Shown here one piece after another: positions 1 to 64,000 of a stretch of DNA of 64,000 bases. The notes under the pieces were generated by a model that was not told the DNA's origin, did no database searches, and saw only the letters and a program-made list of their open reading frames with translations. The position numbers and the translations under genes are program-made. The stretch is from a bacterium (lineage in GTDB: Bacteria > Zhuqueibacterota > Zhuqueibacteria > Residuimicrobiales > Krinioviventaceae): positions 832,001-896,000 of the forward strand of contig CAXXFV010000023.1 in NCBI GenBank assembly GCA_963674595.2, in the 5' to 3' direction. Numbering within the stretch: the first letter of the stretch is position 1; every line of letters starts with the position of its first letter.

Positions 1-1109
1 GGAAGGGTATGGTTCGTGCCGGAGACGTAATCCCCGGCTACTTCAGGGGTCCACCTGCCCACAAATACAGAACCGGCGCTCCTGACCTGGCTTGAGCTTT
101 CCCTGGCATTCTCAAAAAGCAGGATCAGGTGTTCAGGGGCATACTCATTGCTGAAGCCTATGGCTTCTTCCAGGGTTTCAGTTGTTAAGATAAAACTCCG
201 GGAGAGTGCAGCCTCGGCAATCTCTTTACGGGGAAGAACGGCTATCTGGTCCTGCAAGGCCTGCTGAACCAATTCCACCAGTTCCCTGGAAGTGGTTACA
301 AGTACTACCTGGCTGTCCCGGTCATGTTCAGCCTGGGAAAGAAGATCACTGGCTACTACCTGCGGATCAGCCGTTTTGTCGGCAATTACCAAAACTTCGC
401 TGGGGCCGGCCACCATGTCAATGGCTGTCCCCTGGAGCGTAGCCACCAGCTTGGCCATTTGCACAATTCTGTTTCCGGGTCCAAGTATCTTGTCCACCTT
501 GGGGACAGTCTCAGTCCCCAGCGACAATGCCGCAATAGCCTGGGCCCCTCCGATCTTGAAAACTTGGCGTACCCCGGCAATCCTGGCAGCTGCCAGGACA
601 GTGGGAGAAACAGTGCCGTCCTTAAGAGGGGGAACGGTCAAGGCCACTTTGCTGCATCCGGCCAGGATTGCCGGAATGCCCAGCATCAGAACAGTTGAAG
701 GTAAAACAGCGGTCCCGCCAGGAACATATAACCCCACTGACTGGATAGCCCGGGCCGCTCTCCAACAAGTCACCCCATCCTGCACTTCAACCGGGTTGGT
801 TGCCATCTGCTGGGAAGAATGGAATTTCTTAATATTCCGGGCAGCCAGCTCCAAAGCGGAGTTAAGCTCTTTCGGAATCATTTTGGCCGAGGCATGAAAC
901 TCTTCAGCGCTTACCCGGCAATCTGATAAGTCCACCTGGTCGTATTTGAGTGTGTATTCCGCTACAGCCTCATCTCCCCTGGCCCGGACTTCCTCAAAAA
1001 CACCCCTGCAGAAATCAAATAGTTCCGGGTCATAAACCGGATTCCTCTTGCACAGGGAATTCACATCCCTGCCTGATAATTTTTTTAAATCATATACTTT
1101 AACTAACAT
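1..1109 (-). CDS. hisD: Histidinol dehydrogenase (3' end runs off window)
   Basis: Manual translation from the ATG at 1109, which overlaps the hisG stop (TGATG): MLVKVYDLKK...VRARGDEAV...VGLYVPGGTAVLPSTVLMLGIPA...PEVAGDYVSGTNHTLP, all HisD motifs. Confidence 0.95.
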   Translation of the reverse strand, partial: MLVKVYDLKKLSGRDVNSLCKRNPVYDPELFDFCRGVFEEVRARGDEAVAEYTLKYDQVDLSDCRVSAEEFHASAKMIPKELNSALELAARNIKKFHSSQQMATNPVEVQDGVTCWRAARAIQSVGLYVPGGTAVLPSTVLMLGIPAILAGCSKVALTVPPLKDGTVSPTVLAAARIAGVRQVFKIGGAQAIAALSLGTETVPKVDKILGPGNRIVQMAKLVATLQGTAIDMVAGPSEVLVIADKTADPQVVASDLLSQAEHDRDSQVVLVTTSRELVELVQQALQDQIAVLPRKEIAEAALSRSFILTTETLEEAIGFSNEYAPEHLILLFENARESSSQVRSAGSVFVGRWTPEVAGDYVSGTNHTL

Positions 1110-1987
1110 CAAAGCACCAACTTCTCTATGGGAACAACCAGTATATCTGTTGCCCCGTATACTTTTAACTGTTCAGCCACATCCCAGAATTCATCTTCCG
1201 GAACTGCTGTATGAATAGCAATCAGCCCTTTCTGCGCCAAAGGCAGCACCGTGGGGCTTTTCATGCCGGGCAGTATCTCTTTTATCCGGTCCAGCGATTC
1301 CTCCGGCGCGTTCATCATTACGTACTTTGTTTTCCTGGCCCGGAGATAACTCTGAATCCTGAATCTCAACCGTTCAATAAGGTCTCTTTTCCATGATTCA
1401 GCCAGTGTATCAGGATTGGCAATAAGTATTGCTTCAGACTTCATAACAGTTTCAATGGGCACCAGTTCATGCAGCCTCAAAGTACTGCCGGTTGAGACCA
1501 GGTCGCAAATCGCGTCGGCCACATCCATGGTGGGAGTAATTTCGACCGATCCATGTATCTCCACAATACTTACACCAGGGACCTCCCTGCTTTCCAGATA
1601 TCTGGATAATATGTTGGGATATGATGTAGCGATTCTTTTTCCCGCTAATTGTTCAACTGTTTTGAGATCGGATTTCCTCGGTACCGCAATGGTTAATTCA
1701 CACCGTCCGAATCCAAAAAATTCCAGGTACGAAACCTTCGCCCCGGTCTCCTCCACCACATTCTGGCCAACAATGCCTAAATCAGCATTACCTTCCTGTA
1801 CATATTCCGGGATATCGTCATCTCGCAAAAAAATAATATCAAGGGGAAACTTCCGGCACCGGGCAAAGAGCCGGCCCTGGTGTATTTCGAAATCAACCCC
1901 TGACGACTTCAGGACTTCAAGCGACAGTTCGGACAAACGTCCTTTCTTCTGGACTGCTATCTTAATATTTTTCCCGTTCAGTTTCAT
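1109..1987 (-). CDS. hisG: ATP phosphoribosyltransferase, long form
   Basis: IAVQKKGRL, LRDDDIP, IATSYP, GSVE and DLVSTGSTL motifs plus C-terminal PGMKSPTV regulatory domain; alternative start at 2002. Confidence 0.96.
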   Translation of the reverse strand: MKLNGKNIKIAVQKKGRLSELSLEVLKSSGVDFEIHQGRLFARCRKFPLDIIFLRDDDIPEYVQEGNADLGIVGQNVVEETGAKVSYLEFFGFGRCELTIAVPRKSDLKTVEQLAGKRIATSYPNILSRYLESREVPGVSIVEIHGSVEITPTMDVADAICDLVSTGSTLRLHELVPIETVMKSEAILIANPDTLAESWKRDLIERLRFRIQSYLRARKTKYVMMNAPEESLDRIKEILPGMKSPTVLPLAQKGLIAIHTAVPEDEFWDVAEQLKVYGATDILVVPIEKLVL

Positions 1988-2031
1988 ATTTCTTCCAGGC
2001 ATCCGGATTCCGGCCTGCCATTTATCGCTGT

Positions 2032-2337
2032 TTATTCAGCTTTAGTAATTTTTTCACGCCTCTTCAGCATGGTCTGGTAGCCGCCTTCTCCATGTTTGCA
2101 CCAATGAGCAATCCGGGTGACAGTAGTGGTACTGGCCCCGGTCACCTCGCTTATCCTGCGGTAGGAAAGCCCCTTCCCCAGCAATCCGGCTACATCCAGC
2201 CTCTCTGCCATGGCTTCCAGTTCTCCGGGCGTACAGAGGTCCCTGAAAAAACAGGCCGCCTCCTCCCTGTCACGAAGAAGAGAAATCATTTCAAAAAGAT
2301 CCCATAACCGCCGATTCTCTTTTAATATCTGTTCCAT
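2032..2337 (-). CDS. TrpR-like (YerC/YecD) repressor, probable his operon regulator
   Basis: FFRDLCTPGELEAMAERL...SYRRISEVTGASTTTVTRIA...GEGGY; first gene of the his operon. Confidence 0.9.
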   Translation of the reverse strand: MEQILKENRRLWDLFEMISLLRDREEAACFFRDLCTPGELEAMAERLDVAGLLGKGLSYRRISEVTGASTTTVTRIAHWCKHGEGGYQTMLKRREKITKAE

Positions 2338-2375
2338 TGTTTTAACACATTAACACAAAAATTCTAAAATTACAA
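2338..2375 (-). promoter_or_regulatory. Putative sigma70 promoter (TTGTAA-N17-TAATGT) overlapped by a 20-bp TrpR-type operator
   Basis: -35 at 2370-2375 and -10 at 2347-2352 on the minus strand; imperfect palindrome TGTTTTAACACATTAACACA at 2338-2357 abuts the ATG. Confidence 0.55.
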
Positions 2376-2439
2376 ACATCAAAGTTTTCGAATCTGTTTC
2401 AAAATTACTCGTGAACTTATGATTTGAGGCCGCAAAATG

Positions 2440-2499
2440 ATGGACCTGGTGGACCTGGTGGACGCAGTGGACATGGTGGACATGGTGGACGCAGTGGAA
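2440..2499. repeat. Tandem 9-bp repeat (GTCCAC-NNN on minus strand)
   Basis: atggacctg gtggacctg gtggacgca gtggacatg gtggacatg gtggacgca gtggaa. Confidence 0.9.
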
Positions 2500-2715
2500 T
2501 TGGCGGGAAAGAAGTTCGGGAGCGGGAGGCGGATTATCCAATCTTTACAAATCTTAACGAAACATAGCCCGCAAATGACGTTATAGTAAGCAGTTGACAT
2601 AAGACATCCTGGAATCGAGTCAAATAACTTGTGATCACAGATTCAAGAACGAAGAAAAAACCAGGGTTAATCAGGATTACTAATTTTTACTGAGTTTTAT
2701 AAAAGGAGAATTGCA

Positions 2716-3264
2716 ATGAAGAAGTACACATCAATTTTAATAACCGTTGTTTTAGTACTGTCGTTTATATCAATAATTGCTATCGCCCAGCCTTTTGGCG
2801 GCGGAATGCAGGGAGCCGGAAATAGCGTCCGGGGCCAGGCCCGCGGCGGAATGCAGGGCGGTGCCATGGGTATGGGACTGATGAACCTCAATCTCACTGA
2901 TGAGCAAAGAGAGCAGATTAAGCTGATTATGGATGAAAACCGTGAAGTCATGCTGGCTGACTGTGATGCCACCCGCGAAGAAATGATTGAGATCAAAGAC
3001 CAGCTGAACGCTCTCATGGATGCCGAGGTTTTTGACGAAGCCGCCGCGCAGCAGCTTCTGGCCAAAAAATTCAGTATCAATACTGAGAAACAGATTCTCA
3101 GGATGAAATCCCAGCACCGGATATTGAATGAAGTACTGACCGCTGAGCAGAGAGAAACCCTGGCCAACCAGCGGGCCAATGCCGCGGCTTTCGGCAGGGG
3201 AGCAGGAATGGGTGCCGGTATGGGCAGCCAGGGAAGAATGAACCGCGGAGGCCCCCGGTTCTGA
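2716..3264 (+). CDS. Spy/CpxP-family periplasmic protein (LTXXQ motifs)
   Basis: Signal peptide, LTDEQREQ and LTAEQRE motifs, G/M-rich tails, AGGAG RBS. Confidence 0.85.
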   Translation: MKKYTSILITVVLVLSFISIIAIAQPFGGGMQGAGNSVRGQARGGMQGGAMGMGLMNLNLTDEQREQIKLIMDENREVMLADCDATREEMIEIKDQLNALMDAEVFDEAAAQQLLAKKFSINTEKQILRMKSQHRILNEVLTAEQRETLANQRANAAAFGRGAGMGAGMGSQGRMNRGGPRF

Positions 3265-3338
3265 TTACCAGAAACAATAAAACGAAACGCTGTTAAACGA
3301 TTAACCAACTAAAAAAACAAAACTGAAAACATAAACTG

Positions 3339-3375
3339 GAAAAGGGCGGCTGATTTAGCCGCCCTTTTCTTTTTC
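3339..3375. terminator. Bidirectional intrinsic terminator
   Basis: gaaaagggcggct-gattt-agccgcccttttc followed by a T-run, between convergent genes. Confidence 0.85.
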
Positions 3376-3376
3376 A

Positions 3377-4006
3377 TTAACCCGCTTCAGGAGGCCAGAG
3401 GTCCAGTCTTGCCAGGCACTCTCTGACTTCGGTTACCCCTTTCGCAACGTAAGCCCGCATCCCGGCATCCCTGGCAGCATCAACGCACTCGGGATTGTCA
3501 TCAAAAAACAGGATTCCGGAGGGATCAATCCCCAGATCCTCAACCACGTATTCATAGATTTCCGGATCAGGTTTAATCATCCCGATTTCATGAGACAGGT
3601 AACATTTATCAAAAAAATGATCTGCCTTGAACTCCTGTTTCAGGCGGTTCCAGTGGACCACCTCATTATTACTGAGACAAGCAACTTTATAGCGGGTCCT
3701 GAGATCTGTCAGCAACTCGAAAGCTCCTGTCATTGGCCCCTTGTCCCAGGTCAGGAAAGCCTCCATGATTCTTTCGTCAGCAATCGAAAAATCCAGTTCA
3801 CTGAGAATGCCTTTCACGAATTCAGAGGCACTGCACCTGCCCCGCTCGAATTCTCTGACCCATTCTGAATTCAGCCAGAAAAGCCGCGACTCCTCCAGTG
3901 TCATTTTCCCATCTGAAAAATCCCTGAGGCCTTCAACACCTTTCCAGGTTACCAGTACACCGCCCAGGTCAAACAGTAAAATCTTTATATCGTCCTTCAA
4001 AACCAC
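3377..4006 (-). CDS. HAD-superfamily phosphatase (YihX-like)
   Basis: FDLGGVL, LSN, KPDPEIY and FFDD motifs. Confidence 0.9.
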   Translation of the reverse strand: MVLKDDIKILLFDLGGVLVTWKGVEGLRDFSDGKMTLEESRLFWLNSEWVREFERGRCSASEFVKGILSELDFSIADERIMEAFLTWDKGPMTGAFELLTDLRTRYKVACLSNNEVVHWNRLKQEFKADHFFDKCYLSHEIGMIKPDPEIYEYVVEDLGIDPSGILFFDDNPECVDAARDAGMRAYVAKGVTEVRECLARLDLWPPEAG

Positions 4007-4202
4007 TCCAGCTCTTTAAATCAGTCAGTATTCCCGGACGGCATACAGCCTCTCGCAGGTAGAAATCAGGATGAAATTACATACTATCAAGATGACGAAT
4101 AACTAGAAAATATTACAAGGCTTACACGGCAGTAAAAACAGCCCTGCTCCAAAGCAGGTTTTGAAAGTATAAAAAACCAGCCAGGCAACAGACCGGAGAT
4201 GA

Positions 4203-4637
4203 TCAGTTAACGGGCTTCCTGGGAACCGCAGAACTCCTGAAGGGAGGTCTCGTGTAAAGCTTGAGTTTCATACCTGCCTGGTCAGGCAGAAAAATAAGAA
4301 TTTTTTCCTGGCCCTCTATCTTCATCCTGATGGCAGCCGGCCTGACTGCGGTTCCATCTATCTCGGTACTCCATCTCATGTTTCCGGCATGAGTGATGGT
4401 AACCTTTACCCCGGCCTCAACCTCAACCTGGGCAAGTTCCTTTAATTTGAGGGGGTCTTCAATCAAAGATTCAAATTGGCTGAACTCCTCGTTCACTCCA
4501 GGTGAGTCGGCCGCCCTCAAGCCCAGCTGAGCAGAGTAATCAGGCAGCCAGCCGCTGCCGGTGAAAGCCAGAGCGCCTGAGGTCATGACTGAAACAACCA
4601 GGACCAACAATAAACCAAGCCGTGCCAACTTCATCAC
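4203..4637 (-). CDS. Hypothetical exported protein
   Basis: Signal peptide (MMKLARLGLLLVLVV...ALA); plausible ORF with RBS. Confidence 0.6.
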   Translation of the reverse strand: MMKLARLGLLLVLVVSVMTSGALAFTGSGWLPDYSAQLGLRAADSPGVNEEFSQFESLIEDPLKLKELAQVEVEAGVKVTITHAGNMRWSTEIDGTAVRPAAIRMKIEGQEKILIFLPDQAGMKLKLYTRPPFRSSAVPRKPVN

Positions 4638-4935
4638 GTTTTCCCTTCGGTCTTACGCTGGAAATATGTTGCAGAAAACAACTCCGAACAAAATATCACC
4701 CGCTTGAAAAATTATACCAAACCATACCCTTCAGTAACTGAATCTTTTTTACCTTCCAATCCTACGGGTTCAAAAAAGCACCCATCGGCACCAACCAGAA
4801 TGCACCCCTAAGGAAACATGGATAGGTGAACCGGAACTGAGAACGATGAAGTGATAATTCCGAGCGCTTACGATCACGATGATCTCAAATCAGCATCTCA
4901 GATAGGGCAAGGCCTCACGCCTGGACGCCAGAGCG

Positions 4936-5400
4936 CTAAGAGGAATGTCCCCGCTTCAATGAATACCCTGCCGCTGCACCGGCAGCCAGGAATAAAATAA
5001 TTTCAATAACAGAATAGATATCAATCCCGCCGAACCCGGCAAATGCCAGGCTCGTTAATACCGGAACCGTGCTCACCAGGATTCCATTGACGACTCTTTT
5101 GTCCCCGGTACCTTTGGCCACAGCCCAGGCCCGCCAGAAAATCAAAACGCAGAACAGCCCGGCATAAAAACCCATCAGGAGTGTGCTGCTGCTGTACATT
5201 TCCGAAATAGCTGAACTGATCTGGCTGCTGACAACCTCGGGATTTCTAGTTTTAGGCCCCAGCTCAAAACCCATTTTCATGCTTACTATCAAGCCGGGAA
5301 TCATAAAGATGATAAATCCCAAAATCCAAACCAGAAAACTGTTCAGTAACGATTTCAGCCAAAGGATTCTGCCTTCAATCATATTATTGGAAACCATCAC
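4936..5400 (-). CDS. Hypothetical membrane protein (~4 TM)
   Basis: Four hydrophobic segments; GGGGAAAGA upstream. Confidence 0.7.
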   Translation of the reverse strand: MMVSNNMIEGRILWLKSLLNSFLVWILGFIIFMIPGLIVSMKMGFELGPKTRNPEVVSSQISSAISEMYSSSTLLMGFYAGLFCVLIFWRAWAVAKGTGDKRVVNGILVSTVPVLTSLAFAGFGGIDIYSVIEIILFLAAGAAAGYSLKRGHSS

Positions 5401-5457
5401 TCTTTCCCCCTTTTTCTCCTTCGTTCAAAAAAACAAATCCATGCCGTGAAACACAAA

Positions 5458-5528
5458 AGGGCGAATACAAGATTCGCCCCTGCAAAATCCATATTCGCCC
5501 TTGCAAAAATCCACATTCACCCCTACAA
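5458..5528. repeat. REP-like palindrome plus two degenerate tandem half-copies
   Basis: gggcgaat-acaag-attcgccc, then attcgcccttgc and attcacccctac; same family as 24588 and 31184. Confidence 0.7.
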
Positions 5529-5588
5529 ATATCTGCCGCTGGATGTCATGAACCCTTATTCACTTTCAATGGCCAGCCGTCAGCAAAC

Positions 5589-6359
5589 CTACCATTCGCC
5601 TTTTTGTCCGAACTTCTCCTGGACAGCCTTTCCGAAACGTTTTGCGGCATCGTTGAGATCGGAGAGAATCTCCTCCATCGGCTTTCCGGTCGCGTTACGG
5701 GCGGCAGAAATCATAGTATCGCACTCATTCCGATCCATGAATATCGAGGCATCCAGCAGGTCTTCCTGATCTTCCTCTGGAATGACAAGAAATCCATGTT
5801 TATCGGCGTGAATCAGGTCACCATGGTTGATCCTGCGGCCGAAAACCTCTACTTCACAGCCCCATCTAACCGGCCAGGAGTGCGCATGGCCAACGCAAAG
5901 CCTGCGTGCCAGGGCCTTGAAACCCGCGCCGGTCATCTCATCAATGTCACGAATCGCTCCGTCTGTAATAGTGCCCACACAGCCCAGTGCCCGCGAAAGA
6001 TTGGCGCTGACTTCCCCCCAGTATGAGCCGAGGGTAACGGGTTTATCCATATCCTGAACTACCACGATCTTGGGTCCGGGAATTGAGGAGATATACTCAC
6101 GGCACTGCTCCGGGGCCGAAGCGTTTTTCTTGTGATCGGGATTGCCTGGTTCACAAACCACGGTGACGGCATAACCGATCATCGGCCCCATCTGGGGCAT
6201 GTAATCATGGGCTTCTTCGAGGTTGAAGCAATCATGGGCTGAATCGTGACTGGTTATCTGCTCCCAGCCGTTGTAGATAGTAGGAGTATTCCAGCGTGTT
6301 AGCTGCAACAGTTCCGAATTGGAAAGCCTGCGTTTTAACACTCGTTTTCTCCCCGGCAT
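5589..6359 (-). CDS. RraA/HMG-aldolase family protein
   Basis: MIGYAVT, WGEV, GTITDGAIRD and GDLIHADKHG motifs. Confidence 0.85.
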   Translation of the reverse strand: MPGRKRVLKRRLSNSELLQLTRWNTPTIYNGWEQITSHDSAHDCFNLEEAHDYMPQMGPMIGYAVTVVCEPGNPDHKKNASAPEQCREYISSIPGPKIVVVQDMDKPVTLGSYWGEVSANLSRALGCVGTITDGAIRDIDEMTGAGFKALARRLCVGHAHSWPVRWGCEVEVFGRRINHGDLIHADKHGFLVIPEEDQEDLLDASIFMDRNECDTMISAARNATGKPMEEILSDLNDAAKRFGKAVQEKFGQKGEW

Positions 6360-6414
6360 CGGTCCCTAGAAGCTATCCAAATATAAAAACCTGGTATTCA
6401 GTTTCTGGTTCCGG

Positions 6415-9189
6415 TTATTTGCCGCAGCAATGTTTATACTTTCTGCCTGATCCGCAAGGGCATAGATCATTCCTCCCAACTTTTGGGACCTGCCTTACCT
6501 GCTGTTGCACCGGGCCTGCCGTCTGCTCCCTCTGCTGGGGAACTCCCGGGGATGAATAAGCGGAAACCGTGGCAGTCTCCCCCTCTCCGCCGGAATAATT
6601 GTAGGCCCGCCGGGCTTGCTGGGCCTTGGGGGAAAGTACCGAATCCTGCTCTTTTTCAGCAGGCTGCAGCAGGAATAACATTTTAACAACCTGGTCCCTC
6701 ATGCGGATTCTCAGATCTGAAAATAATTCAAAGGATTCCCGCTTGTACTCCATCTTCGGATCACGCTGTCCATATCCGCGCAGGCCGATACCCTCTTTCA
6801 AATGATCCAGGGCTAACAAGTGGTCCTTCCACTGCTGGTCTATAATCTGCAAGATGATCATCCGCTCAAACCAGCGCATGAAACCATCTTTAAACTCCAG
6901 CTCCTTTTCGTCATACCTCTCTTTGACCACCTTCAGGAGACTTTGTTCCATTTCAGCCCGGGCAAGGTCCTGGAGAGAAACCGTTTTCCCTGCATCCTTG
7001 AAACCTTCCGGTACCTCAACTTCCTGCGGGAGCCCCATTCCGAAGAATTCCCTGAACGCAATCCCCAGGTTTTCAAAACTCCAGACCTTGGGATCCACAT
7101 CTTCGCTGGCATGAGTGTCCAGGAACTCATAAAGTATTTCCTCAGCCATCGCCAGGACATACTCTTTCTGGTCCATTCCCTCTAACAAGTCTCTCCTGAA
7201 ACGATATATCTCTTCCCTCTGCTTGTTCATGACATCGTCATATTCAAGCAGATGCTTGCGGATATCAAAGTTGCGCGCTTCCACCTGGCTTTGGGCCCGC
7301 TCAATCTGTTTGGAAATCAGCCTGGACTCAATGGGCACGCCTTCTTCCATCCCCAGCCTCTGCATAATTCCAGCAATATTTTCTGAGCCGAAAATCCTTA
7401 ACAGGTCATCTTCCAGGGAAAGATAAAAACGGCTGGATCCGGGATCTCCCTGTCGTCCCGCTCTTCCCCTCAGCTGGTTGTCAATACGCCTCGCTTCGTG
7501 GCGCTCGGTGCCGATGATATGCAGGCCGCCCAGCTCAATTACCGCGTCATGCTGCTTTTTCCAGTTCTCATATTCAACCAGGCGTTCCTCGTCCGTGGAC
7601 TCCACCTTTTCAATGCCATCTTCCGGTGTTTCCAGGTTATCCAGTCCTTCATTGTCAAAAACCTTCAACTTATTGAGGTCGCATCCAGGTTTTCCACCCA
7701 GGATGATGTCAGTCCCGCGGCCTGCCATATTGGTGGCAATAGTAACAGCCCCCAGGCGGCCGGAATTCTCGATTATCTGGGCTTCCTTCTCATGATACTT
7801 GGCATTCAGTACAAAATGCCTGGTGCCCCTTCTTTTCAGAAGAGCTGAAAGTCTTTCTGACTTTTCAATTGAAGTCGTTCCGACCAGGACCGGCTGGCCC
7901 CTCTTACTGAGCTCCTTGATTTCATCGGCGACAGCATCAAATTTTTCCCGCTGAGTCCGGAAAATGACATCTGGAAACTCCTTGCGTATCAATTCCTGGT
8001 TAGTGGGAATAACAACTGTTGCCAGCTCGTAGGTACCTTCAAACTCAGCGGCTTCGGTCTCAGCCGTACCGGTCATGCCGGAGAGCTTGTCGTACATCCT
8101 GAAATAATTCTGGAAGGTAATGGTCGCCAGGGTCTGGTTTTCCCTTTCAATTTTGACTCCTTCCTTGGCCTCGAGCGCCTGGTGCAGGCCGTCTGAATAG
8201 CGGCGGCCGGGCATCATTCTGCCCGTGAACTCATCAACAATTATTACTTCCCCTTCCCTTACCACGTAATCCTTGTCACGGGTAAAGAGGGTATGAGCTT
8301 TCAGGGCCTGCTGAATATGGTGAACCAACTCCATATTTCGGGGGTCGTAAAGGTTGTCGATGCCCAGAGCTTTTTCTGATTTTTCAATCCCTGTTTCCTG
8401 GAGGACAACAGTGCGCATCTTTTCATCAACTTTGAAATCCTCTTCCCGCACCAACCTGGGGATCAACCGGTCAATTTTATAATACTTATCAGTAGATTCT
8501 TCAGAGGGTCCGCTGATGATCAGCGGTGTCCTTGCTTCGTCAATCAGGATGGAGTCAACCTCATCGACGATGGCATAGGGGTGTCCGCGCTGGACACAGT
8601 CTTCCAGGGCGTACTTCATATTATCCCTGAGGTAATCAAACCCGAACTCATTATTGGTCCCATAGGTTATGTCAGATCCATACGCCAGTTTCCTGCCGGA
8701 TTCAGGCATATCGTGCTGGATTGAACCAACCGTCATTCCCAGAAAATTGTATACCGGAGACATCCATTCGGCATCGCGGCGCGCCAGGTAATCATTAACC
8801 GTGACGATATGCACACCTTTTCCCGGTATCGCGTTCAGGCAGGCTGCCAGGGTCGCGACCAGGGTTTTACCTTCACCGGTTTTCATTTCCGCGATCCTGC
8901 CCTCATGCAGCACCTTGCCGCCTATGAGCTGCACATCATAGTGCCTCATGCCCAAGGTTCTTTTAGATGCTTCCCGGACAACGGCAAACACTTCAGGCAT
9001 AAGGTCATCCAGGCTTTCCCCGGCTGCATTCCGGGTCCTGAATTCAGCGGTTTTTCCCTTCAGCTGCTCATCTGAAAGGGAGGAAATAACCGGCTCCAAA
9101 GCATTAACCTTCTCTATCACCGGTACCGTTTTCTTGAGATACCGTTCATTCTGGGAACCAATTACCTTGGCGAGTATTGAATTAAACAT
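6415..9189 (-). CDS. secA: Preprotein translocase ATPase SecA
   Basis: [37 protein letters not shown] and C-terminal [17 protein letters not shown]. Confidence 0.99.
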
Positions 9190-9235
9190 GATTGGATATT
9201 CTACATTATTAAGACTGGATTAAGACTGGCTTATC

Positions 9236-10699
9236 TCAGCTTTCGATACGGTAGTTAGGAGCCTCTTTGGTAACCATCACATCATGGACATGTGACTCCC
9301 TTACTCCCTTATCTGAAACCTTGATAAAAACAGCCTTCTCCTGGAGTTCCTCAATCGTGGCGGCCCCGCAGTAACCCATACCAGCCTGCAAACCTCCGAG
9401 CAGAACTGAAATAAATGGCTCCAGCCCTCCCTTGTAGGGAACCCGCCCCTCAATTCCTTCAGGCGCTAACTTCTTAAGCCCGGGTTTCTGCTCATGGCCA
9501 TATCTGTCAGTTCCATATCCGACTGCCATTGCACCCAGGGATCCCATCCCCCTGTAGGACTTGTAGCTGCGGTTCTGGTAAAAAATAAGCTCCCCCGGAG
9601 ACTCGTCCGTGCCGGCAAAAAGATTCCCGATCATCACTGAATCAGCACCTGCTGCCAGGGCTTTTACAATATCTCCGGAATACTTGATTCCGCCGTCGGC
9701 AATAACCGGAAGCCCCAGTGTGGAAGCAACTTCAACCGTGTCCGTAATAGCTGTAAACTGGGGAACCCCGGCGCCTGTCACAATCCTGGTGGTACAGATG
9801 CTTCCCGGCCCCATTCCGACCTTGACAGCATCAGCCCCGACATCAAACAATTCCCGGGCCGCCTCGCCGCAGGCAATGTTGCCGGCAATCACATCCGCCC
9901 TTTTCAGGTTGGCTTTGAGCTGCCTGACAGCATCCATTACCCTGCCGGTATATCCGTGAGCTGTGTCCACCGTAATAACGTCAACCCCGGCTCTCTCAAG
10001 TTCCATGGCCCTTTCCAGAAAGTCACCGGAAACACCAACTGCCGCCCCAACCCGCAGGCGTCCTTTTTCATCCTTGCTGGCATCGGGATAGGCAATTGAT
10101 TTCATCATATCCTTGTAGGTGATCAAACCGCGCAGATAATAATCCTCATTGACCACCAGCAGCTTTTCAATCCTGTTTTCATGGAGTTTCCGCTTCGCTT
10201 CTTCCAGGGAAATCCCCTCCTTGACAGTTATCAGCTTGTCCTTGGTCATCAGTTCAGAAGCCCGCATTTCCAGGTTATCCGCGAACCTCAGGTCCCTGTT
10301 GGTCAGAATACCCCGCAATCTTCCGTCCTCTTCCGTCACAGGTACCCCAGAAATCTGGTATTTATCCATGCAGGCGAGAACTTCCTTCAGCGGCGTATAA
10401 GGCCTAACCGTCACAGGATCCGGAATCATTCCTGATTCAGAACGCTTCACACGGTCCACCTCAGATACCTGCGCCTCAATCGTCAGGTTCCGGTGAATGA
10501 TCCCTATACCCCCAAGTCGGGCCATGGTTATGGCAGTACGGGATTCCGTCACAGTATCCATGGCGGCAGAGGAGATCGGAATGTTCAGTGAAAGGTTCCG
10601 GGTAAGCCTGGTGGCCAGCTTGGCTTCAGCCGGCGCCACATCAGATCTGATCGGTTTCAATAGAACATCATCAAAGGTTAAAGCTTCTTTAAGTTCCAT
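9236..10699 (-). CDS. guaB: IMP dehydrogenase
   Basis: [11 protein letters not shown] pair, [15 protein letters not shown] and PEGIEG. Confidence 0.99.
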
Positions 10700-10788
10700 C
10701 TACGGATTATATCAGGTTGAAGCAATACGAGGAATTAAAAACAAAGCTTTTTCTCTTTAATCTGAAATAAATCCAGGCAGAATTCCCA

Positions 10789-10860
10789 GTCCACTCAGTC
10801 CACCCTGTCCACTCAGTCCACCTGGTCCACCCTGTCCACTCAGCCCACCTAACCCACTCA
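10789..10860 (+). repeat. Tandem 9-bp repeat GTCCAC-NNN (8 units, last two degenerate)
   Basis: gtccactca gtccaccct gtccactca gtccacctg gtccaccct gtccactca gcccaccta acccactca. Confidence 0.9.
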
Positions 10861-11051
10861 GTCTATTACCAAGATCGATACGCTTTCAATAACGACAAAT
10901 ACTCCTCAAAAACAGGCTGAAATTACAAAATTAGAGATATAAATTGCAAAAAAAGATATAATTCCATCAAAAAATGATAGAATTATTGCAGAATTTATCA
11001 GATAATAGGCTGTACTTATAATTTTCACGCTGATAATCGTGGTTGGCACTG

Positions 11052-12392
11052 ATGAGTAAAATGGCAGAAGAGGCTTTAAAAAAAATCAGGATGGCCGGAG
11101 TTTGCGGAGCCGGAGGTGCCGGGTTTCCGACCTACGCGAAACTGGGTGCCCAGGTGGACACCATTATCCTGAATGCTGCCGAATGTGAACCCCTTCTCCA
11201 CAAAGACAAGGAAATCCTGCGTCATCACCTGGACACAGTGCTGGAAGGATTATCCGCTGCAGCCAGCCTGATCGGCGCTTCCCGGGCCTGCATTGGGATA
11301 AAGGAAAAATATCACAGCCTTATCGATCAGCTCAGGCAGGCTTCCCCTCCGGGTATTGAAGTAGTTACTGTCAAAGATGTATACCCGGCCGGAGATGAAA
11401 TAACCCTGGTATACAACGTTACCGGACGAATTGTCCCGCCCGGCGAAATACCCCTGGCCGTAAGCGCTGTGGTTATTAATGTTGAAACAGCATTTAATGT
11501 AGCCCGGGCCCTGGCTGGTTACCCGGTGACCGAAAAATTTCTGCCCATAGCAGGAGCTGTTAAAAATCCCTGTACCCTCAGGGTACCTGTCGGCATCAGC
11601 TTTGAAGAGTGTATCCAGGCCGCCGGAGGGCTTGCCACCGACACACCCGCTTACCTGATCGGCGGGGTTATGATGGGGCGGCTGGCACAGGATTCCACCG
11701 GCCGCGTCACCCGGACCACCGGCGGAATAGTTGTGCTGCCTGCAGATCACTCCTTAGTGGCAAGGTACAATAAAACCTGGAAAGAAAAAGCCCGCATCGG
11801 GCGCAGCGCCTGCGACCAGTGCGGCTTCTGCACAGAACTCTGCCCCCGTTACCTGCTGGGGCACCCGGTTGAACCGCACCTGGCAATGCGCAGCCTGGTG
11901 TTTAACCAGGTCGGAGACTCCCTGATCAAGGGAAGCAGCTTCTGTTGCGAATGCAACCTCTGCAGCCTCTTTGCCTGCCCTGAAGCCCTGGACCCCAAAG
12001 ACGCCTGCGTATGGAACAAGTCTGAACTGGCGGCAAGCGGACAGAAATGGGAAAATCCGGCGTTCCGGCCCCGCTCGGCCGAAACACTGCTGCCAAACCG
12101 GCAGGTCCCGACATCCAGTTTAATGGCCAGGCTGGACCTTAATCAATTCAACAACCGCGGCCCTCTGCGGAGCGAACCGGTAAGCACCGGGCGGGTCGGA
12201 CTTATGCTTAAACAGCATATCGGAGTTCCCGCCTCGCCCGCAGTAAAAGTGGGAGACAGCGTGAGTATCGGCGACATTGTCGCGTCAGTTCCCGGGAAAG
12301 GCGGCAGCGAACAGCTGGGCCTTCCGATCCATGCCTCGATATCCGGGCGGATTTCGGAAATAACCAAGGATATGGTCTGGATAGAATCATGA
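11052..12392 (+). CDS. pduS: PduS-like flavo/[4Fe-4S] oxidoreductase (SLBB domain), BMC-associated
   Basis: GAGGAGFPTYAK, NAAECEP, YPAGDE, CDQCGFCTELCP, CCECNLCSLFACP and QHIG...HASISG; overlaps the BMC-T gene. Confidence 0.85.
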   Translation: MSKMAEEALKKIRMAGVCGAGGAGFPTYAKLGAQVDTIILNAAECEPLLHKDKEILRHHLDTVLEGLSAAASLIGASRACIGIKEKYHSLIDQLRQASPPGIEVVTVKDVYPAGDEITLVYNVTGRIVPPGEIPLAVSAVVINVETAFNVARALAGYPVTEKFLPIAGAVKNPCTLRVPVGISFEECIQAAGGLATDTPAYLIGGVMMGRLAQDSTGRVTRTTGGIVVLPADHSLVARYNKTWKEKARIGRSACDQCGFCTELCPRYLLGHPVEPHLAMRSLVFNQVGDSLIKGSSFCCECNLCSLFACPEALDPKDACVWNKSELAASGQKWENPAFRPRSAETLLPNRQVPTSSLMARLDLNQFNNRGPLRSEPVSTGRVGLMLKQHIGVPASPAVKVGDSVSIGDIVASVPGKGGSEQLGLPIHASISGRISEITKDMVWIES

Positions 12393-12949
12393 GCAATCCA
12401 AAAGTAATAGGAGCCCTGGAATTATCCAGCGTCGGGATAGGTTATAAAGTCCTGGACCGGATGCTTAAAGCAGCCGCGGTAGAAATTATCCTTGCCCGGA
12501 CAATCTGTTCCGGCAAATACCTGATTATCCTGGGCGGAACCGTTTCCGACGTGGAATCAGCTATGGCCGCGGGCAGGGAATCCGGCGAGGGCGCGCTGAT
12601 TGACGAACTGGTCCTCACCTCGGTCCACCCTTCAGTATTCCCGGCACTCGGCCAGTCAGTTTCCATAACCGGGGAACAGCTGGGGGCGCTAGGTATCGTT
12701 GAAACCTTCAGCGGCGTCAGTATCCTGGCGGCGGCTGACGCGGCGGCCAAGGCGGCAGCAGTCACCCTCTTCCGGGTCCATGTGGCCATGGCCCTGGGAG
12801 GAAAAGGTTTTTTGCTGCTGACAGGGGAGCAGGCAGACGTGGAAGCTGCTGTTTCCGCCGCTGTGGCAGAAGCAGGCAAAAGGGGTTTATTGGTAAGCCA
12901 GGTGGTTATCCCCAGGCCTGAACCATCACTCATCAGTGAATATATTTAA
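12389..12949 (+). CDS. pduT: Tandem-domain shell protein BMC-T, PduT-like
   Basis: Two BMC domains; TICSGKY carries the pore Cys of PduT. Confidence 0.85.
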   Translation: MSNPKVIGALELSSVGIGYKVLDRMLKAAAVEIILARTICSGKYLIILGGTVSDVESAMAAGRESGEGALIDELVLTSVHPSVFPALGQSVSITGEQLGALGIVETFSGVSILAAADAAAKAAAVTLFRVHVAMALGGKGFLLLTGEQADVEAAVSAAVAEAGKRGLLVSQVVIPRPEPSLISEYI

Positions 12950-12966
12950 TAAATAAAATTAAAAAA

Positions 12967-13740
12967 ATGGCAACTTACGAAAGCATCGGACACCGCAGGG
13001 ACCGCATCACGGAGCTGGTAACCCAGAGAGGATATGTATCTCTTTCGGACCTGGGAAAATTCCTTGATATCAGCGACAGCACTGCCCGGCGTGACCTGGA
13101 AGCCCTGGAGCTTAACGAAGTCCTGACCCGCACCCGGGGCGGGGCGGTATGTAAACAGTACAGCTCAGTCCAGCGCCTGGAACTGGTTGACCGTGAAACC
13201 AGCATGGCTGAGGAAAAAAATGCCATAGCCCTCCTGGCCGCCGGCCTGATCCAGGAGCAGCAGCTGGTTATAATCAACGGCGGGACAACCTGTTACGCCC
13301 TGGCTTCAGCCCTGGCCGGGCGCAGGGTCAGCGTAGTGACAAATTCCGTGCCTGTAGCCTCACTGCTCTCCGCTGATTTCCAGACGGAAGTTACCTTGAT
13401 CGGAGGATATCTCTATCCCCGCACCGGAGTGGCACTGGGAATTGAAGCCCAGGAACAGATGGCCTCAATCAGGGCTGACCTGTTGATTACAGGGTGCGGA
13501 GGCATCAGCGAAGATGAAATTTTCAACATAAACCAGATGATGGCTGATATGGACAGCACCATGATGAATTCGGCAGACCGGGTTATCCTGCTGGCCGACA
13601 GCAGCAAATTCGGGCGGAGCGGCCTGGCCCGCGTAGGCGGCCTGGCTGATGTTAACACCATAATTACTGACAAAGGGCTCAGTGAAGAATGGAAAAGGAA
13701 ACTGGCCTCCCTTTCCATTGAAGTACTAATAGCCGGGTAA
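12967..13740 (+). CDS. DeoR/GlpR family transcriptional regulator
   Basis: SDSTARRDL...RTRGGA HTH; GGTT, TNS and ADSSKF sensor motifs. Confidence 0.93.
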   Translation: MATYESIGHRRDRITELVTQRGYVSLSDLGKFLDISDSTARRDLEALELNEVLTRTRGGAVCKQYSSVQRLELVDRETSMAEEKNAIALLAAGLIQEQQLVIINGGTTCYALASALAGRRVSVVTNSVPVASLLSADFQTEVTLIGGYLYPRTGVALGIEAQEQMASIRADLLITGCGGISEDEIFNINQMMADMDSTMMNSADRVILLADSSKFGRSGLARVGGLADVNTIITDKGLSEEWKRKLASLSIEVLIAG

Positions 13741-13772
13741 ACCGGAAACATTTGAATACAGGAACAGGATTT

Positions 13773-14465
13773 ATGAACAGTTTAAACATTCCCATGCCCA
13801 GGGAGCAGGTAGAAAGGGTCGTTCGACAGCTGGTCCGGGAGCAGTTTGCCAGCCGGATGAAGGCGGGTGAAACAACCTTTACAGCTGAGTATTACCCGAA
13901 CCTGGTAGTAAACATATCTGCCCGCCACGTACACATTACCCAGGAAGACCTGGAAAAACTTTTCGGCAAGGGGTCAGAGCTGACCGTGTTCCGCTGGTTA
14001 TATCAGCCTGGAGAATTCGCCGCTGAACAGCAGGTAGCTATCGTTGGCCCCAGACAGAAGATGATCAGCCAGGTCAGGATACTCGGGCCGACCCGCAAAA
14101 AAACCCAGGTGGAGCTGAGCTTTACGGACTCAATCGCACTCGGAATCGACGCCCCCTGCCGCCCTTCCGGCAGCCTGGATGGCACTCCGGGGTGCATACT
14201 GGTGGGACCTGCCGGGCACGTTGAACTGAAGCAGGGCGTGATCAGGGCCGAAAGGCATGTGCATATGAACCCGGCTGACGCGGCCTTTTACGGTTTCAGC
14301 CATGGGCAGAGAGTCCGGCTCCGGGTAACCAGCGACTGCCAGATCACCTACGAAAACCTGCTCTGCAGGGTGAATCCCAAATCCCTGCTGGAAGTACACA
14401 TTGATACTGATGAAGGCAACGCCTGCAACCTGGTAAACGCAACAGACGTGGAACTGCTTCCCTGA
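13773..14465 (+). CDS. pduL: Phosphotransacylase PduL with N-terminal encapsulation peptide
   Basis: SARHVH, RILGP, SGSLDGTPG, RHVHM and HIDTDEGNA; N-terminal REQVERVVRQLVREQF helix. Confidence 0.93.
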   Translation: MNSLNIPMPREQVERVVRQLVREQFASRMKAGETTFTAEYYPNLVVNISARHVHITQEDLEKLFGKGSELTVFRWLYQPGEFAAEQQVAIVGPRQKMISQVRILGPTRKKTQVELSFTDSIALGIDAPCRPSGSLDGTPGCILVGPAGHVELKQGVIRAERHVHMNPADAAFYGFSHGQRVRLRVTSDCQITYENLLCRVNPKSLLEVHIDTDEGNACNLVNATDVELLP

Positions 14466-14546
14466 ACTGCGGTTTTGTCCGTTTTCCAGGGAAATAGAAA
14501 CAATAGAAACTTAGAGAACAAATTCAATAATTTAAGGAGATAGAAA

Positions 14547-14831
14547 ATGGCATTACAGGCAATTGGAATGGTGGAGACACGAGGTCTGGTAGCCCTGCTG
14601 GAAGCAAGCGACGCCATGTGCAAAGCAGCCAACGTGGAAATGATCGGCTGGAACAGGGCAGGCGGCGGGCTAGTGACTTCCTTTGTAAAAGGTGAAGTCG
14701 CAGCAGTTAAAGCCTCGGTGGACGCCGGCGCGGCCGCGGCTTCAAAGTTGGGAGAAGTCGTTACTGTGCACGTTATTCCGCGTCCCCACGATGACTTGGC
14801 AGATGCGCTTCCGCCCATAAGCGCGGTGTAG
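14547..14831 (+). CDS. BMC-H hexameric shell protein
   Basis: AIGMVETRG...ASDAMCKAA...GEVAAVKASVDAG...HVIPRPH. Confidence 0.95.
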   Translation: MALQAIGMVETRGLVALLEASDAMCKAANVEMIGWNRAGGGLVTSFVKGEVAAVKASVDAGAAAASKLGEVVTVHVIPRPHDDLADALPPISAV

Positions 14832-14948
14832 GCAATAGACCGGAAAACATGTGACCTAAATCCGGGATGTACCCGGATCATCAGGTTCTAATAAGTTTTT
14901 TTGCGGCGGAATAAACAGATTTTAAGAGATTAAAACCGGAGATAAATA

Positions 14949-15215
14949 ATGAATGCTATCGGCATGATTGAAACCAAGGGAAATATCGGAACGATCGAAG
15001 CAACGGATGCCATGTGCAAAAGTGCTGACGTCAGACTGGTAAAACGTATTGAAATCGGCGGAGGTTTTGTGACCTCCATAGTAGAAGGAGATGTAGGGGC
15101 TGTTAAGGCAGCTGTTGACGCCGGCGCGGCCGCGGCCGGACGGGTAGGCGAACTCGTAGCCTGCAACGTCATCCCCGCGCCCCACAAAGGAATGGTCGAC
15201 ACTTTCCTGAAGTAA
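14949..15215 (+). CDS. BMC-H hexameric shell protein
   Basis: AIGMIETKG...DAMCKSA...[13 protein letters not shown]...VIPAPH. Confidence 0.95.
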
Positions 15216-15260
15216 GGGCTGTGAAAGCCCGGGGACAATGTTGTTATTCCGGATATACCC

Positions 15261-16457
15261 ATGTCAATAAAAATTCTTGTAGCAAATATCGGCTCAACCA
15301 GCTTTAAGTTCCGTCTCTTTGAGATGGAGACAGAGACTGAACTGGTCTCAGGCGGAGCTGACCGCATCGGGCAGGATGGTGGAATTCTCAGGTTCAACCG
15401 TCCCGGCCGGAACGAGGAAAAGCAGCCGCAGTCCTACTCCAATCATGGAGAAGCTGTCCGTGACATCCTGCAGCGCCTGGTGGCCTCAACTGTGCTGGAA
15501 AGCCTGGGGGATCTGGATGCCATTGCCTTCAAGGCTGTCATGGGAGGAGACTTGCCTCCGGTCACGAAGGTTACCGAAGAAGTTCTTTCGCAAATGGAGT
15601 ATTTCTCTCCCGTGGCCCCGGCTCATAATCCGCCCTATGTGGCTGCCATGCGTATGTTTGCAGAAGTACTGGAAGGAACTCTCCTGGTTGCCGCGTTTGA
15701 TTCCGGATATCACCATACCAATCCGGAACGCCGGCGCAGATACGCGATTCCCGCGGAGTGGGCTGATTCTTACGGAGTAAAGCGCTACGGGTACCATGGA
15801 GCATCACACCGCTACACCGCCAGGAGGATGAGAGAACTGATGCCCGGCGCTGACCGGGTGATCAGCATGCACCTGGGCGGAAGCAGTAGTATCTGCGCTA
15901 TCAAGAGCGGTGTTTCAGTTGCCACCAGCATGGGGCTCTCCCCCCAGTCCGGGCTGCCGCAAAGCAGCCGGGTCGGTGACTTTGACCCCTTCGCCCTGGA
16001 CCTGCTGCGGAGAGGCGCAAACCTTGATACGGACGAAATTCTCCGCATACTGGGATCCAAAAGCGGTTTACAGGCACTCAGCGGCACCAGCGGCGACATG
16101 CGGGATATCGAGGATGCCATGGACCGGGGATCCCCGGCAGCCATCCTGGCCTTTGATGTTTACGTTACTGCCATTCGCGACTACCTGGGAGCTTACCTGG
16201 CGGAACTCGGCGGAGCTGATGCCATAGCCTTTACCGGGGGCATCGGCCAAAAATCCGATAAAGTGCGGAAAAGCGTGTGCAGGGGCCTTGCTTTTGCCGG
16301 GATTGCTTTAGATCTGGAGAAAAACAGGTCCACCAGGAAAGAAAACCGGATAGACAGTGAGGATTCCCGGACAGCTGTCTGGGTATTGGAAACCAATGAA
16401 GAGCTGATCGTGGCCAGGCAGGCCGCGGAATTATTAAATGCATCAAAACGAAATTAA
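15261..16457 (+). CDS. ackA: Acetate/propionate-family acyl kinase, BMC-associated
   Basis: NIGSTSFK, APAHNP, RYGYHGASH, HLGG, FTGGIG and TNEE. Confidence 0.88.
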   Translation: MSIKILVANIGSTSFKFRLFEMETETELVSGGADRIGQDGGILRFNRPGRNEEKQPQSYSNHGEAVRDILQRLVASTVLESLGDLDAIAFKAVMGGDLPPVTKVTEEVLSQMEYFSPVAPAHNPPYVAAMRMFAEVLEGTLLVAAFDSGYHHTNPERRRRYAIPAEWADSYGVKRYGYHGASHRYTARRMRELMPGADRVISMHLGGSSSICAIKSGVSVATSMGLSPQSGLPQSSRVGDFDPFALDLLRRGANLDTDEILRILGSKSGLQALSGTSGDMRDIEDAMDRGSPAAILAFDVYVTAIRDYLGAYLAELGGADAIAFTGGIGQKSDKVRKSVCRGLAFAGIALDLEKNRSTRKENRIDSEDSRTAVWVLETNEELIVARQAAELLNASKRN

Positions 16458-16505
16458 ATAAATCCGCGGTTTATTTCCGCGGGAAAACAAATGGAGACAG
16501 GAACA

Positions 16506-16793
16506 ATGGACGAAGCAATTGGAATGATTGAGACAAAGGGGCTGGTTGCGGCTATTGAAGCCACTGATGCCATGCTGAAGACTGCCAAAGTCGAATATGT
16601 CGGGACAGCAAAAGTCGGAAGCGGTTACGTGAATGTCGTGGTTAAAGGCGATGTAGCAGCCTGTAAAGCCGCGGTTGACGCTGGCGCGGCCGCAGCCGGG
16701 CGTATCGGCGAAGTCGTTTCAGTGCATGTTATACCCAGGCCGCACGGCGAGGTATCTGCTGTACTCCCCAAGCTATCCGCCAAAAAAGGATAA
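16506..16793 (+). CDS. BMC-H hexameric shell protein
   Basis: [22 protein letters not shown]...[13 protein letters not shown]...HVIPRPH; alternative start at 16491. Confidence 0.95.
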
Positions 16794-16915
16794 CTGGGTA
16801 GAGTTCAGTGAAATGTCAGCCGCAAGGCAGGCAAAATAATCGTCCGCGGACTTTATTTATGAATTAATTATTTTATTTATTTATAAAACCGTGACTTTTC
16901 AGGAGTTAAATAGAC

Positions 16916-17224
16916 ATGTTTATGGCCAGAGTTAAGGGCAACGTAGTTACGACCCAGAAAGTCGAAAAAATGAAAGGGCGGAAAATGCTGGTGGTCGAAC
17001 CTGTCCGGGTAAACCCGGATAACAGCGGAATCATCGGTACCGGCCGTTCCTTTATCGCTGTTGACACTCTCGGGGCCGGCACAGGCGAACTGGTGGTTAT
17101 CACCCAGGGATCCAGTTCCAGGATGACATCAGGCACTTCTGACGCACCGGTTGATTGCGTCATCATCGGGATAATTGATTCGGTTACCATTATGGGCGAC
17201 AAGCTTTACGAGACCGATCAATAA
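16916..17224 (+). CDS. BMC-P pentameric vertex protein (EutN/CcmL family)
   Basis: MFMARVKGNVVTTQK...AVDTLGAGTGELV...GSSSR...DCVIIGIID. Confidence 0.94.
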   Translation: MFMARVKGNVVTTQKVEKMKGRKMLVVEPVRVNPDNSGIIGTGRSFIAVDTLGAGTGELVVITQGSSSRMTSGTSDAPVDCVIIGIIDSVTIMGDKLYETDQ

Positions 17225-17340
17225 AGGTTCCAGTCAAGTGATAATCACGGCATCCAGTATCAGAATTCTTAATATAAAAACGGTTGTAAACCCGCATATT
17301 CCTCAAACCTGCGGGCCAGATCAAAGGGAAGAGCATTATT

Positions 17341-18870
17341 ATGCAAGGCCTTAATGAAAACGAAATAAAAGCAATGGTGGAAAAGGTACTCACCCATCTG
17401 GAAGGTGGATGGAGCAGCCAGGAACCTCCGGTTCCGGGAAAATCCGCTACTCCGCCCATAGGACAGACCTCTGTGCGGTGGAATGGTTCATCTCCACAGA
17501 CCGCCGCCTATAACAGCAGCTTCAGCTTTTCGCCGGCTGCCGCAAATGGTCAAAGGGGCCTTTTCAGCAACGTCAACCAGGCAGTTTCAGCCGCCGAGAA
17601 CGCCCAGAAAGCACTTAACCGGCGTTCCCTGGCCCAGAGAAAGCAGATCTGCGAAATCATCATGAATATCTGCCGGGACCAGTCAGAAGAACTGGGCAGG
17701 CTGGAATATGAAGAAACCCGGGTCGGGCACGCCGCCCACAAGCCGGAAAAGATGAGGATCGTAGCTGACTCCGCTTTGGGTGTGGATTACATAACTTCCG
17801 AATGCTTCAGCGGCGATCACGGCATTACCGTGGAAGAACACGCCCCCTGGGGAGTAGTCGGGATTATTACCCCGGTTACCCATTCCCTGCCGACACTGGC
17901 CAATAACGCCATCAACATCATCGCGGCCGGTAATTCACTGGTCTGCAACCCCCATCCGGGTGGAAAAAAGATTGCGGCTACCGGAGCAAGGCTGTTTAAC
18001 GAAGCTATCTATAAAGAGACCGGCATAGATAACCTGATCTGCGTTATTACTGAACCAACCCTGGAAACCGCCAACCAGATTTTCACCCATCCAGGCGTGA
18101 ACCTGTTAGGCATTACCGGAGGACCGGGTGTTGTTGCCGCAGCCCTTAAATCCGGAAAACGCGCCATCTGTGCCGGGCCCGGAAATCCCCCGGTCGTGGT
18201 GGACTCCTCCGCTGACCTGAATAACGCGGCCAACTGCATCATCGAGGGAAGCACCTACGACAACAACCTGTTATGCCTCTCCGAAAAAGAAACATTCGTG
18301 GAAGCTTCTGTCTTTGATGCTTTTATGAACGCCCTGGTCCGGGCCGGAGCCTGCAAGCTCACTACCCAGCAAATGGACAAGCTGGCTGAAATCTGTCTGG
18401 TAAAAGGTCAAAACGGACACTGGGCCGCCAACAAGGAATATGTAGGCGCTGAACCGCAAGTGATTGCCCGGACTATCGGGGTATCAATCCCGCCTGAGTG
18501 CCGTATGCTCTTCGGTGAAACCGGGCCTGAGCATGCCTGGGTAATGGCCGAACAGATGATGCCGGTTATGCCGGTGGTCAAGGCTTCTACTTTTGAACAG
18601 GCTGTGGAATACGCGAAAAAAGCGGAGCACGGGTTCAAGCACACCGCTGTAATCCATTCCCGCCTGGTGGATCACATGACCCACATGGGCAAGGAACTGG
18701 ATACTACCCTTTATATTAAAAACGGCCCTTCCCTGGCCGGAAACGGTTCCGGCGGAGAAGGTTATGGAGGCTGGTCAATTGCCTGCGGTACCGGGGAGGG
18801 CATTGCCACTCCCATGACCTATACCAGGCTGCGCCGGTGTTCCATGATCGATAACCTGAGGATACTTTAA
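17341..18870 (+). CDS. CoA-acylating aldehyde dehydrogenase (EutE/PduP family) with encapsulation peptide
   Basis: APWGVVG, PVTH, TGGPGVV, AGPGNPP, DNNLLCLSEKE (catalytic Cys), EQMMP and HTA; N-terminal ENEIKAMVEKVLTHL. Confidence 0.94.
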   Translation: MQGLNENEIKAMVEKVLTHLEGGWSSQEPPVPGKSATPPIGQTSVRWNGSSPQTAAYNSSFSFSPAAANGQRGLFSNVNQAVSAAENAQKALNRRSLAQRKQICEIIMNICRDQSEELGRLEYEETRVGHAAHKPEKMRIVADSALGVDYITSECFSGDHGITVEEHAPWGVVGIITPVTHSLPTLANNAINIIAAGNSLVCNPHPGGKKIAATGARLFNEAIYKETGIDNLICVITEPTLETANQIFTHPGVNLLGITGGPGVVAAALKSGKRAICAGPGNPPVVVDSSADLNNAANCIIEGSTYDNNLLCLSEKETFVEASVFDAFMNALVRAGACKLTTQQMDKLAEICLVKGQNGHWAANKEYVGAEPQVIARTIGVSIPPECRMLFGETGPEHAWVMAEQMMPVMPVVKASTFEQAVEYAKKAEHGFKHTAVIHSRLVDHMTHMGKELDTTLYIKNGPSLAGNGSGGEGYGGWSIACGTGEGIATPMTYTRLRRCSMIDNLRIL

Positions 18871-18871
18871 G

Positions 18872-19135
18872 ATGCGATTAGGACTGGTTGAAGGAACCGC
18901 GGTATCGACAACTAAACACCCATCCATGGTGGGTTACAAGCTGCTGTTAGTGCAGCCCCTGGATGCCAGGGGCAAGGTCGGCCCTGAGGATGATCCCCTC
19001 CTGGTAGTAGACACCATCGGGGCCGGGCACGGGGTAAAAGTGGTTATCAGCAATGACGGAAGAGCGGCAAGAGAACTGGTCGGAGACACAACCAGCCCGG
19101 TACGCTGGACCGTGATCGGCATATCAGATGATTAG
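18872..19135 (+). CDS. BMC-P pentameric vertex protein
   Basis: MRLGLVEGTAVSTTKHPSM...DTIGAGHG...DGRAAR...TVIGISD. Confidence 0.93.
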   Translation: MRLGLVEGTAVSTTKHPSMVGYKLLLVQPLDARGKVGPEDDPLLVVDTIGAGHGVKVVISNDGRAARELVGDTTSPVRWTVIGISDD

Positions 19136-19185
19136 GAAAAATCGACATCCTTCCTGGGGATATTCCCCGGAGGGCAAGGGATAAT

Positions 19186-19998
19186 ATGGATCCGGAACTT
19201 ATAAACCAGATAGTAAAGGAAGTAAAAAACTCCCTGCAGCAGGACGGGCAAATCAATCTGTCCGCCGCGGCCGGAACTGCTTTCCCCGGGGACAGTGTTC
19301 GCGGCCGTAACGAAGATTTTCTGAAAAGAATCTTCGTTACTGCCGATGACCTGCTGGCCCGGATCACTGCAGGCGGTTCCTCCTCAGTGGAGCTGGCTTC
19401 CAATGAATTTCTCACACCGGCAGCAGCGGACCTGGCAGCGCGCCGAAAAATCGGAATCACCCGGAAAACAGAGTCCCTGAACAGGCCCGTTTCCAGACCG
19501 GTACCGGCGCAGAAATCGATTCCAACCTGGAAGGATGTTCCGCTTTCAGCTTCCCGGAACAGTACCGGCACCGGCCCCGTCGGGCTGATCACCTATTTCC
19601 CTGATGAAAAAACCGATTCCGTGCTGCAAGCCCTGGCCCATGACGGGATCTTTTTCACTGACTGCACTGACGATGAATGCTGGATGGTGAACCTGTTAGG
19701 CCTTTGCCGCAGGATCACTGCCGGCTCCCTGTCTCTCGGAGTAGCTCTTTTCCCCTTTGGAGCTGACGCTCTCATAATGGCCAACAAGGTCCCGGGAATC
19801 AGGGCTGTACAAGGGACAAAAATCGAATCAGTCGCGGCTTCGGTGCGCAGGCTCAGCACCAACCTGCTAATCCTGGAGCACCGGGTTTCAACCTTTCACG
19901 AGCTGCGGGCCATGACCAGGATTTTTGTGCAGAACCGGATGGTCTCCGGCCTCGCTGACGACGTGATCAAAAAAATTGAAGAAGTCGAAAAACATTAA
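19186..19998 (+). CDS. BMC-associated protein with encapsulation peptide and degenerate RpiB/LacAB domain
   Basis: N-terminal PELINQIVKEVKNSL; LTPAAADLA motif; ANKVPGIRA...STNLLIL matches RpiB, but CGTG is replaced by FPFG. Confidence 0.75.
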   Translation: MDPELINQIVKEVKNSLQQDGQINLSAAAGTAFPGDSVRGRNEDFLKRIFVTADDLLARITAGGSSSVELASNEFLTPAAADLAARRKIGITRKTESLNRPVSRPVPAQKSIPTWKDVPLSASRNSTGTGPVGLITYFPDEKTDSVLQALAHDGIFFTDCTDDECWMVNLLGLCRRITAGSLSLGVALFPFGADALIMANKVPGIRAVQGTKIESVAASVRRLSTNLLILEHRVSTFHELRAMTRIFVQNRMVSGLADDVIKKIEEVEKH

Positions 19999-20035
19999 AC
20001 CAGGCCGGCAATAACGGATCCTGGGAAAGAGAATA

Positions 20036-20347
20036 ATGCGGATAGCTAAAGTAATTGGAAAAGTGGTTTTCAGCAGGAAGCTGGATGAAGTGGTACCAGG
20101 GAATTACCTGGTGGTACGAACCTGCAACCGGGGTACCCTGGCCGGACAGAATGACGGAAACGAGGAAACCCCGGTGATCTATGATTCCCTGGCAGCCCGG
20201 GAAGGCGACCTCGTTGGCATGGTGGAGGGACGGGAGGCCACGGCTCCATTCTATCCTGAAAAAGTTCCTTTTGAATGCTACTGCGCCGCGATCCTGGATA
20301 CGGTGGATTTTGACCCGATACTGCCGCTTTCCATAGAAGAAGAATAA
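20036..20347 (+). CDS. BMC-P pentameric vertex protein
   Basis: MRIAKVIGKVV...YDSLAAREGDLV..EGREA..PF...CAAILD. Confidence 0.9.
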   Translation: MRIAKVIGKVVFSRKLDEVVPGNYLVVRTCNRGTLAGQNDGNEETPVIYDSLAAREGDLVGMVEGREATAPFYPEKVPFECYCAAILDTVDFDPILPLSIEEE

Positions 20348-20423
20348 GGCCGGTTTCATTGACCTGGAAGCCGGTTAATAAAAAGTTTATTTGAAATAAG
20401 GTTAGTTTTGGAGAATTAATAAA

Positions 20424-21398
20424 ATGGTCAGTGAATGGGAAGTAAAAAAAGAAATCTGTGAATTAGGCCGCAGGATGTATATCAACGGCTACGTCGCGGC
20501 CAATGACGGAAACATCAGCTTCCGCATGGGCGACGGAAGGTATCTCTGCACCCCTACCGGTGTATCCAAGGGTTTCCTGAAACCAGGAGACATCGCGGTT
20601 GTGGATGACAAGGGAAAACAGCTGGACGGGCCCCTGCCCCGCACCTCAGAAGTCCTGCTGCACCTGGAGATCTTCCATGAGCTTCCCTGGGTAAACGCGG
20701 TATGCCATGCCCATCCGCCCCATGCCACGGCTTTCGCGGTTTCGGGCATCCCGATTCCAACCGGTATCCTGCCGGAGGTGGAGATCTTCATCGGCCAGGT
20801 CCCCCTGGCGGATTACGAGACCCCCGGCAGCAAGAATTTCGCCGAAACCGTGCTGCCCCATCTCAAGAACAAGGCCAACACCATCCTACTGGCCAACCAT
20901 GGGGCGGTAGCCTGTGACAAAAGTTTATTACAGGCCTATTTCCACCTGGAAACACTCGACATGTACTGCAAGATCCTGCTGCTTTCCAAGCAGGTCGGAA
21001 ACATCAACCGCCTGCCCGGCCAGAAGGTCAAGGAATTGTTAGACATCAAGAGCAGTTTGGGCCTGGAAGACCCCAGGCTCGAATGCACCACCGAACAGTG
21101 CATTCTGGCAGGCAGCGACGAATTTCTAAAGGGATTCTCCTCTTCTCCCATACCCCAGCACAGCACCAGCCCGGACGGGCATGGCCGGGGACTGGGAATC
21201 GAAGGTGAAACCAGTCAAAAGGGAGAGCCCCAGCCCATGCCCAGTAATTCTGTTGGTATTTCAGTTATGGCAGCGGGAAAGCTTTTAGCCGGAAGTGCCA
21301 AGCCCGGCAGCAGCTCCGCCACGGCCCAGCGCCGCGCCCAGGAAGACGAAATCGAACGCGTCGTCCAGCTGGTCACTGACCAGATTGTGGGAGGGTAA
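20424..21398 (+). CDS. Class II aldolase (fuculose/rhamnulose-1-phosphate aldolase-like), BMC signature enzyme
   Basis: GNIS, TPTG.SK, TSEVLLH, HAHP and ANHG; long linker then C-terminal EIERVVQLVTDQIV encapsulation peptide. Confidence 0.92.
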   Translation: MVSEWEVKKEICELGRRMYINGYVAANDGNISFRMGDGRYLCTPTGVSKGFLKPGDIAVVDDKGKQLDGPLPRTSEVLLHLEIFHELPWVNAVCHAHPPHATAFAVSGIPIPTGILPEVEIFIGQVPLADYETPGSKNFAETVLPHLKNKANTILLANHGAVACDKSLLQAYFHLETLDMYCKILLLSKQVGNINRLPGQKVKELLDIKSSLGLEDPRLECTTEQCILAGSDEFLKGFSSSPIPQHSTSPDGHGRGLGIEGETSQKGEPQPMPSNSVGISVMAAGKLLAGSAKPGSSSATAQRRAQEDEIERVVQLVTDQIVGG

Positions 21399-21529
21399 TT
21401 GCGGGATGGAAGCCCGCTAATCGGAGATTCTAAATTTCAGATTCAAGATAAAATTATCCGGCCTTCCGGCTGGTAAATGTCCCTGATGCCTCCGGATTTT
21501 CAGCCATGTGTGATAGGGGTAGGATGTTC

Positions 21530-21772
21530 AGGGCTGGAAGCCCGACAGGTTTCAGCCCAGGGTGAGCGGCAGCGAACCCTGGGTAAAGAAACAGACCCAA
21601 CGAAGAATAGCCCTGGAAGGGCGGCACAAATCTAGAATTAAAATCACAATTGTTGTCATTCGACATCTTCACTCCCCACTTCTTATGTCAGTGTTCTCAG
21701 TTTTAATGTCGGACCTTCAGCCCTCCACATATTTTGTGAAGTTCCGTTTTACCCAGGGTTACGCCCTGGGCT
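21530..21772. repeat. REP/MITE-like inverted-repeat element; its right arm is interrupted by IS110
   Basis: cagcccagggt...aaccctgggt (~21553-21584) mirrored by acccagggttacgccctgggct (21751-21772); agggctggaagcccga mirrored by tcggaccttcagccct. Confidence 0.7.
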
Positions 21773-21859
21773 GATATGTTTTGACCTGTCAAGTTAATAG
21801 ATAATGCTGTTAAAAAATATTTTATTTAAACAATATATCTTGAATCAGGGCGGGACCAG

Positions 21860-22020
21860 GCATTTTGCGATTGTGACTCATGCTGATATACGTGGATTGG
21901 TTACCGACCTGACTTAAATGCGTCGCGGAGCTTGCCTATATCTATTAACAGGGATCATCAACAAGAAACGTCCAGTTGATGCCGATTTAGCCCAGGACTA
22001 GGGTTCTCCTCGCTGGCCTG
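21860..22020 (-). ncRNA. Putative bridge RNA / seekRNA of the IS110 element (boundaries approximate)
   Basis: Non-coding region downstream of the transposase containing segments matching the reconstructed target (21988-21996, 21942-21947) and donor (21883-21889). Confidence 0.65.
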
Positions 22021-22106
22021 ATCCCAGCCTGATTCAAGATGTCTTCCTCCTCTTTACTTGTATTGTTTGTTGTAGTTTATTTGTTCAACATTGTGGTGAA
22101 ACTGTT

Positions 22107-23297
22107 TTAATGGGACTGTTGCAGTTTAGGCATTTCATGACGGGTAATATCCCAGATAAAGCCCAGCAACTCACGGGCAATGGCTACAACCGTTATTTTA
22201 GAATCCTTTCCGGCCATAATCAGATACCGGAATCGTCCGCACAATCTCTTTTGAGCCTTCCACGAAATACTTCTGGCCTCATCAGAAGCTTGAGCCGCTT
22301 TGCTTTTAATATGTTTTGTCTGGCGCGCTGCAAAACGATAAGTCCAGGAAGATTGGGTAAGCACTCTGCGCACATGAGAGTTCCCTGTTCTGGTGATTTT
22401 TCCCATGTGTGTTTTGTCTCCCGTAGAATGGACCATGGGCACCAATCCAACGAAGGACATCAGCTGTGAGGGAGAATCAAAGCGGGTGATGTCGCCCAGT
22501 TCTGCCAGTATGACAATAGCCGTCAGCTTGTGGACACCCCTAAGAGCCATAAGGGAATACACCACCGGCGCTAATGACCATTGCGGAAGCAGCATTTCTA
22601 TTTGTGCCATGATGTCGGCAACCCTTTTGGTGGCTGCTTTTACTGCGTCAATGTATTCCTGCAGGGCTACTTGCTGCCAGTGATGAGGAAATTTCAGGGA
22701 TTCCATCCAGTTCAAGTGAGTCTTGTTCCATCGTTGTTTGCCGGAGGGATAGTAATGGCCATGTCGGAGCACGAAACTGTTGAGCTGATGGCGGGCTTTG
22801 CTCTCTTGAGCCTTGAAGTCTTCTCGGGCCCGTACCAGATCCCGCATAGCTTCCTGTTCCTCATCAGGCACCCATACAGCTTTAAGATCACCGCTGCGTA
22901 AATAATGAGCCAGTTTACATGCGTCTCGTCGGTCTGTTTTAATGCGATCTCCCGGCCTGTTGGGAATCATGGAAGGCGCGATTACCTGACAGTCATGCCC
23001 TGAGTCCAGTATCTGACGATGAAGAGCGTAACCGCAGGGACCGGCCTCATAACAGAATAACAATACCTCGCCTGCGAATTCAGTGGTGAGCTGCTTGATC
23101 AGTTTTTCCACACTCTTAGGTTTGTTGGCAATTTCTCTCCTGAACTCTGGTTCCTCTCTTCCAGATCTGGCTACTGCAACTGCGATGGTTTGACTGTGTA
23201 CATCAAGACCAATATAAGCCGGATAGCTCACTGATTCTTCTGCCTTTGTTGTTGACCTTGTTTTGCTTTTGCTGCTTTCTGAGTTACAATTTTTCAT
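22107..23297 (-). CDS. IS110 family transposase/recombinase
   Basis: YIGLDVH (D), CYEAGPCG (E), KTDRRDA (DD); C-terminal ELGDITRF..GLVP..STG..ITRTGN..VAIAREL. Confidence 0.96.
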   Translation of the reverse strand: MKNCNSESSKSKTRSTTKAEESVSYPAYIGLDVHSQTIAVAVARSGREEPEFRREIANKPKSVEKLIKQLTTEFAGEVLLFCYEAGPCGYALHRQILDSGHDCQVIAPSMIPNRPGDRIKTDRRDACKLAHYLRSGDLKAVWVPDEEQEAMRDLVRAREDFKAQESKARHQLNSFVLRHGHYYPSGKQRWNKTHLNWMESLKFPHHWQQVALQEYIDAVKAATKRVADIMAQIEMLLPQWSLAPVVYSLMALRGVHKLTAIVILAELGDITRFDSPSQLMSFVGLVPMVHSTGDKTHMGKITRTGNSHVRRVLTQSSWTYRFAARQTKHIKSKAAQASDEARSISWKAQKRLCGRFRYLIMAGKDSKITVVAIARELLGFIWDITRHEMPKLQQSH

Positions 23298-23635
23298 GAC
23301 CTGTCCTTTCTATTATTTGTGGCGCTGTGCCAGTTAGTTATCTTTAACCAGCATAATCCACGTAGATTAAATAGGACAGGTCAAATCATTATGTCTATTA
23401 TCCCGAGCCCAAAGGCTCGGGATTTTCCGGACCTCCGGCCCGGACTTGTGGATACCGTCTGGCGGCGGTGCTTATGCAATTGCCGGTCAGGAGACCGGCG
23501 TGGGAATAGTTACAGGTCCCAGGGGACAGGTTACAAACTCCCGCTACCCGCAACATGCTGCCTGTAACAGCCGGTCATCAGACCGGCGCAAAGAGACCGG
23601 CGTTCCACACAGGGATGTTTCTGCCCGGTAGGCCT

Positions 23636-24529
23636 TCACAACCGTTTGCTGCTGCCGAACCTGTCCATCACCTCCTGATAATTGATAACAAACTCCGAAA
23701 TATCACGTGAATGGACTTTTTTATAGTAAGCTCCTGTCTCCAGCGCGGCCTCTATTTCCTGTTTCGAAATTTCTATGCCAAGAATTTCAAAAAAGCGATT
23801 GAAATACTGGTACTTGTCCTCAAGAAAGTCTTCATAGAACAAGGGAAAGGCATCGATTCCTTTAGATCTGAACTCTTCCATCAGGCGGTTCTTTCTCGCC
23901 AACATCATCTCCGATTGCGCAAAAATTTTCTCCAGCCGATCACAATCAACATGGATTTTCCCTATATCTTCCCTGCTGATCTTTCCGCTGGCAAGATCAA
24001 ACTGCATATGCCCGGGACGGCAACTCCCGTCACCGTGATACTTGGAGAGGCTCCACCTCAACAGGTCCTGGCGAAAGGCAACAAACACAACAGGATTATT
24101 CTTTTGTAAAACTTCCAGCATCATCCTCCTGAAAGAACGGTTCCTGGATTTCCTGAAAGCCTTTGATGCCCAATTATTCCAGGAGTCGAAACCAAGCGTT
24201 TCCGCAATGCGATTACCGGGAGGCTTGAACCTCATCTTGAAGCCGACGGAGCAGTTCCTATTGGTCTCCTCCAAAGGTTTCAAAGACGTTTTCGTATAGA
24301 TTCGATTCAGCCTGGCAAAATCTATTTCTTGTCCGCTTAACACGATATCGAGGCATTTTTTAAGATTGCGAATAGATATGGGGCCGCATTCATGCCGGTC
24401 GAAAGGCTCCAGGGCGCCCCCTCCCTCATGATGGAGTACCGAAACCCGGTCAAAATTATCCAGCAGCTTCATAAGAGGGCTGGTTCCCTCCTTGCCGATA
24501 AAAAATATAATAAAATTCCTCATATCCAC
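23636..24529 (-). CDS. Sulfotransferase-like (Stf0-like) P-loop protein
   Basis: FIIFFIGKEGTSPLMKLL..EPF, VGFKM, R.DLLRWSLS and YEDF..FFEILG resemble a sulfotransferase fold; PAPS motif is divergent. Confidence 0.55.
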   Translation of the reverse strand: MDMRNFIIFFIGKEGTSPLMKLLDNFDRVSVLHHEGGGALEPFDRHECGPISIRNLKKCLDIVLSGQEIDFARLNRIYTKTSLKPLEETNRNCSVGFKMRFKPPGNRIAETLGFDSWNNWASKAFRKSRNRSFRRMMLEVLQKNNPVVFVAFRQDLLRWSLSKYHGDGSCRPGHMQFDLASGKISREDIGKIHVDCDRLEKIFAQSEMMLARKNRLMEEFRSKGIDAFPLFYEDFLEDKYQYFNRFFEILGIEISKQEIEAALETGAYYKKVHSRDISEFVINYQEVMDRFGSSKRL

Positions 24530-24587
24530 TCATCCAGGCTTGGCCGATAACAAATCCTTTGCTTTAAATAGAGCTCGGGAGGCTGCA

Positions 24588-24607
24588 GATTCATGAATCG
24601 CCCCTAC
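24588..24607. repeat. REP-like palindrome (partial)
   Basis: gattcatgaatcgcccctac; same family as 31184-31213. Confidence 0.6.
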
Positions 24608-24675
24608 AATAGACGAAAAATCCCACCCGTTTTCCCCTTCAATCTTAAATATTGAGTTAGCGCGCCTCAGGCCGG

Positions 24676-26091
24676 CTACATGTTTCGGTAAAAGAACCGG
24701 CACATCTTCCGGAGGAAGGGGCTTTTCATTTTTTCCATCATCCAGGTTTCGGCCACCCGCTTGCTGAGAAATCCCATGGTAGGGAATGAATGGGCCAGGA
24801 AAAGAATGCTGAGCAGGCTTATTTTCTTCTGGATAACCAGGGCCCACTCGTTAATCATTTCACCGGAGCCTTCTCCTACGATGCCAACACCGAAAACCCT
24901 GCCAAAATAATTGGCATGAACCTTCACCCAGCCGATGCCGACGTTTTCAGCAATCGCGGCGCCGTAGTCTTCATACTTCACGGTAATGGTCTGGTACTTG
25001 ATACCCTTTTTCTTGAGCTCCCCTTCCCTCATTCCCACATAGGAAACCTGGGGTTCTGTGAACACAGTCCACGGAATCACGTAATTTTTATACCGAAACA
25101 TCGCGAAGGGGCTCACCGCATTCATCAAGGCGAACATGCCCTGGTGCATGGCAGCATGAGATAGCAGGATCCCGTTGTTACAATCTCCAACCGCGTATAT
25201 ATGTTTAACAGATGTCCTGTATATGCCGTCCACCAGGATACCCTTGTTATCGTATTTAACGCCGGCGTTGTCGAGTGCCAATTCACTGAGATCTACTCTT
25301 CTCCCTGCTGAAATGAGCAGCTTTTCTCCTTTAAGACGAATTCCATCATCAGTATACAGGCAGATTTCATCTCCCTCTTTAGTAACGCTTACCAGTCTTT
25401 TAGAATTGTGGACCTCTATGCCTTCCTTCCGGAAAACATCTTCCAGCAAATCTCCTGCTTCCCGGTTGCCATTGGGAAGGAGATAATTGTCCATATGGAC
25501 TATGGTGCATTTGCAGCCCAGCCGGGTGAAGGCCTGGGCCATTTCACACCCGATGGCTCCGCCGCCGATTATAATCATGCTCCGGGGAATTTCATCCTGG
25601 CTGAAAACATTCTTGTTCGTCAGGAAATCAATATCTGAAATGCCGTCAATACGGGGCACCTGTGGCTCAGTCCCGGAAGCGATAAAAATCCTCTGGGCCG
25701 TAATAGTCTTCCCATTCACAGTTACCGTGTGGGGATCAATAAAACTTGCCGGGCCTTTACCGAGAATCAGATGCACTTTTTCAAACATCTTCAACGTTTT
25801 TTTGCTTGAAATATACTCCAGGTATTCGGATATTCTCGGAAAGGGAACCCTGATTTCCGGTTTTGCAGCCTCATCCAGCAGGCCCATTTCTTTCAGCTTC
25901 AGCTGCGCGGTGCAGAATTCGGAAATCTTCAGCAGGGATTTACTGGGGATGCACCCGATATTCATGCATTCTCCGCCGATTTTATTTTTTTCAATCGTAC
26001 AGACCTTTAGTCCCATCTCCGCTCCCATCGCGGAAACAGCCATGCCTGCTGGGCCTAACCCTATACAAATCAAATCAAATTCATATTTCAT
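24676..26091 (-). CDS. Pyridine nucleotide-disulfide oxidoreductase (Lpd/MerA-like family)
   Basis: GLGPAG, GGECMNIGCIPSK redox pair, GGGAIG and GD motifs. Confidence 0.9.
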   Translation of the reverse strand: MKYEFDLICIGLGPAGMAVSAMGAEMGLKVCTIEKNKIGGECMNIGCIPSKSLLKISEFCTAQLKLKEMGLLDEAAKPEIRVPFPRISEYLEYISSKKTLKMFEKVHLILGKGPASFIDPHTVTVNGKTITAQRIFIASGTEPQVPRIDGISDIDFLTNKNVFSQDEIPRSMIIIGGGAIGCEMAQAFTRLGCKCTIVHMDNYLLPNGNREAGDLLEDVFRKEGIEVHNSKRLVSVTKEGDEICLYTDDGIRLKGEKLLISAGRRVDLSELALDNAGVKYDNKGILVDGIYRTSVKHIYAVGDCNNGILLSHAAMHQGMFALMNAVSPFAMFRYKNYVIPWTVFTEPQVSYVGMREGELKKKGIKYQTITVKYEDYGAAIAENVGIGWVKVHANYFGRVFGVGIVGEGSGEMINEWALVIQKKISLLSILFLAHSFPTMGFLSKRVAETWMMEKMKSPFLRKMCRFFYRNM

Positions 26092-26245
26092 ATTTTTTTC
26101 CCGGCCTGATTCACACAGCAAACATTAATACTTGTAACACAGATAAGATTACTACAAAAGCTGTACCAAAGTGATTGAAGATTCTAGGAAGGGGTATCGG
26201 GGATAAAGCAATTTAGGGCAGTTCAGCCTGGGGAGGAAAACTCAC

Positions 26246-26272
26246 GGAGGCGGATCGGGATGATCCGCCCCC
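26246..26272 (-). terminator. Probable terminator hairpin after helicase
   Basis: ggcggatc-gggat-gatccgcc with a minus-strand T-run (aaaa on plus) nearby. Confidence 0.55.
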
Positions 26273-26301
26273 TGGAAACTTAATCTCTGGACGAAGGTCG
26301 T

Positions 26302-27642
26302 CTAGCGACGGCCGCTGGAACGTCTTTTGCCGCGAGGGGAAAAACTTCCCTCCGAGCGTCCGCCGAACCTTCCACCGCCTCCGGCACCGCGGCCGAAATT
26401 TTTCGGGGCAGCCTTGAGGGACCGGAATGCGTCTTCGGAATGATATTTATGATCCATCTCAGCTGGAACAGATTCGCCCAACAAGCGTTCTATGTCCCGC
26501 AGATAGGACCGGTCCTCAGCGCAGCAGAACGAAATAGCGTCTCCGTTAGCCCCTGCCCGGGCGGTGCGCCCGATACGGTGTACGTAGGTTTCTGCCTCTA
26601 CCGGAAGATCATAGTTGATTACATGGGTGATGTCGTCCACATCCAGTCCGCGCGCCGCTACATCGGTAGCAACCAGAAATTTAAAACTGCCCTTCCTGAA
26701 ACCATCCAGAGCCTTGGTTCTCATAGCCTGGCTCTTGTTCCCGTGGATAGCAGTGCCGTTAATGCCCGCTTCGTTCAACTTTTGCACTACCTTATTGGCG
26801 GAATGCTTCATCTGGGTAAAAATAATGGCTTTACTGACATGAGGATCACTTAGCATGGAGATCAGCAAGGCATCCTTATTCTTTTTCTCTACAAACAGCA
26901 CCTTCTGGGCGATAGTATCCAAGGTGGGACGGTCATGGGTGATAGTTATCCGCACCGGATTGCGAACCATGGTGTGCGCCAGAGCAACCATTTTCGGGGC
27001 CATGGTGGCCGAAAAAAACAGGGTCTGACGGTCTTGCGGAACCTGGGTCAAAACTTTCTTGATGTCGGGTATGAAACCCATGTCAAGCATCCGGTCACCC
27101 TCGTCAAGGATGAATACCTCCACCTCATTCAGGTGTATGTATTTCTGCTCCATCAGGTCTAGCAGCCGGCCGGGAGTAGCTATGAGAATATCAACCCCGC
27201 GTCTCAGGGCATTTACCTGGCGGGCCTGATTTACTCCGCCGAAAATAACAGTATGGCTGAGGCTCAGGTAGCGCCCATAAGTCTTAATGCTCTCGCCGAT
27301 CTGCGCCGCGAGTTCGCGGGTAGGGGCAAGAATCAGGGCCCTGGGAGTTCCAGGCCGGGGCCGGGGATAATTTCCGGACAGCCTCTGTAAAAGAGGCAGG
27401 GCAAACGCTGCGGTCTTGCCGGTTCCGGTCTGGGCGCATCCCAGAAGGTCACGTCCCTCCAGCAGGTGCGGAATGCACTTCTCCTGGATGGGCGTGGGTG
27501 TATCGTAACCCTCAGCAGCCACAGCTTTCTGAAGCTCCGGGATCAGGGTGCTGAAAGCACCTTGCGGAATCTGGGTATGCAACTGCAGGGTAGAATGGTC
27601 TGTACGCGTGCTCGGCACACGTGATTGTGCTAATTCTTTCAT
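26302..27642 (-). CDS. DEAD-box RNA helicase (RhlE-like)
   Basis: PTPIQ, AQTGTGKT, PTRELA, TPGRL, DEGD, SAT, ARGLD and HRIGRTAR. Confidence 0.95.
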   Translation of the reverse strand: MKELAQSRVPSTRTDHSTLQLHTQIPQGAFSTLIPELQKAVAAEGYDTPTPIQEKCIPHLLEGRDLLGCAQTGTGKTAAFALPLLQRLSGNYPRPRPGTPRALILAPTRELAAQIGESIKTYGRYLSLSHTVIFGGVNQARQVNALRRGVDILIATPGRLLDLMEQKYIHLNEVEVFILDEGDRMLDMGFIPDIKKVLTQVPQDRQTLFFSATMAPKMVALAHTMVRNPVRITITHDRPTLDTIAQKVLFVEKKNKDALLISMLSDPHVSKAIIFTQMKHSANKVVQKLNEAGINGTAIHGNKSQAMRTKALDGFRKGSFKFLVATDVAARGLDVDDITHVINYDLPVEAETYVHRIGRTARAGANGDAISFCCAEDRSYLRDIERLLGESVPAEMDHKYHSEDAFRSLKAAPKNFGRGAGGGGRFGGRSEGSFSPRGKRRSSGRR

Positions 27643-27929
27643 TTTTTTCCAAGTCCGGGGTTCTACAAATCTCTACCCGCCGGACACGTGGAAAAGAAAA
27701 GACCGCAACAATCGCGGCAATTTGATTATCCCTGCTCTAATGGCCGGGATTTATGGTTTGATATTGATAAGAAATCACTCCTTAAAGGTCTGGACACATG
27801 TCACTAAAACCTTCATAAGAGAGATTCTATAGGCCGCATTATACAGATACAGGCCAGGGAATACAAACCAGGTACAACCTGAAGGTGCCGCCAGCAGTAG
27901 ATTCTGGCCTTAACGCGACCTGAAGCCTG

Positions 27930-29366
27930 CTAGTCTTCCAGGTGTCCTCGGAATCCCAGGGAAGCATCCAGAACCCTGCCTTCACAGGGGAGAGTATGCG
28001 ATTCCTTCGCGTACCCTGCCATTTTGCGAAGGATATCAGGGTGATGGTCAGCTACATTGTTCAACTCCTGGATGTCCTTGCTTAAATCAAACAGCTCAAA
28101 AATTTTTAGATTCTTCGGCCTGACAGCTTTCCAGTTACCCATGCGCACAGCGCAGCTTTCAGCATCCTCCCAGTACAAAAACTCATGCTGCTTTTGACTG
28201 CGACCGACTGTTTCCTCCCCTAGAATGGTTGGAACTGCTGAAATCCCATCGGTATTGCAGGGTGGATCATATCCCGCCAGTTCCACCAGGGTAGGCATTA
28301 CATCCGGGAAATAGCCCAGGTGATCCGAGACAATACCGGGCCTTATCCTTCCCGGCCACCGGACAAGGAAAGGAATTCTCAAGCCTCCTTCATAGAAACT
28401 GCCCTTTCCGCCCCTGAAACGCACTCCAGTCCTGGGATCACGGTTAGGAGCCAGGAAACCATCCGGATATTTTTCATTCAGGAAATAGGGCTGCCCCCCG
28501 TTATCACCGCAAACAAAAACGATCGTTTTCCTGTCGATATTCAGCTCACGCAAAAGAGTGAATACTTCTCCAATATGGCGATCAGCCATTTCCACCATTG
28601 CCGCGTAAAACTGGGCATCACGTTCGTCGCCCTGGTTTCCCGCAGCCCATTTCCTGTCCTTGTATTTCAGCCATGCTGGATCATTTTCCGGCATGCCCCA
28701 GAGGCCGTGAGGGAGAGTCCAGGGGAAATAAGCAAAAAAAGGACGGTCCTTATTCTCACGAATAAATTTCAGTCCTTCTTCATGGATAAGATAATGAGAA
28801 AAAACCTTTCCTTTACGCATATCTCCAACATTGCCTTCCAGCATCACCTTTTCACTGTTGCGGAGCAGGTACCTGGGATAATATGAATGAGCATGGACCT
28901 GGTGGTAGTAGCCAAAAAAAGTATCAAATCCATGTTTTTCGGGCACTCCTGTCGTACCGGCGTCACCTAAACCCCATTTTCCAAAACCTCCAGTGGCATA
29001 TCCTGAGGCCTTGAGAATATCAGCAATCGTTAAGTCATCGGTGCAAAGGGAAGCACCTCCGCCATTGGCACGAACGGTTGTATGACCGGTATGCAGGCCT
29101 GTCATGAGAGCGCTGCGGGTCGGAGCACAGACACTGCTTCCGGCAAGAAACTGGGTGAACCGGATTCCTTCGGATGCCATCCTGTCGATATTGGGGGTCT
29201 GCAGAATACGATGCCCCATGGCAGACCATTCAAAATATCCCCACTCATCCAGCATTATAAAAATGATATTCGGAGTCTCCGCGATATCCGAGGCATCCGC
29301 TTTTCCGGGCAATGCCGCAGCAGCAACAGCGGCACCGGTCGTTTTCAAAAACTTTCGTCTGTCCAT
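27930..29366 (-). CDS. Tat-exported arylsulfatase
   Basis: MDRRKFL signal; CAPTRSALMTG formylglycine motif; GKWGLG; DNG. Confidence 0.93.
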   Translation of the reverse strand: MDRRKFLKTTGAAVAAAALPGKADASDIAETPNIIFIMLDEWGYFEWSAMGHRILQTPNIDRMASEGIRFTQFLAGSSVCAPTRSALMTGLHTGHTTVRANGGGASLCTDDLTIADILKASGYATGGFGKWGLGDAGTTGVPEKHGFDTFFGYYHQVHAHSYYPRYLLRNSEKVMLEGNVGDMRKGKVFSHYLIHEEGLKFIRENKDRPFFAYFPWTLPHGLWGMPENDPAWLKYKDRKWAAGNQGDERDAQFYAAMVEMADRHIGEVFTLLRELNIDRKTIVFVCGDNGGQPYFLNEKYPDGFLAPNRDPRTGVRFRGGKGSFYEGGLRIPFLVRWPGRIRPGIVSDHLGYFPDVMPTLVELAGYDPPCNTDGISAVPTILGEETVGRSQKQHEFLYWEDAESCAVRMGNWKAVRPKNLKIFELFDLSKDIQELNNVADHHPDILRKMAGYAKESHTLPCEGRVLDASLGFRGHLED

Positions 29367-29734
29367 CTAAATTTCTTTCTCATACACTGAACGGTCCAGC
29401 TTCTCTTCGGTAATTCTTTGAAAATACGATACGTCCCGTTTGCTTGTTACTTCTGGAATTATCTATCAACAAGATAAACCAGTAAAGGAATCAATCGTTA
29501 AACTCAATTATTTTCAATAATTTGCTGAATTAATCTTGGAGTTTTTCCTATGTCCTGAGCCTCAAGTGTCAACCATGACCTGACTGCACCCTGTTATCCT
29601 GCAACCTTCAAGCCTGCAACCTGATACCATTCAGTTGATTCCGCTCATTCGTTGGTTGATAATGGATTCTATAAAACTACGTTTCTACTGACTGTATATT
29701 TATTACGGTGTCACGATAAACAGGAGGTTACCCA

Positions 29735-31183
29735 ATGAGCTTTGTAACTGATTTTAAACCCGAAATTTTATGGAAACATTTCGACCGGATACTGACCATC
29801 CCCCGCGGTTCCAAAAATGAAGGTGCCATCCGTCAGTACATCCTGGATTTTGCCAGGGAAAAAAGATTGGAAGCAGTAACCGACGCGGCGGGTAACGTGC
29901 TGGTTAAAAAAGGACCAACCCCGGGCAATAAAAATTATCCGGTGATCCTGCAGGGCCACATGGATATGGTCAATGAAAAAAACGCTGATGTAAGCCACGA
30001 TTTCGAGAAGGACCCCCTGATCCCCCGGCAGGAAGGAGATTATCTCTATGCTACCGGAACCACCCTGGGGTCTGACAACGGAATCGGCGTGGCTGCTGCC
30101 CTGGCTCTCTTGGAGGATGACAAGGCAGAGCATACCGGACTGGAATGCCTTTTTACCGTAGACGAGGAAACCGGACTAACCGGGGCAGCTTCTTTGGAGT
30201 CAGGGTTGCTCAAAGGAAAACTCCTCATCAACCTGGACTCGGAAGAAGAGAATGCCGTGACGGTAGGATGCGCGGGAGGCTCCGGACAGGATATCGCCCT
30301 GGAGCTTGAACCAGCCAGGCAGCCGGGCCATATCACTTTTGAAATAAAACTCTCCGGGCTGAAAGGCGGGCATTCCGGAGTGGATATCCACCTGCAGAGG
30401 GGTAATGCCGTCAGCCTTATGGCCAGGCTGCTGAATGAAATACCTGAAAATTTCTCCCTGAGGCTTGTTGATTTTCGCGGCGGCAACATGCACAACGCCA
30501 TTCCGAGGGAATCATTCGCGGTTATTTCCGATAAAAAAGAGAAGGCGGAAATCATCAAGGCCAGGCTGGCCGAGGTTTTCGAAGACATAAAATCTGAATT
30601 TGGGAGCGTGGAACCGGACATTAAGCTGAAAATCAGCGCGGGGGCACAGCCTGTAAAAGCTTATTCCCTTGATTCTTCCGCCAAGGCGATAAAGATGCTC
30701 CTGGCAATTCCGCACGGGGTGGCTGCCATGAGTTATGACATCCCTGACCTGGTCGAGACCAGCAGCAACCTGGCTTCCGCTAAAATTAAGGACGGCAAGC
30801 TCCAGATCCATGTGAGCAGCCGCAGCTCCACAGCTTCAGCTCTCCAATCCCTGCAGCGGAGGATTGAAGCTGTCACCTCCCTGGCCGGAGCGGAGAATAT
30901 TACCCTGGGAGGATATCCCGGATGGAGACCGGATTTAAAATCCAGGCTGCTGAAAACAGCCAAGGAATCCTATGTTGAGGTCTCCGGCAAGGATCCGGAA
31001 GTTTATGCCATCCATGCCGGGCTGGAATGCGGAATAATCAAGAAAAAATACCCTGACCTGGACATGGTTTCAATCGGCCCCCAGATTGAGTTTCCACACT
31101 CCCCCGACGAAAGGGTACTGGTTCCCTCCGTGGCAGATTTCTACAACGTACTTAAGGTAATGCTGAGGAAAATCGGGGAATGA
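29735..31183 (+). CDS. pepD: Aminoacyl-histidine dipeptidase
   Basis: LQGHMDMV, TTLGSDNG, DEETG, NLDSEE, GGHSG, HAGLECG and HSPDE. Confidence 0.93.
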   Translation: MSFVTDFKPEILWKHFDRILTIPRGSKNEGAIRQYILDFAREKRLEAVTDAAGNVLVKKGPTPGNKNYPVILQGHMDMVNEKNADVSHDFEKDPLIPRQEGDYLYATGTTLGSDNGIGVAAALALLEDDKAEHTGLECLFTVDEETGLTGAASLESGLLKGKLLINLDSEEENAVTVGCAGGSGQDIALELEPARQPGHITFEIKLSGLKGGHSGVDIHLQRGNAVSLMARLLNEIPENFSLRLVDFRGGNMHNAIPRESFAVISDKKEKAEIIKARLAEVFEDIKSEFGSVEPDIKLKISAGAQPVKAYSLDSSAKAIKMLLAIPHGVAAMSYDIPDLVETSSNLASAKIKDGKLQIHVSSRSSTASALQSLQRRIEAVTSLAGAENITLGGYPGWRPDLKSRLLKTAKESYVEVSGKDPEVYAIHAGLECGIIKKKYPDLDMVSIGPQIEFPHSPDERVLVPSVADFYNVLKVMLRKIGE

Positions 31184-31213
31184 TACAGGGGCGATTCAGG
31201 AATCGCCCCTGTA
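31184..31213. repeat. REP-like palindrome (possible terminator)
   Basis: tacaggggcgattc-ag-gaatcgcccctgta, followed by 7-mer (ttcaaga/ttgaacc) repeats. Confidence 0.8.
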
Positions 31214-31326
31214 ATTCAAGATTCAAGGTTCAAAATTCAAGATTGAGATGCCGCAGAGACCCGGCCACTCCCTTGAAGCATGGTCATGCCCGAACCTTGA
31301 ACCTTGAACTCCCGTCGATTGGCGGG

Positions 31327-32562
31327 CTACTCCAGGATCAAAAGAGCATCGGATACCGGCCTCTCCACAGCTGGCCCATCAGCCGCAGGCCTCTCCATAC
31401 CCGGCCTGCCAGAAACAGGTCTGTCAGCACCCGGCCTTTCCCTGCCCGGCCTGCCAGCACCCGGAGCCGGGCCCATCATCATGCCTGGCCTGTTGGAAGG
31501 GCTGTTAACGACCTTCCCGTTCAGGTACATGGTTGATGAGCCCCCGCCGTCAAGGTTGATCGCATATTTGCAGTCGAGCGAAGCCATCAGCCGGGTCAAT
31601 TCCTCAAGTGACATCCCGACACTCTTTCCGGGCTGCCTCCCGTCGACAACGACAAAATACCACTTCCCCTGCCCGTCAATACCTACCGCGGTCCGGGGGT
31701 GCTGGGTCGTATCGAACGCATTTCCCTGCTGATCCAGTTGTTCTACCAGGTAATCGCCTACGGGTTCTCCGTTCCAGATCAGCAGCCCGGCACCTCCGAC
31801 CAGATAGTCCATCTCCTTCCATTCCGAGTCTCCGGTCTTTTCCGGGTGTTGAGGCTTGAACACGTAGCTGATTTCCACGGGAGTCCCAGCTTCAGGAACC
31901 ACCGCTTCTTTTGCGGCATCCGCTCCGTAGGAAAGAACAAAGCCATTCTCCGGGATAGCGGCATTGCCATCGGAATGGTAGCTTGCAACCTTTCCATCCT
32001 TAACAATGATTTCAAGCCCGCCTGCTTCGGTGAGGGTTGATGGATTAAAGGCAGGGGTATAAAGGACTACATCCGTGGATTTCCTGGCCGCATTAACTGT
32101 GTTTAACTGCTCTTTCCGGCCATTAACCAGGGCTGTCCACTCCATATCGAGCTGGTCAATCAGAACCCTGGTTCCATCTTCACTCCAGCCCAGCACAGCT
32201 CTCGGAAATCTGGGAACACCAAACCATGCTCCTTTTATCTTCAGCATCCCGACTGGAATTCCCGCGAGATCCCCGTTCATTTCAAAAAAGCTGGCATTAA
32301 TGCCCAAAACAGCATGCTCCCTGGCGGCGATTGAAGAAACGGTCTCTCTTCCCAGGCTGAATTCCCTGGCTTTTTCCATGACAATTCGGCCCTGCCCGGG
32401 CATGAAACCGGAAATGTGTATGGAATTGGGCTCATCAGTGACTCGATGTTCATATTCAATCGAAACATTTGAATCAGGGGCAACCAACGCCTGGGCGGAA
32501 AGCCCGAGGGTCATAAGCAGGGAAAGCAGGGTAATAAAAACGAACGATCTGGTTTTAAACAT
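31327..32562 (-). CDS. Phosphodiester glycosidase (NAGPA-like) family exported protein, copy 1
   Basis: Signal peptide; GINASFF, HPRTAVG, VVVDGR and AINLDGGGS. Confidence 0.9.
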   Translation of the reverse strand: MFKTRSFVFITLLSLLMTLGLSAQALVAPDSNVSIEYEHRVTDEPNSIHISGFMPGQGRIVMEKAREFSLGRETVSSIAAREHAVLGINASFFEMNGDLAGIPVGMLKIKGAWFGVPRFPRAVLGWSEDGTRVLIDQLDMEWTALVNGRKEQLNTVNAARKSTDVVLYTPAFNPSTLTEAGGLEIIVKDGKVASYHSDGNAAIPENGFVLSYGADAAKEAVVPEAGTPVEISYVFKPQHPEKTGDSEWKEMDYLVGGAGLLIWNGEPVGDYLVEQLDQQGNAFDTTQHPRTAVGIDGQGKWYFVVVDGRQPGKSVGMSLEELTRLMASLDCKYAINLDGGGSSTMYLNGKVVNSPSNRPGMMMGPAPGAGRPGRERPGADRPVSGRPGMERPAADGPAVERPVSDALLILE

Positions 32563-32948
32563 CTCTACGCAACTCCCATAATTTGGTTTTATAAATTTCC
32601 ATATCAACCTTGATATAGATGCTGTTTATTCTCACTCAGCTGAATCGAAACCTAAAATAGGACCTCTTGGGAAACCTATTTAGTTAAATTGAGTCCAGGG
32701 GCACAGTCGTTACCGGCAGGCAGGAATGAGGTCGCTAATTAAATTTGACTGCTTCCTGTTATTGCTCTTTTGAAACGTTCAACTGCTTATTCTTAAACTA
32801 CGAAAAGAATTGTCATTGTTTCGTTTTATACAAAGGTAGTTAGCTCGCATTCCTCGCCAAATGGCCGCTGCGAAGGCAAATACACCCGTCCGCCGGGCTG
32901 GGTTATGAATCCTAAGCCTCCTCAACATACAGCCAGGTACGCCTGCGG

Positions 32949-33040
32949 GGCCTTAATCGCAAGCCTTGTCAGGCCGGCCCTGTCCTCCGCAGCTCGAAGA
33001 GCAAAGGGGCGTCTGCACCGCCTCGCTACGCAAGTTGGTG
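32949..33040. repeat. ~92-bp intergenic repeat, copy A
   Basis: ggccttaatcg...gccttgtcaggccggccctgtcctccgcagctcgaagagcaaagggg...gcaagttggtg, repeated at 34494. Confidence 0.85.
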
Positions 33041-33252
33041 GTGAAGGCAGATTAGAATCGCGGAGATGGACATGCGGGGGTGATATTCAGGTCCGCGGCC
33101 TTCCTCTTGCCCTACGGGCTTCTTACAAGCTACGAAACACTCCATAAAGGTTATTTCGCCTCTTTTATTCCCAAATTGCCACAATGCATAATCATAAGGG
33201 AGGCCCAACCCAAACTTTGAACTTAAACTTTGAAAGCGGGCCGGTCGGAGTG

Positions 33253-34374
33253 CTACTCCGGGAGTATCATCAGGGCGTCGGAAACCGCCCTTTCGCCGCT
33301 TACGTCAGAAGGACTATTTACGACAGCACCATTCAAATACATGGTTGATGAGCCCCCGCCGTCAAGGTTGATCGCATATTTGCAGTCGAGCGAAGCCATC
33401 AGCTGGGTCAATTCCTCAAGTGACATCCCGACACTCTTTCCGGGCTGCCTCCCGTCGACAACGACAAAATACCATTTCCCCTGCCCATCGATACCTACCG
33501 CGGTCCGGGGGTGCTGGGTCGTATCGAACGCATTTCCTTGTTGATCCAGTTGTTCTATCAGGTAATCGCCTACGGGTTCTCCGTTCCAGATCAGCAGCCC
33601 TGCACCTCCGACCAGATAGTCCATCTCCTTCCATTCCGAGTCTCCCGCGTATTCTGGACGAACAGGCCTGAATTCGTAACTGATAGTTACGGGAAGCCCA
33701 ATCCTCACCGGATTTGCTTTTTTTGCGGCCTCAACCCCATAGGAAAGGACAAAGCCATTTTCAGGTATAACTGCGTTCCCGTTTGAGTGAATCTCGGCAA
33801 CCTTGCCGTCTTTAACAATGACTTCCAGGCCTCCTGATTCAGCAAGGGTTGATGAATTGAAGGCTGGCGTATAAAGGACTAAATCAGTAGAGTTTCTGGC
33901 AGCGTTAACTGTGCTCAGCTGTACTTCCCGGCCCCTGACCAAGGCTGTCCACTCCATATCAAGCTGGTCAACCAGAACCATGGTTTCATCTTCCTTCCAG
34001 CCCAGCACAGCTCTCGGAAATCTGGGAACGCCAAACCATGCTTCTTTTATCTTCAGCATTCCGACTGGAATTCCCGCGAGATCCCCGTTCATTTCAAAAA
34101 AGCTGGCATTAATGCCCAAAACAGCAAACTCCCTGGCGGCGATTGAAGAAACGGTCTCTCTTCCCAGGCTGAATTCCCTGGCTTTTTCCATGACAATTCG
34201 GCCCTGCCCGGGCATGAAAGCGGCAATGTGTATGGAATTGGGGGCACCAGTCACTCGATGTTCATATTCAATCGAAACATTTGAATCAGGGGAAACCAAC
34301 GCCTGGGCGGAAAGCCCGAGGGTCATAAGCAGGGAAAGCAGGGTGATTAAAACAACCGATCTAATTCTTAACAT
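33253..34374 (-). CDS. Phosphodiester glycosidase family exported protein, copy 2
   Basis: Same motifs; long near-identical DNA tracts shared with copy 1 and copy 3. Confidence 0.9.
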   Translation of the reverse strand: MLRIRSVVLITLLSLLMTLGLSAQALVSPDSNVSIEYEHRVTGAPNSIHIAAFMPGQGRIVMEKAREFSLGRETVSSIAAREFAVLGINASFFEMNGDLAGIPVGMLKIKEAWFGVPRFPRAVLGWKEDETMVLVDQLDMEWTALVRGREVQLSTVNAARNSTDLVLYTPAFNSSTLAESGGLEVIVKDGKVAEIHSNGNAVIPENGFVLSYGVEAAKKANPVRIGLPVTISYEFRPVRPEYAGDSEWKEMDYLVGGAGLLIWNGEPVGDYLIEQLDQQGNAFDTTQHPRTAVGIDGQGKWYFVVVDGRQPGKSVGMSLEELTQLMASLDCKYAINLDGGGSSTMYLNGAVVNSPSDVSGERAVSDALMILPE

Positions 34375-34493
34375 CTTTCTTCAACTCCAATGATTTAACC
34401 CTATAAATGTATATTTAACCTCCGCCGCTGTTGCTCCTGGTTGCCGGAATCTGAAGCAGAATCAGGCTAAACCCGGCACCTCGGACGACTCTT

Positions 34494-34586
34494 GGCCTTA
34501 ATCGAAAGCCTTGTCAGGCCGGCCCTGTCCTCCGCAGCTCGAAGAGCAAAGGGGGTGTCTTCACCGCCCTGCAAAGCAAGTTGGTG
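34494..34586. repeat. ~92-bp intergenic repeat, copy B
   Basis: Near-identical to 32949-33040. Confidence 0.85.
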
Positions 34587-34774
34587 AGAAATAGAGGCTA
34601 ATTACTATTACGTGAATTGGCCCCATTATTTCATTTGATGAGCAGATATTTACAGGCAAGGATAAATTTAAGTTTCGTGAAAAATTCCGGTGAGTTTTCC
34701 AAAAGGGGAGGATACGCGAATCATCGGTCCGGGTTCAGGAATCAACACAGCCTCTGCCTGCATCCAGGTACTTG

Positions 34775-35893
34775 CTACCTGTTTCCATCAATAATCATCA
34801 GGGCGTCGGAAACCGCCCTTTCGCCGCTTACGTCAGAAGGACTATTTACGACAGCACCATTCAAATACATGGTAGCCGAACCTCCGCCGTCCAGATTTAT
34901 AGCATAGCGGCAGCCAAGGGAGAGCATCAGGTCGGTCATTTCATCCAGGGTCATGCCGACACTTTTTCCCGGCTGCCTGCCGTCTACCACAACAAAAATC
35001 CACTTTCCCCGGCGATTGATACCGACTGCAGTGCGGGGATGCCTGGTTGTATCAAAACCTTTACTCAGCTTTTCAACCATGTAATCCCTGACCGGCTCCC
35101 CGTCCATGATCAGCAGCCCTGCGCCTCCGACCAGGTAGTCCATTTTTTTCCAATTTTCATCCACGGCGTGGTCAGGGTGTACCGGCCTGAATTCGTAATT
35201 GATAGTTACGGGAAGCCCAATCCTCACCGGTTGTGCTTTTTTTGCGGCCTCAACCCCATAGGAAAGGACATACCCATTTTCAGGTATAACAGCGTTCCCT
35301 TTTGCATGAAAATCTGAAATTCTGCCATTTTCAACAATGATCTCCAGTCCACCTGGAGCTGTAAGGGTAGTTGTATTAAAAGCGGATGTATAAAGGAGCA
35401 GGTAATAGCGGTTTCTAACCGTGTTAACCATGTGGATGTGTTCCTCCCGGTCACCAATAACGGCTGACCAGTCCATTTCCAGCTGGTCCATGAGAAACTT
35501 GGACCCATCTTCCTTCCAGCCCAGTACCGCCCTGGGCATGCGGGGGACTCCGTACCAGTCTTCATTGATCTTGAGCATGCCAGCGGGAATTCCGGCAAAC
35601 CTGTCTTCCATGACAAAAAAACTGGCATTAATGGCCATCAGGGCATTCTCCCTGGTACTTATGGAAGATACCGTTTCCCTTCCCAGGCTGAATTTCCTGG
35701 CTTTTGCCAGGACAATCCTTCCGTGGCCCGGGTTGAACCGTGCAATGTGTATGGAATCAGGTTCATCAGTTACCAGGTGCTCATATTCAACTGCAGCCAG
35801 GGAACCAGAAGAATTAAAACACCCGACAGAGACGCCGAGTGTCAGCATAAAGGACAAAAAAGTAATTAGAACAACCGGTCTTAACTTGTACAT
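34775..35893 (-). CDS. Phosphodiester glycosidase family protein, copy 3 (possible lipoprotein)
   Basis: Same motifs; SVGC lipobox-like signal. Confidence 0.9.
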   Translation of the reverse strand: MYKLRPVVLITFLSFMLTLGVSVGCFNSSGSLAAVEYEHLVTDEPDSIHIARFNPGHGRIVLAKARKFSLGRETVSSISTRENALMAINASFFVMEDRFAGIPAGMLKINEDWYGVPRMPRAVLGWKEDGSKFLMDQLEMDWSAVIGDREEHIHMVNTVRNRYYLLLYTSAFNTTTLTAPGGLEIIVENGRISDFHAKGNAVIPENGYVLSYGVEAAKKAQPVRIGLPVTINYEFRPVHPDHAVDENWKKMDYLVGGAGLLIMDGEPVRDYMVEKLSKGFDTTRHPRTAVGINRRGKWIFVVVDGRQPGKSVGMTLDEMTDLMLSLGCRYAINLDGGGSATMYLNGAVVNSPSDVSGERAVSDALMIIDGNR

Positions 35894-36074
35894 TTTTGCT
35901 CAACCAGGATTACGGACAGGTTCTTTCTGAAATAATACCATGCCGGGATACAATTAAAGATTCAAAATTCAACTGCCATGAAACTGGAAGCTCAAACCGC
36001 TGAGGTTGAACTTTGAAACTTGAACCACTAATTAACGCCCAGTTTGAACAATCAGATAAATTTACCGTATAATT

Positions 36075-36092
36075 ATTGTATAAATATCCAAT
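36075..36092 (+). promoter_or_regulatory. ARG box (ArgR operator)
   Basis: atTGTATAAATATCCAat fits TGnATwwwwATnCA, just upstream of the argG RBS. Confidence 0.65.
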
Positions 36093-36114
36093 AATTATAC
36101 AGGAGAGTTTTCTA

Positions 36115-37359
36115 ATGAATTCCAAAAAGGTAGTTTTAGCGTACAGCGGAGGTCTTGATACCTCTGTAATCCTCAAATGGCTCCTGGAACGTGACTATGA
36201 AGTCATAGCCTACATTGCTGATGTCGGACAGGAAGATGATTTCGAGGCAGCCAGGGCCAAGGCTCTGAAGATCGGTGCCTCCAAGGTATATGTTGAAGAC
36301 CTGAGGCGGGATTTTGTTGAAAACTACATCTTTCCGGCCTTCAAGGCCAACGCGGTTTACGAAAGCCGCTATTTACTGGGAACCGCGCTGGCACGGCCTC
36401 CCATCGCCAAACGGCATATTGAGATCGCCCGGAAAGAGAACGCCGCATACGTGGCCCACGGAGCAACCGGAAAAGGAAATGACCAGGTCCGTTTCGAGCT
36501 CGCTTATTATGCCCTGGAACCGACAATTAAGGTAATCGCCCCCTGGAAAATGCCCTCCTTCCTGGATGAATTCAAGGGACGGCGGGACATGATTGCCTAT
36601 GCCGAAAAACATGGTATCGACATTAAGGTTACAGCCGGAAAACCATACAGCGAAGACGACAACCTGCTGCACATCAGCCATGAAGCCGGAATCCTGGAAG
36701 ATCCCTCTGTTGAGCCTGAGAAGAATGTTTATTCAAAAACAGTGGATCCTGAGGACGCGCCGGACAAACCCACCCGGATCTCCATTGAATTCCGCGACGG
36801 GATTCCGGTCAAGGTGAAAAACCTGGATAACGGTACTGAAAAAACCGATTCCCTGGAACTTTTCATTTACTTGAATGAACTGGGAGCGGCCAATGGCATC
36901 GGTCGCATCGACATCGTGGAAAACCGGTATGTGGGAATCAAATCCCGTGGTGTTTACGAGACTCCCGGGGGAACGATTCTGCATACGGCCCATACCGACA
37001 TCGAGGGCATTGCCATGGACCGGGAAGTGATGCGGCTGCGTGACATGCTTTCAGCCAAGCTGGCTGAATTGATCTACAACGGATTCTGGTTCAGCCCTGA
37101 AATGGATTTTCTCCGCTCTGCCATTGATAAAAGCCAGGAAGTGATCGACGGGACCGTGAACCTCAAGCTGTACAAGGGCAACGTGTTCGTTTTAAGCCGC
37201 GAAAGCCACAGTTCACTTTATGACCAGGATCTCTCCAGCATGGACATTGAGGGAGGTTTCAACCAGCAGGATTCCGAAGGGTTCATTAAGATCAATGCCA
37301 TCAGGCTCATGGCCCACAACGCTATTATAAAGAAAAGAAGCCTTAACGGAAAAAGCTGA
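36115..37359 (+). CDS. argG: Argininosuccinate synthase
   Basis: [23 protein letters not shown] and [10 protein letters not shown]; AGGAGAG RBS. Confidence 0.98.
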
Positions 37360-37427
37360 TCAACAGGAAGATTTTCGGCTGTAAAGCCCAAAGCTTTCCT
37401 GGTCCAGCTCACCCAAGCAGGTATCGC

Positions 37428-37465
37428 GAATCGCCGGATCAGGGTTAACCCCGATCCGGCGATTC
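37428..37465. terminator. Hairpin between convergent genes
   Basis: gaatcgccggatc...gatccggcgattc. Confidence 0.65.
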
Positions 37466-37467
37466 CT

Positions 37468-38607
37468 CTACTGCCCGCTTGATTCCAATACCTGTTTTAT
37501 GGCCGGAACCTTGGGATCATCAGGGAAATTATCGATGAAATCATGCAGTTCAGCCGCCATATTCTCACCCTCACCCCAGAGGCGATAAATCTCCGCGCTG
37601 AGAATCTGAGGCTGGGAAAAATGCTTGGGATTAATAGTCTTGGCTTTAACCAGCTGATCCATTGCCAGGGACAGTTCCTGTAACTGGTAAAGGGCCATTC
37701 CCAGCTGGGCCCGGGGCTGCGGGTCTCCAGGCATGATCAAGACTGCTTTTTCATAAAGCGCCCTTGCTCCTGCCGGGTCCCCTTTTACCAGCAATATGGT
37801 TCCAAGGTCCGCCAGAGAACGGGATGAATTGGAATCTATTTCCAGGGACTTTCTAAAATATTTTTCAGCATCATCCAGTTTACCCGCGGAATGCTGAATC
37901 ATTCCCATATACTCCCAGGCCTCAGCATAATGGTCAGCTTCCTTCACCGCTTCCTCAAATTCCTTGAAGGCTTTTTTCCCGTTTCCCTTGCCGAAATCCT
38001 TGACTCCTTTTTCAAAAGCCTTGGCAGCCTTCTCAGGAATCTTTTCTCTATCTATTGGTTCGATAACAGTGCCTTCGGCTTCAAAATCAAATTCGAGTTT
38101 CAGCTTCCCATCCTTATCCACCGAGTCAGGTGAAACCTTAATTTCCTTTTCCATATATCCCAGGTCAGGGATGGCAAAAGTGAGCTTATAAGTCCCCGGT
38201 TGAAGCCCGTCTATTTTGAATCGTCCCTTTGGGGCTTCAGTCATAACACAGTGCCGGTGATTTTCATTAAGCTGCAGAAATACCAGGGGTTTCATTTCCA
38301 CAAATTCATAGGTATCCTTAGAACTCCATTGACCGGGGCCACCAGACATTCCTCCGACATTGCTTGAGGCCCCACTCATGGTAGCAGGGCTTACCTCGAA
38401 GCTCATTACCTGCATTTTCTTTTTAACCCGCCCCGCATGCGGAAGCCCAACCTGCCCTTCCAGCCGGTACTGGTCAGCGGCAACTGCGGTATCGGTAACC
38501 GCAAAAACTCCAAGCCCCCCCAGGATAAAAACCCAGGAAAACAGTCTCATTGATGTTCTTGCAAACCGTAAATATTCCCTTGAAGATATGAATAATCTGC
38601 CTGCCAT
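37468..38607 (-). CDS. Exported TPR-repeat protein with N-terminal carboxypeptidase-regulatory-like domain
   Basis: GRFKIDGLQPGTYKL; IPEKAAKAFEKG followed by multiple TPRs; start uncertain. Confidence 0.75.
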   Translation of the reverse strand: MAGRLFISSREYLRFARTSMRLFSWVFILGGLGVFAVTDTAVAADQYRLEGQVGLPHAGRVKKKMQVMSFEVSPATMSGASSNVGGMSGGPGQWSSKDTYEFVEMKPLVFLQLNENHRHCVMTEAPKGRFKIDGLQPGTYKLTFAIPDLGYMEKEIKVSPDSVDKDGKLKLEFDFEAEGTVIEPIDREKIPEKAAKAFEKGVKDFGKGNGKKAFKEFEEAVKEADHYAEAWEYMGMIQHSAGKLDDAEKYFRKSLEIDSNSSRSLADLGTILLVKGDPAGARALYEKAVLIMPGDPQPRAQLGMALYQLQELSLAMDQLVKAKTINPKHFSQPQILSAEIYRLWGEGENMAAELHDFIDNFPDDPKVPAIKQVLESSGQ

Positions 38608-38823
38608 ATTAATTCGGTACCCCCTTCACAATTTTTATACGAATAATCTACTCCTTATAGGGAATTAAAAAAAGTAGACCCCGTCATATTTACTTATAGA
38701 TACGTACCAGTCCCAAAACATTTCAAAAAAAAATTTGGAGTGGGCTCATAACAGTTCCGCCTGCCATACCTATCATTTCATTAAGCAAATTAAACCTCAG
38801 CGTTCCAGCGGAACCCATCTTCT

Positions 38824-38880
38824 CTATCGTTGTCGCTATCGTAGTCGCTATCGCTGTCGTAATCGCAGTCGTAGTCGCTC
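38824..38880. repeat. Tandem degenerate hexamer repeat (NNRTCG)
   Basis: ctatcg ttgtcg ctatcg tagtcg ctatcg ctgtcg taatcg cagtcg tagtcg. Confidence 0.8.
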
Positions 38881-38998
38881 CATGATTGCCTTCCCAGCTC
38901 TTTTCACTGATCTCACTTTGAAAAATTATCAGTAAATTTCGCCAATTCTTTTTTCTGTACGTTTTTTCTTACAGACGATAACCTGCGGGAGAAAAAAT

Positions 38999-40553
38999 AT
39001 GCTGTTAAAAGTACATAGTGCTTATGTCCTGGGCATTGATGCCCAGATGATTGATATTGAGGTTGATTTGTCGGTTTCTGAAAAACCTCAATACCACGTA
39101 GTAGGACTGCCGGACACTGCCATCAAGGAAAGCGGGAAAAGGGTACAGGCTGCCATACGCAACTGCTGCTTCTGCTATCCCGGCACCGGAGCCATCACCG
39201 TGAACCTGGCCCCGGCTGATTTCAAAAAGGAGGGGGTCCTGTTATGACCTGCCCATTGCCCTGGCGGTCATGGGTATTACCGGAGGAATGGAGGAAAGCC
39301 GCTTACGGGACTGGCTGATCCTGGGCGAACTCTCCCTGGACGGAAGTGTCAGGCCGATCAAGGGAGCTTTACCTGTGGCACTCAGTGCCAAAAAGAATGG
39401 CTTCCGCCGGGTCCTGCTGCCCGGCGCCAATGCCAGGGAAGCCTCGGTAGTCCGGGGAATTGAAATCTACCCGGCGGCTTCCCTGCCCCAGGTTGTGCAC
39501 CTGCTGACTGAAGGCTCCACCCAGGACGCGGTTAAACCGCTGGACCACAACCGTCTGCTTGAGGAAAATCCCGTGAACGCTCCTGACTTCTCAGAAATCA
39601 AGGGCCAGCAGGCAGCCAAGAGGGCGGTGGAAGTGGCGTGCGCCGGGGGGCACAACATCCTGCTTAATAGGGCCGCCAGGTTCCGGAAAGACCATGCTGG
39701 CCAAGCGGATACCCTTCCATCAATCCCGAGGATGACCTTTCACGAAGCCCTGGAAGCCTCGGCAGTACACAGTGTCTGCGGAAGCCTGCCCGGGGACAAA
39801 CCTTTTCTGACTCGGCGCCCTTTCCGCTCTCCGCACCACACCATCAGCGCCGCCGGCCTGGTGGGCGGAGGCTCCAATCCCCGTCCCGGAGAGGTATCCC
39901 TGGCCCACAACGGAGTACTCTTCCTGGACGAACTTCCGGAGTTCAACCACCACGTGCTGGAAGTGCTGCGCCAGCCCCTGGAGGACCGGGTGATTACAAT
40001 CAGCCGGGCGGCCCGCTCCCTCACCTTTCCGGCGGACTTCATCCTGGCGGCGGCCATGAATCCCTGCCCCTGCGGCTACTACAACAGCCACCTAAAGGAC
40101 TGTAAATGCACACCCCCGGCCATCCAGCATTACCTGAACCGGATCTCGGGGCCGCTCCTGGACCGGATCGACCTGCAGGTTGCCGTTCCCGAAGTCAGCC
40201 ACGATGAAATGCTCGCGGCTCCGAAAGGAGAATGTTCCGCCGTGATCGCGGCAAGGATCACCGCGGCCCGAAAAATCCAGGGGGAGAGGTTCAAAAAAAC
40301 AAATGGCCGCTACTGCAATGACCAAATGACTCCCCGGGAGATTGAAATTTACTGCGCCCTGAACCAGGAGTCCCGGGAATGCATAGAGGAATCCATGAGG
40401 ACCATGAAACTTTCGGCCCGGGCCTACCACCGCATCCTGAAAGTCGCCCGCACCATCGCCGACCTGGAAGGCGATCCTGAAATCTCCTCCGGCCACCTGT
40501 CAGAAGCCGCTAACTACCGGTCGCTTGACCGGGATTACTGGAGTGGGTTTTGA
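38999..40553 (+). pseudogene. comM: ComM/YifB Mg-chelatase-like AAA ATPase, frameshifted (pseudogene or sequencing error)
   Basis: VGLPDTAIKES, NLAPADFKKEG|YDLPIAL, GELSLDG, out-of-frame GPPGSGKT, RSPHHT, LFLDE, NPCPCG and RILKVARTIADL; extra bases near 39235 and 39666-39723. Confidence 0.88.
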
Positions 40554-40560
40554 GGAAGGA

Positions 40561-40650
40561 ATTTAACGCAATGACGCGGGGACGCAAAGACGCAAGGAAT
40601 TCATTCAATACTCATTGCGCCTCTGCGACATTGCGCCATGGCGTTAAAAA
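40561..40650. repeat. REP-like palindrome of 8-mer units after comM
   Basis: aacgcaatgacgcggggacgcaaagacgcaa...ttgcgcctctgcgacattgcgccatggcgtt; homolog at ~52134-52212 and half-copy near 53884. Confidence 0.65.
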
Positions 40651-40793
40651 GGAAGAAGACCCGTATAATCATGTATTTTTGACTTTATTTTTATGCCCGC
40701 CTACACTAAAATTCGAGAAGCGAATTCCTTCCGGTGGACCAATGAAATTTGAGATTAAATCATTCACTTTGACAACACAAAAGGAACAAAACT

Positions 40794-41741
40794 ATGAGAC
40801 CATCACTATTAATTTCAGGCGCTCTGCTGTGCATGGTAATTGTAGCTGGCTTATCATGTGTCCAAAATGATGCAACTCCCGTTGTCACAGAGACACAGGT
40901 GGTCGCCGAAACCGGCCAACCTCCTTCTCCGCCGGCCGGATGGCTCGACCGTTACATTATAGCGAACGGAATTCGCATCCATTACTGGCGTACCGGCGGC
41001 GACAAACCCGTGCTGTTGATGGCCCACGGTTCATCGGACTATGGGCTGTGCTGGACAAATCTGGCGATGGCACTGGAAGGGGACTACGACATTATCATGG
41101 TGGATGCACGAGGACACGGTTTTTCGGATCCGCCCTCCAAATCTGATCCCGTCGATGCCCAGGTCGAAGATCTGGCCGGTCTGATTAGTGAGTTGAAGCT
41201 GGAAAAGCCTATCATGATGGGCCACTCGATGGGGAGCTCTTCCATGTCATGGTTTGCCGCGAGGTACCCCGATATCCCTCAAGCCGTCATTCTTGTGGAT
41301 CCCGGCCTTACACCCCGATCTGCCGGTAATGCCAGTCCCGCTGAAGTCGCGAAAGCACAGGAGGAAAGACGCGCCCAGATACTGGAGCGTAACAACATGA
41401 CGTACGAAGAGCTCGTTGCCTTCGTTATGGAGGGGAATTCTCACTGGGACCGACCCGAAATTGAATTCTGGGCCGTCTCACAGCATCTCCATCATCCCGA
41501 CAATGCTTACAGGAGCCGTAGCGGCTACCCGGCTATGACTGAGTTGTTTGCCAAGATTACCGCGCCGACACTTATCCTCAAAGCCGACGCCGAGGATGAT
41601 GTCCAAAAGCAGAATGAAGAAGTGGCCGGAATTCTCCAAAATGGGAAAATAGTCCACATCGAAGGTGCCGGTCACAGTGTTCACCGGGATCAGAAGGAAC
41701 GCCTACTCACAGCGCTGAGGGCGTTTCTCGCCGAGTTGTGA
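40794..41741 (+). CDS. Alpha/beta hydrolase, probable lipoprotein
   Basis: LSC lipobox; HG, DARGHG, GHSMG and GAGH. Confidence 0.88.
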   Translation: MRPSLLISGALLCMVIVAGLSCVQNDATPVVTETQVVAETGQPPSPPAGWLDRYIIANGIRIHYWRTGGDKPVLLMAHGSSDYGLCWTNLAMALEGDYDIIMVDARGHGFSDPPSKSDPVDAQVEDLAGLISELKLEKPIMMGHSMGSSSMSWFAARYPDIPQAVILVDPGLTPRSAGNASPAEVAKAQEERRAQILERNNMTYEELVAFVMEGNSHWDRPEIEFWAVSQHLHHPDNAYRSRSGYPAMTELFAKITAPTLILKADAEDDVQKQNEEVAGILQNGKIVHIEGAGHSVHRDQKERLLTALRAFLAEL

Positions 41742-41751
41742 CACCTAGTAT

Positions 41752-42023
41752 GATCGAGAGTTGGCGCGGCCTCAACCTGGAATCCCGGGACTGAATTGAC
41801 AACGCCATGCGGACCATGAAGCTTTCGGCCCGGGCCCACTGGAAGTGAGATCTGTGATGTGAGATAGACGAAGTAGAGTTCGAACTTCTCAAATCTTACA
41901 TCTCACTTCGAAGTGGCCCGCACCATCGCCGACCTGGAAGGGGAAGCGGAGATCTCCGCCAGGCACATCTCCGAAACCGCCAACTACCGGTCTCTAGATA
42001 GAGACTACTGGGAAGGATTTTGA
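41752..42023 (+). pseudogene. comM 3'-end remnant (copy 2) with hairpin insertion
   Basis: Encodes MRTMKLSARA..VARTIADLEG..ISETANYRSLDRDYWEGF*; has an in-frame stop and a 68-bp insert at 41842-41909. Confidence 0.9.
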
Positions 42024-42137
42024 GGAAGTGACGACTGTACAGATTGAAACACCTATCATTTTTCACTTACTCCAGGTGTAGGTTGTCATCGGAAAGGGGG
42101 TAATCAAGCCCATAAAGTCTCTCTTAATTATTTGCCT

Positions 42138-42620
42138 TTATGTGTCCCGTTTGTGCTGAAGGCAAACACGGGGAGAACTCCAACCTGAGCTAATCAAGTC
42201 GCAGTCACTACGAGACTGGCATGCTGCTCTTTCTATCTCTCTAGGTTTTCCAAAGAGGAAGTATCCATAAGAAACTATGAATCCAAGGTGAAGTACATAT
42301 ATTACAGGCCAGCATGAAGATTGAAGGGGAATCCCATAAAAAAAATTCAATGATATTTTATACAGAAACAGCAGGACAAAGAGAGTAAACAGGCAAAGAA
42401 CTATTGCCCGCCTGGCCACAGATCTTTCAGAGTCCCTAGCGAAGAAAGAAAGAACACCAGTGCAGATGACAAATATCCCCATACATCGGGCAATCAGATA
42501 AGAATCGCCGGCTGCATTAAAACCCACCAGCGAACTGCATAAAGTCGGAAAAAATATAAATCCTGCCCCAAAAAGGTATGAATAAATGTAGTTCACGGTA
42601 AAAACTGTCTTTAACCGCAT
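42138..42620 (-). CDS. Hypothetical membrane protein (~4 TM)
   Basis: Hydrophobic ORF with GGGGG RBS; possible local compensating frameshifts near 42310-42330. Confidence 0.65.
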   Translation of the reverse strand: MRLKTVFTVNYIYSYLFGAGFIFFPTLCSSLVGFNAAGDSYLIARCMGIFVICTGVLSFFARDSERSVARRAIVLCLFTLFVLLFLYKISLNFFYGIPLQSSCWPVIYVLHLGFIVSYGYFLFGKPREIERAACQSRSDCDLISSGWSSPRVCLQHKRDT

Positions 42621-42657
42621 GTCGACACCCCCTTAAACAGACTATTTTGTTAATAAA

Positions 42658-43194
42658 TCACTCAGCGGCGGCATCAGCCCTACTAATCCTGAATTTAGTA
42701 ATATTCACAGTTTTTTTATCAAGGCTAAGGTTGGCATAAACCATTTTGGTTTTTAACGACGCGTTTATAATTCCTCTAGCATTCATACCGGCAATAATCT
42801 TCTTTTCCGGCAACAGATTCTCGAGAGACTTTTTCCCTGCATCACAGCAGAAGCTGATTACTGCATCACAGTCCTTACATTTTTCAATAATCTTCTTGCG
42901 ATTTCTTTCATCTAGGACACACATGGCGACTACCGGATACTTGCCAACCCAGAAATTCGCTTTCAAACCCTTTTCATTCAGGACCTTGACCAGTCTCCTG
43001 ACCTCCTTCTGCATTGAAACCGCCCTGAAACCTGTAGGGGTAAGTGTAAGCATCGGCGAATCTTCAGGGGCTTTTTGAAAATAAAGACTTATATTCGCGC
43101 AGACTGGACAACCGAGCAGAACAACCTCTCTTTCGTTTTCCACGTCGCTTAAAATTTCTGTGTCTGAACGGGGTTCACAATAGATCATGCCCAC
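42658..43194 (-). CDS. Cys-containing protein resembling the N-terminal domain of the MetV (methylene-THF reductase small subunit) family
   Basis: VVLLGCPVC, KEV..L, MC, DAVISFCCDAG and AGMN pattern; GGAGG RBS. Confidence 0.55.
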   Translation of the reverse strand: MGMIYCEPRSDTEILSDVENEREVVLLGCPVCANISLYFQKAPEDSPMLTLTPTGFRAVSMQKEVRRLVKVLNEKGLKANFWVGKYPVVAMCVLDERNRKKIIEKCKDCDAVISFCCDAGKKSLENLLPEKKIIAGMNARGIINASLKTKMVYANLSLDKKTVNITKFRISRADAAAE

Positions 43195-43635
43195 CCTCCT
43201 CTGTAAAATGACCGACGATGTAACCAGGGCTGCAATCAGATTGATTCTGGGGATAATCCAGACAATTATGATTTTCCAGGCAGATTAAGGAGAATCTTGT
43301 TTTCCTATTTCCCTGTTGTACTAATCTAAAAACTCAGACTATAGATCAGAGCCTTATTCAATATCTCTAGAGCTCAATTCAGCGGAAACTGATTCTGGCA
43401 GTTGAACATCAACGGCCGAGTATATGGCTGTCGCTCAAATGTCTGTTCCTTGAATGTTTCTATTTTAATTTTGGTCAACCGCATAACCACAATTATTTCC
43501 TCAAGCGATCCTGGAGAAATCTCCGGGCTGATCCCAATGACGAGTTCCGTTCGATAGATTGAGGCAACCATTAAAAAGAGATTCCTCCACACCCTGGAAA
43601 TAGGAGAAAACAAAAAAGTAATGTGTTCTACCTGT

Positions 43636-44067
43636 CTATCGTGCCGTCACTCGACGCCAGGTTTCCTCAGAAATGGTTTTATCAGGGAAAAAATATTTTG
43701 ACTTTAAGACGTCACCCTGAAGATTGAATTCCGTGCGATTCGTATACCCAATCCAGTCAGGATTTGAGCCGTTGATAATGACTTCAGTAAAGGTATTTCC
43801 CTCTACCGTATAGGTCCCGGCGTTAGCCCAGCCAAAAGAACCATCTGAATTATGACCAACGACAGCAAAATGGGTGGCATTATAAACCTTGATAGACCTC
43901 CCCTTGTCATCAGCAACAAATTCCTCAACGTTCCCATCGGGAGATGTCATTTTTATGGAAACCAGCTCCCAAGTACCTTCAAGTAATCCCGTTTGCGCCA
44001 GGATGGTTCCTGGAAGAAGAAATGAAAAAGTCAGGATCACGACTACCCCAGTTAATAATGACTTCAT
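43636..44067 (-). CDS. Secreted lipocalin-like domain protein
   Basis: Signal peptide; LEGTWELVS, AGTYTVEG and EETWRRV. Confidence 0.75.
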   Translation of the reverse strand: MKSLLTGVVVILTFSFLLPGTILAQTGLLEGTWELVSIKMTSPDGNVEEFVADDKGRSIKVYNATHFAVVGHNSDGSFGWANAGTYTVEGNTFTEVIINGSNPDWIGYTNRTEFNLQGDVLKSKYFFPDKTISEETWRRVTAR

Positions 44068-44164
44068 GGCAGTACTCCTTGTTTAGGCGGTTAATAATGG
44101 ACTTGCCCCACACTCACTCCGATCTGAACAACAGCTGCTGTTCCGCCCTGATTTGTGCTGCTGA

Positions 44165-44320
44165 GGATGTCTCGCTCCAGTTCCGGGCAGAGCTCCTCAA
44201 CGTTTTCACCTGCAGCCATTTTGAGGACCCGGTGACGAAAATCGTTGCGGTATACCGCTTCGGAAACGTGACCGCGAAAACAGGCCCCGTTACATCCAGC
44301 TAGGGTTACGGTTTGTCTGA
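44165..44320 (+). pseudogene. C-terminal remnant of an Oar-type TonB-dependent receptor
   Basis: SLQFRAELLNVF...F.DP.T.I...FG.VT, then in a shifted frame PRYIQLGLRFV*. Confidence 0.65.
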
Positions 44321-44378
44321 TAGGTTAAACTTTCACCCCTGCTCGCGAACTAACCACTATTGTCTCCATTCACAGCGA

Positions 44379-44990
44379 TTAGGGACACTCCTTTTTACAG
44401 TTGGGATCGGCGCAGTCTATCAGCCCATCGCCGTCATTATCGTGTCCGTCGTAGCACAGTTCACCTTTTTCTGGACCTAGAACGATATCATCGCCTCCGC
44501 TGTCCGCTGGGAATGCGATGCTAAAACTCACAGATTCTTCTTCCATCAACACTAGAGGATCATCATCAGGAATATAGAGCACCAGTACCATGCTTCCAGG
44601 GTCGAAGACGACCTCGCCGTCGCTGTAGATGCCGAATCTGACAATGATGCGATAAGTACAGGTGCTTAAGTCGTCATTATCACAGTCAAAATAGAAGTCC
44701 AGCCTGCCCCCTTCAGGTCCATTATCCTTCAGGACGCGCGCTCTGCCCGAGTGCCAGCCCGCGATCTCTGTACCGAAGAGTTCTTCGGACAAGTTCAGAT
44801 CAATTTCCTCGGGAGAATAGCTCCAGACATTGGTGCCGACAATCACCTCCCCGTAGCTGCTGATGTCCAGTCTCCCATCTGGAGCCGGCCCGAAGACTGC
44901 AGGTTCAGTTTCAATCTTCTTCGGTTTGCCTGAGACGACAGTCATCGCAAAGATGGTTAACAATACGGCCGCAATACTTAGTTTTTTCAT
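44379..44990 (-). CDS. Secreted protein with C-terminal Cys/Asp-rich metal-binding motif
   Basis: Signal peptide; ELCYDGHDNDGDGLIDCADPNC; GGGAG RBS. Confidence 0.75.
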   Translation of the reverse strand: MKKLSIAAVLLTIFAMTVVSGKPKKIETEPAVFGPAPDGRLDISSYGEVIVGTNVWSYSPEEIDLNLSEELFGTEIAGWHSGRARVLKDNGPEGGRLDFYFDCDNDDLSTCTYRIIVRFGIYSDGEVVFDPGSMVLVLYIPDDDPLVLMEEESVSFSIAFPADSGGDDIVLGPEKGELCYDGHDNDGDGLIDCADPNCKKECP

Positions 44991-45236
44991 GATTTTAACT
45001 CCCTATGTATAGATACATTCCAAAGGTATATCCTAGGCAAATCCGCTAAGAAGAGTCCATGCATTGGAAGTCATTTGATTGTCAACTGGTAATTTATTGC
45101 TATAAAAAGACTTACAAGGTTATATCTACAGAGGAATGAAGCCCCGGCATGTAAATCAGGAGGTTATTGACTCTCTGCAGGCAGAGTGTCATACTCCATA
45201 TTGGTTTATGATGAGTGAGGGTACCAGGAGGATACC

Positions 45237-47396
45237 GTGGCAAAAATGATCCGCTCTCCAGGATTCATTCGTTTCGGACTTTTCGAGGTAGATCTCAAGA
45301 ACCGTGAACTGCGAAAAAGGGGTTTGAAGATCAAACTCCAGCAGCAACCGTTCGAAGTTCTTGTTGCCCTGTTGGAACGCCCTGGCGAGATTGTCACTCT
45401 CGACGAACTGCGTCAGCGAATATGGCCTGAAGACATGTTTGTGGACTTCGAACACAGCCTGCGTACGGCGATTCTTAAAATACGGACGGCGCTGGGAGAC
45501 CACACTGCGAATCCTGGCTTCATCGAAACCATTCCCCGCCACGGTTACCGTTTCATTGCTCCCGTTCAAGCTGTTTCAAACAAACAGGCTTCCTCAAGAC
45601 TCGGGCCGTCAATTCGTCGGAAACTCCGCTGGTCTATACAACTTGCCACGGTAACTGCCCTCGTTTTCACAACTGTCTGGTATTTCGTATTTCGTCCTGA
45701 AGACAGACCTCCGGAGAACCTGCTGACGGCCACTCCACTGACCAGTTCGCCGGGTGGAGAACTTATGCCTTCTTTCTCACCGGACGGAAATCAGGTCGCC
45801 TACACCTGTTGTGACGAAGGTGCCTGGGTCCTAACAGGCAACTGCGACATAGTCGTCAAACTCATCGGCACGGAATCCTCTTTATTGCTGACCGAGTACC
45901 CATGGGTAGACCAAGGGCCGGCATGGTCACCAGACGGGCGGCATATCGCTTTCCTTCGTAATCCGCCGGAAGGTATGGCATCGTATTATCTGATACCGGC
46001 GATCGGTGGCCAGGAACGTATGTTGACCGAGACATTTCCACCAATGCCGCCTCCGACTTTAGGAACGGCCATATCCTGGTTTCCTGATGGAAAACACATC
46101 TCCATAATTGTCCGGGATTCTTCGGACGGTCCTCGCAAAATTGCAGTGTTTTCAGTTGAAACTGGAGAACGGCGTGCGCTAACGACTCCCCCTCCCAAAA
46201 GCTATGGCGACAAAGCCCCTGCGGTCTCACCCGATGGCGGCAGTATTGCATTTGTCCGCGAGGGGACCGGCCGGGATAATCTTTCAGACATCTACCTCCT
46301 CAAGCTTTCGGACGATCTCACCAGTATTGGTGAACCTCAGCTGCTACTCGCTAACCTCACTCAGGCAGCACTGGCATGGATGCCGGATGGAGATGCCATC
46401 ATTTTCTCGTCTGGTGGCAGCTTGTGGAGGATGGGCGTATCGGCCGGGCGAGGGGCGAGACCCGAGCGGTTGGCGTTTGGGGGCCAACAGGTCAGCGACC
46501 CCGCACTGTCGCGAGACGGGCAGCGTCTTGCTTATTCACAGGGGATCGTGCGGGAAGATATCTGGCATGTGGAGCTAACCAATACAGGCGAAGTGGCCGG
46601 ATCACCAAGAGAACTCATTTCTTCTACCCGTCAGGATGGCTATCCGCAGTACTCTCCGGACGGTATCCGAATCGCCTTCCTGTCGAACCGCTCCGGAATT
46701 CGTCAGCTCTATGTCTGCGACGCAGACGGTTCGAATCTCGTGCAGTTGACCTCGTTCGCAGCCGGGGTGGAGCTTCCCTATCCCGGTTGGTCTCCAGATG
46801 GTAAAAGCCTCTGTTTCACTGCGAATGTCGAGGGCAACCAGGACGTTTTTTGGATCGACCTTCGCCGGGGATCGCCCCGCCGCCTGACGACAGAAGCGTC
46901 AACTGATTCCCAACCTCAATGGTCGCAAGATGGGGGTTGGATTTACTTCACCACCAACCGGACTGGGGAGCCGCAAATCTGGAAAATTCCTGCCGGCGGC
47001 GGAGCAGCGGTACAAGTGACCCACAATGGTGGTGGGTGTGCCTTTGAGTCTCCAGATGGAAAATTTCTCTACTACATTAAACCCGGATCCGGAGGTGCCG
47101 AACAGCTTTATAAACTTCAGCTATCTGGTGGCGAAGAAAGCCTGGTTCTAGAAGAAGTGTTCTGGCTAAACTTCTCTATGTCTGGAGAAGGTATTTACTT
47201 TATCCCGCAGCGTGATTCCGATTGCGACTGCTACCATCTTCAGTGGCTCGACTGCACGACCGGGAAGAGCAAGCCGGTGATTGATGTCAAGAACGTTGGT
47301 GGAGGGCTCTCGGTTTCGAGTGACGGCCACTCTCTCTTGTACACAAAGGTTGTACACTTCAGCACAGATCTCATGCTGGTGGAAAACTTTCACTGA
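45237..47396 (+). CDS. Membrane-anchored winged-helix (CadC/OmpR-type) regulator fused to TolB/PD40 beta-propellers
   Basis: FGLFEVD...LQQQPF..LLERPG..IETIPRHGYRF, a TM helix, then repeated (W/F)SPDG motifs. Confidence 0.9.
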   Translation: MAKMIRSPGFIRFGLFEVDLKNRELRKRGLKIKLQQQPFEVLVALLERPGEIVTLDELRQRIWPEDMFVDFEHSLRTAILKIRTALGDHTANPGFIETIPRHGYRFIAPVQAVSNKQASSRLGPSIRRKLRWSIQLATVTALVFTTVWYFVFRPEDRPPENLLTATPLTSSPGGELMPSFSPDGNQVAYTCCDEGAWVLTGNCDIVVKLIGTESSLLLTEYPWVDQGPAWSPDGRHIAFLRNPPEGMASYYLIPAIGGQERMLTETFPPMPPPTLGTAISWFPDGKHISIIVRDSSDGPRKIAVFSVETGERRALTTPPPKSYGDKAPAVSPDGGSIAFVREGTGRDNLSDIYLLKLSDDLTSIGEPQLLLANLTQAALAWMPDGDAIIFSSGGSLWRMGVSAGRGARPERLAFGGQQVSDPALSRDGQRLAYSQGIVREDIWHVELTNTGEVAGSPRELISSTRQDGYPQYSPDGIRIAFLSNRSGIRQLYVCDADGSNLVQLTSFAAGVELPYPGWSPDGKSLCFTANVEGNQDVFWIDLRRGSPRRLTTEASTDSQPQWSQDGGWIYFTTNRTGEPQIWKIPAGGGAAVQVTHNGGGCAFESPDGKFLYYIKPGSGGAEQLYKLQLSGGEESLVLEEVFWLNFSMSGEGIYFIPQRDSDCDCYHLQWLDCTTGKSKPVIDVKNVGGGLSVSSDGHSLLYTKVVHFSTDLMLVENFH

Positions 47397-47490
47397 TGCT
47401 CCGAGCAGTACCTTGTCAACTTAAAAAGCCAGTCAGCTGCATCAGCGAAAATTGCAGCATACAATCCAGTTACAAAGGCTACCAATTGTC

Positions 47491-47700
47491 TCCCGAGGAG
47501 GACCTTTCACGAGACCCTGAAAGCCTCGGCGTGCACAGCGTCTGCGGCTACTACAAAAGCCGCCTCAAGGACTGCAATGACCAGATGACACCAAGGGAAA
47601 TCGAGACTTACTGCGGCCTCAACCAGGAATCCCGTGACTGCATAGACAACGCCATGCACACCATGAAGCTTTCCGCCCGGGCCCACTGGAAATGAGATCA
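47491..47700 (+). pseudogene. Internally deleted comM remnant (copy 3)
   Basis: Collinear with comM 39724-39781, 40070-40102 and 40312-40425; VHSVCGYY..LKDCNDQMTPREIE.YC.LNQES..MKLSARAH. Confidence 0.88.
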
Positions 47701-47762
47701 ATGAGAGTGCGGTTTGGGAACAATCTTTAAACGTTATTATGATGTCCATAACCTGCCAGTAA

Positions 47763-49127
47763 TCAATCGAGCGTGACGAAGCCTTGGTATCCTTCCTCAT
47801 CCCAGCAGATTTCGGCTCCATAGCGCCGCGACCTGGAAGCAATCCGTGCGATGATAGACCTGCCCAGCTCCGGGTCGGCAAGGCGAGGCGTTCCGCGGGT
47901 TGAATCCGGGTCGTCACGGCGAAGATCGAGAGGCAGGAGTCGAAGCTCAAGGACGCGTCCTGCCGCGATACGGAGCGATGCCGCGACTGATTCCCATGCC
48001 TGCCGGGGCCAAAGCGTTCCAGGCAGCCCCCCCAACCTTGCCTGCCGGAGGTCCTCCGGCGCAGCGTTGTCTCCCAGCCCGTATCTTTCGTAGGTGTCGT
48101 CCGGATATCGATCGATCTGGTGGACCTGAAAGCTGAAGTTTCCGAGACAGTAGAAGATTGGTTTCCCGGCGTAGATCTCGATACCCTGGATCTCGTGGGG
48201 CCCGTGGGCAACGAAGACATCGGCCCCCGCGTCCAGGATTCGGTGGGCCAGCCCCCGCAGCCACGAACCCTGCCGGTGGGAATGCAGCGAGAAGATCACT
48301 ACATCGGCCTTATTCGCAGCCTCCCGCACCGCCGCGAGATTCCCAGCCAGGTCTGAGGGATCCGGGCGCGTCCCTGACGCTATTGAAAACCTATCGTCGA
48401 TCCGGAAATCGAAACCCGCGATCTGGAAGCGCGGGCGGCCGAACCTGCATCCGGAGAATCCCAGGGCCAGGGCTGCCCGCTGCAGCCCGGAGGCTGTTTC
48501 CGGTGGCAGAGTGAAACGCGTGTCAGAAATGATCCGCAACGGGTTGATGCCGGGTCGGCCCGCGACACCAGGCCGTGAGTTCGAGGCCAGGCCGTAGGGG
48601 GTGAATGTACTGGCGGCGGAGACTAGAGCAAAGGTGCTCTCCTGGTGCCGGAAGTATCGGGGAGCGCGGGCGGCTGGGAGATCTTCGCCGGATCCGGCCA
48701 GAACGATGCCCGCCTCCCGCACGTTCTTCAGGTTCTCGAGAACGCCCAACGATCCGTAGTCGAAGCTGTGATTGTTGGCGTGCGACACCATGTCAATTCC
48801 GGCCCACGCGATCTCTCGCGCAATCTCGCGCCGGGCGGCCAGCCACCCTCCACCGCCGTGCGCCTGGGCGTAACCATGAAAATCATTGATCACCTCCTCG
48901 AGGTTGACAAGGGTCACGTCGGCCGAACGAAGTACATCCACGAGGTCCCGAAAGGCTGGATCAGGATCCCGCGACCAGGGCTGCGTGAGGACCATGTCCC
49001 CTCCGATCAACAGAGACAGTTCATCGGGACGCGACGCTGCGGCGACAGTGTCCGGCAGCCCTTGGCTTGTGAATCCTCCTGGAAGTCCCTTGCTTGATCC
49101 TCCTCCGCGTTCCGCCGCCTTCCCCAT
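47763..49127 (-). CDS. CapA/PgsA-family (metallophosphoesterase-like) protein
   Basis: GGDM, NLE, ANNHSFDYG, SLHSH, HGPH..GIEIY and YCLGNF. Confidence 0.88.
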   Translation of the reverse strand: MGKAAERGGGSSKGLPGGFTSQGLPDTVAAASRPDELSLLIGGDMVLTQPWSRDPDPAFRDLVDVLRSADVTLVNLEEVINDFHGYAQAHGGGGWLAARREIAREIAWAGIDMVSHANNHSFDYGSLGVLENLKNVREAGIVLAGSGEDLPAARAPRYFRHQESTFALVSAASTFTPYGLASNSRPGVAGRPGINPLRIISDTRFTLPPETASGLQRAALALGFSGCRFGRPRFQIAGFDFRIDDRFSIASGTRPDPSDLAGNLAAVREAANKADVVIFSLHSHRQGSWLRGLAHRILDAGADVFVAHGPHEIQGIEIYAGKPIFYCLGNFSFQVHQIDRYPDDTYERYGLGDNAAPEDLRQARLGGLPGTLWPRQAWESVAASLRIAAGRVLELRLLPLDLRRDDPDSTRGTPRLADPELGRSIIARIASRSRRYGAEICWDEEGYQGFVTLD

Positions 49128-49176
49128 ATGTCATCCTCGTCGAAAGCAAATTCTTATGTTATATCTATTAGGTCGT

Positions 49177-50592
49177 TTAGTCCTGGAGGGATGAATTTGC
49201 CTGTCCCTCTTCGTCGAAGATTTCCCGCCTCAACCTCTTTACTACGTCATCAACCTGCATGGGAGCAGTTCCCAGGTAGGTGGAGATATCAAAAAGATCA
49301 TCCCATTCGCGTTCAGTGAAGGGACTCCGTAAATCAGGTTCCTGATTGGCCAGTGTCTTCAGGGAGAGATTCTGATCCCGGGCCATCGTACAGAGATCAT
49401 GCAATTTCTGATGGATAAGCATCTTCTTTCCGGTCTTGCGGTAAAGGGCTATCATGATTCTTTCGGTAGCAACCTGGTCCAGCAGTCGGGGATTGAACAC
49501 GTTACCCCGCATTGCTTCCGGATGAATTACCAGTCGATCCATCGCCTTGTTGAGATTAGCCAGAGCCCTGGAGGTCATCAGGTACGCCCCTGGCAGTGCC
49601 GTCCAGAGCACTGGAATTCTGGTGGCGTCACGATGCCCTGTCTGCCGAACGGACAACATGGCATGGGCATAACCCTGGACCAGGCTGGCCAATCCAGCGA
49701 GGTGCTCAAGGCTTTCCGGGTTCTGCTTGTGAGGCATGGTGCTGCTCGAGTGTTCTTCCCGGTTCAGATTCACTGCTATTTCATCCACTTCCACCTGCAT
49801 CCCGTGCACCAGATCCATTGCCATCTTAGCCAGCGAGGATGAGATCCCGGCCAGTAAAGTAACGGGTTCCGAGAAACGGTCAAATCTTTCCTGGAGGTCC
49901 ATTGGGGGGACTGCCAGGCCCAACTGAATGCACATGCGGCGCTCAAGTTCGCGCGCATTGAGCGGATCCGCCAATTCAACAAAAGCACTCTGCGTGCCCA
50001 CTCCACCACTCAGGCTTCCGATTAGCCAGCGCCGGCGGGCCTCATTCAAGCGGACCCGGTGGTCCTGAACACACAAGGCCCATCCGGCGAGAACCAAGCC
50101 GAAGCTTGTAGGGAGAGCAGGCTGTTGGTGGGTGCGTCCCATGACGACGGTTTCCCGGTATTCCTCGGCTCGGTCACACAGGATCAGGCAGAGATCTGCG
50201 GATTGCTTCTGGATCAAATCATGGGCGGGGTTCATCTGCAGAACCATCCCGGTATCCATGATGTCCTGGGTAGTCGGGCCCACATGAAGGTGTTCAGCAG
50301 ACTCTCCACAAAGGTGGCGCAGGGTTTTAAGAAAGGCCACCATCAAATGCCCCACCTCCCCTTTTCGGACCAGGACCTGGTCAGGCTGAATCTGAATAGC
50401 ATCCAGAGCCTCAAGTAACTTAACACCAGGACCGGAAGGAATCATATCCAAAGCGATTTGTTCCTGTAACACAACACGTTCCACTCGCAACCAGGTATCA
50501 AGCATGGCGCCTTCGGTCCACAGTTCCCGCATTTCCTGGGTTGATACCGCTTCACGGGTCAGTAAGCCTCCGAAAGGGATTGGGTTTTCCAT
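49177..50592 (-). CDS. Fumarate-lyase superfamily enzyme (adenylosuccinate lyase / PcaB-like)
   Basis: HVGPTTQD, GRTHQQPA and SSTMPHKQNP signature. Confidence 0.88.
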   Translation of the reverse strand: MENPIPFGGLLTREAVSTQEMRELWTEGAMLDTWLRVERVVLQEQIALDMIPSGPGVKLLEALDAIQIQPDQVLVRKGEVGHLMVAFLKTLRHLCGESAEHLHVGPTTQDIMDTGMVLQMNPAHDLIQKQSADLCLILCDRAEEYRETVVMGRTHQQPALPTSFGLVLAGWALCVQDHRVRLNEARRRWLIGSLSGGVGTQSAFVELADPLNARELERRMCIQLGLAVPPMDLQERFDRFSEPVTLLAGISSSLAKMAMDLVHGMQVEVDEIAVNLNREEHSSSTMPHKQNPESLEHLAGLASLVQGYAHAMLSVRQTGHRDATRIPVLWTALPGAYLMTSRALANLNKAMDRLVIHPEAMRGNVFNPRLLDQVATERIMIALYRKTGKKMLIHQKLHDLCTMARDQNLSLKTLANQEPDLRSPFTEREWDDLFDISTYLGTAPMQVDDVVKRLRREIFDEEGQANSSLQD

Positions 50593-50624
50593 AACTTTCT
50601 CCTTATTAAATAAAATTCAGCGTG

Positions 50625-51830
50625 TTATTGGGCATCCGGACCGTTTCCCCTAAGTAATATTGCGATCCCACGCTTAATTTCTGCCAGAAAGGGTTTTGGA
50701 TCCTGCCATGAAGCTACGGCAAAAGCCCTGGAATGCAGGTAGGGAGCGAAAAATTCCGACAAAGTCAACCGCTCAAGGTCTCGACGAAGTAAGCTGTAGT
50801 ACAAATCATCCAGAAAGTGAATCCAGCACCCATCCCAGTCGTTGGGGCACGGGTCTTCCAAGGAACGCCCTACCGCCTCAGACCAAGCCATATGAGCATA
50901 GTTAATTCCAGCACATAAAGCAACGCCGGCCATCAGGAAACAGCGCCCGTTAAAATCAAGCAGTGAAAACCTTCCGTCGCGGGGATCACGCTTGAATTCC
51001 AGGCTTGCGATCCCGTGCCATCCCAAGCTGTCAAGCAGCTTGCGTGCCGGCTCTTCGAATCCTGTTTCTTGAGTGGGCCGGGCCACCCGGCCCACCCCAA
51101 ACTGCGGAGGACTCTTTCGCACCTTCCGGACCCGGAATGCGCCACGGATATCACCCCGGCCATCCCGGTAACAGGTGAAATTGTAGCACTCGGAATCCGG
51201 GCCGGGAATCAGGTCCATAACCCGTGCCTTGAAGCCGTATTGATCCAGCAATCCAATTTGAATTTCGAGTTCCTTGCGGTTCTTGACCAGAACCACTTTC
51301 TTTCCAAACACAGCATGGAATCGATATCCATGACAAGGTTTGAGGAGAAGTGGGAAGGTCAGGTCCGACCTCATCAACACCCTGCGGTCTGCGGACCCGT
51401 AATCTCCAGCCACGGGAACACCAATTTCTCTTGCCAGGCTGTACAGACGGTCCTTGTCCACCACAGCTCCTACTATGGACCATTCCGGTGCGGCTACGCG
51501 GTATGTTCGCTCCAAATCCACACGATGGCGGGATAACTCTTCCAGCGCCTCATCGTTGGTGGGCATCAAAACTCTCCCCTTCCAAATATCGGCCCGATCC
51601 TCAAGAAGGGCCAGCAACCGCTCCGGTTCCGCATGGAAACGAGGCACACGCACGCTTTCCTGAACATAACGAGAGTACTGAGCCATGTCAGCGTTCCTGG
51701 TAGAAATAACTGTGGAAGGAACTCCCCGTAAGGCCAAAGCCCGAACCGTGGTTAAGGCGTTGACATAACCTCCAATAACGACTGCTCCCGGTTTGGACTC
51801 CGGGGAAGTCAGCTCAGAAGGATCTCTCAT
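50625..51830 (-). CDS. ATP-grasp carboxylate-amine ligase (D-aspartate ligase-like)
   Basis: GGYVNAL..RAL, YSRY, PTND, DK, LKP, IPGPD and EFKRDPRDG..LLDFNGR. Confidence 0.82.
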   Translation of the reverse strand: MRDPSELTSPESKPGAVVIGGYVNALTTVRALALRGVPSTVISTRNADMAQYSRYVQESVRVPRFHAEPERLLALLEDRADIWKGRVLMPTNDEALEELSRHRVDLERTYRVAAPEWSIVGAVVDKDRLYSLAREIGVPVAGDYGSADRRVLMRSDLTFPLLLKPCHGYRFHAVFGKKVVLVKNRKELEIQIGLLDQYGFKARVMDLIPGPDSECYNFTCYRDGRGDIRGAFRVRKVRKSPPQFGVGRVARPTQETGFEEPARKLLDSLGWHGIASLEFKRDPRDGRFSLLDFNGRCFLMAGVALCAGINYAHMAWSEAVGRSLEDPCPNDWDGCWIHFLDDLYYSLLRRDLERLTLSEFFAPYLHSRAFAVASWQDPKPFLAEIKRGIAILLRGNGPDAQ

Positions 51831-52050
51831 TGCAGTGATTTCTCTAATAATTTTTTGTTTTTCAAAATTATCTCTTGGTAAGCAGTTCTAAAATCCTGAT
51901 TATCAAAATCTGGCCAAGAATTCAATAAAAAATCATTCCACCATTTTCCTGCTGAGAACAGTTATAAAATCTGGATGATCTGCAATTTTATTATAAAAAC
52001 AGTTGTTCACAAAGTCTCCAATTCACAAATGGTCCCACGGCATAAGTGCG

Positions 52051-52122
52051 AATCCCTCCGGACACATCTCCGAAGCCGCCAACTACCGATCGCTGGATAG
52101 GGATTATTGGAGTGGAATTTGA
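52051..52122 (+). pseudogene. comM extreme 3'-end remnant (copy 4)
   Basis: SGHISEAANYRSLDRDYWSGI*, followed by the same downstream REP-like hairpin as comM. Confidence 0.88.
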
Positions 52123-52261
52123 AAGAAGAAATGAACGCAGAGGCGCAGGGACGCCAAGGCGCAGTAGGGAAAAACCCCTGCTGCAACTCTGCGGCATGGC
52201 GCCTCCGCGTTAAAAATGAAAAAGACATTATCAGCAATAAAACTGTTCTCTGCGCTCTCGA

Positions 52262-53095
52262 TCAATCATCATTCAGATCCATATCGGGATAATACTCATC
52301 AGCACATTCCGGACAGATGCCGTGGCTGAATTCGGCCCTCGAATACTCCCGGATATAGGATTCAACCTGGTTCCAGTAACCATTGTCATCCCGGATTTTT
52401 TTGCAGTGAGCACAGATTGGAAGCAAACCGCCCAGAGTCTTGATTTCCGCCTGCAGCCTCTCACTGATCATCAGCGTCATTCCGGTGGTAACTCCAATAA
52501 TATAAATCGGTAACCAAAAAAATAATCCTACCGTAAAAGTCCCGGACATTAAAAAGGAGCCAGAAGGCGACTGGATAAGTGTGAGCACAATGCGGACCAG
52601 GTAAAACGCGGTGTTAACCGCGTAAATGAAGCCGCTTAAGCGTTGGGCGTGTTTACCTGTGCCTTTGGTCTCCCTTAAGAGCTCATAAGAGATGGCTCCT
52701 GAACACACAATTATCGCTATGGAACAGATTATTGTGCGAGCCGCCAGTGAAGGTTGTATCTCTAAATACCAAAACAAAAAAGGGACCATGGCCAGGGGGG
52801 CTGTCAAGATTACTTTCAGCATGCTGCCGCGCCCGACAAAAAGACGCATGCCGCTCAAGGTTATGCCAAGGCCATAAATCAAAGTGGTATTGGCAAAAAT
52901 AACTGTGACAAAATCCGGCAGGATTCCTTGAAAGGAAAGCAGAATGAGCGAACCTGAGATTATAAAACCTCCGTAGGCCCAGAACAACGTTCCCTGCACC
53001 TCCGAATGCAGCTTGTATATGATAAAGATAATTACTGCCGAGCCCAGGCTGGAAAGGGCGAGCATAATTATCAGTGTCCTGATATCCAGGTCCAT
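52262..53095 (-). CDS. Multi-TM sensor-like protein with C-terminal CxxC...HGICPEC domain
   Basis: ~7 TM segments; LLPICAHCKKIRDDNGYWNQVESYI..FSHGICPEC. Confidence 0.8.
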   Translation of the reverse strand: MDLDIRTLIIMLALSSLGSAVIIFIIYKLHSEVQGTLFWAYGGFIISGSLILLSFQGILPDFVTVIFANTTLIYGLGITLSGMRLFVGRGSMLKVILTAPLAMVPFLFWYLEIQPSLAARTIICSIAIIVCSGAISYELLRETKGTGKHAQRLSGFIYAVNTAFYLVRIVLTLIQSPSGSFLMSGTFTVGLFFWLPIYIIGVTTGMTLMISERLQAEIKTLGGLLPICAHCKKIRDDNGYWNQVESYIREYSRAEFSHGICPECADEYYPDMDLNDD

Positions 53096-53222
53096 GTTTC
53101 CACCTTACTCCGTTTTTATTACAAAATACCCTGACTTCACCAAAACCATATCTACTATTTTGATTGTCGTAGTTTCATCTTCAAATACTTTTCACTCAAT
53201 TACAAATCGCCGGGCCTCTATC

Positions 53223-53789
53223 CTATCGATAATCCCCTGTTTCAAAGGCGTTTCCGATAAACCGTCCTAGACTGTAATAGGCGCGATCAGTCGCGGCAAA
53301 AAGAAACGGCTGGATTTTCCCCATGTCCGCTTCTCCATTTTCAGAAAGCTTTTTGGGATCCACCATCACATCGATAATTTCCCCTATGAACTGGGTATGG
53401 AGCCCGATCTCATGATAATGGATCAGCCTGCATTCGATTATCAGCGGGAATTCTTTCACGTAGGGAGCGTGTACTTTTTTGGAACCGATCGGCGTAAGGC
53501 CGGTCACCTGGAATTTATCCGTGTTTTTTCCGGATGCGGTGCCTATGAAATCAGCTTCCTTCAGGTACTCCAGCGAAGGTATGTTCACGGTAAAGGCCTG
53601 GGAATCGATCAAGTTTTGATAGGTATAGGTTGCTTTCCTTAGTGCTACCGAAACAGCGGGAGGAATGCTGCAGCATATCCCCGCCCAGGAAGCAGTCATT
53701 ACGTTCGGTTTATTATCCTTGTCATAAGAGCCTATGCACCATACCGGTGAAGGACATGCCAATGTTTTCGCGCCCAATGATTTCTTCAT
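53223..53789 (-). CDS. Flavin reductase-like protein (flavoredoxin family)
   Basis: PNVMTASW, FTVNIP, GTASG..DKF, IECRL and HTQFIGEI. Confidence 0.88.
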   Translation of the reverse strand: MKKSLGAKTLACPSPVWCIGSYDKDNKPNVMTASWAGICCSIPPAVSVALRKATYTYQNLIDSQAFTVNIPSLEYLKEADFIGTASGKNTDKFQVTGLTPIGSKKVHAPYVKEFPLIIECRLIHYHEIGLHTQFIGEIIDVMVDPKKLSENGEADMGKIQPFLFAATDRAYYSLGRFIGNAFETGDYR

Positions 53790-53932
53790 AAGATCTCTCC
53801 ATTTTTTGATTTAGGTCCGCTAATAATTATACTGCTCCCCTTCGGATTCGGAAGCCATCTTCCCTATCCCCATTGATATTCACTGCGCCTTGGCTCCATG
53901 GCGTAAAGCTCACAGTTCACAGGCCAAAACAC

Positions 53933-54550
53933 CTATGCCACCCCGAAATGAACAAGGGCCTCCCATAGCAGATATAACGCGAAACCGGCCAGTACGATTC
54001 CAAGAATCCGCATCATGCAGAGGTATAACTTCCCTTCCATGAAGGTCCGGAATCGGCCGACAACTAATGCAATGAGTATCTTTGAGCCTAAAAGAAAAAC
54101 ATAAAATGAGAACAGAAACAGCCAGGGCGCGACTGGATCACTCAGTCGGGCTTTCAGAATCATCGGAACGCCCACCGTGGCCCAGAAAAGATATGGATGG
54201 GGATTCAGGGCATTGACGATAGCCCCTTTCCTTATGGATTGAGGACAAGCCTCGGAAGCATCAACTTTTACCGGCCCGAGTGTCAGCGTCTCGTAAGCCA
54301 GGTAGAGAATATACAGCCCTCCCACCGAGGATATAATCCCTAGAATGATTCCCAGGGCGGACAACTTATTCAACACAAAAAACGATACCAGGACAATCGG
54401 CACGTCAGTCAACATGGGAGCAACCGCTACCTTCGCCCCTTCAAAAGTATTATGCTGGAGCGTCTGGGTTATGACTAATGTTAAAAGAGGACCAGGCGCG
54501 AAACCAGCCGACAATCCAAACATGATACCCACTAATATTGCCGACAACAA
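53933..54550 (-). CDS. LysE-family exporter
   Basis: APGP, G..YILYLA and NALNPHPYLFW; TTG start. Confidence 0.85.
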   Translation of the reverse strand: MLSAILVGIMFGLSAGFAPGPLLTLVITQTLQHNTFEGAKVAVAPMLTDVPIVLVSFFVLNKLSALGIILGIISSVGGLYILYLAYETLTLGPVKVDASEACPQSIRKGAIVNALNPHPYLFWATVGVPMILKARLSDPVAPWLFLFSFYVFLLGSKILIALVVGRFRTFMEGKLYLCMMRILGIVLAGFALYLLWEALVHFGVA

Positions 54551-55162
54551 TCTTGAGCCCTCCTACGTGCGATGAATTATACAAATTGATGAGGCCTATG
54601 TTAATAATCAACTATGATGAACTATGGAATCAAGGTAGGAGCCTAAGAATCCCGGATTACGCCATAAGCTAATGTTTTCCATGCCCCGGGACCGAGCCTG
54701 CCTGAGATGCCTCTTCAGGCAAAAAATTAGCCCAGAAGGCCCTGTGGAGGTTGTCCATGAAGCCTTATCCAGCAGGTTACAGTTCAGATACTCCAGGCAA
54801 CTCTAACTGGAAGCCCTATTTCCCAAGAACCTCCAGCACTTTAAGAGCCAGGCTCCTGAAGGTCTGTCTTCCCCCCGTTAGAGCCGATAGCCCACAAACT
54901 GCGGAACAGGTTAAAAGCATGAGACAAAACCAATTATTACTGAAAATTCGTACTTCGATACGACCACCTGTGATAGATTAACCTGATTAGTTGCCGGTGA
55001 TTAGTGAGCCAAATGCTCACGGGCAATCTTGCTTTTCGTTAGCCGCAGCCTGCGAAAATCAAGGATTAAATCAAATTGTATTGTTCGGAACCAGTCCGAA
55101 TTCCATTGAAAATATGGAATCGCGGGACATTCCTCAAGTAAAGGCTACAAAGGCGATAGTAA

Positions 55163-56782
55163 ATGGGATACCAGGATTCTTCAATTAACAGGGCAACCAT
55201 TATCCTCCTCTATCTTTTTGGAGGCTTTTACTCCTTGATCCTCACTTCAAACATACCGGAAATCCGAGCTGAATCCGCATCAGCTGATGGCGAGATCCAG
55301 CAGCTCATCGACCGCTCCACACAATTGTTTTCGGTGCAGCAGGAAACCTCTGTACAGCTCGCGAGAGAGGCAGTAGAAAAGGCGAATGAAATTGGCAATA
55401 AAGCATTGGAGGTTGACGCCTTGAATAACCTGGCCCTTTTATATTATCGCCAGAGCAAGATGGAAACCGCGGAAGCAGTGCTGCGTAACGCGATCGAAAT
55501 CGGCCAGGAAAACGGTTACATGAGAGGGGCCGGAATCGCCCTGAATCGACTGGGCAATGTCCTCTGGTTTCTTGAAAAAAGGCTGGAGGCCAAGACTTGT
55601 TTTGACCGTGCCCTTGTAATCCACTCGGACCTGGGTGACTGGAGGGAAATAAGCAGGACCAAGAACAACCTGGCCAATGCCTACCGCTACTGGGATGACT
55701 ATCCACGGGCTATTGAACTTTTTCTCGAAGCCCGGGAAGGATATCAGAAAGTGGACTACCAGGAAGGAACCGCCTGGCTCAGCTATTCACTCGGCATCCT
55801 CCACAAAAAACTGGAAGACTATGACAGCGCGCTGGAGGCAATTGAATCAGCTTTGGAAATATACACGGTTATGGCCCAGAAAGATGGCAGCTACAACGGT
55901 GTCATGATCTGCTACGGGCAGCTGGGAGACATTTACAACCTTACCGGGAAACCAGAGCTGGGTCTCGAATATCACCGTCGAGCTCTTCGGCTTCGTGAAC
56001 AGTCCGGGAACAAAGTTGCCATCGCGGATGGTATCAGCGGGGTTGCGGAATCCTTCTTTTACCTGGGAGATTTCAAGCAGGCTCTGGAATATTTCGTCCA
56101 GTCCCAGGAAATGCGTGACGCAATCGGTATCAAAGACGGCACCGCGACCAACATGAAATTCATAGGTGAAATATATCGGGATACGGGGAATTATGACCTG
56201 GCACTGGAACATTTCAATCGTGGGCTGGCCGCGGCCCGTGAGTTGAGCGACCGGGATACTGAAAGCGAAATCCTGGAGATGACGGCTGACCTCTACGCCC
56301 GGCAGGGCCGATACAAGGAAGCCTGGAATTCTTTCCAGGAACACCGGACTGCCCAGGACCAGGTGCTGAACGCGAAGATCTCAAAAAGTGTCGCGTCCCT
56401 GCAGCTTCAGCATGAAATCGAAATCCAGACGACGGAAAATGAACGCCTGCAGGGGGAAAACAGGATCAAGGACCTGCAATTGGGACGATCCCGAACTCAG
56501 TCCATACTGCTTATCGTGATCATTCTTTTCACGGTTTCAGGAGCTCTTTTCCTCTTCTACCTGCATCGGAAGCAGCTGCAGATCAAAACCCTGCAAGGCC
56601 TTATCCCTATCTGCTCCCACTGCAAAAGCGTAAGAACCGACAGTGGTTTTTATGAACAGCTGGAAACCTATATTTCAGCCCACACCGATGCCCAGTTCAG
56701 CCATGGAATCTGCCCGGATTGCTACCAGAAATACTACTCCGAAGAACTGGAAGACTCTCCTCAAACTAGAGACCTCAAGTAG
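55163..56782 (+). CDS. Periplasmic TPR sensor with TM helix and C-terminal CxxC...HGICPDC domain
   Basis: Many TPRs, TM helix, then LIPICSHCKSVR...FSHGICPDC. Confidence 0.82.
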   Translation: MGYQDSSINRATIILLYLFGGFYSLILTSNIPEIRAESASADGEIQQLIDRSTQLFSVQQETSVQLAREAVEKANEIGNKALEVDALNNLALLYYRQSKMETAEAVLRNAIEIGQENGYMRGAGIALNRLGNVLWFLEKRLEAKTCFDRALVIHSDLGDWREISRTKNNLANAYRYWDDYPRAIELFLEAREGYQKVDYQEGTAWLSYSLGILHKKLEDYDSALEAIESALEIYTVMAQKDGSYNGVMICYGQLGDIYNLTGKPELGLEYHRRALRLREQSGNKVAIADGISGVAESFFYLGDFKQALEYFVQSQEMRDAIGIKDGTATNMKFIGEIYRDTGNYDLALEHFNRGLAAARELSDRDTESEILEMTADLYARQGRYKEAWNSFQEHRTAQDQVLNAKISKSVASLQLQHEIEIQTTENERLQGENRIKDLQLGRSRTQSILLIVIILFTVSGALFLFYLHRKQLQIKTLQGLIPICSHCKSVRTDSGFYEQLETYISAHTDAQFSHGICPDCYQKYYSEELEDSPQTRDLK

Positions 56783-56918
56783 CTTCCCGGTGTCCAGTAT
56801 TTTCCGGCCTCAACTGGCAGGGCTCCCATATAAAATTAATTCACGGGCGAACTCACCGGGAGTTATCAGCTCATCAACGTTTTTTTACACTGGTGACTGG
56901 AAAAGGGAGGTTAAATCC

Positions 56919-58163
56919 ATGAAAAAGCAAGGATTGAATCGGCGCGGTTTTCTAGGCGGAGCTCTGGCGGTTTCAGCCACGATGCTGAACAACAGAAGGG
57001 TAGAGGGATCCAATGACCGGATCAGCATAGGGATAATCGGGTGCGGCAGGAGGGCACAGGACAGCCTGCTGAAAGACATACTGCTTTTCAGGGAGGATAC
57101 CAATGTAGAGGTTGTTGCCGTTTGCGACACCTGGAAAAAGATGCGCGAAGCCGCGGCCGCTCAGATCGGGGACGCAACAGGGGGGAAGCCTCAGCAATTC
57201 ACCCGTTACCAGGACCTCCTGGCCCTGGATAATGTGGACGCGGTAGTCATCGCCACCCCGGAACACCAGCACTGCACCCAGTTGATCGCCGCGGTTGAAG
57301 CCGGCAAGGATGCCTACGTGGAAAAGCCCCTGGGCATGACCATGGAGGAGATCAACCGGGCCTATGATGTTGTCACCGAACACAAGGCCATTGTCCAGAA
57401 CGGAACCCAGATCCGCAGCCTGCCTCAAGCCCTGTCCGCCCGGACATTTGTGACCGGCGGAGGCCTGGGACGCATCCTGAAGGCGGAGCAGTCGCGAAAC
57501 GGAAAGAAACCCTACTGGTATGACTATGCTTCCCGCCAGCTCAACGCCCAGGATGTCGACTGGGATGCCTTCCTGATGATGCGGGAGAAGAGGCCCTTTG
57601 ATCCCAAGCTTTACGCTGGATGGTACGGCTACCGGGAATTCTGCCTGGGGCCCCACACCACCCAGGGGCTGCACTTCGTCGACCTGGTGCATTACGTGAC
57701 CGGGGTCGGCTGTCCGAGATACGCCACGGCCCATTTTTCCCAGGTGGAATACAAGGATGGATTCACGGTTCCCGACAGTGTCGAGATGGTTCTGGAATAC
57801 CCTGAAGGCTGGAGCCTCCGCTACGGACAATTTTTCGGAAACAGCGGGGGACGCTACCTCAATATCTACGGCTCACGGGGCACCCTGGATGCCTCCGACT
57901 GGAGCTGGGACGGAGAATGGCCGCTTATCGGAAGGGACAGCGATAGCCAGGACAGGATTTCGGAAAGGACAAGGATGCCTGAGTCTGAAAGCACCCCCCA
58001 CATGAAAAACTGGCTGGAGTGCCTGCGGACGCGGAAAGAACCCAACGCCCCGATTGCAGCCGGATACGCCCACGCCGTGGCTGGGATTCTTGCAGACCTT
58101 GCTAACCGCAAAGGCCGCAAGATGAGGTTTGATGAAGTAAAACGGGAGATTCGGGAGGCGTGA
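56919..58163 (+). CDS. Tat-exported Gfo/Idh/MocA oxidoreductase
   Basis: GGGAGG RBS; NRRGFL, IIGCG, ATPEHQH and EKP. Confidence 0.9.
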   Translation: MKKQGLNRRGFLGGALAVSATMLNNRRVEGSNDRISIGIIGCGRRAQDSLLKDILLFREDTNVEVVAVCDTWKKMREAAAAQIGDATGGKPQQFTRYQDLLALDNVDAVVIATPEHQHCTQLIAAVEAGKDAYVEKPLGMTMEEINRAYDVVTEHKAIVQNGTQIRSLPQALSARTFVTGGGLGRILKAEQSRNGKKPYWYDYASRQLNAQDVDWDAFLMMREKRPFDPKLYAGWYGYREFCLGPHTTQGLHFVDLVHYVTGVGCPRYATAHFSQVEYKDGFTVPDSVEMVLEYPEGWSLRYGQFFGNSGGRYLNIYGSRGTLDASDWSWDGEWPLIGRDSDSQDRISERTRMPESESTPHMKNWLECLRTRKEPNAPIAAGYAHAVAGILADLANRKGRKMRFDEVKREIREA

Positions 58164-58194
58164 CCTGACGCCAAACCAGTCTCTCCCTCCTCAT

Positions 58195-59151
58195 TCATGA
58201 TAAAGCCCTCTTGAGGGCCTGGACAACCTCGGCATTACAGCGTTTTGACACCTCAGCTTCCGGGACCTTGACGTCAAAGGCGTGAAAAGCTCCGGGATAA
58301 ACGTGCAATTCAACAGGAATCCCGGCCTGAACCAGCCTGCGGGCAAACATGATATCTTCGTCGGCAAGCAGGTCTATATCACCTACCGCTATAAAAGCAG
58401 GGGGAAGGCCGGACAGGTCAACGGCCCGGGCGGGCGCGGCATAAATTGACACATCACCCTTACCAGGTTCCTTTCCCAGGTAGGATTTCCAGCCGAAATG
58501 GTTGTTGTGCCGGGTCCAGAAAAGCGTGTCCGGGAAACCTTCGCCCGCCTGGACGGTATTCCGGTCATCCAGCATCGGGTAAAGCAGAAGCTGATAGCAG
58601 ATTTTCAGTTCCTCGCGGTCCCGGGCCAGGAGGGCCAGTCCGGCGGCCAAACCGCCCCCGGCACTGCCCCCGCCGATCGCAATTCGTGTTTTGTCTACAC
58701 CAATTTCATCGGCCCTCTCAAACATCCATTTAAGGGCGGCATAGCAGTCCTCAAGGGGTGCCGGATAGGGATGTTCCGGGGCAAGCCGGTAATCTACCGA
58801 TACAGCGACGCATCCTATCTTCTTTACAATCTCCCCGATCCGAATATCGGCCTGTTCAGGAATGCCTGAAACGTAACCCCCGCCATGGATCCATAACAAT
58901 CCCGGAAGCGGGCCATTCCGTTCTTCAGGTCCGCAGATCCTGATCCTGACATCCGGCTCTCCCATGGGTCCGGAAATTTCAAGATCCCTGAATCTCAGCC
59001 CTTTCGGTATCGGGAGGGCTTTGGCCATCTCCCGGGTTTCCTGGTTAAACATCTTGCGAAGCCTGACTATATTATCCAGCCGAAAACTGATTTCTGGAAA
59101 AGCTTTCAAAGCCGGTTCAAGCTCGGGATCAAGATTAGCTATTTTTTTCAT
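58195..59151 (-). CDS. HSL-family esterase/lipase
   Basis: HGGG, YRLAPEH, GGSAGG and H(AF). Confidence 0.92.
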   Translation of the reverse strand: MKKIANLDPELEPALKAFPEISFRLDNIVRLRKMFNQETREMAKALPIPKGLRFRDLEISGPMGEPDVRIRICGPEERNGPLPGLLWIHGGGYVSGIPEQADIRIGEIVKKIGCVAVSVDYRLAPEHPYPAPLEDCYAALKWMFERADEIGVDKTRIAIGGGSAGGGLAAGLALLARDREELKICYQLLLYPMLDDRNTVQAGEGFPDTLFWTRHNNHFGWKSYLGKEPGKGDVSIYAAPARAVDLSGLPPAFIAVGDIDLLADEDIMFARRLVQAGIPVELHVYPGAFHAFDVKVPEAEVSKRCNAEVVQALKRALS

Positions 59152-59399
59152 CTAAATTTTCCTTTACCTGGTGTCCCAATTTCATTATGCCTTACCGGGA
59201 TAATAAGCAGCGGACCAGTTATGCTTTTATAATAATCCGGAATAGGTCAGGAATTCAGAGAATGACAGGAAATAGGTGATTAACAAAATCATTTGATAGA
59301 TAATGCCAAGGTTATTCATATTGAAGCAACGCGGCACTTAACCCGGATTTGCATTCCAGGGAATAGTTACGGCCCTGGTGAACTGAAAGAATAATTCAT

Positions 59400-60245
59400 T
59401 TGTCCCAAAAGCAGAAAGCGATAATCCTTATTTTCCTGACAGCCCTGCTCTGGAGCAGCGGCGGATTCCTCATAAAATCTGTTGATTTGAATCCCATCTC
59501 TATTGCCGGCTACCGCAGTTTGATATCAGCTGTTTTCCTGTCCCTGTTCCTGCGTGACATCACCAGGAAAAACCTGAGACACGTTATTGCCGGAGCGCTT
59601 TTCTACGCGGCCACGGTCATACTCTTTGTTGTATCAAACAAGCTTACTACAGCGGCCAACGTAATCCTGCTGCAGTACTCCGCCCCGATCTGGGCAGCCC
59701 TTATCGGGGCATGGTTCCTTAAGGAGAAAGTGAAACTGCTGGACTGGGTTTTCATTTTCACCATGATGAGCGGGATCTTTTTGTTTTTCATGGATGAACT
59801 CACATTCAATGGGAGATGGGGAAATATCCTTGCACTATTGAGCGGAGTTGGTTTCGCGGGCACTGTTATTTTCATGCGCAGGCTTAAGGATTCATCCCCC
59901 CTGCTGATGATCACCCTGGGCAACATTTTCGCGGCATTATTCTGCCTGCCCTTTTCGGTTTCCGTCACGCGGATTGGTGAACACCTGCCCCTGCTCCTGG
60001 TCCTGGGAGTATTCCAGCTGGGGCTGCCCTACATCCTCTACGGCATCGCCATTAAATCAGTGCACGCGGTTGAAGCTACCCTTATAGCGAGTATTGAGGC
60101 AATCCTGAATCCTCTCTGGGTCTTCATTCTTTTAAGTGAAAAACCGGGATTCTGGTCTATTACCGGAGGGATTATAGTCTTTACCACCGTTACGGCATAT
60201 GGGGTTCTCTCGGCGTCAAAAAAAAGCGCATCCGGATCGCCGTAA
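59400..60245 (+). CDS. DMT/EamA family transporter
   Basis: ~10 TM segments; LWS, LKE and EAILN..W..LSEKP. Confidence 0.88.
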   Translation: MSQKQKAIILIFLTALLWSSGGFLIKSVDLNPISIAGYRSLISAVFLSLFLRDITRKNLRHVIAGALFYAATVILFVVSNKLTTAANVILLQYSAPIWAALIGAWFLKEKVKLLDWVFIFTMMSGIFLFFMDELTFNGRWGNILALLSGVGFAGTVIFMRRLKDSSPLLMITLGNIFAALFCLPFSVSVTRIGEHLPLLLVLGVFQLGLPYILYGIAIKSVHAVEATLIASIEAILNPLWVFILLSEKPGFWSITGGIIVFTTVTAYGVLSASKKSASGSP

Positions 60246-60526
60246 GCGGATTATTCAAAATTCTCCCCCGCTCCCTGACTGCCGGTTTCATAGCAGCTGG
60301 AAATTTAAAAGCATCCTCCTTATTTTTGAAAGGCTGTTGGATGCCCAGGGTTTTATCTGAATAAATATTCTTAACCATTGCAAAGAATCTTCTAGGCGTG
60401 CGGCGACAGTAAAAGGCGTATTTCAAAGCAGCTGCTCAGCGTTCCCCCTGCATGGGAAAGGAAAAGACATACCGAGGCTGATCAGTTTTTTTATATCTGC
60501 CGGGCGCAATTAATCCGGCCCCACTG

Positions 60527-60730
60527 TCAGGAACCGGAACACGCGGCGCAGAGATTCCCTGTACTCAGGGTGGTTATATGGTTAGTGCAAAACCATTTGT
60601 TACATCTTGTGCATTTTCTGGAATGATCAGCACAGGCCCAGTTTCCGCATTTACTGCAGGCGTGGGCGACATTATGCTCTTCACAGATTATGCAGCGGTA
60701 CACGGTCCACTTCTCTTTTTCCTCAGACAT
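60527..60730 (-). CDS. Small Cys/His-rich putative zinc-finger protein (67 aa)
   Basis: AGGAG RBS; CIIC, CSKC, CADH, CTRC, CTNH, CAAC. Confidence 0.65.
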   Translation of the reverse strand: MSEEKEKWTVYRCIICEEHNVAHACSKCGNWACADHSRKCTRCNKWFCTNHITTLSTGNLCAACSGS

Positions 60731-60820
60731 GTCACGCTCCTGTTCAGCAGGAAATAATCCTTGGTTGACATCAACTCTCAATCTCTGGTTTTCAGGCCTC
60801 CGGCACTCCAGGGATTATGG

Positions 60821-60861
60821 TGGATGGCAGCCGGGGGAATAATGCCCCCGGCTGCCATCCA
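60821..60861. terminator. Strong hairpin downstream of oxidoreductase
   Basis: tggatggcagccggggg-aataatg-cccccggctgccatcca. Confidence 0.7.
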
Positions 60862-60886
60862 GCCTTATCCATACTTCTTAAACGGA

Positions 60887-62365
60887 CTAGAATTTAAGGA
60901 TGTTATCCCAGCCTTTGCGGTACTTGGGTCTCCTGATGAATGGATCTGCTTCAGGAGCATTGGTGGCACGCATATTTTTGTAGTCCCACTCGATCTTCTT
61001 ACCGGTACGGTAGGCCACATTGCCGAGGTGGTTGGCCTCGGTTGTCCAGCCGGAATACTGGAAATTCGAGCCGGGTACCGGGCCATTTCCTTTAGCGTAG
61101 TCAACCCACTCATTGTAATGGCCGGGTGAGCGGCGATAGACCGGCGGAGGCATCTCGAAGTCCTTGAATTTCTCCTCCGGAAGCAGCTTCCAGTTTCTGC
61201 CTCCCACAAGTTTGCCTCTTTCGCCGATGAAAACGTTGGCGCGATCGCCCCAATCCTCTGTCCATCCGGGAGGACGGCTGTCTCCCTGGTGCCAGACGAG
61301 TTTAAGAGCCGGCTGGGAGCCAACGGCGGCATACTCATATGTTGCTTTAAGGGTGGCGGGCGCCAGTTCCTTATGGGCCGGACCATTGGGGGAAACGGCT
61401 TCGACAGTCAACGGCACCAGTATTTTCCTGCCCATTTCATCTGTCTGCCAGATATCCAGCACGGTGTAGGGTACGTCATTGTCGTGACTGCCCAGATCGC
61501 TCATGGTTCCGTTGGCAAAATCCCACCACCGGTACCAGCGGGGGCCGGGGAAATAGGTGGCATGGTAGGGACGCCAGGGGGCTGGTCCCAGCCACAGGTC
61601 CCAACTGAAATGATCGGGAACCGGCATCTCTTCCTTGAACCTGTCTACGATCTGTTTGCCTTCGTAGAATCCGAAGCGCTCGTCATATTTTTTTGCGGAT
61701 TCCGCGTCCTGGAGGCCCCAGGCTCGGCCTGCCCAGACATGGACTTCACGAACCTTGCCTATAACTCCGGTGTCCAGAATTTCTTTAACTGTGCGCCGCC
61801 GTTCGGATGCATGGCCCTGGTTACCCATCTGTGTTGACAGATGGGGATACTTGGCCGCAGTCTCCCTTATCAAGCGGGTTTCCTGGATGTTGTAAGCAAG
61901 CGGCTTCTCGCAGTAAACGTGTTTACCATGGGTAAGAGCCAGGTAAGTGGCAATGGCATGGGTCTGCTCCGCTACTGAAACCACTACGGCATCAAAATCA
62001 TCAGGGCTGTCAAAGACCCGCCGCATGTCTTTGTAGGTCTTGGCCTTGGGAAATCGGGCTGACGCGGAGTTCAGGTAATTCTGATCCACGTCGCAGAGAA
62101 CGGTGACATTCTCATCAGGATGCGGTCCCGCTCCAGGCTCTGGCGGACGAGTTGATCGTTCATCTCCCGGGAGGATGAGCAATCCTCTCATGTTGGCGTT
62201 GGCCCGGCCTCCGGCACCGATAAACGCAATGTCCAGTTTACTGTTAAGATTCTGGCCACGCAGAATCGCCGGCGCTCCGGTGGCCACAACACCGGCAGCC
62301 AGGGCACCTCCGACAAATTCACGGCGGTTTATCTGATTGCGGTTTGTTTTCTTGGTTTGATCCAT
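60887..62365 (-). CDS. Tat-exported Gfo/Idh/MocA oxidoreductase
   Basis: NRREFV, IGAGG, YCEKP, QMGNQ, WDLWLGPAP and DLGSH. Confidence 0.9.
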   Translation of the reverse strand: MDQTKKTNRNQINRREFVGGALAAGVVATGAPAILRGQNLNSKLDIAFIGAGGRANANMRGLLILPGDERSTRPPEPGAGPHPDENVTVLCDVDQNYLNSASARFPKAKTYKDMRRVFDSPDDFDAVVVSVAEQTHAIATYLALTHGKHVYCEKPLAYNIQETRLIRETAAKYPHLSTQMGNQGHASERRRTVKEILDTGVIGKVREVHVWAGRAWGLQDAESAKKYDERFGFYEGKQIVDRFKEEMPVPDHFSWDLWLGPAPWRPYHATYFPGPRWYRWWDFANGTMSDLGSHDNDVPYTVLDIWQTDEMGRKILVPLTVEAVSPNGPAHKELAPATLKATYEYAAVGSQPALKLVWHQGDSRPPGWTEDWGDRANVFIGERGKLVGGRNWKLLPEEKFKDFEMPPPVYRRSPGHYNEWVDYAKGNGPVPGSNFQYSGWTTEANHLGNVAYRTGKKIEWDYKNMRATNAPEADPFIRRPKYRKGWDNILKF

Positions 62366-62809
62366 ATTCCTGCTCCTTTCCAGGCGATTTCCGCCCGGAT
62401 AATCCCGAAACTGAACTGTAATCCAGTTTCATCGCTTACATGGTCTTACTCCCTTAAAGCCCTCCAAGTTTTCCCCTCCTGTCTTAAATTACAATCTACA
62501 GTCCCGGAAATGTCAATGTCCTTATTGATTTATGATTAAATGCTTCGTTTTGTGATTTGCGCATTTAATTCAGGATACTTTCATCCTTATCAAAAATGAA
62601 CGGCACAGGCAGCTTGACCAACTTCAGAAATCCCCGGCCAGGGTACAATCAAGCTTGGAAAAACAGTATTTAACAGGGCTGGCCGCGGCGAAATTCACCT
62701 GGTTTAAGTTCCCTCTGATTAAAAACATTACAGCGCTTCTTTATCCTTTGGAAATTATCATTTTTGGAAATTTGGAACTTTCAATCATTTTCAATGTATA
62801 AAACCGGAG

Positions 62810-63118
62810 ATGAAAAATTTCAGTGAGAGGCTGGGTTATAAGGGGCACCGGCCATGTTTTTTCTACAAATACGCGATGGTAATGGCAGTGTGCAGCGGAT
62901 TCGGGACAAAACCTGCTAATCAATATATGAGAGATATATTTACATCATTTGGCTTTAATGTATCTGATGTGTATAGAGACAAATACAGAGCAGACTATCA
63001 GTATTATAAGGACAAGACTGAACACCCCTATACCGGAAGCATTAATCCCTTTAAAAAATTCGCGGCAAAACGCGCGGTTGAAAAATTCTCAAAGGAAATC
63101 AGCGAAAACAGATTATGA
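62810..63118 (+). pseudogene. Probable C-terminal fragment of a flavodoxin-fold/NADPH-FMN reductase protein
   Basis: MKNF.ERLGY..HRP.FF.KYAM....G.G resembles the mid-part of this family; no N-terminal part seen. Confidence 0.45.
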
Positions 63119-64000
63119 ATAACAATTCCCCTTACAGGTTCCTTCTCATTTCAGTTATCGGCCTGATGCTGATTTCCGGTTTTTCCATCGGGCAAGACCG
63201 GGACATTAACTCTCCCCGAAAAACAGTTATTTATCGTGTTGCGGAATATCCGGATAATCCGGAATTGTTAAAAGCCAGTCTTACGCTCCCGGCGCCGACC
63301 AAAGACGAGAATACTGTTCTCTCTCTCAGGGGAACGCAGCTGAATATCAAACCGCAGGTAATCAATGTCAGATGCAGAGACAACGCCCTCTCCCTGAATG
63401 AGAAAGGCCAATGGATCCTCCCAGAAGGCTGCAGGGAAATCACCTGGCAGATTGAATTAGCGGCGGTTGAACCTTTCAGCATTGAAATAGCCAGGCAGCA
63501 GAGTGTCCTGGTTAAATCGGATCCTTCCTGGATTCTACTAAGCGAATTCTCATTCCTTCCCAGGCTTGAATCAGGCGATTATTCCGCGGTAATCGAGTTC
63601 AGCCGGGATCTTGAAAAAAAGTTGGTTTCCTTCCTGGATAGAGACCGGAAAAACAGGAGAATTATATCTGGAGGCAACGGACCGATTTTTCTTGTTTTCG
63701 GACTGGAAACTGTAACCCACGACTCACCCTCAGGCATCACACTCAGCTACCTGGCAGATGACAAGGAGTCTGGCCGGGAAATTAACAGCTTTTATCCCAG
63801 CCATTTACAATCAATCAAATATATCCATTCTCTCTTCAGTTACCCCGAAGACCGGGAGTTCAATTTCAATGTCATATGGCTGGGTCTCAACCGGGAAGGA
63901 GGCCTGGGCGGAGCCGCGGGTAACCGCTCCTTCCTTATCAACTATCCTCGCGAAAACGGCAGGCTGCTCAAAGACAAATTCATCTGGGCCATGATGACAG
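63115..64000 (+). CDS. Exported protein, possibly metallopeptidase-like (runs off window)
   Basis: Manual translation MNNNSPYRFLLISVIGLMLISGFSIG... is open to the window end; contains GGAAG.RSFLINY; no HExxH visible within the window. Confidence 0.6.
   Translation, partial: MNNNSPYRFLLISVIGLMLISGFSIGQDRDINSPRKTVIYRVAEYPDNPELLKASLTLPAPTKDENTVLSLRGTQLNIKPQVINVRCRDNALSLNEKGQWILPEGCREITWQIELAAVEPFSIEIARQQSVLVKSDPSWILLSEFSFLPRLESGDYSAVIEFSRDLEKKLVSFLDRDRKNRRIISGGNGPIFLVFGLETVTHDSPSGITLSYLADDKESGREINSFYPSHLQSIKYIHSLFSYPEDREFNFNVIWLGLNREGGLGGAAGNRSFLINYPRENGRLLKDKFIWAMMT

Follow-up and report, generated by a model that had tools for sequence, protein, structure and literature searches.

A probable IS1111-group bridge/seekRNA with readable target guides in an insertion sequence of a Zhuqueibacterota bacterium

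Results

The insertion sequence and its recombinase gene

The analysed window is a stretch of 64,000 nucleotides (positions 832,001 to 896,000, forward strand, of contig CAXXFV010000023.1, assembly GCA_963674595.2) from a bacterium of the family Krinioviventaceae, phylum Zhuqueibacterota, and all positions given here are counted within it. We found an insertion sequence of 1624 bp at positions 21771-23394 of the minus strand (one copy of the AG core counted), the limits of which were obtained by reading the junctions and aligning the ends to homologues. The element is present in one copy in the 6.6-Mb genome. Its neighbours are a class II aldolase gene, part of a microcompartment-type locus, on one side and an unassigned gene on the other. 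The initial annotation had read the target on the plus strand of the window; read along the transposase strand, as Durrant 2024 (PMC11208160) does and as the top strand is taken here, the core is AG, and it is found at both junctions. At the left junction, the target flank TAAT (23400-23397) is followed by AG (23395-23396) and by the first bases of the element, ACATAATG, from 23394. The right end consists of ATATC (last base 21773), followed by AG (21772-21771) and by the flank CCCAGGG, where CCCAGG (21765-21770) is the right target flank and the 5' arm of a hairpin at 21770-21752. We also detected 15-nt subterminal inverted repeats, 93% complementary and perfect over 11 nt: the left one (23375-23389, minus strand), conserved in homologues, is inset by 10 nt from the left core, and the right one (21776-21790, minus strand) by 4-7 nt from the right core. 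IS1111 elements are described as having such repeats of about 7-17 bp, inset from the ends. In a literature search with the repeat word, the matches listed were to unrelated primers.

An intact open reading frame of 396 aa (22107-23297, minus strand) encodes the transposase/recombinase. The protein belongs to the IS110 family: it combines an N-terminal DEDD/RuvC-like domain (PF01548, DEDD_Tnp_IS110, 3.2e-18) with a C-terminal Transposase_20 domain (PF02371, 8.2e-20), its homologues match it over the full length, and the NCBIfam profile NF033542, 'IS110 family RNA-guided transposase', spans residues 28-388 with 264.9 bits (cut-off 140). The nearest solved structures were the ISCro4 transposase (PDB 9t56, E 1.9e-08), to which the RuvC-like and C-terminal domains align distantly in two short stretches, and the IS621 transposase, a member of the same superfamily that was matched by the N-terminal domain (E 2e-06). 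Judged by eye, GLVPMVHSTG in the translation corresponds to the GL-P----S(t)G motif of IS1111 transposases. The non-coding DNA between stop codon and right end measures 334 nt, versus 97 nt between left end and start codon. The subterminal repeats, the longer non-coding region 3' of the gene and the motif, all characters of the IS1111 group, are present together. Unlike the IS1111 transposases, for which 330-350 aa are quoted in Siddiquee 2024 (PMC11187229), the protein is longer.

In the reconstructed empty site, the insertion point falls in the linker that separates two hairpins. Its exact 12-nt form occurs 4 times in the genome (0.8 expected), a 10-nt form 14 times (12.6 expected) and a 9-nt form 36 times (50.5 expected). 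The two-hairpin layout of this site (21752-21770 / 23402-23421) is similar to that of the Acido-Lenti-1 RNA (RF01687), which Rfam matched on the minus strand at 21530-21583 with 40.8 bits (gathering score 37); this match and the element are 190 nt apart. A literature search on the motif returned nothing usable. We rejected the candidate reading of the target as an Acido-Lenti-1 or REP-like element of high copy number: the genome has just two hairpins whose stem is CCCAGGG, both of them here, we found no paralogue of the empty site in the genome, and the site counts are those given above. Outside the element, 107 nt of the Acido-Lenti-1 region (about 21522-21628) recur with 78% identity at G000:C23:803009-803116 (L002), 50 kb away and beside another weak RF01687 match. 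At 19186-21398, the neighbouring genes for an RpiB-like protein and an EutN/CcmL vertex protein, together with the class II aldolase gene, whose product has a long C-terminal tail, look like a bacterial microcompartment locus.

A predicted two-loop RNA 3' of the gene

We identified a predicted bridge/seekRNA of about 214 nt at 21832-22045 (minus strand), 3' of the transposase gene and enclosed by a closing stem of 20 pairs (22045-22024 with 21853-21832). The interval 21860-22020, which had been proposed as the candidate, lies inside this guide RNA gene, but the RNA reaches further, from 22045 to 21832. The three motifs on which the proposal was based were all recovered at their places on the minus strand: CCTGGGCTA at 21996-21988, TAATAG at 21947-21942 and ATATCAG at 21889-21883. 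The first two lie in a target-binding domain of 83 nt (21927-22009), closed by the stems GGAG/CUCC (22009-22006 with 21930-21927) and CCUA/UAGG (22002-21999 with 21938-21935). This loop presents motif 1, the right target guide (RTG), on its 5' side, a variable inner hairpin, and motif 2, the left target guide (LTG), on its 3' side. The RTG (CCUGGG-CU-A, 21988-21996) is the reverse complement of T+AG+CCCAGG, and pairs with these bases of the top strand; the LTG (UAAU-AG, 21942-21947) is identical to the TAAT+AG of the left junction and, judging from its letters, would pair with the bottom strand. The target guides can thus be read as 6 nt plus core plus 1 for the RTG and 4 nt plus core for the LTG.

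The second loop mirrors the first. In the donor-binding domain (21867-21926), 21926-21921 form the closing stem with 21872-21867, and 21908-21904 an apical hairpin with 21895-21892; the domain encloses a putative right donor guide (RDG, UUAAGUC, 21911-21917) for the left end and a putative left donor guide (LDG, AUAUC-AG, 21883-21889) for the right end, the latter being identical to the right end plus AG, as had been noticed. The RDG position had been read as a weak left-donor match; the position is real, and 6 of its 7 bases pair with the core G and the ACATAA of the left end. The order of the guides differs from the one initially assumed (LTG/RTG, LDG/RDG): from 5' to 3' on the transposase strand it is RTG, LTG, RDG, LDG. 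This copy departs from the consensus of its relatives, at positions conserved in at least 90% of them, at 21877, 21876, 21872 and 21871, which leaves the donor-loop closing stem with 4 pairs instead of 6.

We examined how easily such words arise by chance when the 334 nt of non-coding DNA 3' of the gene are shuffled 2000 times with dinucleotides preserved, the core being required in the words. The 9-mer was reached in 15 of the 2000 shuffles, the 6-mer in 674, the 7-mer in 356 and the fourth, weak match of 5 nt in 978; the two target words were reached jointly in 3 shuffles and all four words in none. Only the 9-mer is therefore unlikely by itself. The matches of 6, 7 and 5 nt, taken one by one, are at chance level in this sequence, and what supports them is the comparative data.

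The fold was examined with RNAalifold on 66 distinct sequences of the relatives described below, after leaving out L081 and duplicates. Of the 40 pairs in the consensus, 30 have two-sided changes among these sequences, and 92.8% of the cells pair, versus 76.0±0.5% in shuffled sequences and 35.9-44.6% when the partners were slid by 1-3 columns. The conserved fold has two internal loops that present the guides. The present copy folds with -73.3 kcal/mol (z -3.58), and none of the 200 shuffles was equally stable. An Rfam 15 scan of 21000-24000 gave no family over 21832-22045 at E up to 1, and there was no bridge or seekRNA model among its matches. In two relatives (L029 and L081) unrelated sequence stands in place of the 3' half of the RNA region, and these are probably disrupted copies.

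Covariation of the target guides with the flanks

A scan for relatives with one genome per species identified at least 545 relatives among the 556 candidate stretches examined, and the best 79 of these loci (48-67% protein identity) were kept with their flanks. We aligned about 230 nt after the stop codon for 75 sequences (five loci lacked an anchor), and located the element ends in relatives through conserved terminal words. Their elements measure 1462 to 1889 bp. In some of them (L009-L011, L013, L015, L021, L035, L023-L026, L028, L031) there are 100-240 extra nt with repeated GC-rich words between the RNA and the right end. A longer context of the right flank after the core, CCCGnATATnTCACC-like, is common to many relatives, mostly from Gammaproteobacteria, with differing left flanks (L004, L006, L008, L013, L016, L017, L024, L031, L042, L043, L081); this context could mark a repeated target that is conserved, or else where another element ends.

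The variable bases of the alignment coincide exactly with motifs 1 and 2. For the RTG, 66 loci with a right flank yielded 61 distinct guide/flank pairs with 39 different guide words. The contiguous complementary run from the core had a mean of 3.82, versus 0.87±0.13 with flanks shuffled among loci, and complementarity at flank positions +1 to +6 was 0.93, 0.92, 0.90, 0.82, 0.51 and 0.34, the all-against-all expectation being 0.42, 0.34, 0.31, 0.30, 0.25 and 0.27. Runs of at least 4 were found in 41 out of the 61 pairs and runs of at most 2 in 13; four loci (L017, L018, L019 and L037) have one common RTG although their right flanks differ, and at two of them the fit is poor. Across loci the LTG match is short (2-4 nt plus the core): over 63 pairs the mean run was 2.43, versus 1.44±0.09 shuffled, and identity was 0.98 at -1, 0.87 at -2 (0.48 expected), 0.44 at -3 and 0.37 at -4. 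The high value at -1 reflects a conserved T, which adjoins the core in 98% of the 63 loci. For neither target guide did any of 10000 shuffles reach the observed mean.

We also scanned the mutual information of each RNA column with each flank or end position. The top three values join 21991-21993 to the flank positions +1 to +3, the value for 21994 and flank +4 comes fifth, and that for 21945 and left flank -2 is also high; the remaining high values involve one end position that marks a clade and are phylogenetic. The covariation among homologues that the initial annotation had named as a check is therefore present, the guides changing with the flanks over more than 60 homologous insertions. 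In five loci (L004, L006, L008, L045 and L079) the RTG has UU, not CU, opposite the core. The right junction of L004 has AA in place of AG, and the other four keep AG, which implies a U:G wobble.

The putative donor guides

The element ends are nearly invariant, and the donor guides are for that reason less well proven than the target guides. The right end was located in 70 of the 75 loci with an aligned RNA. In 65 of these the LDG and the right end agree: 64 have an identical word at both places and one (L041) has a matched double change, with ATAACAG in the LDG and the right end alike. The exceptions are three loci in which the LDG reads ATCTCAG and the end is an unchanged ATATCAG, without compensation, together with L004 (variant core) and L081 (misaligned). 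The pairing of the RDG covers 4-5 nt in relatives; it is never perfect and reaches one base of the core. In L027 the left end changes from C to T together with a change from G to A in the RDG, and the RDG fits more poorly in L030, L034 and L059/L060. Donor guiding by the second loop is plausible on these sequence comparisons, at a strength below what covariation would establish.

Predicted junction promoter and left-end leader

By analogy with IS621 and ISEc11, the element would excise as a circle joined at AG. When the ends are joined in this way (junction computed from the coordinates), TTGACA (21792-21787), which overlaps the right repeat, is followed after 17 nt by CATAAT (23388-23393, minus strand), its predicted promoter partner on the other side of the junction. 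The principle of a junction promoter is described for the IS110 family in PMC12288879. A promoter scan gave no sigma-70-like minus-strand promoter inside the element. The predicted junction promoter would transcribe leader, gene and RNA as one unit, and the RNA would then be trimmed. Of the two loops in the resulting complex of recombinase and RNA, one would pair with the junction of the circle, its counterpart with a site of the TAAT / AG / CCCAGG type, and strand exchange at the core, presumably catalysed by the bound recombinase, would insert the element.

The leader (23310-23396) is structured and conserved. In it, a conserved CAGAGCC[R]C word supplies the CCR that pairs with a YGG, the pair being UA in 40 and CG in 15 of 56 sequences, and compensatory changes are numerous in an inner hairpin. 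The start codon (23297) lies in the stem of a hairpin whose arms are 26 nt long (23297-23322 / 23358-23383, 77% complementary), and this may limit translation from read-through transcripts. A match to mir-1426 at 23295-23384 was rejected as a chance match, because it falls on this leader hairpin.

The apical hairpin in the donor loop, AAUCCACGUAUAU (21898-21886), has a complement in the leader, a conserved motif with a CGYGGRTT core (23355-23367, minus strand). The complementarity is 92% over 13 nt in this copy, and the position of the motif is constant in relatives, about 33 nt inside the left end. Over 58 loci the longest match between leader and hairpin had a mean of 5.66 nt, versus 3.34 in shuffled leaders. 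Over 40 distinct combinations 7.58 out of 10 positions pair, versus 7.14±0.11 with loci shuffled (0 of 5000), and one position has a C:A mismatch in 8 of the 40. This complementarity may simply result from the likeness of two YGG/CCR hairpins. We regard it as rather unlikely that the two pair, as an RNA-RNA contact or as a third RNA-DNA contact; if they did so as RNAs, the level of the guide RNA would be coupled to translation of the transposase. In the parts of the bridge/seekRNA literature covered, we found no description of such a link between leader and donor hairpin. Another candidate, a perfect 11-nt complement of the LTG region (21939-21949) at 21793-21803, directly inward of the right repeat, was rejected, as it is present in 1 out of 62 loci; it is either a lineage-specific feature or chance.

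The element in public sequencing runs

At least half of the 31-letter words of the stretch were found, near-identical, in 12 out of the 24 public runs listed; parts of it that a run leaves uncovered carry no weight. In metagenome contigs of run X5, similarity to the window ends at 21764 on the right side (core and 7 flank bases shared) and at 23400 on the left side (core and 4 flank bases shared), and these breaks fit another insertion that shares the guided bases alone. Another copy in X5, a variant, departs from the window at 21769, its own guide lying outside the covered part. A joint in X5 from 21727 to 23395 was considered as an excision and rejected: it has a 21-letter side and differs from the expected precise excision. 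Contigs of relatives of about 95% identity from RNA libraries cover 21800-21962 and parts of the gene; they could come from DNA carry-over or read-through, and are at best a weak hint of expression. In run X24, which belongs to the same study and has next to none of the sampled words, we found one short piece of 90-95% and no empty site.

Discussion

Altogether, we consider the RNA very probably a genuine bridge/seekRNA of the IS1111 group, about 214 nt long with two stem-enclosed loops and accompanying an IS110-family DEDD recombinase. The group assignment follows from the reversed guide order, the subterminal repeats, the position of the RNA 3' of the gene and the GL-P----TG motif. We compared the element by published description with the IS1111 elements ISEc11, ISPa11, ISKpn4 and ISPst6 (PMC11187229), with which it has in common a DEDD transposase with GL-P----S(t)G. 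As in these elements, there are subterminal repeats and a long non-coding region 3' of the gene, and the top-strand segment of the RNA stands 5' of the bottom-strand segment, with an overlap at the insertion point; Siddiquee 2024 (PMC11187229) describes this order for IS1111 seekRNAs as the reverse of that of IS110-type elements. The target domain in these elements is about 82 nt, versus 83 nt here (PMC11187229). Unlike these elements as described there, the present one has another target and a clearly conserved second loop of the donor type.

IS621, of the IS110 group (PMC11208160; structures 8wt6 and others), also has two internal loops with the core inside the pairings. In each of its loops, as is predicted here, one guide serves the bottom strand left of the core (LTG, and likewise LDG) and one the top strand right of the core (RTG, and likewise RDG). 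Its circular intermediate with a junction promoter is also what we predict here. The analysis in PMC11208160 works with a nine-base LTG and a four-base RTG, compared with 6+2+1 nt for the RTG and 4+2 nt for the LTG here. Unlike in IS621 as described there, the RNA lies 3' and not 5' of the gene, the guide order is reversed within each loop, the core is AG on the transposase strand, and the subterminal repeats are long. By the description available in PMC12288879, ISPpu9/ISPpu10 of Pseudomonas putida have AG at both ends where recombination occurs, as here, as well as a structured 5' leader, which limits translation of the transposase there and is also structured here, and insertion beside hairpin (palindromic) sequences. 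ISPpu9 is described as differing in its upstream bridge RNA, in a native promoter in place of the junction promoter and in the extra small RNAs Asr9 and Ssr9.

We considered whether the RNA guides the target alone, the second loop being structural or protein-binding and the ends being recognised by the recombinase via the subterminal repeats. For ISEc11, an 82-nt seekRNA with the target matches alone is reported to have supported transposition better than the long form, and the target domain here has nearly that size; the near invariance of the ends means that the identity of the LDG in 65 of 70 loci could be shared conservation, and a single matched double change for the LDG and a single one for the RDG stand beside three uncompensated LDG changes and an imperfect RDG pairing. 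However, the second loop repeats the layout of the first (5' strand complementary to the top strand on the right, 3' strand equal to the top strand on the left plus the core), L041 and L027 alter RNA and end together, and donor-binding loops are described for IS1111 elements in Durrant 2024 (PMC11208160), so that a target-only function seems to us distinctly unlikely. The 3' region might also act as DNA, as a binding or regulatory site of the recombinase, with the flank matches as a by-product of insertion-site preference: the RNA here is known from sequence prediction, and in other insertion sequences the stretch between gene and right end is a common place for binding sites. Yet a fixed protein preference cannot produce 39 guide words that vary with the flanks, 30 of the 40 helix pairs keep pairing through two-sided changes that include G-U intermediates, which is the signature of an RNA, and guiding by RNA is shown experimentally in relatives of the family according to PMC11208160 and PMC11187229; we give this reading almost no credence.

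Whether this copy is still mobile is a separate matter from the nature of its RNA. It is the only one in the genome, the four other exact 12-nt sites are unoccupied, and two of its four departures from near-invariant RNA positions break pairs of the donor-loop closing stem, as might be expected of a genuine RNA gene stranded in an immobile copy. Against this, the 396-aa frame is uninterrupted and can be aligned with relatives over its whole length, the repeats, cores and guides are all intact, the guides match the flanks perfectly, and near-identical 31-letter words of the stretch or part of it occur in 20 out of the 24 runs listed, from 11 studies; the runs that cover 21871-21877 (X3 and X5) show no difference there. 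A stranded copy is accordingly very unlikely. The favoured reading is a bridge/seekRNA gene in a putatively mobile element, for which transcription and processing of the RNA, its binding by the protein and catalysis would follow the course known from its relatives.

The proposal of a new programmable RNA-guided recombinase orthologue is fair as a prediction, and such systems have already been described. Specialists will not be surprised by it, since Durrant 2024 (PMC11208160) gives bridge RNAs predicted for 93% of the catalogued IS1111 elements, and the supplements of Durrant 2024 and Siddiquee 2024 may already hold a model or relatives of this RNA. The element adds one natural and apparently intact, putative RNA-guided recombinase with fully readable guides, from a clade in which environmental bacteria provide hundreds of relatives. 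Their alignment gives a consensus structure and a guide map of the clade, usable for target prediction or for picking orthologues, and the analysis shows that, after the junctions have been located, raw sequence is enough for reading the guides of this family.
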